Source: a virus (Duplodnaviria > Heunggongvirae > Uroviricota > Caudoviricetes). From it: a DNA stretch of 64,000 nucleotides. Below the pieces are notes generated by a model. The model had not been told where the DNA came from, searched no databases, and saw only the letters and a program-made list of their open reading frames with translations. The stretch lies in IMG/VR virus record IMGVR_UViG_3300015214_000024, positions 137,787 to 201,786 of that record. One strand, given 5' to 3'. The translations under genes and the position numbers were made by a program. Of the stretch, positions 1-64,000 are shown piece by piece (the first letter of the stretch is position 1; the number at the start of each line of letters is the position of its first letter).

Positions 1-2113
1 AAGTAGCGTTGAACCAACAGGACCTGCTGCTGATGGTACATATTGGTTGAATTTGTCTGATACTAAATTTGGCATTTTCCAAGGTAACGGTTCTGCTTGG
101 AATGAAATCACCCCACTATTCGTAGCATTCAATGCTACAACTGATTCAGTAACCAACTCTGCAGGTTCAAATGGTAATTTTGCAATTGATATCGGTTCTT
201 CAGTTAAAAATCTTGGCCTATTCGAAAAAATCTCTGGTACGTGGTATCGTGTTGGTACGGCAACTTGGGTAACTGCTAAAGGCCCACAAGCACTTGTTGG
301 CGGCGGCACCGGAGCCGTCCAGGTAATTTATGCACCACACACTGGTGTACCACCAACAAATACAGTACCAACTTATCACACTGGTCACATTTGGGTCAAA
401 ACTACTGAACCAAATAATGGTGCTGATTATATTATTAGCCGTTACGATGCATTTACTGATCAATGGTCAGAAATATATGCTCCACTTTTCGCAACCGATG
501 CTGATGCTATTGCTTTCTACACAGCAAACAATTCGTTGACTGCTGGTGTATTGTACGTGCAATATACTGCATCAAATTGCAAGCACGTTATCAAGATGTT
601 CAATGGTACATCGTTTGCTAACCTGGACTATGTTGCACAGACTGGTGAACCAGTTGGTCTTCCAGTTGAAGGAACGTTGTGGTACAATGATAACTTCCAA
701 GTTGATATTATGCAAAATGATGGATCAAACTGGATTGGTTACAAGAATGCCCACCCAAACACTGATCCAAATGGTGTAATTTTCTCTGCTACTGCACCAA
801 CTGCACATAGCAATGGTACTGCATTGGTAGATTATGATCTTTGGATTGATACCTCAGATTTGGAACATTATCCAAAATTGTATCGCAGAACAGGCGGCAC
901 TTGGATCCGTGTTGATACCAGTGATCAAACCACCAACCAAGGTATTGTTTTTGCTGATGCTCGTGCAATTGGTGGGACTGCTGGTTTAACATCAAACTTA
1001 GTTGATGCTGATCGTCCAGATCCAAAACTATATCCAGCTGGTACACTTCTATTCAATACCCGTTATTCAACTGGTAATGTTAAATCTTGGACACCAGGAT
1101 ATACCCACGAAGGTGTAACCATTGGTGACCGTTGGGTATCGGTATCTGGCAATGCTGAAGATGGTTCACCATATATGATGAGAAAAGCTCAACGCCGTAT
1201 GGTTGTTAAGGCAATGCAGGAAGTGATTTCTTCAAACGAAGATATCCGTTCCGAGTTCATTTACTTCAACTTAATCGCCGCTCCTGGTTATCCAGAATTG
1301 ATTGATGAAATGATTACACTCAATACTGATATCAAGGAAGTTGCGTTTGTTGTTGGTGATACACCAATACGTTTGAAGCCAGACGCTGCTAGTGTTTCTG
1401 CATATGCAACAAACACTGCCAATGCTGCAATTAATGGTGAAGATGGTCGTACTGGAATTAGTAATGTCTATGTTGGACAATATTACCCTTGGGGCTTGTC
1501 AACCAATGTTGACGGTACTGATATTATGGTGCCGCCAAGTGCTATGGCAATTCGAACAATCGCATACAGTGATAGTGTTGCTTATCCTTGGTTTGCTCCA
1601 GCAGGTACACAGCGCGGTATTGTTACAAATGCACAAAGCGTTGGTTACTTGAGTGATGAGGGTGAATTTGTTCGTGTTATTTTGACACAACGTAATCGTG
1701 ACACACTTTATAGCAACAATATCAATCCAATTTCATTGGAGCCAAATCGCGGTATTTTGATTATGGGTCAAAAGACTTTGAGCCCATCAACAACTGCATT
1801 GGATCGTATTAACGTTGCTCGTTTGGTGAACTACATTCGTTACCACGCAAATGAGTTCTTGAAACCATTATTGTTCCAACCAAATGATGAAGAAACTCGC
1901 AATACTGCTCAAACTATTACTTCACGCTTCTTGGGTGACTTGCTTGGTTTGAGAGCATTGGATGACTTTGCCGTTCGTTGTGATTTAACCAATAATACTC
2001 CTGAGCGCATTGATCGTAATGAACTTTGGATAGACGTTGCTATTATTCCACTCAAGGCAGTTGAATTTATCTACGTTCCAATTCGTATCGCAAATACTGG
2101 TGAAACTTTGTAA
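1..2113 (+). CDS. Contractile tail sheath protein (5' end lies upstream of the window)
   Basis: C-terminal sheath motifs PWFAPAGTQRG, RDTLYSNNINPI, GQKTL, DRINVARL, CDLTNNTPERIDRNELWID..IIPLKAVEFIY; frame is open back to the window edge. Confidence 0.93.
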   Translation, partial: SSVEPTGPAADGTYWLNLSDTKFGIFQGNGSAWNEITPLFVAFNATTDSVTNSAGSNGNFAIDIGSSVKNLGLFEKISGTWYRVGTATWVTAKGPQALVGGGTGAVQVIYAPHTGVPPTNTVPTYHTGHIWVKTTEPNNGADYIISRYDAFTDQWSEIYAPLFATDADAIAFYTANNSLTAGVLYVQYTASNCKHVIKMFNGTSFANLDYVAQTGEPVGLPVEGTLWYNDNFQVDIMQNDGSNWIGYKNAHPNTDPNGVIFSATAPTAHSNGTALVDYDLWIDTSDLEHYPKLYRRTGGTWIRVDTSDQTTNQGIVFADARAIGGTAGLTSNLVDADRPDPKLYPAGTLLFNTRYSTGNVKSWTPGYTHEGVTIGDRWVSVSGNAEDGSPYMMRKAQRRMVVKAMQEVISSNEDIRSEFIYFNLIAAPGYPELIDEMITLNTDIKEVAFVVGDTPIRLKPDAASVSAYATNTANAAINGEDGRTGISNVYVGQYYPWGLSTNVDGTDIMVPPSAMAIRTIAYSDSVAYPWFAPAGTQRGIVTNAQSVGYLSDEGEFVRVILTQRNRDTLYSNNINPISLEPNRGILIMGQKTLSPSTTALDRINVARLVNYIRYHANEFLKPLLFQPNDEETRNTAQTITSRFLGDLLGLRALDDFAVRCDLTNNTPERIDRNELWIDVAIIPLKAVEFIYVPIRIANTGETL

Positions 2114-2132
2114 TAAGTTTGCTAGAAAGATT

Positions 2133-2162
2133 AAAGGGGCGGCTTTGACCGCCCCTTTTTTT
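2133..2162. terminator. Intrinsic terminator, probably bidirectional
   Basis: AAAGGGGCGG-ctttga-CCGCCCCTTT followed by a T tract, between convergent genes. Confidence 0.9.
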
Positions 2163-2171
2163 ATGAGTTAA

Positions 2172-2594
2172 TTACTTAATCTCAATTTTTCGAAGATCTT
2201 CATTTTCCTCTATTTTGTTTAGCGTTATTGCTAAAATGCCATCAGTAAATGTCACTTCACCGACTTCAAGATTTGAATTTAAATCAAATGTTCTCGTAAA
2301 TGATTTTGAAGAAATCCCTTGATGGAGGAAATTTGTTGTCTGGGTTTGTTTTTCGCCAGACACTGTCAAAATTCCGTGAGATACTGTAATTGAAAGATCA
2401 TCTTTTGAGAATCCAGCTAAAGCCAATTCAATCGTATATCCATTCTCATTTTTAATGATGTTATATCGTGGATATGCAGTGTCAAATAGTGAAGATTTGC
2501 GATCCGCTAAAGAACGTGATCCAAAATCATTACCAAACACTCGATCGAAAAGATCATCAAATCCTACAAAGGCTGGTACTAAAGTATTTCTCAT
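2172..2594 (-). CDS. Small heat shock protein (Hsp20/IbpA family)
   Basis: YPRYNIIK..YTIELALAGF..LTVSGEK..LHQGIS..SFTRTF..DGILAITL; AAGGAG SD precedes MRNTL. Confidence 0.92.
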   Translation of the reverse strand: MRNTLVPAFVGFDDLFDRVFGNDFGSRSLADRKSSLFDTAYPRYNIIKNENGYTIELALAGFSKDDLSITVSHGILTVSGEKQTQTTNFLHQGISSKSFTRTFDLNSNLEVGEVTFTDGILAITLNKIEENEDLRKIEIK

Positions 2595-2681
2595 TGTTTT
2601 TTCTCCTTTAAAAGCAAGATAAAAGCGTATGACCCAAATCGGCATCATACGCTTTCAAATATAATAAATTTTATAGAGATG

Positions 2682-3134
2682 TCAAGTAAAAAATAGAATT
2701 AAAGATACCAAACCACCAATTGCGAAGAACACAATATCAAGTGCGGATCCTTTTGATATACCAAAATGATTGTGTTGGTATATTTCTCTACTATATCCCA
2801 ATACGAATCCACCCAAAATGCCAGGTAGTGCGATGGGTAACGAATACACGAATGTAACCGTTAATGCTACCATTAGGAAATTAAATGGTAATACATTAAA
2901 TAGCACTCTGTTAATAATACCATATTCTTTACTAGTTTTAGTTAGGTACAATACTGCCATCCAAATTATTTGTCCAAATAGTACAATTGGTAAAGACAAT
3001 GATTGATGGATGCCAAAAATCATAATAGCAAATAATACAAATGCGATCAAAAAATGACCAGATTGATCAATTATTTGCTTCTTTATACTACTTTGAGGTA
3101 AATCATTTGTATTAAACCACGAAAAAAAGCTCAT
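2682..3134 (-). CDS. Hypothetical membrane protein
   Basis: 150-aa ORF with several hydrophobic segments. Confidence 0.6.
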   Translation of the reverse strand: MSFFSWFNTNDLPQSSIKKQIIDQSGHFLIAFVLFAIMIFGIHQSLSLPIVLFGQIIWMAVLYLTKTSKEYGIINRVLFNVLPFNFLMVALTVTFVYSLPIALPGILGGFVLGYSREIYQHNHFGISKGSALDIVFFAIGGLVSLILFFT

Positions 3135-3137
3135 TTT

Positions 3138-3917
3138 TCACCCCTCCGGTACATATGATGGATCAATTGCACCATAAACTATGAGCTTTTCTGCCGTTGT
3201 TGATGGTACATTCTTAAATTTCATAATTTTTTTACGTATAACTGGTCCATTAGGAGTATTGACATTAACCCCTTTGCGGATGAACCAAGTACCGTTTCTC
3301 CGCCAGCTTGGTAAAGATTCGAAATCAATTCCTTTATCTTTCAAAAGCTTTTTAACCTCAACATTAGGTAAACCTTGCATAACTTTATGGCCAATGTTGT
3401 ATCGGGCTAGAAGTTGAACGTTATTCTTCAAGGCATCGTGCTCACGCCAAACAAACGCATTCATAAGCTCAACATTAGAAGGCACATTGAAAACTCGAGC
3501 ATCTAAATGTGGAAGCATTTTCATCGCTCTATCTTTGTAAACTCCGCCCAATCTTATCAAATTTTGATATAAAACTACTGATGCAAATGACGCAATAACA
3601 CTAGTAAGTTTAAAAATCTTATAATCAAAAAGTGGTGAGGCTTCTTCGCTAAGAGGAAACCATCCCAGGCTGATTTCATCCGATTGACAATATCCTATGT
3701 CAGCGTGAAATTCAGCCATAGTTCGTTTCGCAGTATCAGCCATAGCCCAAGCAAATTTCGGATCGTGTGGACGATCAAAGGGTTTAGTTAATTTTGAGAA
3801 AGATCGCCCATCTAGCCTTAAGTAGACTGGTAAATTGCGATCAAGCTTGTTGGAGGTACAAGTCGACTCGTGAGCCTTGATACGATCTCCAAATTCATCT
3901 TTACTTTTAGTTGCCAC
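3138..3917 (-). CDS. tRNA-His guanylyltransferase (Thg1/TLP family)
   Basis: LRLDGRSFSKLT, YCQSDEISL, DARVF, WRE.DA..N, WRRNGT motifs. Confidence 0.92.
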   Translation of the reverse strand: MATKSKDEFGDRIKAHESTCTSNKLDRNLPVYLRLDGRSFSKLTKPFDRPHDPKFAWAMADTAKRTMAEFHADIGYCQSDEISLGWFPLSEEASPLFDYKIFKLTSVIASFASVVLYQNLIRLGGVYKDRAMKMLPHLDARVFNVPSNVELMNAFVWREHDALKNNVQLLARYNIGHKVMQGLPNVEVKKLLKDKGIDFESLPSWRRNGTWFIRKGVNVNTPNGPVIRKKIMKFKNVPSTTAEKLIVYGAIDPSYVPEG

Positions 3918-4512
3918 TGTAAGTTGTCCATATCTCTAAATCTAAATCAGCCAATGTTTTGTTGATGGCTTTGGCGTGATTTAAGAATAATTGTTCAGTT
4001 TGTCTATAAACGTTTCCACCTGGCGTGACCTTCAAACTAGTCAATCCGTTATCACGCATATAATGCAGAATATGGGTATCCAACACTGCATAATTTTGAT
4101 TTTCTCGAGAATGTAATAAAAAGAATCTTGAAGTTTTCGGACCAACGCCAGGAATCGTTTCTAATTCATCGATAGTAATAGTCTTTAGTTTGCCAATAAA
4201 GTCGTGAGTTTTTCTGAATGATTTTTCTAGTCGATTATATTGACCTAATCGACTTTTTTCAATTTCAGACCTTAAGCATCCAACGTTATCAGCATTCCAA
4301 ATTAGCTGAAATGGTGATGTTTTTTCACTTCCATAATTAGATCGCAAAGACACTAAGAAATTATCTAAAAGCCTGGCCTGTGTTTTCGCAGTTTTTCCTG
4401 CCACAACTATGCAAAACAGAAGAAAAAGTTCTAATTCACACTCAGATCGATTAAAGTCTGTGACTTTATTAGGATCTACGTAAAAAGAGTTATTCATATT
4501 TGGTAGGGTCAT
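3907..4512 (-). CDS. HhH-GPD DNA glycosylase-like protein
   Basis: LETIPGVGPKTSRFFLLHS helix-hairpin-helix, AVLDTHIL catalytic Asp motif, LDLEIW. Confidence 0.8.
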   Translation of the reverse strand: MTLPNMNNSFYVDPNKVTDFNRSECELELFLLFCIVVAGKTAKTQARLLDNFLVSLRSNYGSEKTSPFQLIWNADNVGCLRSEIEKSRLGQYNRLEKSFRKTHDFIGKLKTITIDELETIPGVGPKTSRFFLLHSRENQNYAVLDTHILHYMRDNGLTSLKVTPGGNVYRQTEQLFLNHAKAINKTLADLDLEIWTTYSGN

Positions 4513-5332
4513 AATTTTTAATCAAGCCTTTCTTTAATCGAGTTTCCATCATTTTTTTAATTGATTCAGGGTTTCTTTTTCTACCTTTAAGTTTAATTTT
4601 ATTTTTTTCACCGATACTTTTTTTATGTTCTTCTGAAATAGGTCTGCCTTTAGTTGGACATTCTCTCCCCATCAAAGCTTTACTTTTTCTTTCCTTAACC
4701 ACTGGATCATTTTGAACCAATTTTTGAATTTGACTCATTTTTTCTTTTGTCTCATTAGATCGTTTTTGGCCAATTCGTTTTTCAACACCCGCTCTGACTC
4801 GCTCGTCAGTTTCAGCAGTTAGCCCTTTAATCCAAGTTGGGCCAACATTTTTACCAAAATTAGGATGTTCTTCACCAGATTTAAATCTTCCTTTGGCCAT
4901 TGATATTTTCATAGCTTCAGTTATAAATCTCGTCCCATTATCCCAGCTTCTTTTATTACCTTCGGATATATTTTTCGACCACTTGAGCTGTTTTTCTTCC
5001 GAAACATCATTATAATTTGGCGGCCTGGCGTCTAAACATATATTAGTTAATATGCCTCCTTTGTCTATCCCAGCCCGACCGTAATGTGTTATTAACAATG
5101 TTTCTAATTCATATGCTTGATCTTCAGATAAATTTTCTTCAATAAGATCAACTCCAACTTCTAAATTTGAATTTAAAATTTGTTGTATAGTATTAAATTT
5201 GTGCTTATTAGCAGTATTTGAAATAGTCTCATAAAAATGTTTCTTGTATCTTTTACCCTTGCCCTTACCAATATAGAAATATTGATTATTTTTTAGCGGA
5301 TTTTTAAAAGCATAAACATAATAATTTTTCAT
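4490..5332 (-). CDS. GIY-YIG homing endonuclease with NUMOD3 repeats
   Basis: YYVY..YFYIGKG...R, GILTN; repeats HPNFGK, KRSNETKEKMS, PISEEHKKSIG. Confidence 0.85.
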   Translation of the reverse strand: MKNYYVYAFKNPLKNNQYFYIGKGKGKRYKKHFYETISNTANKHKFNTIQQILNSNLEVGVDLIEENLSEDQAYELETLLITHYGRAGIDKGGILTNICLDARPPNYNDVSEEKQLKWSKNISEGNKRSWDNGTRFITEAMKISMAKGRFKSGEEHPNFGKNVGPTWIKGLTAETDERVRAGVEKRIGQKRSNETKEKMSQIQKLVQNDPVVKERKSKALMGRECPTKGRPISEEHKKSIGEKNKIKLKGRKRNPESIKKMMETRLKKGLIKNYDPTKYE

Positions 5333-5359
5333 TTGACTTTGGCCTTTTATTTTTATTTA

Positions 5360-5443
5360 TTAAAATAATAGGCATTCTTCTAACTATTCTTCAAGTTCAG
5401 CCTCTGTCCTATTATATTTTGTTACGTCTGTTGGATCAATCAC
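5360..5443 (-). pseudogene. Remnant duplicate N-terminus of the glycosylase gene
   Basis: GTG-IDPTDVTKYNRTEAELEE*LEECLLF* resembles VDPNKVTDFNRSECELELFLLF of 3907..4512. Confidence 0.7.
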
Positions 5444-5771
5444 TACTTAACTCCTTTGTCAAATTATTATAATGATCTATCATAATATTAAGATATTCTG
5501 TTCTCATATTATAGAAATTTTCATCTAATTCCCATTTTTTGATATCAGATAGTATGTCAATGATTTGACTAATTGAATCAGCTACTATACCTTTTGATGC
5601 TAAATCATCTTCTGAAATTTTAAATAATTGCTCAGTAATATTTTCGTACATCTGCGCAAATGTGACTACTGCAATTTCGTTTGGAGTTGATGCTCCCAAA
5701 TGGCCCGGATCAACATTGAAATGAAAATACATACCCATATTTTTATCCAATTGCAGACTTGATAGTGTCAA
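5436..5771 (-). CDS. Hypothetical protein
   Basis: ORF fits the operon packing. Confidence 0.55.
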   Translation of the reverse strand: MTLSSLQLDKNMGMYFHFNVDPGHLGASTPNEIAVVTFAQMYENITEQLFKISEDDLASKGIVADSISQIIDILSDIKKWELDENFYNMRTEYLNIMIDHYNNLTKELSSD

Positions 5772-6219
5772 TGAACTCTTCTAGCGTGTTGTATAGCGGA
5801 ATTTGATATCTTTTGCAAGTGATTTGTACATTACCTTTTCGCCAGTATCCATCTGGACAGCAAACAATTAATTTATTATCCTGAGCGTGTAAACCCATTT
5901 CTAACAAGGTTATCGGTGCTTGTCCTTTAGGGTCATAATACATTAAAATTTTATCAGCCAGATCCATATGGTCCAATTCCCATTCTACTTGATATCGAAA
6001 TTGGTCATTGGAAATATCTTGAACCCAAGATGAATCCCAATCGTCTCTTCTTGGATTGAACACGGTGATCGGTGAATTTGATAAAAGTTCTGATATCTGG
6101 GTTTGCCAATCAACCGCTTTTCCTTGATCAATCGATCCAGCAAGGAAAATTTTAAAACCTAATCCAGGATCTTGATCTTGGTCAGTTGGTTTAATTACTT
6201 TAAAATGTTTATTTTTCAA
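5743..6219 (-). CDS. Nucleoside 2-deoxyribosyltransferase-like protein
   Basis: IFLAGSI, FNPRRDDWD, QVEWE, APITLLEMG, GYWRKGNV. Confidence 0.82.
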   Translation of the reverse strand: MKNKHFKVIKPTDQDQDPGLGFKIFLAGSIDQGKAVDWQTQISELLSNSPITVFNPRRDDWDSSWVQDISNDQFRYQVEWELDHMDLADKILMYYDPKGQAPITLLEMGLHAQDNKLIVCCPDGYWRKGNVQITCKRYQIPLYNTLEEFIDTIKSAIG

Positions 6220-6808
6220 AACGTTTACTCCATTCTTCTAATAAGTTTGGGCCAGAACCGGATCCAGTAACCGTGATACCAGCAGCACTTCTTGTTATAA
6301 ATCGTTCGTTACGTTCTTTCCTATGGAACCACTGTCTCATTGCTTCCCTGTGAATTGGAAAAGCTAAATCTTCTGGCTCCCAAGCCACTCGAAAATCAGA
6401 GTTTTCAGCACATAGCTTGATAGTATTTGGATTATAAGTTAAAATTTGATTTGATTCGCACATAAAAAGAACCTGGCCTCTACCAGTAGCAACGCTATTG
6501 ACAATCGAAGGTTCAATATCTAATTGAATTCCAGTTTCTTCATATAGTTCACGCATCGCGCCCTGCTCAGCATTTTCACCAATATCATCCATAAAACCGC
6601 CTGGTAAACTCCAGCCTCCCAAATGTGGTTCGATGGCTCTTTTTAATATTAGCAGGCCAATGCGATTGCCGTCAGTCATAGGCTGCAAAATGCAAGCTAC
6701 CGGAATTGGATTTTTCCAAACTTGATGCCCGCAATTTTGACATTCTCTTGGCCATTCATTATTATGATATTTTGTGCCACATTGATGGCAGAAAGCGGGT
6801 ATAGTCAT
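6209..6808 (-). CDS. Nudix hydrolase with N-terminal zinc ribbon
   Basis: CxxC..CxxC; LPGGFMD..EQGAMRELYEETG Nudix box. Confidence 0.9.
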   Translation of the reverse strand: MTIPAFCHQCGTKYHNNEWPRECQNCGHQVWKNPIPVACILQPMTDGNRIGLLILKRAIEPHLGGWSLPGGFMDDIGENAEQGAMRELYEETGIQLDIEPSIVNSVATGRGQVLFMCESNQILTYNPNTIKLCAENSDFRVAWEPEDLAFPIHREAMRQWFHRKERNERFITRSAAGITVTGSGSGPNLLEEWSKRFEK

Positions 6809-6925
6809 ATTCTCTCCTGGAATTTTATCATAATCGTAGCATAGTATTTAGAGTAAGTCAAACTTCATAAATTTTCAAAGCATAAATATCACATATAGAA
6901 TTAACGCTTACGAGGAACAACCATA

Positions 6926-7228
6926 ATGGCATCAAATATTGATCCAACCAAACCGCAAACTGGTATAGATCAACCAGTTAAAGTGATCCGAGACAATTTT
7001 GCGGCAGCTAAATCTGAGATTGAAGATCTTCAAAATAAAGCACCATTCAAATCATCAGTTAGTGGAATACCAGTTTTCCCTGAATTTACAACTGCTGAAA
7101 TTTTAGCCGTCGCCCCAAATACAGTCAAAGGCGGAATGTGCTTTTCTTCTAATGCTAATACTTTAGTTTGGAGCAATGGGACTAACTGGATAAGAATAGA
7201 CAATGGGAATGTACTATATAATGTTTAA
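6926..7228 (+). CDS. Hypothetical protein, probably virion-associated
   Basis: MASNID..IRDNFAAAKSEIEDLQ; preceded by ATAAATA late-type motif. Confidence 0.6.
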   Translation: MASNIDPTKPQTGIDQPVKVIRDNFAAAKSEIEDLQNKAPFKSSVSGIPVFPEFTTAEILAVAPNTVKGGMCFSSNANTLVWSNGTNWIRIDNGNVLYNV

Positions 7229-7568
7229 TCCACTTTTAAATGACGATCCGTCATCACTATCTGACCAACAGTTAGAAGATAAAATTGTTAAAATTAACAA
7301 GCAATTGAGTCACGCATACGTAACTCAATCATCTGCCGCAATTGCACAATTTAAAAATTTACTTATGATCTACGTATCTGAACAATCTGAACGAATGGAA
7401 GTTCAAATGTTTAAGGAAATATACGAAACGGATTCAGTTGTCACATTGACGGTTGACGATCCAGTTGAAGAAGAAAAGGTTGAAAGTAAACCAAAGGTTG
7501 AAGAGCGAGAAGGCGGAAAATTGAGCCTATTTAGAAAAATAATGAGCGAGCAACAGGATAAAAAATAA
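7221..7568 (+). CDS. Hypothetical protein
   Basis: ORF overlapping the upstream stop codon. Confidence 0.55.
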   Translation: MFNPLLNDDPSSLSDQQLEDKIVKINKQLSHAYVTQSSAAIAQFKNLLMIYVSEQSERMEVQMFKEIYETDSVVTLTVDDPVEEEKVESKPKVEEREGGKLSLFRKIMSEQQDKK

Positions 7569-7604
7569 GTTGATTTAGCTGGCTGATTATTGTATATTTT
7601 TAAT

Positions 7605-8114
7605 ATGAAACAGCTTAATGGACGATATGTGACTGATACGGGAAAGGTCATCTTAAAAGAAGATGGCATTGAGCGGTTGATTATTGATCAGCAGCTTACG
7701 TCTGATATTACCGTTGAGCGAACATATGAGACAGAATTGTTTCAAGAACATCTAAAAAAAATCTCTACAATTAATGTTGATTTTTATCAAGCTGATACTG
7801 ATAATAGAAATGAATTTGAATGGAATACTCCTGAACCTTTCAAAAGTATGGATGTCGAAGCATACGTATTTGGACTGTGTAAAACTCGCGAGGAAGATGA
7901 GCGAGTAGCACTAGAACTTAGTATGTTTAGTGAACGAAATTTATATCCATTGATTAGGCACATTATTTTTCTAGTAGATCATTTTAGAAAAAATGATATT
8001 TTTTGGGGTGTTGGTCGAGGCTCGAGCGTAAGTTCATATGTTTTATTCCTGATAGGAATTCATAAGATTGATAGTATTAAATATGGTTTATCCATAGAAG
8101 ATTTTTTAAAGTGA
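7605..8114 (+). CDS. DNA polymerase III alpha subunit fragment (split DnaE-like)
   Basis: WGVGRGSSVSSYVLFLIGIHKIDSIKYGL palm motif. Confidence 0.85.
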   Translation: MKQLNGRYVTDTGKVILKEDGIERLIIDQQLTSDITVERTYETELFQEHLKKISTINVDFYQADTDNRNEFEWNTPEPFKSMDVEAYVFGLCKTREEDERVALELSMFSERNLYPLIRHIIFLVDHFRKNDIFWGVGRGSSVSSYVLFLIGIHKIDSIKYGLSIEDFLK

Positions 8115-8124
8115 GGATATTATA

Positions 8125-8502
8125 ATGTTTCATAAAAGCCAAAAAGGTCGAGTCGTCAATTTTGACGAATTGGTGCATAAAAACGCCAAAACTATTGCAG
8201 TTGGTAATGCTAATTTGAATGCAAGAGGTGATTTGGTCGGCCGAGCCGGCCAGGTAGTTGAATCTGCCGAACATCGAGCTGCGGCCACTACCGTTGTAAG
8301 TTCATCATCTAAAGCATCAATTCAAAGCGAAATTGCAGCATTAAAGGCAGCTAGAAGCGGATGGACGAATGAATCTATTCCAGATGCTGTGGATAATGAA
8401 TCATCTGAAACTGATGAAGAGACATCATCTAAATCAGCTGTCGAAGAATCTAAAACTCCCGAAGCACCAAAAAAAGCTCGTAAGATTACGGAGTCTGAAT
8501 AA
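8125..8502 (+). CDS. Hypothetical phage protein
   Basis: ORF with SD; AVGNANLNARGD motif. Confidence 0.6.
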   Translation: MFHKSQKGRVVNFDELVHKNAKTIAVGNANLNARGDLVGRAGQVVESAEHRAAATTVVSSSSKASIQSEIAALKAARSGWTNESIPDAVDNESSETDEETSSKSAVEESKTPEAPKKARKITESE

Positions 8503-8840
8503 TGAGTTCAAATGAATATTCCTATCATACTAATGCTTCTGACATTGAAGCGATATGTGATCACATTTTAATCGATGGACTTGAAACTTTTTCTGAACGT
8601 GTCGTAAATGGGCTAATAATACCCAATGAAGATCAGACAGAACGTGGAATTCGACCAAGATGGGCTCGTATTTTTAAAGTTGGTCCAGATCAAGATTCAG
8701 TAAAGCCTGGTGATTGGGTTATGGTTAAGCACGGTAGCTGGACTAGAGGAACGTTGATCAATGGTAAAATTTATCGACGTATAGACCCTAAGGAGATATA
8801 CTTAGTATCTGATGAACAGCCAGAAGGCGTGACAATTTAA
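8502..8840 (+). CDS. GroES-like co-chaperonin
   Basis: GLIIP..RWARIFKVGP..VKPGDWV. Confidence 0.75.
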   Translation: MSSNEYSYHTNASDIEAICDHILIDGLETFSERVVNGLIIPNEDQTERGIRPRWARIFKVGPDQDSVKPGDWVMVKHGSWTRGTLINGKIYRRIDPKEIYLVSDEQPEGVTI

Positions 8841-8854
8841 GAAAGAAAAAAATA

Positions 8855-9787
8855 ATGGCATTGAATGATCTTTGGGTTGAAGCGTATCGGCCCCGAACTG
8901 TTGATGACTACGTTTGGTGCGATGCTAAACAGAAAGAACAAGTCAAGGAATGGATAAACCGTGGAGCGATCCCGCATATCCTTCTTTCTGGTGCGGCTGG
9001 TACTGGTAAGACCAGCCTAGCAAAAGTAATCTTTAATGAATTAAATGTTGAATCTGCGGACATATTATATGTAAACGCATCAGAAGAAACTGGTGTTGAT
9101 AATATGAGAGACAAGATAATCAACTTTGTAAAGACAATGAGTTTTAGTGGTGAATATCGCTATGTGTTGCTTGACGAAGCTGATTATTTGTCCAAGAATG
9201 CTCAGGCTATTCTTAGAAATGCAATGGAAACTTATTCCAATGTTGCGAGATTCGTCCTGACTTGCAATTATCCACATAAAATCATCGATGCTATTCACAG
9301 TCGCTGTCAAGGATTTAGTATTAAGACCCTTGATAAGGATGATTACAAATATCGAATACTTCAAATCCTTGCTACTGAAGAAATTGCTGGTGATGAAGAA
9401 ACTATTGATACGTATATTTCTGCATATTATCCAGATTTGCGAAAAACTATCAATGCTATTCAGCAAAATTCAACAACTGGGACTTTACTTCCACCATCGT
9501 CATCTGAATCCTCGAATAATGATGTGTATTTGACAATGATTGAGTGTTTTAAGAAAAAATCGCTTAGTGAAGCTCGTAAGTTACTAATTGGAAACTTGCA
9601 GCCAGAAGAGATTGAAAATCTCTACATTTTTATGTATCAGAATTTAGAGATTTTCGGCGGCCCCACTCAGCAAGAAGATGCTATTTTGGTGATCAAACAA
9701 GCCTTAGTAGATCATACAATTGTCGCAGATCCAGAAATTAATTTAGCCGCGGCATTGGTTCGCTTAGGAAGGCTTGGTCAAGAATGA
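8855..9787 (+). CDS. Clamp loader AAA+ subunit (RFC/gp44-like)
   Basis: LWVEAYRP, GAAGTGKT, LLDEAD, TCNY, SRC, DLRK. Confidence 0.93.
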   Translation: MALNDLWVEAYRPRTVDDYVWCDAKQKEQVKEWINRGAIPHILLSGAAGTGKTSLAKVIFNELNVESADILYVNASEETGVDNMRDKIINFVKTMSFSGEYRYVLLDEADYLSKNAQAILRNAMETYSNVARFVLTCNYPHKIIDAIHSRCQGFSIKTLDKDDYKYRILQILATEEIAGDEETIDTYISAYYPDLRKTINAIQQNSTTGTLLPPSSSESSNNDVYLTMIECFKKKSLSEARKLLIGNLQPEEIENLYIFMYQNLEIFGGPTQQEDAILVIKQALVDHTIVADPEINLAAALVRLGRLGQE

Positions 9788-10095
9788 AAGTAGAATTATA
9801 CTTAGTAATTAATCATTTTCTTGAAAATGATTCGGCGGTTGAGAGTAGTGCAGTTATGACAAAATTGTCTAAAAAGCATCAATCAAAAGCTTCGATTATT
9901 ATTGACATTTTAGCACAATCTGTATTAAAGAATGACAGTGGTTATGATGATGAGGAAAAACTTCTTGACCATTATTATTCAAAATATAAAGAGCCAATTG
10001 CTGAATCATTAGCTACGTTGGTTATGCAGGCTGAGCGTTATCCTTATATCGCAAAGCAACTGGAGAAATATAGTGAACAAAATATTACTCACTGA
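9784..10095 (+). CDS. Hypothetical protein
   Basis: ATGA overlap with the upstream gene. Confidence 0.6.
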   Translation: MKVELYLVINHFLENDSAVESSAVMTKLSKKHQSKASIIIDILAQSVLKNDSGYDDEEKLLDHYYSKYKEPIAESLATLVMQAERYPYIAKQLEKYSEQNITH

Positions 10096-10642
10096 CATTG
10101 ACGATGCTGCCGTTGTTTGGTCCAAGCATTTTCGTAAGCATTTTAGAGAGACACACGGTCATAAAGCATCAGCTTATGCAGCCAGTGAGACTACAGCATT
10201 TGGTCATATTCCAATTCCAGAACTTGAAAAATATATTGTAGATTTCAACCAATCTGAACACTTTGAAAATTTAAAGCCTAAAGCAGATGCTTGTAAAATT
10301 TTGCCTAAATTGAAATCTGAAGGGTGGACAATTATAGGCATTACTGCCTGCGGGCGAGATCAAAAAACTGCTGAACTTCGTTGGAATAATTTGAATAAAA
10401 TGTTCGGCGAAGGCACATTTTCTGATGTGCGTTTTATTAATTGGTATGAATGTAAGTCAGAGCATTTAAAAGATTTTAATAATTGCCCATTTGTGGATGA
10501 TAATATAAAACACGCCGAAACAGCTCAAAAGATGGGCCACCAAGCTATGATTATTCATAGAAGCTATAGAAAGATGTTCAAGCATCCTACAATACCGGTA
10601 GTTTCAGATTGGAACGAAATTTACGAGAAGATTACCAAATGA
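10073..10642 (+). CDS. HAD-family phosphatase/nucleotidase
   Basis: LLTDID, ITA, FVDDN motifs. Confidence 0.75.
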   Translation: MNKILLTDIDDAAVVWSKHFRKHFRETHGHKASAYAASETTAFGHIPIPELEKYIVDFNQSEHFENLKPKADACKILPKLKSEGWTIIGITACGRDQKTAELRWNNLNKMFGEGTFSDVRFINWYECKSEHLKDFNNCPFVDDNIKHAETAQKMGHQAMIIHRSYRKMFKHPTIPVVSDWNEIYEKITK

Positions 10643-10839
10643 TAAAAGTCACGTCATCGATATCCTATCCGAGTAAGACAGTCCCTGGCAGAAATCAATC
10701 TACCTACTTGTCAACGCCGATCCCTGATCCAACTCCAAGCAAAGTAATTAAGGTATTGCAAGAACACTTTAATTCATTACAGCATCACTTAAAAATTAGT
10801 GATTTGGATGGGTTAAAATTTTCTGTAGTTATTGAATAA
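10639..10839 (+). CDS. Hypothetical protein
   Basis: ATGA overlap with the upstream gene. Confidence 0.45.
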   Translation: MIKVTSSISYPSKTVPGRNQSTYLSTPIPDPTPSKVIKVLQEHFNSLQHHLKISDLDGLKFSVVIE

Positions 10840-10947
10840 TTTTTTACCTTTATCTACTACATCATATGAGCAAAAACTTATAAATATTGGTGTAGAACGC
10901 TTTTGCTTCCTATTATTTATAGAAAAATAATTTAAGGAGCGAAGCAA

Positions 10948-11700
10948 GTGGCTAAAAGAAGTCAAAAACAACGCGCAAGCGCACAACAAGCTAATAATCG
11001 TGGTTCACGTAAAAATAATATCGTGAATATGAGCGATTATGCCTCTAATCTTCCACAACGCTCACGTAAGAGCAAAGTAGAAGTTGTCCCAAAAAATGTC
11101 CACCAAGAAGATTATCTTTATGCTATTGAGGATTTCCCAGTAGTATTTGGTGTTGGCCCAGCGGGTACAGGTAAAACATTGTTGGCCACATTAAAAGCCA
11201 TAGAAGCATTAAAGAATGGAGAAATTGAACGTATTGTAATAACCCGCCCAGCAGTTTCAGTTGATGAACAACACGGATTCCTTCCAGGTTCATTGATTGA
11301 AAAAATGGCACCTTGGACTCGTCCAATTTTTGACGTGTTTGAAGAATACTATAATCCAAAGCAAATTGAAGCAATGATTGAAGAAAACGTCATTGAAGTT
11401 GCTCCATTAGCTTATATGCGCGGCAGAACTTTCCACAACTGCTTCGTTATTGCTGACGAAATTCAGCTAACTACACCAAACCAAATGAAAATGCTTTTGA
11501 CTCGTTTGGGTCAAAACTCAACGATGGTTTTAACTGGAGACCTCGAGCAGGCTGACCGCACTGATGATAACGGCTTGCGTGACTTTTTGGCCAAAGTTGA
11601 AAGCACAAGACCTGATAATATTGAAGTTATTCGCTTCGATCAGACCGACATTGAACGTTCTGAAGTTGTTGAAGAAGTTTTGAAAATTTACAACAAATAA
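10948..11700 (+). CDS. phoH: PhoH family ATPase
   Basis: GPAGTGKT, ITRP, GFLPG, AYMRGRTF, DE.Q, TRLG, GD..Q.D. Confidence 0.95.
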   Translation: MAKRSQKQRASAQQANNRGSRKNNIVNMSDYASNLPQRSRKSKVEVVPKNVHQEDYLYAIEDFPVVFGVGPAGTGKTLLATLKAIEALKNGEIERIVITRPAVSVDEQHGFLPGSLIEKMAPWTRPIFDVFEEYYNPKQIEAMIEENVIEVAPLAYMRGRTFHNCFVIADEIQLTTPNQMKMLLTRLGQNSTMVLTGDLEQADRTDDNGLRDFLAKVESTRPDNIEVIRFDQTDIERSEVVEEVLKIYNK

Positions 11701-11824
11701 GGTCTTATTGATATGAAAAGAAATCAAGGAGTAGCGAAGCTAAAACTAAAGCACAGCTACTTCTTGATTTTCGACTCATGTTGTGTTATGGTATGTCCAG
11801 CAACAAGGAAAAAGGCCCCTTTAG

Positions 11825-12079
11825 ATGAACAAAGAATCTCTATTAGAACGATTGGAATCAACAGTTTCATTCAGTTTTATCAAAAAAGACGGAACTCTGA
11901 GAGTAGTTGAAAAAGCTACTACTAATTTAGACCTCATTCCTGAATCAGACCGACCTTCAGGAAAGCGAGATCAAACTAAGAAACGTGAAAACAATCCAAA
12001 TTTGATTTCATTTTATGATTTCGGAGTCAAAGCTTGGCGATCTTGCCAAGCTGACCAATTGGTTGAGATTATAGACTGA
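11825..12079 (+). CDS. Small SH3/WYL-like phage protein
   Basis: FIKKDGTLR..ATT, FYDF...AWRS. Confidence 0.65.
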   Translation: MNKESLLERLESTVSFSFIKKDGTLRVVEKATTNLDLIPESDRPSGKRDQTKKRENNPNLISFYDFGVKAWRSCQADQLVEIID

Positions 12080-12082
12080 TTA

Positions 12083-12187
12083 AGTCAATCTGGTGAAATC
12101 ATTCTGGCCATAATTGATTGTGGTTACGAGGGGCATCACGACGCACTGATAACGCGGCATTCTTGGTTCGAATCCAAGGATTGACTT
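12083..12187 (+). tRNA. tRNA-Ile(GAT)-like RNA with a ~30-nt hairpin insertion in the D loop, no CCA
   Basis: AGTCAATC/GATTGACT acceptor, loop CTGATAA, CTTGG-TTCGAAT-CCAAG T arm; anticodon stem imperfect. Confidence 0.6.
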
Positions 12188-12244
12188 ATCACTTTATGAC
12201 GTGCTATAAAGAAATATGAATTAACGGAAAGAGACCTACTTTTT

Positions 12245-14059
12245 ATGACTGAACCTAAGATTACCCACAAAAAGCTTTCAGAGCGCGAACACATTATTAA
12301 GCGCCCAGCAATGTACATTGGTGCGGTCGACCTAACTAAGGTTGATGAATTCTTTCTTGATGGCGATAAGATGGTTTATTCAACAGTGGAATACGTTCCA
12401 GGGTTGATCAAAATTATCAACGAAATTATTGATAACTCAGTTGATGAAGCTATCAAAAATAATTTTAAGTTCAGTAATGAAATTTCAGTTAATATTACTG
12501 ATACTGATGTCACTGTTAAGGATAACGGTACTGGTATTCCAGTGGTCAAAAACGCGGACGGGCATTATATTCCAGAACTTTGTTGGAATCACGCTCGAGC
12601 TGGATCAAACTTTGATGATGACGATAACCGAACTCAGATTGGTATGAACGGCGTTGGGTCGTTTGCCACGGCTTGTTTCTCCAAGGAATTTATTGGCAAG
12701 ACTGACGATGGTAAAAATTCATACACTATCAAGATCAAGAACAATGCTGAATCATTTAAGGAATCAGTAGGTGCGACCAAGGCACAAGGTACTGCTGTTC
12801 AGTTTTATCCAGACCTTGAAAAATTTGGTCTAACAGTTATTGACGAGACACACAAGAATGTAATTAGACAGCGTTTGATTAATTTGTCTATGACCTTCCC
12901 AGATATTAATTTCAAGTTCAACGGGAAGAAAATTAACGTCAGCACATTTAAGAAATATGTCTCGCTTTTTAATGAAAGCTTTGAGCTTTATGAATCTGAC
13001 GATTATCGATTTGCCGTTATCCCAAATTCTGATGACGATTTCAAGCAATTTTCCTATGTTAATGGTTTGAAGATTCCTGATGGTGGTACACACATTGACG
13101 TAATTACCAGCAACTTGGTCAATCGTATTCGCGATAAGCTTGTTAGGAAATATAAGACCATTAAGCCTGGCGATATTCGTAATAAGCTGATGGTGATTGC
13201 ATTTTTAAAGAACGTTAAGAATCCAAAGTTTAATTCTCAAGCGAAGGAAAAAATCACTAACAGTGTTGCTGAAATTAACGCATATTTTGGTGACATTCCT
13301 TATGATTCAATTACTGCTAAGGTTTTGAAAAATTCAGATATTATGGACCCAATTGTTGAGGTTTATAAAATCAAGGAAGAACTCAAACGCCGGCAGGATA
13401 TGAAAGAATTGGGCAAAGCCCCAAAGAAAATCAAGTCTGACAAATATTTGCCTCCTATTGAATCTAAAAACTATCTACTGCTCACCGAGGGGGCATCAGC
13501 AACTGGTGGTTTGATGCCAGCAATTGGGCGTAAGAATTGTGGATATTATGAACTCAAAGGTAAGCCGTTGAATGCTTATTCAGCAGATCAGAAAAAGTTT
13601 ACGTCAAACAAAGAATTGTCAGAGCTTTATATGATTTTGAATAATGAGGATTATGATCAGATTATTTTCGCAACTGACCAGGATCTCGACGGCTTCCACA
13701 TTCGTGGCCTATTGGTTGGCTTCTTTACCAAGTATTTGCCTGATTTTAAGGGCAAGATTGGTATCTTGAATACTCCAGTTATTGGTATTAAAAAAGCTGG
13801 AAAGTTGGTGCGGTGGAATTATTCGTTGCAAGACGAAGTAAAGTTGGCTGCTGGCGAAACTTCGAAATATTATAAGGGTCTGGGAAGCTGGAAAGAAAGT
13901 GATCTAAAACATATTATTCAAACTGATGGACTGAATAAAATGATTGATATCATTGACTTCGATGACGAAACTGTTATTGATGAATGGCTATCCGATGCGA
14001 CTGTCGAGCAGCGCAAGGAATACATTATGAACAACGAATTCAATATTGCGTCTGCGTAA
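12245..14059 (+). CDS. Type IIA DNA topoisomerase, ATPase/TOPRIM subunit (T4 gp39+60-like)
   Basis: EIIDNSVDE, DNGTGIP, GSNF, GMNGVG, TEGASA, TDQDLDG.HI, YYKGLG. Confidence 0.95.
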   Translation: MTEPKITHKKLSEREHIIKRPAMYIGAVDLTKVDEFFLDGDKMVYSTVEYVPGLIKIINEIIDNSVDEAIKNNFKFSNEISVNITDTDVTVKDNGTGIPVVKNADGHYIPELCWNHARAGSNFDDDDNRTQIGMNGVGSFATACFSKEFIGKTDDGKNSYTIKIKNNAESFKESVGATKAQGTAVQFYPDLEKFGLTVIDETHKNVIRQRLINLSMTFPDINFKFNGKKINVSTFKKYVSLFNESFELYESDDYRFAVIPNSDDDFKQFSYVNGLKIPDGGTHIDVITSNLVNRIRDKLVRKYKTIKPGDIRNKLMVIAFLKNVKNPKFNSQAKEKITNSVAEINAYFGDIPYDSITAKVLKNSDIMDPIVEVYKIKEELKRRQDMKELGKAPKKIKSDKYLPPIESKNYLLLTEGASATGGLMPAIGRKNCGYYELKGKPLNAYSADQKKFTSNKELSELYMILNNEDYDQIIFATDQDLDGFHIRGLLVGFFTKYLPDFKGKIGILNTPVIGIKKAGKLVRWNYSLQDEVKLAAGETSKYYKGLGSWKESDLKHIIQTDGLNKMIDIIDFDDETVIDEWLSDATVEQRKEYIMNNEFNIASA

Positions 14060-14071
14060 AGGAAATTTTAA

Positions 14072-15403
14072 ATGACCATTAGTGTTAAACGATTTTTTAA
14101 TGACGAATATGTCAATACTGCGTCATATGACAACCTTCGCAAGATTGCCTCGGTGGTGGATGGCCAAAAAAATGCTGGACGAAAGATTCTCCATACCATT
14201 TTAGAGAAGAACGTTAAGGATGAAATTAAGGTATCACAGCTTGGTTCTAAAGTTGCCGAGTTTACAGAATATCTACACGGTAGCCTTGATAATGTGATTG
14301 TGAACTTGGCCCAAAACTTCGTGGGTACCAACAATATTCCAATGTTGGTTCGAGAAGGCAACTTTGGTACCCGATTCACCCAGGAAGCTTCTGCTTCGCG
14401 TTACATTTACACTCACGGCTCTGCAGAATTCTTCAAATTGTTCAATAAACAAGATGGTGCAATCTTGCAGGATCAGTTTTTTGAGGGTACTAAAATTGAG
14501 CCCCGCTTTTTTGTTCCAGAATTACCGCTACTGTTGGTTAATGGATCAGAAGGCGTGTCATTTGGCTTTGCTCAAAAGATACTCCCAAGGTCGCCAAAGA
14601 CTTTGATTAAGCTCATCAATGACCGCCTGGCTGGTAAAAAGTGGAAAGACAAAAATATTGTCCCATATTATGAAGGTTTTGGTGGCACTATTGAGCAAGG
14701 CGACTCAAACAATCAGTGGCTCATCAAAGGCGCTATTAAGCGTATTAGCATTACTAAAGTTGAAATTACTGAACTGCCGGTAGGATACGATCTTAGGGGT
14801 TATCTTGATGTGCTTGATACTTTGGAGGAAAAGAAACATATTCAGTCTTATACAGACAAGTCTGAAGACGATAAATTTAAATTTGAAGTAGTTTTTCAGT
14901 CTAAGATGCTTAAAGAAATGACCGATGACGAAGTATTGAGTCATTTGAAACTTATTAAGAAAGTTTCAGAAAATTACACCGTAGTTGACGAATTTAACAA
15001 GATACGAGTTTTCAATGACGTTGTAGAAATCCTCAACCATTATATTGATGTAAAGCTTGATTTCTTGAATAAGCGCAAATCATATATGCTTGGTAAACTT
15101 CAGTTAGATATTGATGTTGATCAAAGCAAATATCATTTTATTGAAGCAATTGTTAAGGGTAAACTTGTTGTCAACAATCGCAAAAAAGCTGACGTTGAAG
15201 CTGACTTGTCTAAGATGAAGAACATTATCACTGTTGAAGGTGGGTATGATTATTTGCTCAATATGAACATTATGTCTCTCACAACAGAACGTATGCAGCG
15301 TTTGGCAGATGCATTGAAAGATAAAAAGTCTGAATTGGCTACTTTGCAGAAAACTACAGTTAACGATATTTGGTCAGAGACTTTAGCTGGATTCAAGTTT
15401 TAA
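14072..15403 (+). CDS. Type IIA DNA topoisomerase, breakage-reunion subunit (T4 gp52-like)
   Basis: DGQK..RK, YLHG, GNFGTR, ASASRY catalytic Tyr, LLVNG, ITELP. Confidence 0.95.
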   Translation: MTISVKRFFNDEYVNTASYDNLRKIASVVDGQKNAGRKILHTILEKNVKDEIKVSQLGSKVAEFTEYLHGSLDNVIVNLAQNFVGTNNIPMLVREGNFGTRFTQEASASRYIYTHGSAEFFKLFNKQDGAILQDQFFEGTKIEPRFFVPELPLLLVNGSEGVSFGFAQKILPRSPKTLIKLINDRLAGKKWKDKNIVPYYEGFGGTIEQGDSNNQWLIKGAIKRISITKVEITELPVGYDLRGYLDVLDTLEEKKHIQSYTDKSEDDKFKFEVVFQSKMLKEMTDDEVLSHLKLIKKVSENYTVVDEFNKIRVFNDVVEILNHYIDVKLDFLNKRKSYMLGKLQLDIDVDQSKYHFIEAIVKGKLVVNNRKKADVEADLSKMKNIITVEGGYDYLLNMNIMSLTTERMQRLADALKDKKSELATLQKTTVNDIWSETLAGFKF

Positions 15404-15750
15404 GGAAAACTGTTAAAATGATGACTAAGATACCACTTGACAGAAATAATCGTATGCTCAGGGCTGGCTTCGGAAAGCACGATGGTACGTGGTTCGTCAG
15501 GGTTGACATTTGGTTTTTCGGATTAAGGTTCAAGTTTTAAGGAACGATGGTATTATGCGATCTAATTATGATGTTTGCGAATTAGCTAAAAAGGTTAGAG
15601 CTGCGGCCGCCTCTACTATTCAAAATGAATCTTTGGTGGTTCAAAATAACGAACGCCGCGTCCGAGAAGCGACTGACATTATTAATCTTTGTAATATGAT
15701 ACTACAGGAAGAGCCATCAGCTCAAATAGGGTCACAGTGGGACCGGTAAA

Positions 15751-16005
15751 ATGCCAAAAGCTATAATCCACGTTAATCGCCAACATATAGCGATGAATGC
15801 CAAAGACGGTAAAAACCGCCCAGTTTATACTATTAAGTTTGGCAATAAAACTCGCTATGCTCGTGAAGTTGAAATCCTTGGCCCATCAAGGATGGTCTAC
15901 AACGGTGACCAGCTTTCGTGTGGCGCCCGAGCTTGGATTGAAACTGAATCGGAAATAAAGCTCATTGACGAAATGAGCTTTACTGAGGCGAGATCAAATG
16001 CTTAA
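15751..16005 (+). CDS. Hypothetical phage protein
   Basis: IHVNRQ..LSCGARAWIET. Confidence 0.6.
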   Translation: MPKAIIHVNRQHIAMNAKDGKNRPVYTIKFGNKTRYAREVEILGPSRMVYNGDQLSCGARAWIETESEIKLIDEMSFTEARSNA

Positions 16006-16207
16006 TTTGGTTAAAACTAGTAACCATTTTGGCCAACACGATTTCATAATTGATGAAATTTGTGACAAGACGCAGCTAATGGAGAGGTTGGCTAATATTA
16101 GGTGGCATAAACAGCCATCAATAGTCGATCGAGGTGATACAATTGAAATTCATTGCTTTACAAATTATGATAAAGTAAAATTAGAAGGGGAGTTTGCAAA
16201 TGGGTAA
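15998..16207 (+). CDS. Hypothetical protein
   Basis: Overlaps both neighbours in the operon. Confidence 0.5.
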   Translation: MLNLVKTSNHFGQHDFIIDEICDKTQLMERLANIRWHKQPSIVDRGDTIEIHCFTNYDKVKLEGEFANG

Positions 16208-16646
16208 AATTACAGTTGTCAAGGGTAACATTGTGTTAAGCCCGGAGACACATATTATCCACGGTTGTAATGCCCAAGGTAAGTTTCGTTCTGGCGTTGC
16301 TGGTGCTATCAGGGACCGATACCCAAATTGTTACCAAGCATATATGGATGAATATAATAAAAATGGTTTACAATTGGGTAATATTATAGTATATTCAGAT
16401 CCTAAGACTGAAGTAACAATATACAATGCAATAACCCAAGAATTTTATGGTTACGATGGTAAGCGGTATGTGGATTATGGAGCCATCAAGACGGCTATGA
16501 TACGTGCTGACGATCATTGTACCTCTGGCCGTCTCGCAATGCCAATGATTGGTGCAGGACTTGGCGGTGGAGACTGGAATACCATATCTGAAATTATTGA
16601 AGAGTGTGTCATTAACAATGAACCTGTAGTGTATGTGTTAGATTAA
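16200..16646 (+). CDS. Macro domain protein (ADP-ribose processing)
   Basis: HGCNAQG...GVAGAI, NAITQ, MPMIGAGLGGGDW. Confidence 0.88.
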   Translation: MGKITVVKGNIVLSPETHIIHGCNAQGKFRSGVAGAIRDRYPNCYQAYMDEYNKNGLQLGNIIVYSDPKTEVTIYNAITQEFYGYDGKRYVDYGAIKTAMIRADDHCTSGRLAMPMIGAGLGGGDWNTISEIIEECVINNEPVVYVLD

Positions 16647-16678
16647 GTCTAATAAATAAGAAATTACTAAATACTTTT

Positions 16679-17104
16679 ATGCAGGATTTCATTGAGGGAT
16701 TAATCGTGAGCTCTGAAATATCAAAATTGTTAACTGAATCACATCAGCGATCAGAAGCTTACGAAACTTTGATTGAAGAATCAAACATTAGAAAATTAGG
16801 ACCTGCTAATATGCAAGCTGTCCTCCTGCAAGTAGAAGATTTTTTAGATAACAATCACCTTTACGCTTACACGAATTGGTTTGAAGGTGAAGTTTATGAC
16901 GGACCGGATTTAGAGAAATATTGGGTCAGAATAAAGCTCAAGTATGACTATAATTTAATGCCAGATCCAAAAGCTATTGAGCGTTTGGTTAATTTAGGTG
17001 TCAAAGTTAAGTATGAAGAAATTAAAGAGCAAACTGACGAAAAAGAAGAACATTTTTGGATTATAAGTCTACGTATTCCAAAAGCTTTGATTAATATAGA
17101 CTAA
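16679..17104 (+). CDS. Hypothetical phage protein
   Basis: ORF downstream of ATAAATA motif; YAYTNWFEGE..MPDP. Confidence 0.6.
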   Translation: MQDFIEGLIVSSEISKLLTESHQRSEAYETLIEESNIRKLGPANMQAVLLQVEDFLDNNHLYAYTNWFEGEVYDGPDLEKYWVRIKLKYDYNLMPDPKAIERLVNLGVKVKYEEIKEQTDEKEEHFWIISLRIPKALINID

Positions 17105-17120
17105 AACAAAGGAGTGATAA

Positions 17121-17861
17121 ATGATTTCTGAAGGTCTTCACGAAGATGATCTGGACGGTGTTCTTATACCTGTCATATCAATCGACGAGTACCACGGCAA
17201 GATTGATGACTTGTCAATGGTAATATCATTCTTTTTAACAGATCCAAGTGCTGCTAATGATCTGTCCTCTTTCATAGAAAGTGGCCCATATAATATTATG
17301 GATTCTGACGTTTCAAAATCTATCAATGAAGATGGATATTATCAAGTTTTTGTTGAAATGGAAAGAATTTCACACTTCTTTTATGATTTGCAAGATATCG
17401 TTAATGATTTAAAATCATTAATTGGTAATCAAAAATGGCTCTTTATGTCTCCCAAGACTAAAGGGAACGCAATTCCTTTCACGAAAGAAAATATCAAAAG
17501 ATACGTGCAATATAAGCCTTCAGAAGAAGCCAAATCTGAACACGAGCAGTCTATGGATGAAGAAGTTATGGAATTTCTTTCTCATACTGATGTAAAAAAT
17601 GTAAAATTGGGCAATGGTAAACTAATGGTTGAAGGCAAACATTCGTCCGCCACAACTGGATTTGTAACATTTTCTGATATGAAATTACTTTGCCATATTT
17701 TAGATTTACATCATAAGCCTATTAATGAATCAACAGAAACAAAAATGGCTGTCAAGAAATTGTCAGAAATCCTCGGACCAGATTGCCTAGTGGAAACTGC
17801 TGGACAATTTATTCTAGTCTCCTCATCAATTTATCCATCTAAGGTACTACTTCTAAAATAA
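17121..17861 (+). CDS. Hypothetical phage protein
   Basis: AAGGAG SD; ISIDEY..PSAANDL..FIESG. Confidence 0.6.
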   Translation: MISEGLHEDDLDGVLIPVISIDEYHGKIDDLSMVISFFLTDPSAANDLSSFIESGPYNIMDSDVSKSINEDGYYQVFVEMERISHFFYDLQDIVNDLKSLIGNQKWLFMSPKTKGNAIPFTKENIKRYVQYKPSEEAKSEHEQSMDEEVMEFLSHTDVKNVKLGNGKLMVEGKHSSATTGFVTFSDMKLLCHILDLHHKPINESTETKMAVKKLSEILGPDCLVETAGQFILVSSSIYPSKVLLLK

Positions 17862-17915
17862 TTTGAACTTTCGGCTTGCTTATGCTAACTTGTAAAAGTT
17901 AGAAGGAACTAAGTT

Positions 17916-18314
17916 ATGAATGATCAAGTTATTGTCTACCCACAATCCATACGCGACCTGTGCGGGATCGACACTGTGATCTTCACATATTCACGCGAAG
18001 TCGCCCAAAAACTTCGCTTGTTAATGGATGATGATTATCAAATTATTCATCACAATCTTTTGATTAACGATACTGATGAGCTAGAATGGGTACAAGATGC
18101 TTTGTATCATTCACACATTTTTATCGTAACTGAAAGCAAAATTCCATTCGTGGAGGGATATGCTCTTTGTTATGCAACTGAGCAAAATCCTGAGCTAGTG
18201 ATTGGTATCAATTTAGATACAAGAATTGCAAATTTCCTATCAGCCGTTACGAAAAATGGCGTAGTGATGGTTAGCAATATTAAAGAAGTTGCTGATTTTA
18301 TAGAGGCACAATAA
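17916..18314 (+). CDS. Hypothetical protein
   Basis: ORF with SD. Confidence 0.55.
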   Translation: MNDQVIVYPQSIRDLCGIDTVIFTYSREVAQKLRLLMDDDYQIIHHNLLINDTDELEWVQDALYHSHIFIVTESKIPFVEGYALCYATEQNPELVIGINLDTRIANFLSAVTKNGVVMVSNIKEVADFIEAQ

Positions 18315-18500
18315 ATGAAAATAGACGCAGTTGACGATGAATCAGGCCAAGTTGGTTTTTATATCAAGCAGCTTTCTGATCTTTATGAAAAAATGGACAC
18401 TGAAATTTCTAAATCAATTTCTGAAATTGAGAAGAAATATTCGGATGAAATTAATAATTTAAAACAAATTATTGAAAGTACGAAATCCTTACTATTATGA
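18315..18500 (+). CDS. Hypothetical protein
   Basis: Abuts both neighbours. Confidence 0.5.
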   Translation: MKIDAVDDESGQVGFYIKQLSDLYEKMDTEISKSISEIEKKYSDEINNLKQIIESTKSLLL

Positions 18501-18847
18501 AAATAGAAACTTTATTATCGAGAGGGTCTGTACCAGACAGGATAACGTTGATTTCAACAGTTTCGAGTTGGTCAAAGCAACCATCTTGGAGACTGGCTGA
18601 ATATAGAACTAATGTGGATTCTCCGTATATTGAAAATATTCCATATAGTTTGTTTGAATTATCGTCAAGGGGTGATAATTTAAAAGACGGCCGCGGCTTC
18701 TCACTAAGGTTGACTCAACCAAATTTAAGTATGTTGTTACTCAATGCAAGAATTCGAAATGGCCGAATAGCTGAACCTTGTCAATATTTGAAGCTAAATC
18801 ATACAGCATTTTGGCTATTACCAATTAGGTTATTAAACAATGGTTAA
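18497..18847 (+). CDS. Hypothetical protein
   Basis: ATGA overlap with the upstream gene. Confidence 0.5.
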   Translation: MKIETLLSRGSVPDRITLISTVSSWSKQPSWRLAEYRTNVDSPYIENIPYSLFELSSRGDNLKDGRGFSLRLTQPNLSMLLLNARIRNGRIAEPCQYLKLNHTAFWLLPIRLLNNG

Positions 18848-19817
18848 ATTGTATAATAGAGATAATATTTTTTCCGTTAATAAGATTAAAAATTCATCAT
18901 TGATTGAATTGGATGATATTTGCTATTATCATTCAAAATTGGGGACCGATCCAAGTAATGATAACTATTTTATCACTACAACTGATAATAAACATTTTAG
19001 GTTAACTCAAGACAATTTAAACGTTTTAATAAAAACTGCTACATTTGATCAAGGTTATATTATTGGTCCACTATCTTGGCAAGAATATAAAAGAAAATCA
19101 TTACTTTTACCAAGCGGTACACTGGATGCCAAGCCATTATCATATGGAGATATTGTTGAGCCTATTCTTTCATACCGGATGGAACCTAAAAAAATGATTT
19201 ATCTTGGTATGAAGCATATAGTAGAATATTCTACTATGACGTACAAAAAAGTAAAAAAGGATCAGCATATTTTCATATCTCTCGATCGAGATATGTATAA
19301 AAAAATAGTTACTGAAAATATTATCAATTCAGCTTTTATTATATTAAAGAATGATAAGAAAATGGCTGATGAATTAAGTTCTGAATTGAATACTAATAAT
19401 ATAACTCAACGCCATCCTTGGAATGATCGATATGGCCGGCCATTTTATTTGGATGAATATCGAAAAACAAAGTTATTTTTAAAACTTATTCCAATTGATA
19501 ACTTACAAAATATTATACCATCGACGAACATCAATGATGCCAGAATAGTAATCAAAAGTGGCGATCAATTTTTTGAAACAAAATATACGTCAATTAGAAA
19601 TGGCACCTTAGCGGTCGGTACCATTCTTAGAGGAAATTTATTAAAAAATATAGAAATATTGGACATTGATGATTTTGTAGCAAATTTCAATTACTCGACA
19701 AGAAATACAAAGTATATAGAATCAAAAGAAATTGACTTTACTGTGCCATCAAGCTATCAATGTTATGTAATCGCATATGAAGTACACCAAAATGGAAAAG
19801 TTGTTGGAAGAAAATAA
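18840..19817 (+). CDS. Hypothetical protein
   Basis: 325-aa ORF. Confidence 0.6.
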   Translation: MVKLYNRDNIFSVNKIKNSSLIELDDICYYHSKLGTDPSNDNYFITTTDNKHFRLTQDNLNVLIKTATFDQGYIIGPLSWQEYKRKSLLLPSGTLDAKPLSYGDIVEPILSYRMEPKKMIYLGMKHIVEYSTMTYKKVKKDQHIFISLDRDMYKKIVTENIINSAFIILKNDKKMADELSSELNTNNITQRHPWNDRYGRPFYLDEYRKTKLFLKLIPIDNLQNIIPSTNINDARIVIKSGDQFFETKYTSIRNGTLAVGTILRGNLLKNIEILDIDDFVANFNYSTRNTKYIESKEIDFTVPSSYQCYVIAYEVHQNGKVVGRK

Positions 19818-21081
19818 GCTCGATGTCGGTCACGGTGAGCCCTGGCCAGCAAATCTTTTGAGTAATATGTGGCCCCACCCGTTTGTGATGGGCAATATCC
19901 AATATACTTGTATGGAATCCTTCTTACAGAGTTTGAAATTCGAAAAAGAAGATGATGCTGAGCGAATAAGAAAATTGCCTAATTTTGAAGCCCGGAGAGA
20001 AGGCCAAAAAGGTAATGGATGGAAAAAGACACAAAAGCTTTATTGGGATGGTATAGAAATAGACCGCCAAAGCAGTTTATATTATGACATTGTTTATTGT
20101 GCTTTTGAACATATGTGTGATCAAAATTTTCTATTCCGGGTAGCATTAAAATTAACTGGTGAAAAGCAATTGGATCATTCAATTGGTGTAGACGATCCTA
20201 CTAATACAATTTTAACTCGGCAGGATTTTTCAAACTTTCTGCACAAACTGAGAGAAGGTCAAAAAATGACAACTAATACACAATGGAAAGCTGATTATGA
20301 AAATCTAATACAAGATTGTGTGGCTTTAGATACTGAAACAACAAACATTGATGTCAAGGAAGCGGAAATATTACAGCTGGCATATACTGCTGATTTTCAC
20401 GGTGATCCGGAAAACATATTATATCGTTCAGTTAAACCAATCCCACCAGAAGCATCCGCCGTCCACCACATTTCAAACAGGATGATTAGAGGTCTACCAA
20501 CTTTTGGCCAAAATACCAGTCCGGTAGAAGCTCTTGTGAATAAAAATGCTCGATTCTATATCGCCCACAATGCAGACTATGACAAGCAAGTTTTGATCAA
20601 CAGTTGCAAAAGGGACGGTTTGGATACAGAAGCGGCACATTTCGAGAATACTCAGTGGATTTGCACTTGGCGCTTGGCAAAGGCAATTTTAGGTGTTGAC
20701 TATACTAAATTGCAATACAATTTAAGCTATCTACGTTATGCACTTGATTTAGACGTTCCGGATAATCTTCCAGCGCACGATGGCCGAGCAGATGTTATCG
20801 TGTGTGCGAAGCTTTTTGAGATGTTGGTTGAACTTGCAGTAATGGATAAGAAAATATACCCAGACCAAGATCTTGGTGAGCAGCTTTATAATCTATGCTG
20901 GGCACCCAAGAAGGTTGAAACTTGGCCATTTGGTAAGTATAAAGGTCAAAAACTTGATGCTATACCTACCGACTTTTATATGTGGGCAATTGAAAACCTT
21001 GACAGCTTGAAAGAAGATAATGAACGATATGATTTGGACCTTGCTACTTCCGTTGCAAGAGTCTTAGAAGCTCGTATCTAA
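19777..21081 (+). CDS. NADAR-like domain fused to a DEDDh 3'-5' exonuclease (ExoX-like)
   Basis: N-terminal LSNMWPHPF..ESFLQSLKF; C-terminal LDTETT, AHNADYD, AHDGRAD, WPFGKYKG. Confidence 0.8.
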   Translation: MKYTKMEKLLEENKLDVGHGEPWPANLLSNMWPHPFVMGNIQYTCMESFLQSLKFEKEDDAERIRKLPNFEARREGQKGNGWKKTQKLYWDGIEIDRQSSLYYDIVYCAFEHMCDQNFLFRVALKLTGEKQLDHSIGVDDPTNTILTRQDFSNFLHKLREGQKMTTNTQWKADYENLIQDCVALDTETTNIDVKEAEILQLAYTADFHGDPENILYRSVKPIPPEASAVHHISNRMIRGLPTFGQNTSPVEALVNKNARFYIAHNADYDKQVLINSCKRDGLDTEAAHFENTQWICTWRLAKAILGVDYTKLQYNLSYLRYALDLDVPDNLPAHDGRADVIVCAKLFEMLVELAVMDKKIYPDQDLGEQLYNLCWAPKKVETWPFGKYKGQKLDAIPTDFYMWAIENLDSLKEDNERYDLDLATSVARVLEARI

Positions 21082-21135
21082 AATTAACTACTAAAATAAT
21101 AAATATCCTTGTAATTCGATTACGAGGATATTTTT

Positions 21136-21525
21136 ATGTTTGGCATTCCTTGGTCTTATGTTGGTATTTTTATTGCTTTAGTGGGAGTAATTGCGACAGG
21201 ATATTTTGCAGTTCAGCATTATAATTCAGTAGTTGCTGAAAATGTAAAGTTGGAGTCAGATTTAAAGTCTGAAAAAGCTAAGAATGAGCAGCTTCAAAAA
21301 AATTATGAAGCAATAGTTGATACCGTTAATAAAAATGACCAATCAACCCAGACTATAATTGAGCGTACTAACACGATTGAAAAGCAAATTAGGGCCGCAC
21401 CAGTTACTACAAACTGTGTCTCCAGCCCAGCTTTAACAATAGCTTTGGATAGATTGAAGGAAAATTATCAACCTACTCAAACACCAACTGACACATCTAA
21501 AACTATTCCAGCGGACTCGAAATAA
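21136..21525 (+). CDS. Putative i-spanin
   Basis: N-terminal TM helix plus coiled coil, adjacent to a lipoprotein gene. Confidence 0.7.
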   Translation: MFGIPWSYVGIFIALVGVIATGYFAVQHYNSVVAENVKLESDLKSEKAKNEQLQKNYEAIVDTVNKNDQSTQTIIERTNTIEKQIRAAPVTTNCVSSPALTIALDRLKENYQPTQTPTDTSKTIPADSK

Positions 21526-21537
21526 AGGAGAAAGAAA

Positions 21538-21804
21538 ATGAAAAAAATATTTTTTACTTTAGTTCTTTTACCGTTGGCTGGTTGCGCCGCGATGCAATCG
21601 CATCCACAGACAAGAATTACGTATCCAGATTCTCTATTCAAATGTATGGATAAGCCGGACCCAAACCTAGTTCAAACTGATAATGATTTAGGTGTTTTGA
21701 TTACTAGACAGGACGCAGTTATTGACGACTGTAAAGCTCGATTAGCCAATGTTGGTGAATTAATTAGAGCAAATCAACCAAAAGACGATAAGCAGAAAAA
21801 ATAA
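21538..21804 (+). CDS. Putative o-spanin lipoprotein
   Basis: Lipobox LAGC, Pro-rich segment, two further Cys. Confidence 0.75.
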   Translation: MKKIFFTLVLLPLAGCAAMQSHPQTRITYPDSLFKCMDKPDPNLVQTDNDLGVLITRQDAVIDDCKARLANVGELIRANQPKDDKQKK

Positions 21805-22583
21805 TGAATCCATATGAAATACTTGGCGTATCATCAAATGCGGACCAGAATGAAATAAAATCAGCTTGGAAAAAATTAGCCGTCAAATATCATCCTGACA
21901 GAAACGCTGACCCATCAGCCGTTGGCAAATTGCAAGAGATTAACCAAGCATATGAGCTGATCAAAACGCCAGAAAAAAGACAAATGTATGATCAAGGATC
22001 AAAAAATCAGCAAGGATTTGCTGGTTTTGATAATTCAGATTTCATATATCAACATTTTGCAGATATCTTCAAAAGAGCCCAAGCTACTAAATCATTCAAT
22101 ATAAATGTCGAAGTTACCATTGACGAAGTAGCTACTGGAAAAAGAATATCAAATACTATCAATTTGGATGGTGAAGAAATTGAATTAGATTTTGCCATAC
22201 CAGCAGGTGTGCCAGATGGGGCTAGATTCAATGTTAAACAGCTTAAATCCAAAATGGGCTTCGATGTCACAATTAGCGTGACAGTCATAACTCGGCAGGA
22301 AATGACAAGACAACGCCACGGAAATGATGTATTAATATTACAAAATATATCTGCCTTTGATGCTATCTTGGGCACTGAAGTAGAAATTGAGCCAATTTCT
22401 GGTCATAAACTCAAACTTAAGATTCCAAAAGGAACCCAACCAGATACTAAATTAATTATGCGCGGCGCCGGCCTTCCAGTTTTTAATAGTGACAGAAAAG
22501 GTAATGTGGTCGCAATAATTAAAATATCAATCCCGACCGATTTAGATGAAAATCAGCTTGATCTTTTGGACAAAATGCGTTAA
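21804..22583 (+). CDS. DnaJ/CbpA-type co-chaperone
   Basis: J domain YHPDRN; C-terminal DnaJ_C (IPKGTQPD, GAGLP). Confidence 0.92.
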   Translation: MNPYEILGVSSNADQNEIKSAWKKLAVKYHPDRNADPSAVGKLQEINQAYELIKTPEKRQMYDQGSKNQQGFAGFDNSDFIYQHFADIFKRAQATKSFNINVEVTIDEVATGKRISNTINLDGEEIELDFAIPAGVPDGARFNVKQLKSKMGFDVTISVTVITRQEMTRQRHGNDVLILQNISAFDAILGTEVEIEPISGHKLKLKIPKGTQPDTKLIMRGAGLPVFNSDRKGNVVAIIKISIPTDLDENQLDLLDKMR

Positions 22584-22591
22584 AAGAACTG

Positions 22592-23080
22592 ATGAAGCTT
22601 TTAAATGAGAATGATCCTTTTTTAAAGATTCCAGTGGATGAATTAGACGTGTCTAATTTACCTAATGATTTCAGTGACATTGTTTCTGAAATGTGTCACA
22701 CTATGATAGAGAATGCCGCTATAGGATTAGCAGCAAATCAAGTAGGAATTCCTTGGAGAGTTTTTGTTATACAAACCATATCTGGAATTCAAGTTTGTAT
22801 AAATCCTAAAATAATTGAAAGTTCTAATGTATTGCCAAATCCAGAAGGCTGTTTAAGTTTTCCTGGACTAAAATTAATAGTACATCGTCCTAACATAATC
22901 AAAGTTGAATATTTTGATTCTAACTTAAATCGCGTAACTGATATGTTATATGGCATTGACGCAGTGTGCTTTTGTCACGAATTAGACCATCTAGATGGGA
23001 TCACGTTTGACCAACGTGTTTCAAAATTCCAATTCAAAAATGCTTTGAAAAAAAGAAAATCCAAAACCGTAATTGACTAA
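22592..23080 (+). CDS. def: Peptide deformylase
   Basis: GLAANQVG, EGCLSFP, HELDHLDG. Confidence 0.95.
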   Translation: MKLLNENDPFLKIPVDELDVSNLPNDFSDIVSEMCHTMIENAAIGLAANQVGIPWRVFVIQTISGIQVCINPKIIESSNVLPNPEGCLSFPGLKLIVHRPNIIKVEYFDSNLNRVTDMLYGIDAVCFCHELDHLDGITFDQRVSKFQFKNALKKRKSKTVID

Positions 23081-23135
23081 CCATTCAAACTCATATACTA
23101 TTGAGATAGTTTAAAAATGAAGGGACTTATACCTA

Positions 23136-25457
23136 ATGTCTGAACACAACCAGCCAGTTTTGCAAAATTTAATCAAGGTTGCATTTGAGCTTGCTCGAAC
23201 GAATAAAGACGAATATGTAACAGTTGACCATTTGGCTATTGCCGTTTTGGAAAATGAAACTATTACAAAAGTTATGGAAAGGTTGAATGTCAAAACATCT
23301 GACATTATCGAGGCAATTCAAACACATTGGTCTAATAGCAAGTTGGTTGCAGAATATCGTGAAACTAACCAACCAATCCCAAATCCTACCCCTACTCGAA
23401 ATTTTGACTTGGTAGTCCAGCGAGCCGTGCAGCAGGCAACAATGGCAGATCGCCGAATTGTTGAAGTACACCACGTAATGGCATCTATCCTTCAGGAAAG
23501 TGCTGAAAAGAGTCTAGTTGTTCACGTTTTGGAATCAAATAATATCGATCGAACTGCATTCCTTAATGCCCTGAAGCGCGATGTTGATAAGACTAAGAGT
23601 TATGTTGATCCGGCAACCGGTGCTGTGAAGTCACAAAATAGTTCAGCATTGGCCCAATATGCTGTTAATTTCAACCAGAGAGCCAAGGATGGAAAAATTG
23701 ATCCATTGATTGGTCGAAAGTATGAAATTGAACGTACTATTCAGATCCTCCAGCGCCGCCGCAAGAACAACGTAGTGTATGTTGGTGATGCAGGTACTGG
23801 TAAGACTGTTTTGGCAGAAGGCCTTGCGTTGAAAATCGTCAATGGCGAAGTACCAGAAAAGATCAAATCTGCGGTAATTTATGCGCTTGATATGGGTGCA
23901 TTGATGGCTGGTACCAAATATCGTGGTGATATGGAAGAGCGTCTCAAGGATATTCTCAAGGAACTCAATGAGATTCGTGAAGAAGAAGGCATTCAGCCAA
24001 TCCTGTTTATTGACGAAATTCACACTATTATCGGCGCTGGCCAGGTATCTGGCGGATCAATGGATGTTAGTAATTTGCTCAAGCCTGCTCTGGCGCGCGG
24101 CGAATTGTCTTGTATTGGTTCGACCACTTATGAAGAATATGAAAAGCATTTTGCAAAGGATGTGGCTCTTCGTCGGCGCTTCCAGAAACTTGATGTCAGC
24201 GAACCTTCAATCCAGGAAACTATTGAAATCCTGAACGGGCTGAAAGATTCTTATGAGAAGCATCACGGCGTTACATATACGGATGCAGCAATCCGTGCCG
24301 CAGCAACTTTAAGTGCAAAATATCAAATTGCCCAGCGCTTGCCCGATAAGGCTATTGACTTGATTGACGAATCTGGTGCTCGACTGGCACTGGTGGACGA
24401 CGATCAGTCAAAGGTTGTGGATGAACCACTTATTCGTGAAATCTTATCAGCAATTACTGGTGTTCCTATCAAGGAAACTGATGAAGATGAAGCTGATAAG
24501 CTTCAGAATTTGTCATCCGATATTAAAACGATGGTTTATGGTCAGGATACCGCAGTTGACAGACTTGTGAGATCGATTATGATATCAAGAGCAGGTCTGC
24601 GTGAAGAAGATAAGACTTCTGGATCTTATGTCTTTACTGGCCCAACTGGTACTGGTAAGACTGAAGTCTGCAAGCAATTGGCTAAAATTCTTGGCATCCC
24701 ATTCGTCAAATTTGATATGAGTGAGTATATGGAAAAGCATTCAGTCTCGCAATTGATTGGTGCTCCTCCAGGATACGTTGGCCACGATGATGGTCAGGGC
24801 AAGCTCATTGAAGCAATTGATCGAAATCCACACTGTGTATTGTTGCTTGATGAAATTGAAAAGGCTCATCCAGATCTCTACAATATTTTGCTACAGATTA
24901 TGGATGGCGCCCGCCTGACCAGCACGAAGGGCAAAACAGTAGACTTCAAGAATGTTATCTTGATTATGACTACAAATGCTGGTTCAGCTGCTTCTGAAAA
25001 GCACGGCTTCGGGTTTGGATCTGCCGAATCTAAAGGCCAGGAAGAGATTGATGAAGCAACCAAGAAGCTGTTTACGCCAGAATTACGTAACCGACTTGAT
25101 GGTATTATCCCATTCAGCAAGCTTACACCAGATGTCATTACATCAATTGTTGGCAAGTTTATTTCACAGCTTCAGCTTATGCTTGATACTAAGAACATTG
25201 TCATCAAACTTTCTGATGCAGCGTTAGCTAAATTGGCTAAGGATGGTTATGATGACAAGATGGGTGCTCGACCAATGGCCCGCTTGATTGATGAAGTGAT
25301 TAAAACTCCGCTGGCTCCAGAAATCCTATTCGGATCGTTGAAGAAGGGTGGACACGTTGATGTTGATGTGCTTGACGGTGAATTTAAACTTACATTCACT
25401 GCACCAACTTCAGAAACTGAAGTGCTTCTACTCACCAATGAACAACAAATAGATTGA
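23136..25457 (+). CDS. clpA: ATP-dependent Clp protease ATP-binding subunit ClpA
   Basis: Two AAA+ modules ([14 protein letters not shown]; [17 protein letters not shown]), GAPPGYVG, no middle coiled coil. Confidence 0.92.
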
Positions 25458-25491
25458 TGGTGTTGACACAGTTTAGCTTTTTTGTTAAAAG

Positions 25492-25926
25492 ATGAATATG
25501 GAAAACGAAATGGAGAAGAACGTGACGAGCGAATATGAAATTGGCATTAACGATTCCAATGTTCAGATTATGAAGTCTGGCTATCGGGAATATCTTACGC
25601 CAAAGACAAAAAAGCCAATTTACCAGATTGGTATCATCGCTAAGATTGTAACTTCTTCACGTCGTTATGGTCGCGCGCAGGATTTGTATGTTAGCTTTTG
25701 GGCCACCCTTGGCCCAAATAGCGACAATTTGGTTTTTGAAAAGGTAGGAATTCCTTCCTACAAGGCAAATTCAAAGATGAAATCCTTCAGCAAGAAGTTT
25801 CCAAAGGAAAATATTGGTGAACTTGTTGCTTTGCGTGGAGTGGATATTAATGAATATTTCAGTGCTTATCATTCATATTTGATTATCACTGATTGGTATT
25901 CGGAACAGACGGAGAAACTTTACTAA
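25492..25926 (+). CDS. Hypothetical protein
   Basis: ORF downstream of a TTGACA promoter. Confidence 0.55.
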   Translation: MNMENEMEKNVTSEYEIGINDSNVQIMKSGYREYLTPKTKKPIYQIGIIAKIVTSSRRYGRAQDLYVSFWATLGPNSDNLVFEKVGIPSYKANSKMKSFSKKFPKENIGELVALRGVDINEYFSAYHSYLIITDWYSEQTEKLY

Positions 25927-26411
25927 TGCCGCAGTTTTATATGTTGGTTGGCGCCCCAGGTTCTGGTAAGTCAACTTGGACCAGGAATTTTCTTGCTAAA
26001 ACTGATGATGATTACGTAGTAATTTCGTCAGACGACATTATTGTGGAATGGGGAAAGCTTCTCGATCCGAATATGACATATACTGATGCATTCCGTAAGG
26101 TGGATATGAAAAAAGTTCAAGCTGAACTTAATTCCCGCCTTATGGCTGCAATTGCTGATATGAAAAATATCATTTGGGATCAGACTAATTTGACGGCCAA
26201 ATCTCGTCGAGGTCGAGTTTCACGTATTCCTAAAATTTATCGAAAGACTTGTGTTGTGTTTAATATTGAACACGACGAGTTGTTTCGTCGACTTGAAAAG
26301 CGAGCTAAGGAAGAAGGTAAGTTCATCCCTAAAAAAGTTATTGATGATATGATCAAAACTTTTGAGCCGCCTGTTGAAAGCGAAGGATTTGATAAAATCA
26401 TTCAGGTATGA
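25926..26411 (+). CDS. P-loop kinase (AAA_33, polynucleotide kinase-like)
   Basis: GAPGSGKSTW, ISSDD, WDQTN..R, R...R lid. Confidence 0.85.
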   Translation: MPQFYMLVGAPGSGKSTWTRNFLAKTDDDYVVISSDDIIVEWGKLLDPNMTYTDAFRKVDMKKVQAELNSRLMAAIADMKNIIWDQTNLTAKSRRGRVSRIPKIYRKTCVVFNIEHDELFRRLEKRAKEEGKFIPKKVIDDMIKTFEPPVESEGFDKIIQV

Positions 26412-26698
26412 ATAAGGTTCAAGTAAAAAAAGATTCGTATAGCCTATATCTCAAAGTTGATCAAAAAGTATATAGGCCTATACAAACAGACGAAACTATA
26501 GAAAAATTTGGACACATATTGCCGGCGATAACATTAACTCGATTTCGTGAAGGTAAATATGTTATTGTAAGAGAATTAAGTGATGGCGTAGCTTCTGTTA
26601 GATTGGAAGGTAGCCAGAATAAGGAAAAGTGGTATTTTCATGGCGAAGGAAGAAGCACAAAACAGTGGAAGCCTTGTAGAAGAGAATTTGGCTCTTAA
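26408..26698 (+). CDS. Hypothetical protein
   Basis: ATGA overlap with the upstream gene. Confidence 0.5.
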   Translation: MNKVQVKKDSYSLYLKVDQKVYRPIQTDETIEKFGHILPAITLTRFREGKYVIVRELSDGVASVRLEGSQNKEKWYFHGEGRSTKQWKPCRREFGS

Positions 26699-26999
26699 GG
26701 AATCATTGTATAAAACTATCGCTGTCCTTGAGGACTGCCGTAAATTTATGGCAGTCTCTCGTCACTCTCTGAACACTAATGTTGAAATTTCTGAAGCACT
26801 GTTATCATTTATGATAGCAAGACTTGATCCTATTTTAAATAACCTTTATAGCAATACGCCTGATTATGCTTTTGTTAATGCAGTATTGGCAAAGCTTCAA
26901 AATCCAAATAACTATGACGACAGTGTTATCGATTTCGTTGAAATATTTGATGAAAATGGTAACTTAATAGCGTCATCTTTAGATGAAAGTCCCGAATAA
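26640..26999 (+). CDS. Hypothetical protein
   Basis: ORF in operon. Confidence 0.5.
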   Translation: MAKEEAQNSGSLVEENLALKESLYKTIAVLEDCRKFMAVSRHSLNTNVEISEALLSFMIARLDPILNNLYSNTPDYAFVNAVLAKLQNPNNYDDSVIDFVEIFDENGNLIASSLDESPE

Positions 27000-27718
27000 T
27001 GGCATTTAATTTTGCTCAAATTAAAGAATCATTAGCAAATGGTGATCATAATAGAAGTATAAAAGAACAAGCTTGGATTAAGCTTTTCGGTGACCGAAAA
27101 GCTTTTCAGTCATCAATAATGTCACCCAAGCCCAAAATCCCAAATTCTTGGCTTCCAGAGCAATATTTGGAATACCATAAAGAATATGGATTAACCAAAC
27201 TTCGAGCATTAGATGATTGGGCAAATCCAGATGATGCATATAAACATTATAAGGCAAGATTGACTTCATCATATGGTGCCTCAAATAATGATTCTCCTGA
27301 TGAGGACCAATTAGGACTAATAAATTATGTCGATTTTTGTAATGATATCAATCGTCTAACAAACGAGATGAAAGATGATATGATTGATTTTGGCGTACCA
27401 GCATTGCAAGCATATATTGGTGCCTATACTACAATGTTTTTTGTGTTAAAAAGATTTAGAAAACAGTTTTATTCAACTCTTTACACATTTGAAGAGAATG
27501 TTGAAAATACGATCTATCAAAAATCACCATTGCGTCATTTGTTACTATTTCTAATCGAACGACGTTTGAATAGGCTAATACCAGATTCTAATACATTCAA
27601 GTTTGGTAAGGAATATTTTCAAACATTTGAATATCGAAAAGAATCTGGTGATGCGATTTATGATTATTTGATTGATAATTACACATCTGATATGATTGCT
27701 TGTAAATTTTTGTTCTAA
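26999..27718 (+). CDS. Hypothetical protein
   Basis: TAATG overlap with the upstream gene. Confidence 0.55.
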   Translation: MAFNFAQIKESLANGDHNRSIKEQAWIKLFGDRKAFQSSIMSPKPKIPNSWLPEQYLEYHKEYGLTKLRALDDWANPDDAYKHYKARLTSSYGASNNDSPDEDQLGLINYVDFCNDINRLTNEMKDDMIDFGVPALQAYIGAYTTMFFVLKRFRKQFYSTLYTFEENVENTIYQKSPLRHLLLFLIERRLNRLIPDSNTFKFGKEYFQTFEYRKESGDAIYDYLIDNYTSDMIACKFLF

Positions 27719-27725
27719 GAATTAT

Positions 27726-27800
27726 TCCGATTTGGTCCAGGTGGATGGGCACAGGATTCTAAACCCTAGGAGACCGGTTCGATCCCGGTAATCGGAGCCA
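27726..27800 (+). tRNA. Amber suppressor-type tRNA (anticodon CTA)
   Basis: TCCGATT/AATCGGA-G-CCA acceptor, loop TTCTAAA, ACCGG-TTCGATC-CCGGT T arm; anticodon stem has 2 mismatches. Confidence 0.75.
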
Positions 27801-27898
27801 AAGGCATTTACTGATTGACTTTTCGGTCTTGAAAGTGTAAATAGATATGAATAGCAGCAGATGCTATCAATTCAAAATATACAAGGGAGTCTTGTAAT

Positions 27899-29047
27899 AT
27901 GACATACAAAAAAATTATCGATTTCGAATTCCTTCCTGACGACATTGAAGACCTGTATAATGGCAAAGTCCACGATGGCCAGTATGATGTGCTGGTATTC
28001 ATTGGGCGATTTTCTCCTTTTCACAAAGGTCACAAGGCAGTCGTCGATGTGGCCCTCAAGAAGGCTAAGAAGGTTATTATCCTGGTTGGATCATCCTTCC
28101 GTTCGCGCACTGAACGTAACCCATTTAATTTCCAAGAACGCCAAAAAATGATCAATGCTTCGTTCACTGATCAAGAAAATGAAAAAATTGTGATTCTCCC
28201 TATTCGCGATATGACTTATCGTGACCATAAATGGATTTCACAAGTTCAGGAAGCTGTTAAGGAAGAAATCCTCAACACTGCAAATGAAGGAACTGGATCG
28301 TTTCGTCCTAACGGAACCCAGGATGTTAAAGTTGGGCTCATCGGCTGTGAAAAAGATCACACTTCATATTATCTAAAGAAATTCCCAATGTGGGGCTCGG
28401 TTGGCGTCAAGTTCGTCAACCCACTCAATGCTACTGACATCCGTCGAGCATATTTTGCAGGCGGTGAAGCTTGGGCTAATGTGAAAATTCTCCAGCATCT
28501 ACCTGATGGGGTTGTTAATTTTCTCGACCATTTTGCTCACAGTTTTGATTATGAATATGTTCAAAATGAAATGGCCTTTAATCGAAAAAATAAAGCGGCC
28601 TGGGCAAACGCACCGTATGCACCAACATTTAATGCTGCTGATAGTGTTATCATCCAGAGTGGTCATATTTTGCTCGTTACTCGTCGTAGCCACCCAGGCA
28701 AGGGACTGTTGGCTCTTCCAGGCGGATATTTGAATCAAGAAGAAACTTTGCTTGATTGTGCGCTTCGCGAGCTTCGAGAAGAAACCAAGATCAAGGTTCC
28801 GGAAAAGGTTCTTCGTGGTAGTATGGTTTATGATCGAAATTTCGATGATCCTTATCGTTCAGATCGAGGTCGGATGATCACGCAGGCATTTTTGTTTCAA
28901 CTTGAAGATATGGATGAACTTCCAAAAGTCAAAGGATCTGATGATGCTGAAAAGGCAAAGTGGTATCCAATTGCGTTCCTTAATGAGGAAGACTTCTTTG
29001 AAGATCATTACCACATCATCCAAGTTATGTTGGGGCATATGAAATGA
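27899..29047 (+). CDS. Bifunctional NMN adenylyltransferase/Nudix hydrolase (NadM-Nudix)
   Basis: FIGRFSPFHKGH, RNPF, NATDIR, LALPGGY..RELREET, DDAEKAKW, FEDH. Confidence 0.93.
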   Translation: MTYKKIIDFEFLPDDIEDLYNGKVHDGQYDVLVFIGRFSPFHKGHKAVVDVALKKAKKVIILVGSSFRSRTERNPFNFQERQKMINASFTDQENEKIVILPIRDMTYRDHKWISQVQEAVKEEILNTANEGTGSFRPNGTQDVKVGLIGCEKDHTSYYLKKFPMWGSVGVKFVNPLNATDIRRAYFAGGEAWANVKILQHLPDGVVNFLDHFAHSFDYEYVQNEMAFNRKNKAAWANAPYAPTFNAADSVIIQSGHILLVTRRSHPGKGLLALPGGYLNQEETLLDCALRELREETKIKVPEKVLRGSMVYDRNFDDPYRSDRGRMITQAFLFQLEDMDELPKVKGSDDAEKAKWYPIAFLNEEDFFEDHYHIIQVMLGHMK

Positions 29048-29418
29048 GGGATTATAAAGTAAATTCAGAAATGACTTGGTGCCTTTGGTTGGATGAACAT
29101 TCAGAGCCACCACTTAATACTCCAATTTGGATGCTATGTGAAGAGGATACTTGTGATCCGACCCTATATCCATCTATTTTTCGAGTAATGATACACGAAT
29201 ATGACGATACTAGCGGAATGACACTGCGCTCGATTGAAAAGGGTAAAATGTGGAAGTTTCGCTTATTGGATTTTGATCCAGAGCACGAAGATGAGTTCTT
29301 AAATCCAAATATGTGGACGTTTATCGCTTGGCGCGAAATGACAGATCACGCCGGAACGTATGATAACTTTATGAAAGAACATAACAGAGAATTTCATCAA
29401 AATTGGAGTATTGATTGA
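29044..29418 (+). CDS. Hypothetical protein
   Basis: ATGA overlap with the upstream gene. Confidence 0.55.
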   Translation: MRDYKVNSEMTWCLWLDEHSEPPLNTPIWMLCEEDTCDPTLYPSIFRVMIHEYDDTSGMTLRSIEKGKMWKFRLLDFDPEHEDEFLNPNMWTFIAWREMTDHAGTYDNFMKEHNREFHQNWSID

Positions 29419-29762
29419 TGGATATTTTACAGCAAATTTTTGAAGTAGTTAATAAGCGTCAACCGCTTTACCAAGAGCGTTACACGCACCGCCGAGTAAC
29501 TAAGCTTAGTGAAGAAACTGGCGAGGTTAGTGAAGCGTTTCTTAGTGTAACGAGTGAGTCAAATGGTAAAAATAAAACCTTCGAGGACGTTCGTGAAGAA
29601 GCAGTGGACTCTGCAATTGTGGCACTTGATATTGCTCTTACTAAATTCCCAGGCGAAGAAGATTGGGATGATGAGCAGCTTTATACAGCAGTTGAAGATA
29701 TGATTGCTAAAAAGCTTAAAAAATGGAAGAAAAAACTGAAAGATAAAACCGATATTATGTAA
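29415..29762 (+). CDS. MazG-like nucleotide pyrophosphohydrolase
   Basis: KLSEETGEVSEA..EEAVD motif. Confidence 0.8.
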   Translation: MMDILQQIFEVVNKRQPLYQERYTHRRVTKLSEETGEVSEAFLSVTSESNGKNKTFEDVREEAVDSAIVALDIALTKFPGEEDWDDEQLYTAVEDMIAKKLKKWKKKLKDKTDIM

Positions 29763-29857
29763 TATCGGTTGACTTCTCTCAACCAACATAGTATATATGA
29801 CAACATAAGGCAGCTAAAAAGATTAGCAGCTAAAATATTGATAAGGAGTTTATCAAA

Positions 29858-31309
29858 ATGAATATTAAAGATTATTTTGCACCTAAGAGCACTGACGTTG
29901 AATACGTCCAGGAAGATCAGCTCAAAATTTCCCTCATTTGCCGAATTGATAGTTACAAATTCAGTCACCCGTTTGCTTACCCTAAAGGTATTCAGGCAAT
30001 GACTTCATATGGTGAAGCCCGAATTAAGGGTTCTGAAATTGTTGTTCCTTTTGGTATGCAGCTTCTTGTCAAGCGCTACCTTAGCGAAACTATTACTGCT
30101 GAAGATGTTGAAGCAGCCGAAGCTTTCGCACTCGCACACTTTGGACGCCCACTCTTCCATAAAGAAGGTTGGATGAAGGTTGTTAATGTTTACAATGGTA
30201 AACTTCCCCTTATTATTCGAGCAGTCAAGGAAGGCACTGTAATGCACGGTAGCCAGCCCATCTACACTGTCACGGTGTTTGATGAAGATCTTTACTGGAT
30301 GAGTGCTGGTTTTGAAACTATGATCCAGCGCGGCATTTGGTATCCTACTACTATTGCTACTTTTGATTATGTCACTAAGCAAGAAATCATCAAGCGATAC
30401 AAAGCAACTGGTGCAAATCTTGACTTAGTACCGTTTGCACTTCACGACTTCGGTGGCCGCGGTGTTTCGAGTGGTGAAACTGCTGAAATCGGCGGCGCTG
30501 CCCACTTGGTTAATTTTATGGGCTCGGACACAGTTGAAGGTATTCTTACTGCCAATTTCTACTACAAATGCGATATGGCCGGCTTCTCGGTTTATGCAAC
30601 TGAGCATAGCATTCAGTGTTCGTTTGGCCCAACTCGAGATAATGCAATTGATTATCTTCGCACACAGATCCGCAATGCAACTCCTGGCTCAATTTTCAGC
30701 GTTGTTATTGATGGATATGATGTCTTCCGAGAAGCTGAAATCCTTTGCACTGAATTGAAGGACGAAATCATCGCATCAGGAGCCAAGGTTGTGTTCCGCC
30801 CAGATAGTGGTGATATGATGGAGATTGTTCCTGCACTTCTCAAAATGCAGGAAGACCATTTTGGTGTTACGCTCACCGAAACTGGACACAAGCGTATTAA
30901 TTACGTTGGTATGATTCAAGGTGATGGTATCTCACATACTACACTTATTGAGCTCCTTGATAAGGTAATTGAGCTTGGCTACAGCGCCGACGTTATTATA
31001 TTCGGTTCAGGTGGAGCATTGCTCCAAAAAGTTAACCGTGATACACTCAAGTTTGCACAAAAGGCTTGTTCAATTCTTATTGACGGCGAATGGAAAGGTA
31101 TTGCTAAGGATCCTATCACTGATCAGGGTAAGAAGTCAAAAGAAGGTATTTTGACCCTCGCCCGCAACCTTGCCACTGGAGAACTCGAAACCCTCCGCAT
31201 TGATGATGGTTTCCCTGAAGGTTACGAGGACGCGCATTTCCTTGTTTACTACCTCGGTAAGCTCTTTAATGAAATCACACTTGCAGAAGTTCGTGAAAAC
31301 GCTGCATAA
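29858..31309 (+). CDS. Nicotinamide phosphoribosyltransferase (Nampt/NadV)
   Basis: DSYKFSH, WYPTT.AT, LHDFGGRG, ATEHS, RPDSGD, QGDG, FGSGGALLQ..NRD. Confidence 0.95.
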   Translation: MNIKDYFAPKSTDVEYVQEDQLKISLICRIDSYKFSHPFAYPKGIQAMTSYGEARIKGSEIVVPFGMQLLVKRYLSETITAEDVEAAEAFALAHFGRPLFHKEGWMKVVNVYNGKLPLIIRAVKEGTVMHGSQPIYTVTVFDEDLYWMSAGFETMIQRGIWYPTTIATFDYVTKQEIIKRYKATGANLDLVPFALHDFGGRGVSSGETAEIGGAAHLVNFMGSDTVEGILTANFYYKCDMAGFSVYATEHSIQCSFGPTRDNAIDYLRTQIRNATPGSIFSVVIDGYDVFREAEILCTELKDEIIASGAKVVFRPDSGDMMEIVPALLKMQEDHFGVTLTETGHKRINYVGMIQGDGISHTTLIELLDKVIELGYSADVIIFGSGGALLQKVNRDTLKFAQKACSILIDGEWKGIAKDPITDQGKKSKEGILTLARNLATGELETLRIDDGFPEGYEDAHFLVYYLGKLFNEITLAEVRENAA

Positions 31310-31327
31310 TATGAAATAAACGGTGAA

Positions 31328-31353
31328 ATGAAAGCGACCTTTGGTCGCTTTCA
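31328..31353 (+). terminator. Hairpin terminator after Nampt
   Basis: ATGAAAGCGACC-ttt-GGTCGCTTTCAT. Confidence 0.75.
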
Positions 31354-31405
31354 TCATTTCTATAATAAATATAACATAATAAAGATATCTTTAGGACCTT
31401 TGAAT

Positions 31406-31936
31406 ATGCTTCAATATAATGTAACAATTACTGGCGCTGTGGATCCAGATCGTGACGAAAAGTTAGCTGGAACATTAGGTATGCCAACAACATATGCTGG
31501 ATCAAAAGATATTGCCCGCTCTAATATGCGCTTTCACGCAATTATCGATCAACTTGGTTATTGGGGTCCAGTATTTAAAATTACAGACATAGTAGTTACT
31601 GGTCGAACTCAAAACTCAGCCGCTACATCAATCTCCTTTTCATTAGAATATTATCGTGACCGTCCTTCATATTTGAAGATTGAAGACTCATCAAATCCAG
31701 GCACCTATCTTGAAGGTGCTGATGCCGTGAAGCGTATGATAGCTTTAGCAATTTCCAAAGACTACAACCAAAATTATTCATTCTGGGATCCAACAGTTAG
31801 AGTTACACGCACCAACACTAACACAACTAGTGAAACAACCCCACCGCGCGGATGGGCATACGAACAAGTAGATGCTACTAAACTTTATGCAAATATTGCA
31901 GCAGCGGAAGCGGCTATCACGGTTACTGAAAATTAA
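31406..31936 (+). CDS. Hypothetical late protein, possibly virion-associated
   Basis: ORF downstream of ATAAATA motif. Confidence 0.55.
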   Translation: MLQYNVTITGAVDPDRDEKLAGTLGMPTTYAGSKDIARSNMRFHAIIDQLGYWGPVFKITDIVVTGRTQNSAATSISFSLEYYRDRPSYLKIEDSSNPGTYLEGADAVKRMIALAISKDYNQNYSFWDPTVRVTRTNTNTTSETTPPRGWAYEQVDATKLYANIAAAEAAITVTEN

Positions 31937-31998
31937 AAATTGACATAAAACTCTCCTTAGCATAATATCCTGGTATAACCCAATACCAGGATATTTTA

Positions 31999-33066
31999 AT
32001 GAAAATCGAAGACTCAATCAAATTAGATTTTTCAGACGTACTAATCAAGCCAAAAAGATCTACACTCACAAGCCGCAAAGAAGCGATTCTATCAAGGCCC
32101 TTCACTTTTAAATATTCATCCAGACCTTGGTCAGGTATTCCAATTGTATCAGCAAATATGGATACGACTGGTACTTTCGATATGGCATCTGTGCTTTCAT
32201 ATTATAATATGGTCACAGCTCTGCACAAGCACTATACAATTGATGAAATGTATGAATACATTTCAAATCAAAAATTGCTTACAGTTCAGAATAACTTATT
32301 TGTATCTGTTGGAATCGGCCAGGAAGATTGGGGCAAGTATTTACTTTTAAGAGAAAAACTAGGATATTTCCCTAATGTTTGTATAGACGTCGCTAACGGG
32401 TATATGGAAAAATTTGTTCAATTTTGTACCAATGCAAGAGATACTATTGGTGATAGTGCAATCATTATGGCTGGTAATGTTGTTTCTTCTGAAATGACTG
32501 AACAGCTTATCTTAAAGGGTGTTGATATTGTAAAAGTTGGTATTGGTTCCGGTGCTCATTGTACTACTCGTGTGGTGGCAGGCGTTGGATATCCGCAGCT
32601 ATCAGCCATTATAGAATGTGCCGATGCTGCTCACGGCCTGGGAGGTCATATTTGCAGCGATGGTGGCATTACTAATCCTGGTGATATGGTCAAAGCTTTC
32701 GGTGCCGGCGCCGACTTTGTTATGATCGGAAGTGAATTTGCTGGTCACGATGAAAGTGGTGGTGATGAAGTCTACAATGATGGTGAAATTGTAGGTAAAG
32801 TTACTTACGGTATGAGTTCATCAACTGCTATGAAAAAACATTATGGAAAAGTAGATGAATACCGTTCCAGTGAAGGAAGAACGTCAGTAGTACCATATCG
32901 TGGACCTTTGTTGAATACCATACAATATTATTGTGGAGGATTGCGCTCAGGTATGACATATGTTGGGGCCAAATCTTTAAAAGAGCTAAGTAAGCGAACT
33001 ACATTTATCAGGGTTAACCGAGTTTTGAATGAAAAATATGAAAAAGAAACTTTGACAAAACGGTAA
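31999..33066 (+). CDS. guaC: GMP reductase
   Basis: KLDFSDVLIKPKRSTL.SR, ANMDTTGTF, IDVANGY, KVGIG.G..CTTR, GYPQLSAIIECADAAHG, YR.SEGR. Confidence 0.93.
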   Translation: MKIEDSIKLDFSDVLIKPKRSTLTSRKEAILSRPFTFKYSSRPWSGIPIVSANMDTTGTFDMASVLSYYNMVTALHKHYTIDEMYEYISNQKLLTVQNNLFVSVGIGQEDWGKYLLLREKLGYFPNVCIDVANGYMEKFVQFCTNARDTIGDSAIIMAGNVVSSEMTEQLILKGVDIVKVGIGSGAHCTTRVVAGVGYPQLSAIIECADAAHGLGGHICSDGGITNPGDMVKAFGAGADFVMIGSEFAGHDESGGDEVYNDGEIVGKVTYGMSSSTAMKKHYGKVDEYRSSEGRTSVVPYRGPLLNTIQYYCGGLRSGMTYVGAKSLKELSKRTTFIRVNRVLNEKYEKETLTKR

Positions 33067-33131
33067 TAAAACATTTGACATCGTTCTTCGATATGTTATA
33101 TGTCGTTAGTCAGCAATAAAAGGGCACTTGT

Positions 33132-33503
33132 ATGAAGAAGGTAATTTTGGCAGCGGCGTTGATGCTCGGCGTAACATCGCCCGTGATGGCGACGGTAACG
33201 AATCCGGCATTGCCTCCAGAGACAGTTAATTTAATGATAGTCTCTGTTGGAACACTTTATAATGACAATATGGTCAAGATGACAAATGGTGATGGTAAAT
33301 CAATTACCGTTCATCTTTCAGACTGTGATATTGATTGGAATACTGGTGATTCGTTTTATCTAGTTGTATCACAATCTGGCGCTGCTTATACGGTACCAGT
33401 TGTTGACTTCCAAGTTGCATATCGAATGACTGGGAAGAATTGGAATGATACGGTCAATTTGCTGGCGCGAGCCGGTAAAATGTGCAAAGTACGTGCAGAT
33501 TGA
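33132..33503 (+). CDS. Exported hypothetical protein
   Basis: Signal peptide MKKVILAAALMLG..VMA; upstream TTGACA promoter. Confidence 0.65.
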   Translation: MKKVILAAALMLGVTSPVMATVTNPALPPETVNLMIVSVGTLYNDNMVKMTNGDGKSITVHLSDCDIDWNTGDSFYLVVSQSGAAYTVPVVDFQVAYRMTGKNWNDTVNLLARAGKMCKVRAD

Positions 33504-33548
33504 TAATCTTACATTAAATTAATAAATAATTGTAAGAAATTAAAAACC

Positions 33549-33607
33549 AAAGCCCCTCAAAGGCAGCGGACTCTTAAGTGGGTGGCTTAGCCTTTGGGGG
33601 GTTTTTT
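33549..33607 (+). terminator. Large-loop terminator-like hairpin upstream of the SAM decarboxylase-like gene
   Basis: CCCCTCAAAGGC ... GCCTTTGGGGGG followed by a T tract. Confidence 0.65.
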
Positions 33608-33633
33608 ATGTTCTGTGAAGGGAGAACAAATTA

Positions 33634-34044
33634 ATGGGCATCAGGTTGGAATTTAAGCATATTATGGTTCGTGCTATTGTTAAAAATCCAGTTAAAACCG
33701 TTGATGAGCTTAAAGCTTGGTCTTTGGGGGTAATTGATGCAGTTAATATGAAGGTTGCTGAAATTCCAGGTGAGAAAAATCCTATTGCGTGGAAGTGTGA
33801 AATTCCAGGAAATGAAGGAATGACGCTCGTCGCAGTTATTGAGACTTCTAATTTGGCATACCACGATTGGATTGTTGAAGGCGGCACTATGGTTGAACTT
33901 GATCTTTTTAGTTGCGGCCCGTTCACAAAAGAACAAGTTATTGGTGAAATAATGAAACTTGATCCTATTAGTTTAGAATACAAATTTTTTGATAGAGAGC
34001 ATTCATTGGATTTGCTAGATGAAGGATCGTTCATTTTTGATTGA
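33634..34044 (+). CDS. S-adenosylmethionine decarboxylase-like proenzyme
   Basis: GNEGMT..VIETSNLAYHDW..LDLFSC.PF. Confidence 0.7.
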   Translation: MGIRLEFKHIMVRAIVKNPVKTVDELKAWSLGVIDAVNMKVAEIPGEKNPIAWKCEIPGNEGMTLVAVIETSNLAYHDWIVEGGTMVELDLFSCGPFTKEQVIGEIMKLDPISLEYKFFDREHSLDLLDEGSFIFD

Positions 34045-34046
34045 AT

Positions 34047-34076
34047 GAAAATGCCCTTGGCACCAAGGGCATTTTC
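34047..34076. terminator. Bidirectional terminator
   Basis: GAAAATGCCCTTGG-ca-CCAAGGGCATTTTC between convergent genes. Confidence 0.85.
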
Positions 34077-34089
34077 GTATTTGCCTATA

Positions 34090-34704
34090 TTAAACTAACC
34101 AAGAATAGTATTTCTTAGTCATATCACGTCGATGTGCTAATCCGTTTGTTCCGCCGTTTATACGCTTTGTTACCGCTACAATATTTGATTCTGAAATTGA
34201 TGTGCATAATGACCATAGACTATTATGGTCAAAAAACCACTTAGCTGATTGGAATGCATATTTGGTAAGTACAATATCAGGATTGGAAACTATTTCGTTA
34301 TCGTGCATCGCTTGTGCAAAAAGAGAATAGTTGCTTGAACCAGTAAGTTGGATAGGACCACGGCCGCGGTATTTCCAACCATCACCAGACGCTTCTGACC
34401 CATTTCCCATTCTATTAGAATAAACTTTATTTGCAATCTTAATAGGTTGGCGAGCATATTGGGTAGCCATTGAAATATTTGGAAAATATTTACCAAAAAC
34501 TTTAACTAGTGATTGTGCTGAATAATTTAAATTTTCAGTAAAAATGGTAAAACCGGCCGATTCGTGCGAACATTGGCCAAAAAAATGAGCGCCTTGCGAC
34601 GCAGTCAGCTTAAAAAAAGCAGTTCCTTTTTTTAAAGTTTCAGGACCAAACCCACCATCAGGGACGGCACCAATTTGTTTTTGGAATTCAATAAGTGGAT
34701 TCAT
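34090..34704 (-). CDS. Glycoside hydrolase family 19 endolysin with a short peptidoglycan-binding segment
   Basis: DGGFGPET, Q..HESAG, ENLNYS, DGWKYRGRG.IQLTG..NY, TKRINGGTNG. Confidence 0.92.
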   Translation of the reverse strand: MNPLIEFQKQIGAVPDGGFGPETLKKGTAFFKLTASQGAHFFGQCSHESAGFTIFTENLNYSAQSLVKVFGKYFPNISMATQYARQPIKIANKVYSNRMGNGSEASGDGWKYRGRGPIQLTGSSNYSLFAQAMHDNEIVSNPDIVLTKYAFQSAKWFFDHNSLWSLCTSISESNIVAVTKRINGGTNGLAHRRDMTKKYYSWLV

Positions 34705-34829
34705 TTCAGATCCCCCCTTTTAATTATCTTATAGGTTATTTATTTTGTTAGGATGGCCAGCCCAATAAATAGATTGAGTTTTTGATTTCTATCAATTATA
34801 GTGACTTATAAAAATATGGATTTATTATA

Positions 34830-35975
34830 ATGAAAATTTCAATACCAATTTACTTTTTCACAGGCCTGGCGGCCATTTCAATGGCTTGTGTTGCAGCTTT
34901 TTTTAGTATTACTGGTTTGGCCGCACTGTATGCAGCCGCCGCCGTACCTGTTATTGTAATGGGATCTTGTATTGAATTTAGCAAAATAGTATCAACAGTT
35001 TGGTTGCATCATTTTTGGAAAAAGTCTAATTTCTTGATGGTCGGCACACTGATGTTAATGGTAGTTGCCAGTATGGCTGTCACTAGTGGCGGTGTTTATG
35101 GATATTTGACTGGATCACACGCCAGCCAAGAAGCACCAAATCAACAAAAACAATTAGTAGCTGATAGAATTGACCAACAACTTGCTGTAGAGCAGGATAA
35201 AATCACACGATATCAAGATCGATTAAAATCATTAGATGAAATAGTATCAACTTCGTTAACTCAAGGCAGATATAGTAGCTCAGCAGCGGATAGAATTAAT
35301 CGACGCCAAGCATCAGAACGAAGCCAAATTCAAGAAGAGATAGATGCGACGTATAAACGTATTGACGCCCTTTCAGCACAAAAACTTGACGTAAATCAAG
35401 AACAAAGTATGAGCGAAGCAAAGCTTGGTGCTGTAAAATATCTTGCAGCGTTATTTGGTGCCGACACTTCGAATGCAGTTATGTACTTCACTTTGATTAT
35501 GGTTTTGTTACTTGATCCGTTTGCTATTATTTTAGTCATCGCAACCCAAGTAGCATATGATAATCGTAAAAAGGTAAATGAACCAGTAAAGAAAAGAAAA
35601 TTAATTGCGCCTGAAATACCTGACGAGATTGTTGAAAAATTAGATAATGGCGACGAGTTACCGCCATTTGTTCCCACATTGGACAACGGACCAGAATCTG
35701 CAGACACGTTGGAAGGTCCAACCGATTATGTAATGCATCCAAATAGTGACGAAACAATAGAAGATAAAAAAGAAAAAATAGTTGATTTCTTTAATGATGA
35801 TGAAATTAAAAATGGCATTAATAATGCCGAAGATGAGACTATAATTAAAATTGATGAAGTGGTTAATTCATCCAACATTAGTGATGACGAAAAGGTTGCA
35901 CAAGTATTAAATGCCTTGGGTTCAACTTTATCTCCTGATCGAATGGAAGAAGTTAAGAAACGCTGGTTAGATTGA
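34830..35975 (+). CDS. Membrane protein with coiled coil
   Basis: N-terminal TM helices (AAFFSITGL..GVYGYL), coiled coil, C-terminal TM (LLDPFAI). Confidence 0.7.
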   Translation: MKISIPIYFFTGLAAISMACVAAFFSITGLAALYAAAAVPVIVMGSCIEFSKIVSTVWLHHFWKKSNFLMVGTLMLMVVASMAVTSGGVYGYLTGSHASQEAPNQQKQLVADRIDQQLAVEQDKITRYQDRLKSLDEIVSTSLTQGRYSSSAADRINRRQASERSQIQEEIDATYKRIDALSAQKLDVNQEQSMSEAKLGAVKYLAALFGADTSNAVMYFTLIMVLLLDPFAIILVIATQVAYDNRKKVNEPVKKRKLIAPEIPDEIVEKLDNGDELPPFVPTLDNGPESADTLEGPTDYVMHPNSDETIEDKKEKIVDFFNDDEIKNGINNAEDETIIKIDEVVNSSNISDDEKVAQVLNALGSTLSPDRMEEVKKRWLD

Positions 35976-35985
35976 GGTATTTGTT

Positions 35986-36507
35986 ATGAAAAATTATGGT
36001 TGGTCGTCTCTGATGATAAAATTCAATGAGACAATTAATAATCAAATTATATCGTTTGCTAATCAGGTAATTCCAATCGAATATCAGAGCGATCCAGAAA
36101 ATGGATCAGGTATTGTAACTGATCCACATATCAGTCTTATTACTGATTTGGAAATAACCTATCCAGAACATAAAATACGTGAAATAATAAAAAATATTCC
36201 ATCGTTTAAAGTTGAATTTGGGACCATTTCTTTTTTTAGAAATGACACAGTTGATGTGGCTAAAATTGATATTGAAAGCGATCAATTAAACGAGATTCAT
36301 TATCACCTGAAAGAGTTAATCCCCAATCATTACAAATTTGATGAATATCATCCACATTGTACGTTAGCCTTTGTTAAACCTGGAACGTGTGACTTTATAC
36401 TACAGCAATCAAATTATTTTCGTGGTATAAATTTTCAAGTTGATTGGATTAATTATAATTCAGCCAAAGGCGTGACATATCCTATAAAAATTAATCAAAA
36501 AAGTTAA
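35986..36507 (+). CDS. 2H phosphoesterase (T4 gp57B/Acb1-like)
   Basis: Two HxT/S motifs: PHISL and YHPHCTLAF. Confidence 0.82.
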   Translation: MKNYGWSSLMIKFNETINNQIISFANQVIPIEYQSDPENGSGIVTDPHISLITDLEITYPEHKIREIIKNIPSFKVEFGTISFFRNDTVDVAKIDIESDQLNEIHYHLKELIPNHYKFDEYHPHCTLAFVKPGTCDFILQQSNYFRGINFQVDWINYNSAKGVTYPIKINQKS

Positions 36508-36559
36508 AAAACACGCCAAAAGTGGTTGACTTTTAAGTTATCTGTATATATATTAATAG

Positions 36560-36870
36560 AACATAGACGCTGATGCGTAGTATTCAGTTACTTCGATAGA
36601 ACGCTCAAAACGAATGGCCCTGGCCATTTATTGCACCAGGAGGTGAAAATCCTTCAATTCAAATCGATGGCGGGTAACTCCTAACCTGGTATTTGAAATG
36701 CTAACAGATAAAGGCTAGTTAGCAGGACGGTATTCCTTATTACCAAAGCTTCTGGATACGATATTAACACAGTGTTATGGTCAATTTATTGAGCCCTAAA
36801 GTTAAGGAGGTCACCTTTGAAGGACCGTCCCTGGCTTTAGGGACAATCTAGATCATATCGCTGTCCGATG
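36560..36870 (+). ncRNA. Candidate Y RNA-like structured RNA upstream of the Ro60/TROVE gene
   Basis: ~320-nt non-coding gap after a TTGACT promoter; GTATTCAG(36580)/CTGGATAC(36752) and GGACGGT/ACCGTCC pairings. Confidence 0.55.
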
Positions 36871-36892
36871 AAGAAAAGAAGAGGAAAGAGAT

Positions 36893-38452
36893 ATGAAGTT
36901 CAATACACCAGGTCAAGCACCAATTCAATCACAAACGTCACCAAATACCGTTACTCACGAAGGCGCACCATCATATAAGTTTGATTCCATTATGGAACTT
37001 TATATGGCAGTTGCGACCACACTTATGGGTGAACCAAAGTTTTATGAATCAGGTGATGAACGCGCTAAGCGCATTCGCCGTTTGATTTCCAAAGCAGTCC
37101 AATCTGGTGAAATTGAAACTGTAGCAAAGTTGGCAGTTTACTGCCGTGAAACTTTGAACCTACGTTCAGTCCCAATCTTTATCACTGTATCTTTGGCGAA
37201 GGAAATTCGTGATCAAAAGATCGCCTGGGACGGCCTCCGCCGCCTCGCTAACCGGGTTATTCAACGTGCTGACGAAGTTCGCGAAATGTTCGCTGCTGCT
37301 GAGCAAATTTTCGGTGATAACCAGAACAACAAAGTGTTTAAGCGCATTGTTCCAAAGGCTCTCTTAAAGGGCATCGGTGATTCTTTGAACAAGTTTGATG
37401 AATACCAGATTGCCAAGTACAAGGGTGGTTCAGGCGCAGTGTCGTTCAAGGACGTTCTTCGAGTCATTCACCCAAAGCCAGCTAACGAATCAAAGGGAAT
37501 TCTTTTCGCTAAGATTATGAATGATTCTTTGGCCCCAGCTGACACTTGGGAAAATAAGATCTCAAACGAAGGCTCAACGTCTGAAAATTGGCAAGAAATT
37601 GCCAATGACTCAAAGGTTGGTATTATGGCAAAGCTTCGCAATTTGCGCAACTTTGTCAAGCACAAGGTTGATTTGACAAATGTCATCGCACATTTGACCA
37701 ACCCAGTCGCAGTAGCCAACAGCAAGCAATTGCCATTCCGTTGGTACACTGCGTATCGTGAACTTGGCGGTGAAAGTATGAAGCGCAATTGGTATTACCG
37801 CGCACCAACTCCAGAAGTAGTTGCTCCAGCAAACCTTTTGGGTGCTTTGGAAGATGCTTTTGATTTGTCAATTGCAAACTTGCCAGATTTGGGTGATGAT
37901 GTTTTGATTATCGCTGACCAGAGCGGTTCAATGCAGAGCCCAATCAGTCAAAAGAGCACAGTAACTTGTGCGGAAATCGCCGCTGTTTTGGCAGCCGGTG
38001 TTTGGTTCAACCAAACACGCTTAGGTAAGCGCGCTTTTGTGGCCGGCTTTGCTGATCGCGGTAAGGTCTACTCGTGGAGCAATCGTACATCAGCTTTGGC
38101 TGCGGCTAAAGAAATGATGAATACTGAGCTTGGCGGTTCTACTCGAATTGACACGGCTTGGCAGGCTGCTAAAGCTGCTGGTTTGAAACCATCAACTATT
38201 ATCGTCTTGAGCGATATGCAGATGACGGGCTCACATTATGAGCGTTTGATGGATCCAGAAGCTTATGGCTTGGCCAATGTCAACACTCTTAAATTGTCAG
38301 TTAACCTTCAAGGTTATGACAACACGCCATTGGCTGTTAATAACGGCTGGTACCAGCTAACTGGTTGGAGTGAAAAGATCTTCAGCTTCGTTGAAGCTAT
38401 GCGCAATCCAAGCGATGCGATAAATCAGATCAAGAATTCAATCCAACTTTAA
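36893..38452 (+). CDS. Ro60/TROVE domain ribonucleoprotein with vWA domain
   Basis: KFYESG, LRSVP, RADE, FDEYQIAKY, DVLRVIHPKP, TWE, LRNLRN, SKQLPFR, DQSGSM. Confidence 0.93.
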   Translation: MKFNTPGQAPIQSQTSPNTVTHEGAPSYKFDSIMELYMAVATTLMGEPKFYESGDERAKRIRRLISKAVQSGEIETVAKLAVYCRETLNLRSVPIFITVSLAKEIRDQKIAWDGLRRLANRVIQRADEVREMFAAAEQIFGDNQNNKVFKRIVPKALLKGIGDSLNKFDEYQIAKYKGGSGAVSFKDVLRVIHPKPANESKGILFAKIMNDSLAPADTWENKISNEGSTSENWQEIANDSKVGIMAKLRNLRNFVKHKVDLTNVIAHLTNPVAVANSKQLPFRWYTAYRELGGESMKRNWYYRAPTPEVVAPANLLGALEDAFDLSIANLPDLGDDVLIIADQSGSMQSPISQKSTVTCAEIAAVLAAGVWFNQTRLGKRAFVAGFADRGKVYSWSNRTSALAAAKEMMNTELGGSTRIDTAWQAAKAAGLKPSTIIVLSDMQMTGSHYERLMDPEAYGLANVNTLKLSVNLQGYDNTPLAVNNGWYQLTGWSEKIFSFVEAMRNPSDAINQIKNSIQL

Positions 38453-39159
38453 TGAGAAGGAAAAAGGGCGGGATGCTCAAAAATTGGTATATTCAGAAAG
38501 TTAAAAAGCCCGGCGCTGAAACATTGGATGGCTGGGAGAATTGGACTGAAAAAACCAAAAATGAGCATCCTGCCCTTTATTTTCTGTTTGAAACGTTACC
38601 GAGATTTTTTTCAGTAAAAAAACGCCGAATTTGGGATTTGAAATACCACCTCAAACAAAAATATTTTCACGGATATCACAATTTACGCCTTGATGTAAAA
38701 CGGTTTAAAGCACCGTATAACAAAGAAAGATTGCACAAATATTCGTGGATGGATGCAGATAGTCAAATGGAATTGTTTATGTTCCAAATCTTAGTCAACT
38801 TTATTGAAAAAGAAGTTGGATATAATCAATTTGTCGAAATTGCATATGATGACGAAAAAAACAATACTTCTGATCGATACAAAGAATTACTTGAGCTGTA
38901 TCATTGGTTTATTGACGACTATTGCGATCAATCATTTTCAGATTTGCTACACAAAGAATTGTACGATCAATTTCCAGATTTCAAATCATTACGGAAAACA
39001 TCGCTTTTTTCAAAACCAAAAACCCAGCGTGAACGTGACTATCATCAGGCAAATGCAATAATGATGTCTAAAATATCAGATCGTGATGAAATTCTTGAAG
39101 AACAAATGGGAAACAATTTAATTAAATTGATTAAATTGCGTGGCTGTATGTGGACATAA
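38452..39159 (+). CDS. Hypothetical phage protein
   Basis: TAATG overlap; ends LIKLRGCMWT. Confidence 0.6.
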   Translation: MRRKKGGMLKNWYIQKVKKPGAETLDGWENWTEKTKNEHPALYFLFETLPRFFSVKKRRIWDLKYHLKQKYFHGYHNLRLDVKRFKAPYNKERLHKYSWMDADSQMELFMFQILVNFIEKEVGYNQFVEIAYDDEKNNTSDRYKELLELYHWFIDDYCDQSFSDLLHKELYDQFPDFKSLRKTSLFSKPKTQRERDYHQANAIMMSKISDRDEILEEQMGNNLIKLIKLRGCMWT

Positions 39160-39220
39160 TTTGTTTGACAAAGAAAATAAACCAGTATAATATGCAATAT
39201 CAACCCAAATAGGAGATTAA

Positions 39221-39736
39221 ATGAAAACTCAAACTGTTAAAATGAATAGGGATATTAGGGAACAATCGGTTCGTCTTATTGACGAAAACGGTAACCAATT
39301 AGGAATTATGCCTACCAACACTGCTCTGAATCTTGCCGCCGAGCGAGAACTAGATTTGGTAGAAATTAATCCCGGTGAAATTCCAGTTTGTAAAATTATG
39401 GATTGGGGCAAAGAGCAGTATCGAAAGAAAAAGCTCAAGCACCAGCAGCAAATTAACAGCAAGAAACAAGAAACAAAAGAGCTGTATCTCCGACCAGTAA
39501 CTGGTGAACACGACATTCAGATTAAAGTGCGCCAGGCAATGAAGTTCTTAGAGCAAGGACACAAGGTTAAAATTGGTATGAAATTCCAAGGCCGAGAAAT
39601 GGCCCACCGCGATGTTGGCCAATCAGTTATGGAATCGATTATTGATCAATTTTCCAATCGGTCTATTGAACATATGCCATTCCGTAATAATCAAATCCAG
39701 ATCATCATTTCGCCCACACCAAGTAAGGCGAAATGA
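39221..39736 (+). CDS. infC: Translation initiation factor IF-3
   Basis: VRLIDENG.QLG, LDLVEI, PVCKIMD.GK, HDIQIK, FQGREMAH. Confidence 0.93.
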   Translation: MKTQTVKMNRDIREQSVRLIDENGNQLGIMPTNTALNLAAERELDLVEINPGEIPVCKIMDWGKEQYRKKKLKHQQQINSKKQETKELYLRPVTGEHDIQIKVRQAMKFLEQGHKVKIGMKFQGREMAHRDVGQSVMESIIDQFSNRSIEHMPFRNNQIQIIISPTPSKAK

Positions 39737-39951
39737 ATAAAGATTATTCTATAAATTATAGGGATAAATCTTGCCGTATCCCACATTCAGGATATATGAT
39801 ATTAGTGGATCAATTGATGCTAAAGCCGGACGACATTATTGAGAAGACAATTGATCTTTTTATTTCGTCCGGTGTTGATTTTAGACAGATCCATCTCTAT
39901 GTTTCATACAGTAATGATGGAAATCATATTATTAATCTAATGGCATTATAA
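39733..39951 (+). CDS. Hypothetical protein
   Basis: ATGA overlap with the upstream gene. Confidence 0.5.
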   Translation: MNKDYSINYRDKSCRIPHSGYMILVDQLMLKPDDIIEKTIDLFISSGVDFRQIHLYVSYSNDGNHIINLMAL

Positions 39952-39953
39952 CA

Positions 39954-40652
39954 ATGACTAATTTTGCATTTGATGTTGATGGTACTTTAACTGACAGCCG
40001 CCGGATAATTGATCCAGCATTCAAAGAATTCTTTTTAAATTTCACTAAAGAGAATACCGTATATCTAGTAACTGGTAGTGATTATCCAAAAACACTTGAA
40101 CAAGTTGGTGACGAAATACTTAATAGTGTTGAAGCTGTTTTTTGCTGTTGCGGTAATGCAGAATATCGAAAAGGCCAACTAATATCGCAAAGCGATTTTA
40201 AAGTCAATGACCAACTTCGATCGTTCTTCCTTGAAATGATGAACGAGAGCCAATTTTATCCCAAAACTGGAAACCATATTGAAGAACGAATCGGTATGGT
40301 TAATTTCAGTATTGTGGGTCGTAATGCAACTTTAGAGGACCGACAGGATTATATCATTTGGGATAAAATGACTTATGAGCGGGAAATAATTAAAAGCTGC
40401 ATTGAAGATCGGTTTGATGAACTTGAAGTTACCCTGGGTGGCGAAACTGGACTTGATATCTACCCAAAAGGAAAAGACAAGTCACAAGTTGCAGATTTGA
40501 TCAGTCCATTCATATTTTTCGGTGACCGTATTGAAGAAGGCGGTAATGATTTGACAATTGCCCAAAAAGCTACTATACACTATAATGTAAGCGGGTGGAA
40601 AGACACTTATTCTATTTTGAAAGAAAAATATACCAATGGCAAGTGTGAGTAA
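39954..40652 (+). CDS. HAD-family phosphomannomutase-like protein
   Basis: FDVDGTLT, LVTGSD, IEER.GM.NFS..GRNA, GKDK, FFGD...GGND. Confidence 0.88.
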   Translation: MTNFAFDVDGTLTDSRRIIDPAFKEFFLNFTKENTVYLVTGSDYPKTLEQVGDEILNSVEAVFCCCGNAEYRKGQLISQSDFKVNDQLRSFFLEMMNESQFYPKTGNHIEERIGMVNFSIVGRNATLEDRQDYIIWDKMTYEREIIKSCIEDRFDELEVTLGGETGLDIYPKGKDKSQVADLISPFIFFGDRIEEGGNDLTIAQKATIHYNVSGWKDTYSILKEKYTNGKCE

Positions 40653-40911
40653 AAAATTTAAAGTCAGTGGTGGAAGATACACTGGACAGGTTCATCCAGG
40701 TACTAATTCACCAGTGGTTGAATGGTTTGCGACTAATTTAGAAATGCCATCTAAGAGAGCAGCCATAAAGTGGATGAATGATAAACGCAAAGCGTATCAA
40801 GCCAGCGGTATAATGACGACTTTTTCGTATCACGAATCAATATCAAAATCATATGATATTGTAGAAGACGAAAAAGGTAAAATTAAATTATGGTGTTTCG
40901 GCCGCGGATAA
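40636..40911 (+). CDS. Hypothetical protein
   Basis: ORF in operon. Confidence 0.5.
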   Translation: MASVSKKFKVSGGRYTGQVHPGTNSPVVEWFATNLEMPSKRAAIKWMNDKRKAYQASGIMTTFSYHESISKSYDIVEDEKGKIKLWCFGRG

Positions 40912-40965
40912 TATTATATCTAGCCACATTATAAATATTTGAGTATCATTTAAAGGAGTGAAAAG

Positions 40966-41020
40966 ATGACACGAACTACTAGCTGACCATCCAGCAAATC
41001 ACTAGGATTGTTGGATGGTC
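40966..41020 (+). promoter_or_regulatory. Thr-rich leader peptide MTRTTS (40966..40986) and overlapping hairpin upstream of ThrRS
   Basis: AAGGAG SD, ATG ACA CGA ACT ACT AGC TGA; GACCATCCAGCAAATC/GATTGTTGGATGGTC stem. Confidence 0.7.
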
Positions 41021-41058
41021 GTATTCAACATTTTCTAACGTGATTTAATAGGAGATCA

Positions 41059-42243
41059 GTGATGTTATACGATCATCGTAAAATTGGCCGAGAAATGGGC
41101 CTATTTCATATTCAAGAAGACGCCGCAGGCTCAGTATTTTGGCACCCACGCGGCTATGCACTTTACCGTAATATTGAAAATTATATTCGAATGAAACAAC
41201 TTCAGTATGGCTATGACGAAGTCAAAAGTCCACAACTGTATGATGTTTCACTTTGGAAAAAGAGTGGTCATTGGGATCACTTCAAGGAAAATATGTATTC
41301 TATTGAGGATTCAAATTTCTCCTTGAAACCTATGAATTGTCCAGGCCACATTCAAATCTTCAATTCTGACCTAATTTCTTATAAACAACTACCTTTGCGG
41401 CTGGCTGAATTTGGTTGTTGCCATCGTAATGAGCCATCTGGTGCATTACACGGTATAATGCGTGTCCGACAGTTTGTCCAAGATGACGCTCATATTTTTT
41501 GTATGGAAAACCAGATTCAATCAGAAGCATTAGCATTTTGTAAAATGCTTCAGGAAGTTTATGATGATTTTGGATTTAAAAATATCAAAGTAGCCTTAAG
41601 TCTGAGACCGGATGACCGTGCTGGCAATGACGCTGATTGGGATTTGGCCGAACAGGCATTAGAGGAAGCCATCAAGCAGGCCGGGTTTGAATACATTCTC
41701 CAGCCAGGTGAAGGTGCATTTTACGGTCCTAAATTGGAATTTGCACTAATCGACCAAGGCGGCCGTGAATGGCAATGTGGTACCATACAATTAGACTTTG
41801 TTTTGGCTGGACGACTTGGGGCAAAATATGTTGCTCAAGATGGTAGCCAAAAAGTGCCAGTTATTTTACACCGTGCAGTATTGGGTTCATTAGAACGATT
41901 TATTGGTATTCTTTTAGAGCATTATGGTAAGGATTTACCAGTATGGCTATTAAAAGACCAATTTGCTGTTTTGCCAATCAAGCCATCAGTCAATGATTAC
42001 GCTTGCAATGTGAAAGAAGCTGTGCTACAATTTGGCTTTAATGCAGAATTGGATTCTGATGATATTTCTCTTGGTGACAAGATTAAAAAATATTATCATA
42101 TTCCCAATCTCATTATTATCGGAGACCGTGAGGCTAAAAACGGCCAAGTTGTTTGGCGAAAACTTGATGGTTCACAGGAAGTTATTGATTTACATATTTT
42201 TTATGAAAAAGTGAAAAATGTGAAAAATCCGTTGAAAAAGTAA
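41059..42243 (+). CDS. thrS: Threonyl-tRNA synthetase, minimal (lacks N-terminal TGS/editing domains)
   Basis: Starts at DHRKIG; KPMNCPGH, HRNE.SG.L.G..RVR.F.QDDAH, FYGPK, WQCGT.QLDF, HRA..GS.ERF. Confidence 0.95.
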   Translation: MMLYDHRKIGREMGLFHIQEDAAGSVFWHPRGYALYRNIENYIRMKQLQYGYDEVKSPQLYDVSLWKKSGHWDHFKENMYSIEDSNFSLKPMNCPGHIQIFNSDLISYKQLPLRLAEFGCCHRNEPSGALHGIMRVRQFVQDDAHIFCMENQIQSEALAFCKMLQEVYDDFGFKNIKVALSLRPDDRAGNDADWDLAEQALEEAIKQAGFEYILQPGEGAFYGPKLEFALIDQGGREWQCGTIQLDFVLAGRLGAKYVAQDGSQKVPVILHRAVLGSLERFIGILLEHYGKDLPVWLLKDQFAVLPIKPSVNDYACNVKEAVLQFGFNAELDSDDISLGDKIKKYYHIPNLIIIGDREAKNGQVVWRKLDGSQEVIDLHIFYEKVKNVKNPLKK

Positions 42244-42272
42244 TTGACACGGACTAAATAGTGTAGTAAGTT
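42244..42272 (+). promoter_or_regulatory. Sigma70-like promoter of tRNA cluster 1
   Basis: TTGACA-17 nt-TAAGTT; spacer CGGACTAAATA is shared with the promoter at 53335. Confidence 0.7.
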
Positions 42273-42316
42273 TAGAACATAAGTTGAAACAAATTTTAAG
42301 GAAAGCAGTTACCATT

Positions 42317-42382
42317 ATGTCACATTCAGTTTATCATTATGAATATGAGCGTGAATATCTCCGTCCAGGGGAGAGTTGGTAA
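42317..42382 (+). CDS. Attenuator leader peptide MSHSVYHYEYEREYLRPGESW (His/Tyr/Glu-rich)
   Basis: AGGAAAG upstream; 10 of 21 residues are H/Y/E; followed by a terminator and His/Tyr/Glu tRNAs. Confidence 0.8.
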   Translation: MSHSVYHYEYEREYLRPGESW

Positions 42383-42415
42383 CGAGTATTTAAAATACTT
42401 CGACTGAACCGATTC

Positions 42416-42445
42416 AACCCTGGGACTGAAATCCCAGGGTTTTTT
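42416..42445 (+). terminator. Attenuator terminator of cluster 1
   Basis: AACCCTGGGA-ctgaaa-TCCCAGGGTT-TTTT; TCCAGGG (42364) in the leader can sequester the 5' arm. Confidence 0.88.
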
Positions 42446-42455
42446 CGTTTTTGTG

Positions 42456-42531
42456 GTGGCATAACGCAAACAGGTGAGCGGACTGACTGTGAATCAGTTG
42501 TTAGAGGGTTCAAGTCCCTTGTGTCACACCA
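42456..42531 (+). tRNA. tRNA-His(GTG), A73 type
   Basis: ACTGA-CTGTGAA-TCAGT; acceptor GTGGCAT/GTGTCAC-A-CCA. Confidence 0.9.
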
Positions 42532-42550
42532 AACATTATTGGAGTGAAAA

Positions 42551-42739
42551 ATGGAAGTATTTGTAATCAAAACTGAAGAAGTTGAACGAACGCTTAAATT
42601 TTTTACCCAATTGGGTTTAAATTTTGTTCAAGAACAACACGGTAATGGACCAATCCATTACGCTTGTGAACAAAATGGAGCAGTTTTTGAAATTTACCCT
42701 AAGGGTAAAACTGAAGGTTTTAAATTTATAGATATGTAA
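42551..42739 (+). CDS. Small VOC/glyoxalase-like protein
   Basis: FF..LGL.F..EQHG.GP.HYA, FEIYP. Confidence 0.7.
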   Translation: MEVFVIKTEEVERTLKFFTQLGLNFVQEQHGNGPIHYACEQNGAVFEIYPKGKTEGFKFIDM

Positions 42740-42744
42740 TTTTT

Positions 42745-42831
42745 GGGTGGTAAAAGTCAGTGGTTCTGATAGGCAGTCTGTAAAACTGCGCCTTTTCGGA
42801 GGGAGTAGTTCGATTCTACTACCACCCACCA
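42745..42831 (+). tRNA. tRNA-Tyr(GTA)
   Basis: GCAGT-CTGTAAA-ACTGC, long variable arm, GGGTGGT/ACCACCC-A-CCA. Confidence 0.9.
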
Positions 42832-42840
42832 AGAAATTAT

Positions 42841-42916
42841 GGTGACTGAAGTGTTGACGGATACACGCTTGGTTGTGAACCAGGAGTAACGGGCTCGATA
42901 CCCGTTGGTCACCCCA
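42841..42916 (+). tRNA. tRNA-His(GTG), G-1:C73 type
   Basis: CTTGG-TTGTGAA-CCAGG; G-GTGACTG/TGGTCAC-C-CCA. Confidence 0.88.
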
Positions 42917-42922
42917 AATTAT

Positions 42923-42998
42923 GCAACGGTCTTCTAATGGTTAGGAACCCTGACTTTCAATCAGGCCAATGCGAGTTCAAGTCTCGTCCGTTGCACCA
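42923..42998 (+). tRNA. tRNA-Glu(TTC)
   Basis: CCTGA-CTTTCAA-TCAGG; GCAACGG/CCGTTGC-A-CCA. Confidence 0.9.
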
Positions 42999-43157
42999 AA
43001 GCTTGTGCTTTGTGACCCTTCATACGCCCGAGGGTCAGAAAAATATCAGGATGCTGATACGGTATTATATACTAAAGGCATTGGGACCGCGCAGTACGCA
43101 CTACGGCTGAGTCATAAGGACTGAATAGTAGATGCTCGGTAGCGGCGAGCAAAATAT

Positions 43158-43229
43158 GGCGCGGAACGCTAGAGGCGGGCGGCTTGCCTTTCAAGCAAGT
43201 GTAAGCGGGTTCGATACCCGTCCGCGCTA
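43158..43229 (+). tRNA. tRNA-Glu(TTC), no encoded CCA
   Basis: CTTGC-CTTTCAA-GCAAG; GGCGCGG/CCGCGCT. Confidence 0.8.
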
Positions 43230-43234
43230 CTACT

Positions 43235-43307
43235 GGCCCGGTAGTTTAGAGGTTAGAACGCGAGGTTTTCACCCTCGAGAGCGGGGTTCGATGTCCCCGT
43301 CGGGTCA
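43235..43307 (+). tRNA. tRNA-Glu(TTC), 8-nt T loop
   Basis: CGAGG-TTTTCAC-CCTCG; GGCCCGG/TCGGGTC. Confidence 0.8.
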
Positions 43308-43322
43308 CAAAAAGGAGTTTAT

Positions 43323-43550
43323 ATGAGTAACACTTTTAAGATTGAACGTGCTAGAAAACTTTACAAAAGCGATAAACCGAGTAAAGATATGAAGTTGACA
43401 GGCACTGGGGAAACTTGTATGAATGGTGATCCATTGTTTGTTAATAATGGTGGCCAACGTTGGGGCAACCAACGTAAAATGAGGGCAAAGATGAAAGTTG
43501 ATGCTCGTAAGTCAGAGAGAATGAAGAACAAGAAGATTGATTTGGAATAA
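43323..43550 (+). CDS. Small basic hypothetical protein
   Basis: AAGGAG SD. Confidence 0.6.
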   Translation: MSNTFKIERARKLYKSDKPSKDMKLTGTGETCMNGDPLFVNNGGQRWGNQRKMRAKMKVDARKSERMKNKKIDLE

Positions 43551-43558
43551 AAGAATAT

Positions 43559-43647
43559 GGGTGAGCTGCTCAGATGGCGGATGGGCACCGGACTGTAAAT
43601 CCGGCACATAAGAAACATAGTAGGTTCGAATCCTACCTCACCCACCA
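43559..43647 (+). tRNA. tRNA-Tyr(GTA)
   Basis: CCGGA-CTGTAAA-TCCGG; GGGTGAG/CTCACCC-A-CCA. Confidence 0.9.
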
Positions 43648-43665
43648 AAATGATGGAGATAATGC

Positions 43666-44055
43666 TTGTTTAAAAATTCTAGAAAACAAGGTGATGCTGG
43701 CTTGGGTCAAGCAATAGCTTGGTTGACTATGAAAGGATATGCTATTAGTATTCCACTAACTGACAATCAAGATTATGATCTAGTTGCTGAAATTGACGGT
43801 GATTTAAAGAAAATTCAAGTCAAGACCGGAACTAGAATTAGTGATAATGGTATTGGGATGATCTATCTTAATGTTGATGGGGGAAATCGAAGCGGAACCG
43901 GTAAATTTAAAAATTTAGACGACCAACATTGGGATTATTTATTTGGTTATCATTTGGATACAAAAGAGATTATTTTTATACCTAAAAATGAAATATGCTC
44001 AAAAAGCCAAATCAATTTAGGTGAAAAATATAGAGACTGGATTTCAAAAATCTAG
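43666..44055 (+). CDS. PD-(D/E)xK homing-type endonuclease
   Basis: QGDAG, ISIPL.D..DYDLV, KIQVKT. Confidence 0.8.
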   Translation: MFKNSRKQGDAGLGQAIAWLTMKGYAISIPLTDNQDYDLVAEIDGDLKKIQVKTGTRISDNGIGMIYLNVDGGNRSGTGKFKNLDDQHWDYLFGYHLDTKEIIFIPKNEICSKSQINLGEKYRDWISKI

Positions 44056-44276
44056 TCTTGAAACTAACTTGTAGAGGATCTGGTGAAAGGTATTTTATAC
44101 CGAAGGGACCAGCTATTCTACCGCGAGATGCGAGATCCGACCCCAAGTAAGTGGGAGTCAAACCGGGTAAGATGGCGTAATGGAAACATAAGCGTAGACT
44201 TACTTTGGGGAGATTGGAGGTTGTGCTACCGGCTAAGTTATGTTTGAAACAAGTTCTTACTAAGCTTGTTTCGTTT

Positions 44277-44361
44277 GGGTGATATGACACAGTGGAGGGT
44301 CACCAGTCTGTAAAACTGGCGCCGAAAGGCACGGTAGGTTCGAACCCTACATCACCCACCA
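44277..44361 (+). tRNA. tRNA-Tyr(GTA)
   Basis: CCAGT-CTGTAAA-ACTGG; GGGTGAT/ATCACCC-A-CCA. Confidence 0.9.
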
Positions 44362-44378
44362 AATTTGAAAGGCTATGA

Positions 44379-44624
44379 ATGATTTTTACTATTGGTAAAA
44401 AAGAATGGTATGATCAATGGATAGTTGAACAAGGCCCGCTTTTTAAAAAACGTGGCAAAGATGATGAATACAGTGGTGGGTCTGCATTTTTATGCATTGG
44501 TAAAGCAATAAAAAATTGTCCGCCTGGATATGCAATTTACATACTTGACACTAATATTGATAATTTGTATGAAGTAAATGGTAATTTGCATATTATAGAA
44601 AGTTGTAGGATTTGTTTAATATGA
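44379..44624 (+). CDS. Hypothetical protein (paralog of 45990..46241)
   Basis: TIG...WY..WI.EQG..FKK.G....Y.GGSA..HI.ESCRI shared. Confidence 0.65.
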   Translation: MIFTIGKKEWYDQWIVEQGPLFKKRGKDDEYSGGSAFLCIGKAIKNCPPGYAIYILDTNIDNLYEVNGNLHIIESCRICLI

Positions 44625-44812
44625 AAGCAAGTGTTTGTCAAATGTATGTCAATCCAGACGGTGTTATTCTCCGACGTTGTCCAGATATGGGCGAGCATCA
44701 GCAGATGGTTGACCAATGGATTAAAGATGCTAAGATAGAAGGTGAATATTTTGACGACGTTTTCTTCTTTAGTAATAAAGATGATTACAATACTTTAAAG
44801 TTTTTCAAATGA
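44621..44812 (+). CDS. Hypothetical protein
   Basis: Overlaps both neighbours. Confidence 0.5.
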   Translation: MKASVCQMYVNPDGVILRRCPDMGEHQQMVDQWIKDAKIEGEYFDDVFFFSNKDDYNTLKFFK

Positions 44813-45018
44813 TTTGTCCTTATACTTTTGAAGCTTTTAACTTTAAAATAATGGTTAATACTAGGCAAATAATGAAAGATACAGCCTTCTTTGAAGGACT
44901 TGATAGTCAGAATATTGATTTTCGGTTAGGGTGGAATAGTTGGCCACCAGATATGGCAGTTGGTCCTATTTGGTTTAAGACTGAAGAAGACTTAAACATT
45001 GCTAAATTATTATTATAA
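44809..45018 (+). CDS. Hypothetical protein
   Basis: ATGA overlap; C-terminal WFKT.ED motif also seen in neighbouring small ORFs. Confidence 0.5.
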   Translation: MICPYTFEAFNFKIMVNTRQIMKDTAFFEGLDSQNIDFRLGWNSWPPDMAVGPIWFKTEEDLNIAKLLL

Positions 45019-45022
45019 TAAT

Positions 45023-45099
45023 GGCCCCAGCGTCTGACACGGATAGGACACTAGCCTCTCAAGCTGGAGAACCGGGTTCGAGCCCCGGTGGGGCTACCA
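45023..45099 (+). tRNA. tRNA-Glu(CTC)
   Basis: CTAGC-CTCTCAA-GCTGG; GGCCCCA/TGGGGCT-A-CCA. Confidence 0.88.
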
Positions 45100-45111
45100 A
45101 AGGAACAAATT

Positions 45112-45306
45112 ATGTTTGATACCTTTACTGCACCAAACGGTGAAGAATATGAATTTAGGTTAACTGAACAATTGAGGCCATTAGACCAACGCCAATGGCA
45201 AATAATGGACTTGTGCAAAAATACCAATATACCTTACGTCTATTGGAATGGATGGTTTTATTTTAAAACTATTGAAGATTACACTACTATAATTTTAATA
45301 TTTTAA
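45112..45306 (+). CDS. Hypothetical protein
   Basis: AAGGA SD; YFKT.ED motif. Confidence 0.5.
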   Translation: MFDTFTAPNGEEYEFRLTEQLRPLDQRQWQIMDLCKNTNIPYVYWNGWFYFKTIEDYTTIILIF

Positions 45307-45309
45307 ATT

Positions 45310-45380
45310 GCTGCTATCGTATAAAGGTATAATACACCACGATTAATCAGGAGATGCAGTTTCAAAGGCTGCTGGCGGCA
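45310..45380 (+). ncRNA. tRNA-like RNA with a shortened anticodon arm
   Basis: GCTGCTA/TGGCGGC acceptor and D arm present; anticodon arm 15 nt; degenerate T loop. Confidence 0.55.
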
Positions 45381-45387
45381 CCTATGA

Positions 45388-45472
45388 GTCAAAACTACTA
45401 AAGACGAATGGTAGAGTCAGCCCGCTCTTATACGGGATAATAGCTGGTTCGATTCCAGTTAGTAGTTTTGGC
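45388..45472 (+). ncRNA. tRNA-like RNA with extended acceptor stem and 8-nt anticodon loop
   Basis: GTCAAAACTACTA/TAGTAGTTTTGGC; CCCG-CTCTTATA-CGGG; GCTGG-TTCGATT-CCAGT. Confidence 0.6.
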
Positions 45473-45480
45473 CATACAAT

Positions 45481-45581
45481 GGGCCAATAGTGTATGACGA
45501 AACGCTAATTAATTAGTAAAGTAGGCGGTGAGCACGGGCTTCATACAGGGTCTAGGATGGGTTCGATCCCCATTTGGTCCA
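45481..45581 (+). ncRNA. tRNA-like RNA with D-loop insertion, anticodon unclear
   Basis: GGGCCAA/TTGGTCC; ATGGG-TTCGATC-CCCAT. Confidence 0.55.
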
Positions 45582-45619
45582 CACGTTGACAAACTTAATC
45601 AAATTCGCTATGTTGCATC

Positions 45620-45717
45620 TATGAGCCAGGCGGCGGGAGTAGAACAGTGGTACTTCACCTCCATCCCAGGAGGAGATTGTAGGTTCGATTCCTACCTTGC
45701 CGCCCGTCCTGGCCATA
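45620..45717 (+). ncRNA. tRNA-like RNA with 6-nt anticodon loop and paired flanks
   Basis: CGGCGGG/CTTGCCG; CCTCC-ATCCCA-GGAGG; GTAGG-TTCGATT-CCTAC; flanks GCCAGG/CCTGGC. Confidence 0.6.
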
Positions 45718-45733
45718 CACTGAAAGGATAGCT

Positions 45734-45988
45734 GTGGGTTTTGAAGAGACATTGAGGCGAGCAGAAATTGCTATGATGGGAGTTGATGCTTTTAAACGCC
45801 AATTTAATATCTCTGACTCTTTATCATTGGATAAGGAAGCCAGTAAACGTGTAATGATTTATTATGCTGCTCCAAAACCACACCGATATGGATTTTTCAC
45901 ATCCACAAATCCTTCAGCAAGGGAGGCTTATTTTACTGATATAGTCTCCAATTACTCAAAACAAACTAAAAATTTAATTTGGTGCTAA
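45734..45988 (+). CDS. Hypothetical protein
   Basis: AAGGA SD, GTG start. Confidence 0.5.
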   Translation: MGFEETLRRAEIAMMGVDAFKRQFNISDSLSLDKEASKRVMIYYAAPKPHRYGFFTSTNPSAREAYFTDIVSNYSKQTKNLIWC

Positions 45989-45989
45989 A

Positions 45990-46241
45990 ATGTTTTATAC
46001 AATTGGGCGAAGCGATTGGTACAACAAATGGATAATTGAACAAGGGTCCTCTTTTAAAAAGCTAGGCTGTTCAAGTGACTATGTTGGCGGATCAGCATAT
46101 TTCAGCTATGAGGATGCTGAAAGGGCCTGTCCATTAGGATATTCCGTTTATGGATTGATTACAACCATTGATAACATATATCAAATTGGTCATAATTATC
46201 ATATTAAAGAAAGTTGTAGGATAGTGTTGTGCAACCAATAA
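45990..46241 (+). CDS. Hypothetical protein (paralog of 44379..44624)
   Basis: Clear similarity to 44379..44624. Confidence 0.65.
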   Translation: MFYTIGRSDWYNKWIIEQGSSFKKLGCSSDYVGGSAYFSYEDAERACPLGYSVYGLITTIDNIYQIGHNYHIKESCRIVLCNQ

Positions 46242-46561
46242 TGAATGGCTTCTTCACTTCAAAAATGGGCGTCCCGGAATTTGCCCAGGACATACTTCGT
46301 CTTAGAAGAGAATATGAAGATGAAATCGATAGTTTGGTTAATTATAAGCAAAATGGTATTATAAGTACCCAAACATTGATGGAAAGAACAAGTTCAGCGG
46401 TTGAGAAATATGATCAGCTTTTCATCAATGCGTTCAATAGTCTAAGTATTGCAAACCGAATTGATCTAATATCTAAATGGGTAGAATTTAATAATTTTGC
46501 TGAACAGGGAATTTTTGAAGACAGTGAAATTTTATTAGCGGCAGCAAGGATTGTTCGATGA
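46241..46561 (+). CDS. Hypothetical protein
   Basis: TAATG overlap with the upstream gene. Confidence 0.5.
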   Translation: MNGFFTSKMGVPEFAQDILRLRREYEDEIDSLVNYKQNGIISTQTLMERTSSAVEKYDQLFINAFNSLSIANRIDLISKWVEFNNFAEQGIFEDSEILLAAARIVR

Positions 46562-46869
46562 ATGTGAAAGAATTTGAAGAACAATTTCATAAATTGCACG
46601 AAGTCTACAGTCATAAAAGTAATGAAATGGGCGTTCGCCTTAAAGCAAAATACGAAAAAGAGGTCAAAGAGCTCTCAGAGCAAATAGATAATGAATTATT
46701 TGACGAAATTGGCAAATTATTTAAGAGTATGGATTTTGAGGACAAGGTTTATTTCTTAGAAATTTATGTAGCCAGACACAAATTGGCCAAATATATAGAA
46801 CCACACGAATTGACAGCTTTGCGAATTATGGAATGGCCATATTTAAAATATTTAGAAACGAGGGAATAA
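46558..46869 (+). CDS. Hypothetical protein
   Basis: ATGA overlap with the upstream gene. Confidence 0.5.
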   Translation: MNVKEFEEQFHKLHEVYSHKSNEMGVRLKAKYEKEVKELSEQIDNELFDEIGKLFKSMDFEDKVYFLEIYVARHKLAKYIEPHELTALRIMEWPYLKYLETRE

Positions 46870-46871
46870 AA

Positions 46872-47681
46872 ATGGTAGTACATTGGGTAATTGATCGAGC
46901 ATTAGGTAGAGCAGAGGGTGGTTATGAGCACCTTGTAAATTGCCTTGAACGTACTGGTACGCCATATACTCTTGTCCGCAAGCCACCGTTTGCTGATTAT
47001 CTAATCGGATTGGGTGACGATCATACGCCCATTACTATCGACGTTCCAAATCCAGTATTTGTTACTGGAACGACTTCAATGCGTCTTGTCTGTGAAAAAA
47101 TGGATTGGAATCCAGGATATATTGATGCGCCAGGTCAGGAAGAGCTTAAAGCTCATTGGGGTGATGAACTCTTAAACTATGATTCAATTGTAGGTACTTT
47201 TAGAGATATACAGCCACCTCCTGGAGCATTCTTCATCCGTCCTGTTGAAGATACAAAATCTTTCTCTGGTCAAATTATGGATGAAGCAACTCAATTTGAA
47301 TATTGGCGAAAGAGTTTGATTGATATTGAAAATTCAGTCACTACATTGAAGCCGGATGATTTAATTATGATGGCTCCGTTGAAACGTATCTATGCAGAGT
47401 ATAGACTTTATGTAGTTGATGGTGAAATTATCACAGGATCGAGATACAAACTTGGCAACAAAGTTTTTTATACCACCGATCTTGACCCTGGTATGATAGA
47501 ATACGCCAAGGAGCGAATTAAGGAATATTGTCCACGTAGAGCATTGTGTCTTGATATTGCTGAAATTGAAGGTGAAAAGGTAACCTATAAGGTTATTGAA
47601 ACTAACGCTATATCAAGTTCAGGATTTTATGCTTGTGATATGGCAAAGTTTGCAGATGCAATCAATGGCGCATTCAGTTAA
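46872..47681 (+). CDS. ATP-grasp domain protein
   Basis: FIRP.EDTKSFSG, EYRLYVVDG.I.TGS.Y, LDIA, VIE.N..SSGFY. Confidence 0.8.
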   Translation: MVVHWVIDRALGRAEGGYEHLVNCLERTGTPYTLVRKPPFADYLIGLGDDHTPITIDVPNPVFVTGTTSMRLVCEKMDWNPGYIDAPGQEELKAHWGDELLNYDSIVGTFRDIQPPPGAFFIRPVEDTKSFSGQIMDEATQFEYWRKSLIDIENSVTTLKPDDLIMMAPLKRIYAEYRLYVVDGEIITGSRYKLGNKVFYTTDLDPGMIEYAKERIKEYCPRRALCLDIAEIEGEKVTYKVIETNAISSSGFYACDMAKFADAINGAFS

Positions 47682-47745
47682 TGGTGCGCCATTGACTTCC
47701 CCTTTGTGTGATTGTATAAACACATAAATTTATAGGAGATTTTTA

Positions 47746-48117
47746 ATGACTGGTCTGATTTATGTCGCTTCACCTTATAGTGATCCTGACAAACAAGTAG
47801 TTCAACTTAGAATGAACAAATTTGCCGGAATTATGGCGAAGCTTATTGAGCACAAATTCCACCCAGTTAGCCCATTACTCAATCACTATTTGGCCGATGT
47901 AGTTACTGTCAATTTCCCACTAACTTGGGACTGGTGGCAGGATTATTCCCGTTTACTCCTTTCAAAGTGTGATCATATGATTGTGATTGGTCCTGATTGG
48001 GAAAAATCAACAGGGACAATGGCAGAAATTGAAATAGCCACTGAATTGAGCATTCCAATCAGCTATTTGACAACTTATAAAGATATTGAAAATTTCATCA
48101 ATCCTGTAGTAGACTGA
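47746..48117 (+). CDS. DUF1937 / deoxyribosyltransferase-fold protein
   Basis: IYVASPYS, SPL..H, WEKSTG..AEIE.A. Confidence 0.75.
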   Translation: MTGLIYVASPYSDPDKQVVQLRMNKFAGIMAKLIEHKFHPVSPLLNHYLADVVTVNFPLTWDWWQDYSRLLLSKCDHMIVIGPDWEKSTGTMAEIEIATELSIPISYLTTYKDIENFINPVVD

Positions 48118-48140
48118 AAGAAAAGCTATGCAGGTAATTT

Positions 48141-48551
48141 ATGATAAAAATCGAAAAGCCGTGGGGAAATTATATCTCTTTATATGAGGGAGATTTACCT
48201 TATGATAAAATACAAATCAAAACATTGACAGTTTTGTCAGGCCAACGACTTTCACTACAATCGCATAAACATAGAAAAGAATATTGGTTAGTAGTTTCAG
48301 GAAATCCTACTATTGAGGTAGAGCAATCAGAAAGAGACTATTTTATTGGTGATTTAATTAAAATCCTTCCCAATCAAAGACATAGATTGTCTAATCAATA
48401 TACTGACCCAGTTGTAGTAGTCGAAGTTCAGACTGGTCCATATTTGGGCGAAGATGACATCATTCGCTATGAGGATGACTATAATCGTGATGATGTTGAG
48501 GAAATGCAAAATATAATAAGGCAAACAAAAGAGCAGTCTGGTGAAGAATAA
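48141..48551 (+). CDS. Cupin, mannose-6-phosphate isomerase type II C-terminal-like
   Basis: KPWG, LSLQSH.HR.E.W, HRLSN, EVQTG.YLGEDDIIRYEDDY. Confidence 0.88.
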   Translation: MIKIEKPWGNYISLYEGDLPYDKIQIKTLTVLSGQRLSLQSHKHRKEYWLVVSGNPTIEVEQSERDYFIGDLIKILPNQRHRLSNQYTDPVVVVEVQTGPYLGEDDIIRYEDDYNRDDVEEMQNIIRQTKEQSGEE

Positions 48552-48741
48552 AAAACTTAGTACAGTTTACTTGCCTAAAGAACTGGACGACTGCCTTAAA
48601 GAGATGGCGCTTATGTTTTCATCAAGTGGTGAAACAATATCAGTCAACCAATTAATTGGTGCAATTTTATGTTTCCAATTTGGTGATTTGGAAGCTATTG
48701 ACAATGATCTTTTAAGAACATATTATACGCTCCTTAGTTGA
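48541..48741 (+). CDS. Small ribbon-helix-helix-like hypothetical protein
   Basis: TVYLPKEL...LKEMA..SVNQLI. Confidence 0.5.
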   Translation: MKNKKLSTVYLPKELDDCLKEMALMFSSSGETISVNQLIGAILCFQFGDLEAIDNDLLRTYYTLLS

Positions 48742-48763
48742 GAGTTATTTGGAGGAAAATATA

Positions 48764-49385
48764 ATGCTACGTGGTACACGTTTGATTGAGGGCAAGGAAG
48801 CTCAAACATTTAATGAAGTAATTGATACCTTTCGGAGGTTAGTTCATCCAGTCTGATTTCGAAGAAATCATTGTTCCCAGTATTTGGGAACAAGAAACCT
48901 TTTTGGCCAAAACTGGCCCAGAACTATCTAAACAAATGTGGACCTTTAAGGATAAAGGTGATCGAGACGTTTGTTTGATTCCTGAAGTTACCGGTATTTT
49001 TCAAGAAACTTGGCGTGAAAAATGGTCCAAGTCAATGAAATTCCGTAAAGTGTTTTACGTACAACGCTGTTATAGGTATGAAAGGCCGCAAGCTGGCCGT
49101 TATCGTGAATTTACGCAATTGGGTATTGAAATCCTTGGTAACTATGATAATGGTGATCAAGAGGCTCAAGATTTGTTGAAAGCTGGTCTTGACGCAATTG
49201 GTGTAGAGTATGAATTTGATTCAACCGCGACACGTGGTCTCGGATACTACACTGAGCTTGGTTTTGAAGCTCGTTGCGAATCACTTGGTGCGCAAAAGCA
49301 AGTAGCAGGCGGCGGCCGTTATGCTGAAGGTGTTGGATGGGCTATTGGTGTTGACCGACTGGTTTTAGCTAAAATGAATAAATGA
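48764..49385 (+). CDS. hisS: Minimal histidyl-tRNA synthetase catalytic domain, needs a +1 frameshift near 48842-48856
   Basis: GGAGG SD + MLRGTR in frame 0 (TGA at 48854); +1 frame FEEIIVP, LIPEVT, YRYERPQAGRYREFTQLG.E, RGLGYYT, GGGRY, GWAIGVDRL. Confidence 0.85.
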
Positions 49386-49414
49386 TTATTTTAATTGTAA
49401 TTCTTTTACATATT

Positions 49415-49452
49415 ATAATACCAGTGCCTTATTGGATAAGCACTGGTATTAT
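49415..49452. terminator. Bidirectional hairpin terminator
   Basis: ATAATACCAGTGC...GCACTGGTATTAT between convergent genes. Confidence 0.8.
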
Positions 49453-49477
49453 TAGTTTTTTCCTATCAAAAATTTTA

Positions 49478-50062
49478 TTAGGCATCCTGTTTGACTTTTT
49501 CAATAGTAAAGGTAGAACCAGTTTTTCTACCGTGAATGGTGCCGATGTCTGATATTTTTACACTATATCCTATCGCATTTAAATCTGATTTAAATCTATT
49601 AATCAATTTGGTATAAAGATCAATTCTATTTTCATCCTTATCGGCAGTAAATTCAATTTTATTCGGATGTTCTCGATTGATAAAATCTTTAGCAATTTGA
49701 ATGACTGTACCAAATACCTGAATACTTGATTGACCCATCATTCCGCTGTTTGAAAATCTTGGTCCGTGGACAGCGCTAAATTCTAAATTATAGTCATCGT
49801 CGTCTCCACCATTCATTGGCAGAAAATCTACATTATAGTCCATATTTCCTACTTTAAATTTAGCAGAAGTGTCATAAGTCCATTTGTAATCTACAGCTTC
49901 GTGGAGATCAATCTTCCCACCTGGATTGATTGGCGGATTGCCATTCTTATCAACCTTATTTCCGAATTTTTTTGATTGTTTAGATATTTCGTCAACACCT
50001 ACATCAACGGTTGTATTGACACCTTTCACTATCTTTCCTACTCCAAATTCATATAATCTCAT
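49478..50062 (-). CDS. Hypothetical late protein
   Basis: MRLYE start; ATAAATA motif upstream on the minus strand. Confidence 0.6.
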   Translation of the reverse strand: MRLYEFGVGKIVKGVNTTVDVGVDEISKQSKKFGNKVDKNGNPPINPGGKIDLHEAVDYKWTYDTSAKFKVGNMDYNVDFLPMNGGDDDDYNLEFSAVHGPRFSNSGMMGQSSIQVFGTVIQIAKDFINREHPNKIEFTADKDENRIDLYTKLINRFKSDLNAIGYSVKISDIGTIHGRKTGSTFTIEKVKQDA

Positions 50063-50689
50063 AATTTTAATCCAACGGTAAGGGCGAAAAATTTCGGGTT
50101 GATTTATATGTGATATTTATTGATAACTGATTGATGATGAAGAAATATTATTGAACTTTTCGTTAGATCAGAAGCCTATTTCCCCCTCGAATTTCTTCGA
50201 AAGGGAGAAAAACTTTTCGTTGAGTCGTCAGTTAGCAAATTCAATACCTGCTTTCGCAGTAAGGTGGGAAGCATTTACCTTTAATTTCAATTGGTTTCCG
50301 TGTAGTCAGAGTACACCTTCCGGGATAAAGCACAAAATCATTTGCCAAATTTGTGCTTCATTGTAAGTTGATAAGGTTAGATCAGAGCTTACATCTTGCG
50401 CGCCAGCGTAGCATTTAATACGCCTTATTTTTAACGTGTGCTACCCCCGTAAATCAAGAACAGACAGATCCCCACGTACCTTGCCAACCCAAGGGTGTTC
50501 TGTTGCCAGAACTTACTCATCCCGTCTATGTCCGAGCCAGAGTCTTGCAGAATGTTGGATGTAATTTTTCGAGGATGGGTATTAGTATGGTGTTAGTAAT
50601 ATGTTAGTAGTTCAACCAATATATTATTCATCAATGTTGATGGTCAATTTCTTTTTCAAACACCATAAATATCTTCAAGAGGACAAAAT

Positions 50690-51313
50690 ATGGTCAAACT
50701 TGAAATAAACCAACTACCAAATTATCCAACTCGTAAAATGATACCACTTATGCTTGATGAGGATGGAAAAGAAATCGATCCACCAAAAGCATATCCAATA
50801 CCTGATTTTGAAATAGTTGAAGAAGAGCGTATTACTATTTTGGATCAATCCTATCAACAACTAAATCACAAATTAGCATTGAAGTTAATTCATTTTCTTT
50901 ATGGTCCTGTGGAAATTACCTCAAGATTTACTAAAGGTATGCCAAGTCCTAGGTTGTTTTTTAAAGAATTTCAAAAGAACAATTGGATTGGATATAACCA
51001 ATATGGCAACCCGCTGACACTTTTTACCAGTGATATACAAGGACTCAATAGCACGATTTCAAATCAAATGATTCTGTCAAATTCGTATGTCGTTGATATG
51101 CAGCATCCTTATTGTGAGCAGATAATGCAAGTTAGTAAGGAATATGAAATTTTAAATTGGCCTTGGGCTACTTTGGAAATATCACTCGATTGCGTAAGAA
51201 AAGGTGATCTAATTTTAGGACAGATACAATTGTACGAAATTGATCTTTCTGTGAAATATTATATTGAAATTGACGATATTACACCGTTTACTGCGTACCA
51301 TTTGACACGATAA
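50690..51313 (+). CDS. Hypothetical protein
   Basis: ATAAATA motif and GAGG SD. Confidence 0.6.
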   Translation: MVKLEINQLPNYPTRKMIPLMLDEDGKEIDPPKAYPIPDFEIVEEERITILDQSYQQLNHKLALKLIHFLYGPVEITSRFTKGMPSPRLFFKEFQKNNWIGYNQYGNPLTLFTSDIQGLNSTISNQMILSNSYVVDMQHPYCEQIMQVSKEYEILNWPWATLEISLDCVRKGDLILGQIQLYEIDLSVKYYIEIDDITPFTAYHLTR

Positions 51314-51353
51314 CTTCTATATGTTAGGCTAAAAGCCAATATGGGAGGTTTTT

Positions 51354-52280
51354 ATGTTATTGGAAATGGCGATTGGTGATGCATATGGTATTGGCTTTGA
51401 ATTCTGCAAAACCAATAGTGTAAACGATTTGTCGCGATTTTATCAGCACCCAAAATATTCAAACCTAATACCTGGCCAATATACAGATGATACCCAGCGT
51501 TCTTTAGCTAATGTTATGGTCATCACACGCAAAGATTATCTAAATCAATTTGACTATGCCCAGGCTTATATTGATGAATTTAAGGCCAGCCCTAGGGATG
51601 GTTATTCAAGAAGATTTCAAGCTTTAATTGAATCCTGTAACAATGGATTGGATCTATTAAGCAATGTCCGCCCTACTAAAGATTCCAATGGCTCGATTAT
51701 GGGAGTTGCTCCTGTTGGATATTTGGAGAAAATCAGTGACGTAAAACGTGCCGCAGCGATTCAAGCTATGGTTACTCACAGTTATTCCACAGTACCGTAT
51801 GCTCAAATGATTGCCCTCGCTGCCCATTATTTTCTTTATGATCTTGGATCTAAGGATGATCTTCTTGAATTCATCAACGATCAATTAGATGAACAATATT
51901 TTATAGTTGATGGCCGCCATCCTCTAAAAAATACCTTTTCTGATATTTTCAAAGAATCAGAATATGAGGATATTATCGAAGCTTGTGATATGACTGCACA
52001 AAAGACAGCTTATCATTCCTTATATGCAGTATTGTCATATGACAATTTGGCAGATATGTTGAAACATTGTATTGATGTTGGCGGCGATACTGATTCACTC
52101 GCGGCCTTGTCTATGGCCATAGGATCAAGTTCTAAAGAGATTGAAAACAACTTGCCCAAGCATTTATACGATACCTTGGAAAATGGAACCCGTGGTAGAG
52201 ATTATATTGACAGTCTTGACAATGTCTTGAATAACGTATATTTCCCTAATACGTGGAAAGCTCGCCAAACGAAAAAATAA
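51354..52280 (+). CDS. ADP-ribosylglycohydrolase (DraG/ARH family)
   Basis: AIGDAYG..FEF, YTDDTQ, NGSIM...P, VTH, GGDTDS.AA. Confidence 0.92.
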   Translation: MLLEMAIGDAYGIGFEFCKTNSVNDLSRFYQHPKYSNLIPGQYTDDTQRSLANVMVITRKDYLNQFDYAQAYIDEFKASPRDGYSRRFQALIESCNNGLDLLSNVRPTKDSNGSIMGVAPVGYLEKISDVKRAAAIQAMVTHSYSTVPYAQMIALAAHYFLYDLGSKDDLLEFINDQLDEQYFIVDGRHPLKNTFSDIFKESEYEDIIEACDMTAQKTAYHSLYAVLSYDNLADMLKHCIDVGGDTDSLAALSMAIGSSSKEIENNLPKHLYDTLENGTRGRDYIDSLDNVLNNVYFPNTWKARQTKK

Positions 52281-52292
52281 TTGGAGAATAAT

Positions 52293-52913
52293 ATGACACC
52301 TTTCGAGAAAAAACTTCTTACTCTCCGCCAACAGCTTATTGGTGCCCGATATTACAATGCTCTTACGGCATTGGATTTTGCAATGGCTTACCACACTGGT
52401 ACTCGAAAGGATGGCGTCACTCCTGAATTTCAACATCAGGTCGAAATTGCACTATATGCGCTAACGCTTGCTGATGTAAAATATCGTGAAGAAGTGATCG
52501 CTACTATTATGCTTCACGATGTTCGCGAAGACTATAGTATTACTGATTATGAAATTGCTCATCTTTTTGACAGCAATGAATTTACTCTTCGAGTAAACCA
52601 AGCTGTGGAAAATATGACCAAAGAATGGCGCGGCATTAAAAAGGATGAAGCTCAGCTTTTTGAAGCAATGGCCATTGATCCTATTGCCAGTATTGCCAAA
52701 GGCTGTGACCGAATTCATAATTTGGGATCAATGGTCGGAGTTTTTAAAATTGAGAAACAGAAGGCTTATTTGGAAGAAGTTGACCGGTTATTCATACCGA
52801 TGCTAAAAACAGCTCGAAAGAAATTTGCATATCAGCATAATGCATATATGAATATTCTTCATATGATGCGTAGCCAATGTGATCTCATTAGAGCGATTCA
52901 TGAAGCCACCTAA
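52293..52913 (+). CDS. HD-domain hydrolase (RelA/SpoT hydrolase/Mesh1-like)
   Basis: A..YHTG.RKDG.TP...H, LHDVRED, K..DRIHN. Confidence 0.85.
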   Translation: MTPFEKKLLTLRQQLIGARYYNALTALDFAMAYHTGTRKDGVTPEFQHQVEIALYALTLADVKYREEVIATIMLHDVREDYSITDYEIAHLFDSNEFTLRVNQAVENMTKEWRGIKKDEAQLFEAMAIDPIASIAKGCDRIHNLGSMVGVFKIEKQKAYLEEVDRLFIPMLKTARKKFAYQHNAYMNILHMMRSQCDLIRAIHEAT

Positions 52914-53142
52914 ATCAGTAGTTTTTATCTGGAAAAAGTACGGCGTCCTGCGCAATAAAAATTGTGGTGATTCGTGGTTTGCTCGATTTGAGTTTGGAAG
53001 TAAAACTTACCCCTATGTTGAAGAACTTCGATTCTTTAAAGACAGATCAGAACGTGATGCTTTTATAAAGGAACAAAATCGATTGATCAAGATTTATGGT
53101 CACGATGAATATTACAATCTGTATCGGAATTTAATCAAATGA
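52900..53142 (+). CDS. Hypothetical protein
   Basis: Overlaps the upstream stop region. Confidence 0.45.
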   Translation: MKPPKSVVFIWKKYGVLRNKNCGDSWFARFEFGSKTYPYVEELRFFKDRSERDAFIKEQNRLIKIYGHDEYYNLYRNLIK

Positions 53143-53334
53143 ATGCTATAATATGTCTAGGATTATATAGCTTGATTATGGTCACATTGGCGGACTTTGT
53201 TGAATTTGAGCTCACGTTGATAGATATACTTTGGCCAATATCGATACCATACCGCTTGATAAATTATTATTTCGGCAAGCCTATCAATATGGAAAATTTT
53301 TTTCTAAGAAAGTGAAAAAAGTTTAAAAAAGTGG

Positions 53335-53363
53335 TTGACTCCGGACTAAATACATTATATAAA
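53335..53363 (+). promoter_or_regulatory. Sigma70-like promoter of tRNA cluster 2
   Basis: TTGACT-17 nt-TATAAA with A tracts upstream; spacer CGGACTAAATA as at 42244. Confidence 0.72.
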
Positions 53364-53408
53364 GTATAAATAACTTTGTAGAAACTTTTATAGGAAAGTG
53401 AATTTAAA

Positions 53409-53495
53409 ATGTTAAACCTAGTACTCAATCCAGTTAATTTGTTAGGACTCAATCCTAATCAATTGCCTGTGGGTGACTCGGGGACAGCATTTTAA
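53409..53495 (+). CDS. Attenuator leader peptide MLNLVLNPVNLLGLNPNQLPVGDSGTAF (Leu/Asn/Pro-rich)
   Basis: AGGAAAG upstream; 15 of codons 2-20 are L/N/P; followed by a terminator and Leu/Asn/Pro tRNAs. Confidence 0.82.
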   Translation: MLNLVLNPVNLLGLNPNQLPVGDSGTAF

Positions 53496-53524
53496 AATCT
53501 AAATAAAAGATTTAAATGAAGGTT

Positions 53525-53557
53525 ACCCCGGGAAACGCAAGTTTACCCGGGTTTTTT
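53525..53557 (+). terminator. Attenuator terminator of cluster 2
   Basis: CCCGGGAAAC-gcaa-GTTTACCCGGG-TTTTTT; GGGTGACTCGGGG (53471) in the leader can pair with GTTACCCCGGG. Confidence 0.85.
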
Positions 53558-53567
53558 ATTGCTTACA

Positions 53568-53690
53568 AGAGTTTAGTTTAGAGTGTGGTGAAATGGTAAA
53601 CACGGGCGGCTAATAACCGCCCCCCACAGAGGAAACGAGCATTTAAATGAACGTTGCTGGTTCGAGTCCAGCCACTCAAAACTAAACTTT
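53568..53690 (+). ncRNA. tRNA-like RNA: loop CTAATAA (AAT), oversized variable region, extended acceptor, no CCA
   Basis: AGAGTTTAGTTT/AAACTAAACTTT flanks; GGCGG-CTAATAA-CCGCC; GCTGG-TTCGAGT-CCAGC. Confidence 0.65.
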
Positions 53691-53707
53691 TTGATTTGGA
53701 TTGAACA

Positions 53708-54238
53708 ATGATTGATATTGAACAATATATTCGTTTACCGTTAAATGAGCGCCAAGCACATTTGAAATTGGAAGAAAATTGTATTGTTCGTGGCGGCCCT
53801 AAAGATGGTGGTTTATCATCGTATTGTAAGGGTTTGATGGCTCATATATTGGATACGACAATACCATCTGGTATGAAGATACATATTTGTCACGCTTGCC
53901 ATAATAAACATTGTTCAAATCCAAAACATTTATATTGGGGTACTGCTAAAGAAAATGCTATTGACAACTATAATAACGGTGCTAAAACAGCCCGTGAACG
54001 TACAATAGAAAAATATGGCATTGAAAAGGCAAATGAAATTTTTAAATTAAATTCAACCTTGGCAGCGGCTAAAGGAGGAAGAAAAGGAAAAGGAAAACCA
54101 AAAAGTGATCATCATCGGTTAGCTTTATCAAATGCTGGTAAAGGAACTGTATGGTTTAACAACGGTTTTAAAAATTTAAAAATTAAGATAGGTGGTCAAA
54201 TTCCGGAAGGGTTTGTTCAAGGAATGATTAAAAAATAA
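53708..54238 (+). CDS. HNH-type homing endonuclease
   Basis: ICHACHNKHCSNPKHLYWGT.KEN..D; NUMOD-like tail. Confidence 0.82.
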   Translation: MIDIEQYIRLPLNERQAHLKLEENCIVRGGPKDGGLSSYCKGLMAHILDTTIPSGMKIHICHACHNKHCSNPKHLYWGTAKENAIDNYNNGAKTARERTIEKYGIEKANEIFKLNSTLAAAKGGRKGKGKPKSDHHRLALSNAGKGTVWFNNGFKNLKIKIGGQIPEGFVQGMIKK

Positions 54239-54243
54239 TATAT

Positions 54244-54325
54244 GGGGCTGTGGCTAATGCGAATGGTACAGCTAATAGTTTTAGAAACTATGCTTTTGAG
54301 AGTTCGAGTCTCTCCAGCCCTACCA
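54244..54325 (+). tRNA. tRNA-Leu(TAG), short variable region
   Basis: ATAGT-TTTAGAA-ACTAT; GGGGCTG/CAGCCCT-A-CCA. Confidence 0.82.
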
Positions 54326-54439
54326 GTTTAATTACTGATGCTATTTGACATTGTTGATTGATTTATGTTACTGGTAGGACCTAAAAGATCCTATCAGTGC
54401 CAGGAAGGTAACGGGTAGTGCTGACTACTTCCTGGATTT

Positions 54440-54513
54440 GCTCCTGTAGCCCAAATGGAAGAGGCGGCAGTTTCAAACACTGTACAGTGTGAGTTCGAGT
54501 CTCACCAGGAGCA
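54440..54513 (+). tRNA. tRNA-Leu(CAA), short variable region
   Basis: GCAGT-TTCAAAC-ACTGT; GCTCCTG/CAGGAGC-A. Confidence 0.82.
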
Positions 54514-54517
54514 CAAG

Positions 54518-54615
54518 ATGATGGTTTAGTCAGGGGTTAGCTCAATTGGTAGAGCACCTGGTCTGGAGCCAGGGGGTTGGGAGTTCAAGTCTCCTGCTCC
54601 TGACTAAACCATCAT
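54518..54615 (+). ncRNA. tRNA-Pro(TGG)-like RNA with a 13-bp acceptor extension, C33, no CCA
   Basis: ATGATGGTTTAGT/ACTAAACCATCAT; CCTGG-TCTGGAG-CCAGG. Confidence 0.7.
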
Positions 54616-54623
54616 ACTTAAAT

Positions 54624-54699
54624 GCGGTTGTGGGCAAAAGGTAAAGTCGGCAAACTTAAAATTTGTGTCATATTGTGGGTTCGAGTCCCACCTACCGCA
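54624..54699 (+). tRNA. tRNA-Leu(TAA), short variable region
   Basis: GCAAA-CTTAAAA-TTTGT; GTGGG-TTCGAGT-CCCAC. Confidence 0.8.
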
Positions 54700-54952
54700 C
54701 AAAAAGATGAAAAAGGCGTTGACAACGTTTTAACATCAAGTTAATATGCGAAACAAGAAACGTACTTAACAGTAAGTTTTTCGTTTAGTGGTATTTCTTT
54801 AATAGCCCTAATAGGCTGGGATTACGGAACGCTATGTTGAAGGACATAACTCGGAAATCCCCGTGTGAGGCGGTCATCCAAAGTGGTAGTCGAATTATGG
54901 TTGGAAGAAACGGAATGTAAGGACCACCGAAATGGTGCAAGGCCATTATAAC

Positions 54953-55027
54953 CGGGGATTAGCTCAGCCGGGTCAGAGCGCCTGCTTTGGGAGCAGGAAG
55001 TCGTAGGTTCGAATCCTACATTCCCGA
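54953..55027 (+). tRNA. tRNA-Pro(TGG)
   Basis: CCTGC-TTTGGGA-GCAGG; CGGGGAT/ATTCCCG-A. Confidence 0.9.
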
Positions 55028-55184
55028 CAATATTAAGCAATGCTGTCATTAAGTAGTAATATTTTTTGATAGGAAAGGCAGCCATTATGGCGGTAAGCTG
55101 GATATATCCATTAACTCAATCATTTGGGTGTGGAATAGCCCGAGCAGAAGTTGGGATCAGGTCCAACCGTTGTTTAATATTAAT

Positions 55185-55268
55185 GCCCTAGTGGTGAAAT
55201 TGGTAGACACACTAGATTTAGGTTCTAGCGCCAAAAGCGTGGGGGTTCGAGTCCCTCCTAGGGCACCA
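55185..55268 (+). tRNA. tRNA-Leu(TAG)
   Basis: CTAGA-TTTAGGT-TCTAG, long variable arm, CCA. Confidence 0.93.
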
Positions 55269-55272
55269 AAAG

Positions 55273-55935
55273 ATGGAGACGAGAATGGAAATTCTTAAAT
55301 TGAAGAATCCTTATCTAAATGGATTTAGTGATGAAAACGATCCAGTTGCTCTGCAATATTTAGATAAGCTGAAAGCGATTAAGGAAGCATTATCATCAGG
55401 CCGCCTCTATTGCCAATATATAGATGGCGATAGAAAAGGATCAATTGCAAAATTGATCCCAGATCCTGCCTATTCTCATATTGAGGATCGCGCGCCATCT
55501 ATTCGATATTCAAGTTCGCACTTTCAAAAAGGTCCTTGGTATCGATTTGAGAATGATATGTTTTTTATGATTGCGACTTGGAATGGCCGCAAGAATAAAG
55601 TTAAAGAAACTTGGTCATATTATAGTCAATTTGAATTTATTATTGGCGATGATATAGAAACTGTATGGCAAAAGTTTGATGCACAAACGGCTAAAGAAGA
55701 AGTACTCAAGAACCCCAATCAAAAGGATATTGATGGTAATGTTCTCAATGTCGGTGATGCAGTAATGTTTGTTAATGCACGTTATGGCTCACGAATGGTA
55801 CTTGAACGTGGCAGAATTAAAGAATTTAAAGTAGTGGTTGATTCGAAGAAAACTTCTATTTCAACTGTTATTGAGAATAGCGAAGGTGCTTTAAGTACAT
55901 TATCATATCCAGAAGATATGGTTTGTAAAATTTAA
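55273..55935 (+). CDS. Hypothetical phage protein
   Basis: 220-aa ORF between tRNAs; DIDGNVLNVGD.V motif. Confidence 0.65.
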   Translation: METRMEILKLKNPYLNGFSDENDPVALQYLDKLKAIKEALSSGRLYCQYIDGDRKGSIAKLIPDPAYSHIEDRAPSIRYSSSHFQKGPWYRFENDMFFMIATWNGRKNKVKETWSYYSQFEFIIGDDIETVWQKFDAQTAKEEVLKNPNQKDIDGNVLNVGDAVMFVNARYGSRMVLERGRIKEFKVVVDSKKTSISTVIENSEGALSTLSYPEDMVCKI

Positions 55936-55938
55936 AAT

Positions 55939-56024
55939 GCGGTTATGGTGGAATGGCAGACACACTATCTTGAGGGGGTAGCGAGAGAAATCTCATAAGG
56001 GTTCAAGTCCCTTTAACCGCACCA
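55939..56024 (+). tRNA. tRNA-Leu(GAG)
   Basis: CTATC-TTGAGGG-GGTAG, long variable arm, CCA. Confidence 0.92.
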
Positions 56025-56255
56025 AAAAGAACGTTGCGAGTAGCTATCGCATAGTTAGGCTGATATCCTGATGAAGAATCCAGTTAGCCCTGGAAAAACT
56101 ATCCCTGACTTGGAAAGCTGGTTGACATAACATATAATGTCACGTATTGGGATTTATACGATAAATTGAGCCGTGGAGGTGAGCGTTGATCTAGCTGATC
56201 TAAAGTAGGCTAGGGAGTGATCGGACCCGTGAAGCGGACAATTAAATCCCAACAT

Positions 56256-56332
56256 CTGGAAGTAGCGCAGCCTGGTAGCGTACCTCATTTGGAGTGAGGG
56301 GGTCGGAGGTTCAAATCCTCTCTTCCAGACCA
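56256..56332 (+). tRNA. tRNA-Pro(TGG)
   Basis: CCTCA-TTTGGAG-TGAGG; CTGGAAG/CTTCCAG-A-CCA. Confidence 0.92.
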
Positions 56333-56340
56333 ATTATTGT

Positions 56341-56455
56341 GCGGATGTAGCTTAATGGGTTGGTCGAGCTAGATAAGACCAAACTTAGTGGCCACTAAGT
56401 AAAGCGGCAGGTAGTTAACCTGGAGAAGGTGGTTCGATTCCATCCATCCGAGCCA
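56341..56455 (+). tRNA. tRNA-Asn(GTT)-like RNA with a ~40-nt two-hairpin D-loop insertion
   Basis: CGGATG/CATCCG, GCTT...AAGC D stem, CAGG-TAGTTAA-CCTG, ends GCCA. Confidence 0.7.
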
Positions 56456-56495
56456 AAAAGAAATTGAACATATTTTGTTTGTGTGGGTAAAAGCA

Positions 56496-56523
56496 TTGAC
56501 AACGTTAGTATTGCCTCTATAAT
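56496..56523 (+). promoter_or_regulatory. Consensus sigma70-like promoter inside cluster 2
   Basis: TTGACA-16 nt-TATAAT, embedded in a hairpin ACAACGT/ACGTTGT. Confidence 0.55.
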
Positions 56524-56590
56524 CTAGACGTTGTGTGGGTTCAAGTCCCTGAGGAGGCTTCAGCTTTTTAACAGCAAATATGTCAATCAT

Positions 56591-56667
56591 TCCCCTGGGG
56601 TCCTATCGGTAGGGACGCCTGACTGTTAATCAGGTTGCTGTAGGTTCGAATCCTACCAGGGGAGCCA
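56591..56667 (+). tRNA. tRNA-Asn(GTT)
   Basis: CCTGA-CTGTTAA-TCAGG; TCCCCTG/CAGGGGA-G-CCA. Confidence 0.93.
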
Positions 56668-56896
56668 ATTAGAAATTCAAACTAATGATTAATTAGGAAA
56701 CTTGCCAATGGGTCGACACAGACGCAAGGATAATTTTTAAAAATTAGGGAGATAGGAGAAGTCCTGGGCGGGCGCCAACCTTTATGGCTAGCCGGCGCGA
56801 ATATAGGGTTCAATTCCTTATAGTGGAAAACAAAGTCGTGTTTTTCATCCTTGGGCAGGGTAGGTTCAATTCCTCGCTTCTCTGAACGCAACATAT

Positions 56897-56973
56897 TCCC
56901 AATGGGCCCTATTGGCAGGGGCACGACGCTGTTAACGTCGACGCTGTAGGTTCGAATCCTACATTGGGAGCCA
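56897..56973 (+). tRNA. tRNA-Asn(GTT)
   Basis: CGACG-CTGTTAA-CGTCG; TCCCAAT/ATTGGGA-G-CCA. Confidence 0.93.
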
Positions 56974-56987
56974 ATTTGAGGTATGAT

Positions 56988-57410
56988 ATGAATTACAAAG
57001 GACATAAAGATAAAATTTATATTTGTGAAAATTGTTTTTCTGAAATAGCCTTCAAAGGCTATTCAAACAAGCACCGATTTTGTGATATGAAATGTGCTGG
57101 TGAATTTAAAGTTAAGGAAACTAAAGATAAAAATTTAAAATTATTCCTTCAAGGTAAATTAACGCGCAGGGATAGAATTTATGAAATATTAGTTGAACGC
57201 GATGGTAATTGCTGTTCTGTTTGTAAAATTACCGAATGGAATGGTAAAGAAATTCGTTTATGGGTTGACCATATTGACGGAAATGCTACCAATAATTCAC
57301 CGAATAATTTTAGACTGATTTGTCCAAATTGTGATTCACAAAGTGAAACTTTTGGAGCCAAGAATCGAGGCAATGGAAGAAAATCAAAAGGATTACCGCA
57401 ATATGGGTAA
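56988..57410 (+). CDS. HNH endonuclease
   Basis: CSVC..W, VDHIDGNATNN...NFRLICPNCDSQ. Confidence 0.88.
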   Translation: MNYKGHKDKIYICENCFSEIAFKGYSNKHRFCDMKCAGEFKVKETKDKNLKLFLQGKLTRRDRIYEILVERDGNCCSVCKITEWNGKEIRLWVDHIDGNATNNSPNNFRLICPNCDSQSETFGAKNRGNGRKSKGLPQYG

Positions 57411-57413
57411 TAT

Positions 57414-57488
57414 TCCGGAGTAACTCAATGGTAGAGTAACTGGCTGTTAACCAGTAAGTTGGGGGTTCGAGTCCCTCCTCCGGAGCCA
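57414..57488 (+). tRNA. tRNA-Asn(GTT)
   Basis: ACTGG-CTGTTAA-CCAGT; TCCGGAG/CTCCGGA-G-CCA. Confidence 0.93.
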
Positions 57489-57610
57489 TTAAAGTTTAGG
57501 CAAAAAGAGAAGGCGGTTAAATTCCGTCTAGGCGAGAGATCAAGGGCCCATTTATGGAGGTCTTGGCGAGAGAATATAGCATAATGTTAATGTGCTTTTT
57601 GTCTTACCAT

Positions 57611-57882
57611 TTTGGTATAGTGTAAAGGAAAAGTTCAGTAAGTTGCTGAAAAGTTTCTAATAAGCTTATCGGAGAATAGTGAAAGTATTAACAGTAGCAA
57701 ACGCAAAGGCTATAAAAACCGTGAGCTTGGGAAGGGCAAGACAGGCTGTTAATATGGAAACTGGGATTTGATAAGTGGATGATTAACTTAGTAAGTAGGT
57801 GAAAGGCTTAGTACGTGGTAGCACGCCGGCATAGCACTTGCGTTTTGGAGCCGGAAGTGAGGTTCGAGCCCTCTTACCAGAG
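57611..57882 (+). ncRNA. tRNA-Gln-like scaffold with a ~190-nt D-loop insertion and expanded anticodon loop
   Basis: TTTGGTA-TAGTGTAA ... GGTAGCAC-G-CCGGC-(19 nt ending TTTTGGA)-GCCGG, GAGG-TTCGAGC-CCTC, TACCAGA-G. Confidence 0.55.
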
Positions 57883-57892
57883 CTAATAGAAA

Positions 57893-58071
57893 TTATCCAT
57901 CGTCTAAACGTGGTACTAACGATAGGGAGTGATCACCTGACAATAGGTCGATTGAAAATTAGTATTGAAATCTACCAATCACGTGTAAGGTAGAAAGTAA
58001 AGAAATGTTTCTTTCAGTTAGGACGCCGCCCGTGGAGGGCGGAAATATCAGCACACTGATTGGATAAACCA
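57893..58071 (+). ncRNA. tRNA-like RNA with a ~110-nt D-loop insertion, loop CGTGGAG, reduced T loop, CCA end
   Basis: TTATCCA/TGGATAA-A-CCA; GTCT...GGAC; CCGCC-CGTGGAG-GGCGG. Confidence 0.55.
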
Positions 58072-58185
58072 ATGTGTAGCTTAATTGTTGAGGATTTATT
58101 TTCAACAATTAGTTCGTAAGAATGTTCACCGTATGGTGTAGGACGTTCGGGATATAATTGCGGGGAGGGGCATTATATCATTCAT

Positions 58186-58261
58186 CTAGATGTGGGAAAG
58201 TTGGTAATCCGCCTGTTTCGGGAACAGGAGACCGCCGGTTCGAGCCCGGCCCTCTAGACCA
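58186..58261 (+). tRNA. tRNA-Pro(CGG)
   Basis: CCTGT-TTCGGGA-ACAGG; GCCGG-TTCGAGC-CCGGC; CCA. Confidence 0.88.
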
Positions 58262-58325
58262 ATTCTTGACATAGCATTGAACTAATGCTATTAGATTTCT
58301 ATTAACAATTTAGCTCAGAAAGGAT

Positions 58326-59591
58326 ATGGCGATGTATGATCAGTATGTATGCGTAATGTTCCCGTATCCTAGTGGCGCTGGCCTGCATTTGGGTCATTAT
58401 TACAACTATGCTGTAATTGACTCATATGCTAGGTGGCAGCGTTTTAAAGGTCAGACGGTTTTTCAACCTTTTGGTTATGATGCTTTTGGCTTGCCTGCAG
58501 AAAACTATGCTCGCCAAATTGGCGGTGATCCTAGAACAATAACTAATCAAAATATTCAAAATTTCCGTAAACAAATGCGAAATATGAATACTTTGTATGA
58601 CGAACAGTTGGTTACTTGTGAAACTGATTACGTTAAGTGGACCCAATGGATCTTTAATGCTTTGAAAGATCGTGGATTAGCATACAAAGCTTGGGGTGAA
58701 GTAAATTGGTGTGAACAGTGCGGGACCGTGTTGGCTAATGAACAAGCGCAAAATGGCATTTGTGAACGCCACGGAACTCCTGTTGAAAAACGTCAAATGA
58801 ATCAGTGGTATTTCAAGATTACTGATTATACTGATCGATTGATTAAGAATTTGGACTGGATTGATTATCCGGAAGGGACTAAGAAGCAACAGCGCAAATG
58901 GTTGGAGGATCAGCAAGATTGGTGTGTCAGTCGTCAGCGTTCTTGGGGCTGTCCTATACCAATTGAAGGTGAAACTGACACCTTGGACACTTTTGTTGAC
59001 TCTTCATTTTATTTCTTGCGCTATTTGACTAAAAGTGAAGATGAGTTTTTGCCAGCTGATCAATACAAGCAAGTCGATCTGTATGTTGGTGGCCCAGAAC
59101 ACGCTTGTATGCATTTGATATATGCTCGTTTTATTCATATGGTTTTGTTTGATATGGGAATTGTTCCTGAAGAAGAGCCATTTAAGAAAGTTATTCATCA
59201 GGGTATGATTACCAAGGATGGGAACAAGATGAGCAAAAGTAAAGGTAATGCCGTTAGTCCTGATGACTATGATCCTGACGAATTGAGAATGTATTTGATG
59301 TTCTTGGGGCCATATTTTGAAGGTGGGGATTGGAGTGACCAGCATATTGTTGGTGTTCGCCGCTTCTTCAATAGGATGAAAACTTGGTTGGGAGAAGCTG
59401 GCACTGAAAATATTGACACTTCTCAGTTGGAAAATCAAATTGATCATTATGTTTCTACTTTCAAATTTAATAAAGTAGTTTCAAGTTTTATGGAATTTAT
59501 GAACAAAAATAAATCCAAAAAAGTTGATAATGAAACTCGAAATAAAATTGTCAGAATGTTGACTAATTTTGCCCCAGGGTTTCGAATTTAA
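58326..59591 (+). CDS. leuS: Minimal leucyl-tRNA synthetase (no CP1 editing or C-terminal domain)
   Basis: MFPYPSG.GLHLGH, GYDAFGLPAEN, TVLANEQ, DWCVSRQR.WG.PIP, DTLDTFVDSS.YF, GG.EHA..HL.YARF, KMSKSKGN. Confidence 0.93.
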   Translation: MAMYDQYVCVMFPYPSGAGLHLGHYYNYAVIDSYARWQRFKGQTVFQPFGYDAFGLPAENYARQIGGDPRTITNQNIQNFRKQMRNMNTLYDEQLVTCETDYVKWTQWIFNALKDRGLAYKAWGEVNWCEQCGTVLANEQAQNGICERHGTPVEKRQMNQWYFKITDYTDRLIKNLDWIDYPEGTKKQQRKWLEDQQDWCVSRQRSWGCPIPIEGETDTLDTFVDSSFYFLRYLTKSEDEFLPADQYKQVDLYVGGPEHACMHLIYARFIHMVLFDMGIVPEEEPFKKVIHQGMITKDGNKMSKSKGNAVSPDDYDPDELRMYLMFLGPYFEGGDWSDQHIVGVRRFFNRMKTWLGEAGTENIDTSQLENQIDHYVSTFKFNKVVSSFMEFMNKNKSKKVDNETRNKIVRMLTNFAPGFRI

Positions 59592-59770
59592 GTAGTTGAC
59601 AGTGAATAGATTGTTTGCTACTATGAATACATAAGCAGTTAAGCAGTTTTGGTCCACGGTGGTTCCAGCAAATGTTGGAGGGTAGATGGTTCGAATCCAT
59701 TTAAGAAAACCTGGGTTAGGTTTAAACCAAAAGAGCGTTCAAATCGCTCCGCCAAAAACCGTTTAATTAT

Positions 59771-59789
59771 TATGCCCACTTGGCGGAAT
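59771..59789 (+). repeat. 19-bp direct repeat of the 5' end of tRNA-Leu (second copy 60706..60724)
   Basis: TATGCCCACTTGGCGGAAT occurs twice, flanking an ORF and the HNH gene. Confidence 0.85.
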
Positions 59790-59795
59790 TTGAAT

Positions 59796-60035
59796 ATGAT
59801 AAACCTTGAAAATATTGTTGAATCTCTCAAAAGGCAATATCCTGAATATGATTATGAGATATTGAATAATAAGATTGGAATCTGGGATCCTCCTGGAAAC
59901 CATTATAAAGGAAGATACCATATACAAATTGCAGAATGTGAAATAACTGAAGACAAAAATTATGATCATAATTTTTGGATAGATTTTTTAGAAAAATGTA
60001 TCTTTATTCATAGAATGAATAAGTATAATTTTTAA
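59796..60035 (+). CDS. Hypothetical protein
   Basis: MINLEN start chosen because the upstream part of the ORF overlaps RNA-like sequence. Confidence 0.5.
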   Translation: MINLENIVESLKRQYPEYDYEILNNKIGIWDPPGNHYKGRYHIQIAECEITEDKNYDHNFWIDFLEKCIFIHRMNKYNF

Positions 60036-60078
60036 TTAAAATTTGCGTCAACTATAAATAAAGCTAAAAGGTAACTTT

Positions 60079-60705
60079 ATGCTTTGTGATTATGGTTGCG
60101 AACAGGAATCAAATTTTGTTCTTAAAAATGGTAAAAATTGTTGCGCAAAGAGTCAAAATTCATGTCCTGCAATAAGGGCTAAGACTGGGGCAACTGTTAA
60201 GCATCAATTTAAATCTGGCAGTAGAAAACGTCAACCATATGTTTATGCTGATTTGCCTGATGAAACAAAAGAGAGAATGAAATGGAACAAAGGAAAAGAA
60301 ATTGTTCCAAACGAAATTGTGTTTGCTGAAAATAGCAAATATGATAATGATGTGGTTAAAAAAAGAATTTTACAAAACAATCTTTTAGATTATAAATGTG
60401 CCGAATGTGAGTTGACAGAATGGCAAGGCAAAAGTATAGTGTTGGAGTTAGAACACTGCAACGGCGTTCGAAACGATCATAGGATTGAAAACTTAAAGTT
60501 TTTGTGTCCAAATTGCCACTCACAAACGGAAACGTTTAGAGGAAGAAACAAAAACACTGGAAAAGTTATTGTTACTGATGAAGAGTTGTTGACAGCGTTA
60601 AAGTCGACTGCTAATATAAGACAAGCTTTACAGAGTGTAGGACTTGCTGCTAAAGGCGGAAATTATGCTCGAGTTAAAGCTTTAAAATTAAAGTTTAATG
60701 TTTAA
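60079..60705 (+). CDS. HNH homing endonuclease
   Basis: CAEC..W, LELEHCNG..ND.R.ENL..LCPNCHSQT; TATAAATA upstream. Confidence 0.88.
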   Translation: MLCDYGCEQESNFVLKNGKNCCAKSQNSCPAIRAKTGATVKHQFKSGSRKRQPYVYADLPDETKERMKWNKGKEIVPNEIVFAENSKYDNDVVKKRILQNNLLDYKCAECELTEWQGKSIVLELEHCNGVRNDHRIENLKFLCPNCHSQTETFRGRNKNTGKVIVTDEELLTALKSTANIRQALQSVGLAAKGGNYARVKALKLKFNV

Positions 60706-60708
60706 TAT

Positions 60709-60864
60709 GCCCACTTGGCGGAATGGTAGACGCCAGGGACTTGTCGGAAAGAAACCTTAGGGTTTAGAACGCCACTTAGTATGGCGACGGTGCGAATCCG
60801 GAATCCGAAAGCTAAAATCCCTTGCCCTTTGGGCGTACCGGTTCGAGTCCGGTAGTGGGTACCA
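60709..60864 (+). tRNA. tRNA-Leu(TAA) interrupted by a 71-nt structured insert in the anticodon loop
   Basis: GCCCACT/AGTGGGT-A-CCA; AGGGA-CT[60742..60812]TAAAA-TCCCT; long variable arm. Confidence 0.82.
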
Positions 60865-61021
60865 AATGAGAAGTCGTATGGTTGGTTTCATACTACTTGA
60901 ATGATATAAATTGGGTTAACACAGTTTATATCAAACAAGCTGTCCCTGATAAGCCATATGTGGGAAGATAAGCTGCCCATTTGACTATGTAGCTTGAGTT
61001 ATTGTAAACGGAGATATAGTA

Positions 61022-61213
61022 ATGACTGCTGCTACTTTTGCTGGACTACTTGTTATTATGTATGTCCTTTTTGTAATTGGTAAAGTTCTTGAAAACTACT
61101 TGCCTCAGAAGCAGCCAAGTTATGTTAGTGGCGCTGGCGCACCGGAACCTTCAGCAGAGGCTAAGGAAGCTGCCCGTCGTTATAGAGAGCAGAACCTAAA
61201 TCCGTTTTATTGA
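61022..61213 (+). CDS. Small membrane protein
   Basis: GGAG SD, N-terminal TM helix. Confidence 0.6.
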   Translation: MTAATFAGLLVIMYVLFVIGKVLENYLPQKQPSYVSGAGAPEPSAEAKEAARRYREQNLNPFY

Positions 61214-61214
61214 T

Positions 61215-61379
61215 ATGAAAAATCAAGAACCAACGGATGAACAAATAAATGATTACTTGGTTGGTAATCCGCATGAAAGTTGGTTTACAGCCAGAGAGAA
61301 ATTAAGAGATAAAGCTTATTCAGAAGATCACAAGAAACCGGAAGGTATGACTTGGGGTGAATATTGGAAAAGCTTTTAA
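61215..61379 (+). CDS. Small hypothetical protein
   Basis: MKNQEPTDEQINDYL...WGEYWKSF* read directly from the sequence. Confidence 0.5.
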   Translation: MKNQEPTDEQINDYLVGNPHESWFTAREKLRDKAYSEDHKKPEGMTWGEYWKSF

Positions 61380-61495
61380 AAGTTCGCACTGCCCGATATG
61401 AGTAACACTGAAAAGTGAAAAACTCGGAATTACTTAGCCCAAACACTTTGGGATGCAAAGACGGTAAGGAAAAAGGAAGTGACGGTGCGAAACTT

Positions 61496-61582
61496 GCGGG
61501 TATGGCGGAATTGGTAGACGCGACTGACTCAAAATCAGTTTCCCGAAAGGGAGTGGGGGTTCGAGTCCCTCTACCCGCACCA
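61496..61582 (+). tRNA. tRNA-Leu(CAA)
   Basis: ACTGA-CTCAAAA-TCAGT, long variable arm, CCA. Confidence 0.93.
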
Positions 61583-61762
61583 AACTGGAAGGATTTAAAT
61601 CTTAGCAGTTTGACCTATTTGAATGCTATGTTAGATTAAACTGGCCTAAAGCTGCCAATCCTAACGGATCGTGGCATAGCAAACAAGTGGGACTGCTAAA
61701 CGTACTAAGCGGGATTGGAACATGTGCGTGACTTTGCTAAGTTTCAGAGTAAATTTAGCTAT

Positions 61763-61800
61763 TCTTCAGTGGTGGAACTGGTAAACACATTAGACTAAAT
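61763..61800 (+). pseudogene. Orphan 5' half of a Leu-type tRNA, truncated by the endonuclease gene
   Basis: TCTTCAG-TG-GTGGAACTGGTAAACAC-A-TTAGA-CT; no matching 3' half seen. Confidence 0.55.
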
Positions 61801-61805
61801 ACATT

Positions 61806-62384
61806 ATGAAGAATAATTGGAAAGAAATTCAGGAATATTACGACAAAGGTTTTAGTATTCGAGAATTGGTTGCACATTTTAAAATTTCGACTAAGTCAAT
61901 ACATCTCGCTAAAAAGCGTGGCGAGTTTGTGACCAGATCAAAATCAGAGAGTGCTTTATTAGTAAAGAAAAAATTTGGCCAGAAGGTATTGTCAAAATCC
62001 CATAAAGATAATATATCTAATGGTATGAGGGCGGCCCATAAAAATGGTAATGCTTGGAATATTGGCCAAAGTAGATGGAATAATGAACCAAGTTGGCCAG
62101 AACAATTTTTTATGAATGTGGTCGCAAATGAATTTGACGACAAGAATTATGAATATGAAAAACCATTTCATAAATTTAGTTTAGATTTTGTTTGGGAGCA
62201 TAAAAAGAAAGTAATAGAAATTGATGGTGAACAGCACGATCGCTGCTTTGAGCAACGTAGACGTGATGAGGAAAAAGATTCGTTACTCCATCAATATGGA
62301 TATGAAATTTTACGTATCAGGTGGAAAGATATGTTTAATGATCCAAAAGTTTATATTAAACTTGCAAAAGATTTTATAAACTAA
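61806..62384 (+). CDS. DUF559/Vsr-like homing endonuclease with NUMOD3-like segment
   Basis: PSWPE, FSLDF, IEIDGEQH, RD..KD..L...G..ILRI.W. Confidence 0.85.
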   Translation: MKNNWKEIQEYYDKGFSIRELVAHFKISTKSIHLAKKRGEFVTRSKSESALLVKKKFGQKVLSKSHKDNISNGMRAAHKNGNAWNIGQSRWNNEPSWPEQFFMNVVANEFDDKNYEYEKPFHKFSLDFVWEHKKKVIEIDGEQHDRCFEQRRRDEEKDSLLHQYGYEILRIRWKDMFNDPKVYIKLAKDFIN

Positions 62385-62387
62385 TAT

Positions 62388-62459
62388 TCCGATGTAGCTC
62401 AGCGGTAGAGTCGGTGACTGTTAATCACTTTGTCGGAGGTTCGAATCCTTCCATCGGAG
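62388..62459 (+). tRNA. tRNA-Asn(GTT)
   Basis: GGTGA-CTGTTAA-TCACT; TCCGATG/CATCGGA-G. Confidence 0.92.
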
Positions 62460-62475
62460 CAAAAAGGAAAATGGT

Positions 62476-62733
62476 ATGACTTGGATGATTTATCCAGATA
62501 ATATTCCAACAGAATCAGGTTATTATATGACTTTATATTATAATCCTGAACGTAATGAAGAGCTTTACAAAGCTCTTTGGTTTAGTGTTGATATTGGTAA
62601 ATGGACTGGACCTTGGCCTTGGAATTATGAATATGGGAAAGAATTTACGACCACTGATGGTCATAAAGCTCGTCCTATAATTTGGAAGGGTATTGATGTA
62701 AAGAAATATCAACCATTATCAAAAGCTCGATAA
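62476..62733 (+). CDS. Hypothetical protein
   Basis: AAGGA SD; W....P.ESGYY motif. Confidence 0.6.
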   Translation: MTWMIYPDNIPTESGYYMTLYYNPERNEELYKALWFSVDIGKWTGPWPWNYEYGKEFTTTDGHKARPIIWKGIDVKKYQPLSKAR

Positions 62734-62930
62734 TATACCCAATGTGTGTATATTGAAGGATAAAAGAAAAGATATCGGCACCTAGTTGGTCGCCGGCGTA
62801 CTATGTGAGCACAAAACCAAATAGGTATCAGATATTTGGCACAAAAGCGTCACACATAAGCGGTTTGGGAGGAGGTCCGCGGTCTTTTCAATTTTTCCAT
62901 AAATATCTAAAAGATTTGTGGAGATCAAAA

Positions 62931-63380
62931 ATGAAATTATTTGAAATAGATCAAATGAAACTTGCTGCTAAAATGCAAGCCATTATTGATGATCCGAACA
63001 CTAATGAAAATGTTAGAGCAGTAGCTAAATCAAAACTTCAACAGCTTATTGATAGTAAAGCTGGCCAAAACGTAACTTATGCTTATACTGATTTTGGTGC
63101 TACTCAAAAGATTAAAGATTACAATAAGGTTTTTATGGTAATTGATCGAACCGTAATAACTTTTAGAGATATGGTTGATTCCATTAGAAAAGTTAATACA
63201 ACTTTTGTTGATTTTGACAATGGGACAACTGATAGTAAATCACCATCAATTATACTTAAAGTCAAAGACGATGGCAATGATGTGAGTGATATAATAAAAA
63301 ATTCTATTAAATCATCTAAATTTACAGTGTCAACAGTTGACAAAATAGATGATAATATGTATAAAGCATATATACAGTGA
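62931..63380 (+). CDS. Hypothetical late protein
   Basis: ATAAATA motif, GGAG SD, MKLFE start. Confidence 0.6.
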   Translation: MKLFEIDQMKLAAKMQAIIDDPNTNENVRAVAKSKLQQLIDSKAGQNVTYAYTDFGATQKIKDYNKVFMVIDRTVITFRDMVDSIRKVNTTFVDFDNGTTDSKSPSIILKVKDDGNDVSDIIKNSIKSSKFTVSTVDKIDDNMYKAYIQ

Positions 63381-63464
63381 ATAGAAAATGTGGATTGAAC
63401 AATTTATTGCGTCCGTTTTAAAGTTAAGTGAACTTGAAGCGAAGATCATTTCTTATCCATAAAT

Positions 63465-63541
63465 CGGGGATTGGCCTAGTCTGGTAAGGCGCTTGCTTTG
63501 GGTGCAAGAGATCGCGAGTTCGAATCCCGCATCCCCGACCA
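63465..63541 (+). tRNA. tRNA-Pro(TGG)
   Basis: CTTGC-TTTGGGT-GCAAG; CGGGGAT/ATCCCCG-A-CCA. Confidence 0.93.
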
Positions 63542-63561
63542 ATCTTTAAGAAAGATGGCTT

Positions 63562-63756
63562 ATGAATGTTTATGTAGTTGTACTGCATACTAACAGTGTA
63601 GATTATGATTCTGGTTTGGTTGATGAATTCACTGACATCGTAAAGGTCTTTTCAACCCCCAATAAAGCAAATGATTTTCTAGAGGGGAAGCCTAAATCAT
63701 CCTCGGGCCCATTCAGCAAATGGTTTACTATTGAATCATATGAGGTAATTGAATAA
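63562..63756 (+). CDS. Hypothetical protein
   Basis: MNVYVVV..IVKVFST..KA motif. Confidence 0.6.
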   Translation: MNVYVVVLHTNSVDYDSGLVDEFTDIVKVFSTPNKANDFLEGKPKSSSGPFSKWFTIESYEVIE

Positions 63757-64000
63757 TGGCCTTTGAATGTAACAAGTGTTGGCTCGTTCCCTGTGAATGT
63801 GGTGAACAATACAAAAATATGACAGTGTATCAACTTGAAAAACTTAGAAAGATCCTGAACGACGTTATTAGAAATAGGGTTTATGAGGATTATAAACGTG
63901 ATCAATCGTGGGAAGGGCCGGGGAACAGATAAATGAAAAATGGTAAAGTAGCAGCAATAATTTCAGTAATGAAGAAGCACGGGTTTGTCGTTAGTTCAGA

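What the first reader, a model, noticed from the sequence alone, without database searches (positions are those of the whole stretch)
60709..60864. tRNA-Leu(TAA) with a 71-nt cloverleaf-like insert in the anticodon loop
Removing 60742..60812 restores CT-TAA-AA. The site resembles that of the cyanobacterial tRNA-Leu(UAA) group I intron, but 71 nt is far too short for a group I ribozyme. The insert folds as a closing stem TCGGA/TCCGA with three hairpins: AAACC/GGTTT, CGCCA-CTTAGTA-TGGCG (a 7-nt loop showing the Leu anticodon TAG) and CGG-TGCGAAT-CCG (T-loop-like). It looks like a mini-tRNA nested in a tRNA. It could be a protein-spliced intron, a precursor activated by nuclease cleavage, or a decoy.
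Basis: partly seen in the sequence, partly recalled or inferred. Interest (0 to 1): 0.78.

Follow-up and report, generated by a model that had tools for sequence, protein, structure and literature searches.

The report
Mini-cloverleaf intron in phage tRNA-Leu
A jumbo phage's leucine tRNA gene is split in its anticodon by a 71-base folded insert from a small uncatalogued family whose ends sit exactly where a tRNA's own ends would be, which points to a way of splicing tRNA that has not been shown in bacteria or their viruses.

Summary
Confirmed. In a 455-kb jumbo phage, removing 71 nt gives a perfect class II tRNA-Leu(UAA), 78/85 identical to an intact gene elsewhere. Two independent assemblies carry the same split gene.

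The insert has homologues in seven other phage tRNA settings (Leu, Ala, Thr), with compensatory changes in all four helices. The 'TAG anticodon' loop is not conserved, so it is not a nested decoding tRNA. The conserved part is a tRNA top half: closing stem, UGCRAA(U/C) T-loop and fixed linkers.

The insertion site slides from 32/33 to 35/36, but the ends stay fixed to the insert, at tRNA positions +1 and +76. The best boundaries are 60743-60813. One relative ends in CCA.

It is not a group I intron, a BHB intron, a Lak-family intron or any Rfam family. Best reading: a tRNA-mimic intron, cut 5' by host RNase P, cut 3' by an unidentified activity (the tail here lacks CCA, so ordinary RNase Z does not fit), and sealed by a phage ATP-dependent RNA ligase. 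Splicing is inferred; I obtained no RNA data.

The kind is known (Lak 'enigmatic' introns). This scan has noted similar inserts, probably this family, on other DNA.

The parts
60709..60742 (+). 5' exon of tRNA-Leu(UAA), positions 1-34, ending CUU
   Evidence: matches intact allele L418
60743..60813 (+). 71-nt insert (putative intron), family-consistent boundaries; four-way junction
60743..60748 (+). G at tRNA-equivalent +1 (opposite A72), then 5' strand of closing stem P1 (UCGGA)
   Evidence: P1 100% paired, 4 of 5 pairs change on both sides
60749..60751 (+). conserved AAG linker
60752..60765 (+). P2 hairpin; sequence, length and loop vary, pairing kept
60765..60769 (+). conserved UAG(A) linker
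   Evidence: partly imposed by later search patterns
60770..60786 (+). P3 hairpin with loop CUUAGUA; loop not conserved, hairpin absent in L370; not an anticodon
60788..60800 (+). P4: 3-bp stem with T-loop UGCGAAU (60791-60797), the most conserved part
60801..60808 (+). invariant GAA, then 3' strand of P1 (UCCGA)
60809..60813 (+). 5-nt tail AAGCU = tRNA-equivalent 72-76; length fixed in the family, sequence free (CCA in L370)
60814..60864 (+). 3' exon of tRNA-Leu(UAA), position 35 to CCA, with long variable arm
60079..60705 (+). HNH-like endonuclease ORF ending 3 nt before the tRNA; neighbour, not an obligatory partner
   Evidence: PF01844 E=0.002, below the curated cut-off
59771..59789 (+). 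19-nt copy of the tRNA 5' end (same as 60706-60724); probable scar of the HNH cassette's insertion

Best explanation
The insert is a small, mobile, non-self-splicing intron that imitates the top half of a tRNA (acceptor stem plus T-arm, 12 layers and a 4-nt 3' overhang), with two swappable hairpins attached. Shown: conserved structure, variable insertion site, ends fixed relative to the insert, intact host tRNA exons. Inferred: (1) the precursor is transcribed with the Leu/Asn/Pro tRNA cluster; (2) host RNase P measures from the T-loop and cuts at +1, leaving a 3'-OH on the 5' exon; (3) a second cut falls after position 76, 16 nt from the T-loop, by an activity I could not identify; (4) a phage ATP-dependent ligase (Rnl1/Rnl2 type) joins the halves, which the anticodon stem holds together, to give tRNA-Leu(UAA). 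I put a functional, removed intron with insert-defined ends at about 0.75, and this enzyme route within that at about two in three.
For: The spliced product is a flawless tRNA and nearly equals a natural intact gene. There are ten distinct sequences in eight host settings: Leu-UAA at 32/33, 34/35 (twice) and 35/36, Leu-CAA 32/33, Thr-UGU 33/34, Ala-UGC 34/35 (twice). Over nine aligned sequences, 99.2% of cells pair and 10 of 15 pairs change on both sides; 0/500 shuffles reach this, and slid controls give 27-42%. In every host the bases flanking P1 total a 7-nt loop plus 6. Only the split 1+5 gives Y32-U33-R37 in all hosts; L028/L141 and L355 allow no other. That split puts the 3' end 16 nt after the T-loop, as in a mature tRNA. 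L370, which was not used to build the model, was recovered end to end and ends in CCA. Unrelated tRNA-shaped inserts L043 (ends ACCA) and L097 (36-nt minihelix) fit the same spacing. RNase P measures a fixed distance on the T-arm/acceptor stack and cuts non-tRNA mimics (PMC4919913). ATP-grasp ligases need 5'-P and 3'-OH (PMC7824862). The phage has four such ligase genes, a CCA-adding enzyme and a PNK-like kinase.
Against: The 3' cut is unexplained. Tails at 73-76 are mostly not CCA (AGCU here), and RNase Z cuts CCA-less substrates after position 73 (PMC7479834), which would leave three extra bases on the 3' exon. The T-stem has only 3 Watson-Crick pairs plus GAA, position 55 is G, and 1.72 is usually a mismatch, so recognition by RNase P is not assured. 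RNA ligases are common in jumbo phages with or without introns. The genome has another, short-armed tRNA-Leu(UAA) at 54624-54700, so this gene may be dispensable. Later homologues were found with patterns that fixed AAAG, UAGA, the T-loop and GAAU, and alignment A3 was fitted to the model, so invariance of those bases is partly built in.
Confidence: 0.5

Rival explanations
1. The same intron with the same insert-defined ends, but a dedicated, unrecognised phage endonuclease binds the conserved core (AAG, UAGA, UGCRAAU, GAAU) and makes both cuts; PNK plus Rnl seal.
For: Many invariant unpaired bases and G55 go beyond what RNase P needs. A CCA-independent cut at +76 fits no standard host enzyme. 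A PNK-like kinase and Rnl1 are present.
Against: No shared candidate gene among carrier contigs. Shared genes are generic: HNH, PhoH, Hsp20, metallophosphoesterase, GNAT, a PD-(D/E)XK nuclease. No tRNA_int_endo, HARP or RNase Z-like gene was found. The carrier contigs are only 5-26% complete, so this test is weak.
Confidence: 0.18
2. The RNA is never spliced and works as the 156-nt form, as a decoy or scaffold (for example bait for anticodon or elbow-binding defence nucleases, or a partner of the phage's TROVE/Ro60 protein).
For: A conserved structure is also expected of a functional unspliced RNA. A TROVE gene lies at window 36893-38452. A second Leu(UAA) gene exists.
Against: It does not explain why eight hosts all restore a 7-nt loop with the isotype-matched anticodon under one register while tail sequence drifts and tail length does not. 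No YrlA/Y RNA match.
Confidence: 0.13
3. The insert is a new miniature ribozyme that cuts or transesterifies its own ends, with or without a ligase.
For: An invariant unpaired core and an invariant G.U pair; the ends are fixed to the insert.
Against: The core shrinks to 54 nt in L370. There is no consistent exon-intron guide pairing and no conserved junction base. No Rfam ribozyme matches.
Confidence: 0.08
4. A dead gene: a small tRNA-like RNA was once ligated or recombined into the anticodon loop and is never removed; its ends reflect how it got in.
For: The +1/+76 ends are also what insertion of a matured RNA would leave. A redundant Leu(UAA) gene exists.
Against: The exons are undecayed in all hosts, with compensatory changes throughout the insert. 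No free-standing copy of the element was found in 70 records searched with the model. No RVT_1 reverse transcriptase in the phage.
Confidence: 0.08
5. A degenerate group I intron or an archaeal-type BHB intron.
For: The 34/35 site in tRNA-Leu(UAA) is also the cyanobacterial group I site (own knowledge).
Against: 71 nt, no terminal G, no Rfam group I match. BHB central helix 0 of 4 pairs at the family register. No splicing endonuclease in the genome. The host is probably bacterial.
Confidence: 0.03

Closest known systems
'Enigmatic' tRNA introns of Lak megaphages (Devoto et al. 2019, PMC6784885, Fig. 4 and Table S6; remark repeated in PMC13037316)
   Same: Short structured inserts in the anticodon loop of jumbo-phage tRNAs, optional between relatives, some tRNA-like, with no known splicing route.
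   Different: Lak inserts are 79-141 nt, AT-rich, have an extra 5' hairpin before the tRNA-like part and a UUCG-type T-loop. The model of this family does not match the three introns of Lak-A1. Here the tRNA-like part spans the whole insert from +1 to +76.
Group I introns in tRNA-Leu(UAA) of cyanobacteria and plastids (own knowledge)
   Same: Same host tRNA and same U34/A35 site in this genome.
   Different: No catalytic core, no terminal G, far shorter than a group I ribozyme, and the family also inserts at 32/33, 33/34 and 35/36 and in Ala and Thr tRNAs.
Archaeal BHB introns spliced by EndA and RtcB (own knowledge)
   Same: Short, non-catalytic, variable position, ends set by local structure.
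   Different: No bulge-helix-bulge; no EndA or RtcB in the phage.
tRNA mimics processed by RNase P (tmRNA, 4.5S RNA, mascRNA; PMC4919913)
   Same: T-loop plus acceptor-like stack used as a processing signal (works like; inferred).
   Different: Here the mimic is the discarded piece inside a tRNA and the flanks must be rejoined; no Rfam match.

Membership tests
Group I intron | P3-P9 catalytic core detectable by covariance model, usually over 200 nt | tested here: not met
   71 nt; no Rfam match at E<=1 over the insert or over homologue loci
Group I intron | terminal omega-G | tested here: not met
   last base U here; A in most homologues, G in one
Archaeal BHB intron | 4-bp helix between two 3-nt bulges at the junctions | tested here: not met
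   0/4 pairs here, 0-3/4 in homologues at the family register
Archaeal BHB intron | splicing endonuclease and RtcB available | tested here: inconclusive
   neither in the phage; the host is unknown, nearest cultured phages infect Rhizobiaceae
Lak-type tRNA introns (broad kind: short non-ribozyme inserts in phage anticodon loops) | intact tRNA exons around a short structured insert, with intact alleles in other phages | tested here: met
Lak intron sequence family (strict) | shared sequence and structure: 5' hairpin, spacer, tRNA-like 3' domain | tested here: not met
   model R1 finds nothing in Lak-A1, whose Tyr, Thr and Phe introns lie in L436
Nested functional tRNA | 7-bp acceptor, D-arm with GG, 7-nt anticodon loop with R37, 5-bp T-stem, CCA | tested here: not met
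   ARAGORN no call at 70% threshold; P3 loop not conserved
RNase P substrate (tRNA top-half mimic) | T-loop with the 5' end opposite position 72 and a 3' overhang | tested here: met
   geometry
RNase P substrate (tRNA top-half mimic) | actual cleavage at +1 | not testable with these tools
   needs an in vitro assay
RNase Z substrate | cut after 73 when CCA is absent, after 76 only when CCA is present | tested here: not met
   the 3' junction is at 76 with a non-CCA tail (PMC7479834); met only for L370
Bacterial Y RNA (YrlA) | Rfam match with Ro60-binding stem | tested here: not met
   no hit
Integrase att scar in a tRNA gene | duplication of the tRNA 3' part flanking the element | tested here: not met
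   no second copy of the 3' exon in the genome

The most novel reading that the evidence does not exclude
Bacteria infected by these phages run a tRNA-splicing pathway in which the intron impersonates a tRNA. Its ends are measured from its own T-loop, and the 3' cut at position 76 is made without CCA by an activity not yet described (a phage enzyme, or attack by the 3'-OH that RNase P frees). The intron is therefore a portable cassette that can sit anywhere from 32/33 to 35/36 in any tRNA.
Probability: 0.4. Interest if true: 0.85.

Novelty: new variant of a known kind. Interest (0 to 1): 0.6.

Why it matters
Bacterial tRNA introns are known as self-splicing group I or II RNAs (own knowledge). 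The short phage tRNA inserts reported in 2019 had no mechanism in the papers I could search. This family gives a sharp, testable rule: the ends are set by the insert at tRNA positions +1 and +76, whatever the host tRNA or site. It also shows that the simple 'RNase P + RNase Z + ligase' model cannot be the whole story, because most tails lack CCA. If spliced, it is an additional route of tRNA splicing, a possible job for the multiple RNA ligases of jumbo phages, and a cause of missed or mis-called tRNAs in phage annotation. If unspliced, it is a new structured RNA family.

Tried and rejected
Folding of the insert alone is not significant against shuffles. BLAST of the locus and of two inserts against 50,697 phage records found only exon or chance matches, so there is no cultured carrier yet. 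The model found nothing in Phosso, Atu_ph07, RHph_TM30, Lak-A1 or LeuRS-related contigs. Three pattern scans of 185,579 prokaryote genomes gave no hit or only chance, non-tRNA hits; these are exact patterns, so absence is not proven. The pattern returned mostly ordinary tRNAs. Genome searches were negative for RtcB, tRNA_int_endo, Lactamase_B_2 (RNase Z-like), PIN_5 (HARP), RVT_1 and RNase P RNA. An internal-guide idea (exon CUU pairing with tail AAG) works here and in L049 but not in L028, L355 or L370, so I rejected it as a general rule. Obligate partnership with the upstream HNH was rejected: L141, L049, L355 and L152 have no related HNH gene directly upstream of the split tRNA. The insert is not a copy of any of this phage's own tRNAs. 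Literature searches found no mechanism paper.

Full report
Setting. The window is part of a 455,147-nt virus record, estimated complete. Its tail sheath is closest to Sinorhizobium phage Phosso and Agrobacterium phage Atu_ph07 (50-54%), so a bacterial, possibly alphaproteobacterial, host is likely (inference). Long ORFs cover 89% of the genome under code 11. It has about 70 tRNA genes. The finding lies in a cluster of mainly Leu, Asn and Pro tRNAs with a short LeuRS-like gene.

Observation. ARAGORN without introns and Rfam both miss the gene. With introns allowed it is tRNA-Leu(taa) with a 71-nt intron, and the spliced 85-mer is a fully paired class II tRNA with A73 and CCA. Two Logan assemblies carry the identical split gene with no mismatch over 14-16 kb. 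An intact gene in L418 is 78/85 identical to the product and identical over the anticodon arm. My intron-allowing search found no other convincing split tRNA in this genome.

Family. A pattern asking only for a T-loop-like hexamer upstream of a Leu 3' exon found two homologue types, L028 (also L039, L055, L056) and L049. Patterns built on their shared core found L141/L171/L181, L148, L152, L203 (=L355), L292 and L339. A split-tRNA search in the L292 contig found L370, a variant lacking P3. The consensus is: 1 nt, P1 (5 bp), AAG, P2 hairpin, UAG(A), P3 hairpin, A, NGG-UGCRAAU-CCN, GAA, P1', 5 nt. On nine distinct sequences, 99.2% of cells pair, 10 of 15 pairs show changes on both sides, and all four helices have at least one; 0/500 shuffles reach these values and slid controls give 27-42%. 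Caveats: the alignment was fitted to the model, and the later patterns fixed the linker and T-loop bases. The database patterns did not impose the pairing. The model scores members at 57-68 bits and does not pick up ordinary tRNAs. In 70 phage records it found the element only inside tRNA anticodon loops. No Rfam family matches it.

What is not conserved. The P2 and P3 loops vary in length and sequence. The 'TAG anticodon' loop is 4-8 nt in homologues, has U at position 37 here, and is absent in L370. The insert is therefore not a decoding tRNA.

The boundary rule. Hosts and sites differ: Leu-UAA 34/35 (here, and a short-armed Leu in L370), Leu-UAA 32/33 (L028, L141), Leu-UAA 35/36 (L049, whose exons are 76/85 identical to this gene), Leu-CAA 32/33, Thr-UGU 33/34, and Ala-UGC 34/35 (L148/L152, called Ala from G3.U70; L339). 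In all of them the bases between the anticodon stem and P1 add up to a 7-nt loop plus 6. Of the four ways tested to split those 6, only 1+5 gives Y32, U33 and purine 37 in every host, and L028/L141 and L355 allow only that split. For this gene it gives 60743-60813. With that split the 5' end is the base opposite position 72 (tRNA +1) and the 3' end is 16 nt past the T-loop (tRNA 76). The 16 follows from the chosen split; the independent facts are the constant sum and the single workable split. Further support: L370, not in the model, was recovered end to end (E about 0.002) and ends C-CCA. L028 ends C-CUA. Two unrelated inserts, a full tRNA-like one ending ACCA (L043) and a 36-nt minihelix (L097), fit the same spacing. 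Tail sequence is free while its length is fixed, which suggests selection on the distance (inference). Because the site moves in the host while the ends stay fixed to the insert, the measuring must be done on the insert.

Mechanism. RNase P measures a fixed distance along the T-arm/acceptor stack and cleaves non-tRNA mimics (PMC4919913). It leaves 3'-OH upstream and 5'-P downstream (own knowledge). A cut at +1 would free the 5' exon with a 3'-OH. ATP-grasp ligases join 3'-OH to 5'-P (PMC7824862). The phage has one Rnl1-type and three Rnl2-type genes, a PNK-like kinase and a CCA-adding enzyme, but no RtcB, splicing endonuclease, RNase Z-like protein, HARP, RNase P RNA or reverse transcriptase by the families searched. 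The weak point is the 3' cut. RNase Z cuts CCA-less precursors after 73, and after 76 only when CCA is present (PMC7479834). The tail here is AGCU at 73-76. So a different activity is needed, or the whole job is done by an unknown phage enzyme. The T-stem is 3 bp plus GAA; G-A opposite G-A could form tandem sheared pairs that complete five layers (speculation). I took the general RNase P plus ligase idea from earlier notes of this scan and tested its geometry here. Those notes are not independent evidence. No expression data could be obtained.

Rivals. A dedicated phage endonuclease (0.18), an unspliced decoy or scaffold (0.13), a mini-ribozyme (0.08), a dead insertion (0.08), and group I or BHB (0.03). 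Group I fails on size, core and terminal G. BHB fails with 0 of 4 central pairs. The neighbouring HNH-like ORF, bracketed by a 19-nt copy of the tRNA 5' end, looks like a separate mobile cassette. A relative precedes the split Leu in G004, but HNHs also precede intact tRNAs there, and other carriers lack one directly upstream. It could still help spread the split allele; this is untested.

Known context. Devoto et al. 2019 first reported 'enigmatic' phage tRNA introns, one possibly encoding a tRNA (PMC6784885). A 2026 survey repeats the remark without a mechanism (PMC13037316). The Lak introns have a different architecture and do not match this model. This is therefore a new family within a known, unexplained kind. 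The scan itself has reported many tRNA-shaped inserts on other genomes. One of them (e1-5352897, a 73-nt cloverleaf-like insert at 32/33 of Leu-CAA) is probably the same family, though I could not see its sequence.

Verdict. A real, conserved feature; a new variant of a known kind; interest 0.6. What this case adds is the sliding-site, fixed-end rule, and the CCA-independent 3' junction that the simplest model does not explain.

Noticed in passing
window 59771-60724: A 19-nt copy of the tRNA-Leu 5' end brackets an 81-aa ORF and an HNH-like ORF; it looks like an endonuclease cassette inserted at the tRNA's 5' end. Related HNH-like ORFs sit against other tRNA genes here and in G004.
   Followed up: partly
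window 53335-53560: Promoter-like sequence, a 28-codon leader rich in Leu, Asn and Pro (two TTA codons) and a hairpin with a T-run, ahead of the Leu/Asn/Pro tRNA cluster; attenuator-like.
   Followed up: partly
window about 53570-53690: A tRNA-like sequence not called by ARAGORN, with an acceptor stem extended by about 10 extra pairs, loop CUAAUAA and a long variable region, just after the leader terminator.
   Followed up: no
window 36893-38452: TROVE/Ro60-family gene; no Y RNA partner was looked for genome-wide.
   Followed up: no
window 58326-59591: 421-aa shortened LeuRS-like gene beside both long-armed and short-armed tRNA-Leu genes (54440, 54624); relatives in 18 viral contigs.
   Followed up: partly
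window 27726-27800 and G000:15281-15358: Two tRNAs with a CUA anticodon in a genome that reads well in code 11 and uses TAG rarely as a stop (19 of about 324 long ORFs).
   Followed up: no
window 45393-45468, 45631-45705, 54244-54325: tRNA-like genes with irregular anticodon loops (ARAGORN 'ctta', 'cc', 'aat').
   Followed up: no
L097:6205-6240 (-): 36-nt pure minihelix insert (acceptor + T-arm + 4-nt tail, G1.A72) in tRNA-Tyr at 35/36.
   Followed up: partly
L043:8735-8837 and L043:10457-10610: 103-nt tRNA-shaped insert ending ACCA in Leu(UAA) at 34/35, and a second tRNA-shaped insert in Thr(UGU) in the same contig.
   Followed up: partly
L401/L402 (G001, 134 kb): One contig with four split tRNAs: three of this family (Thr, Ala, Leu) and one Lak-like insert in tRNA-Met.
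   Followed up: partly
L414, L420, L417, L195: Leu(UAA) genes with plain hairpin inserts of about 20-32 nt and no T-loop; L414/L420 equal the 'JGI.trna6 Asn(ATT)' entry of Devoto Table S6, which reads better as a split Leu(UAA).
   Followed up: no
L052:2886-3155, L054:8920-9193: About 190-200-nt inserts in Leu(UAA) and Met tRNAs that look like ordinary group I introns (by eye).
   Followed up: no
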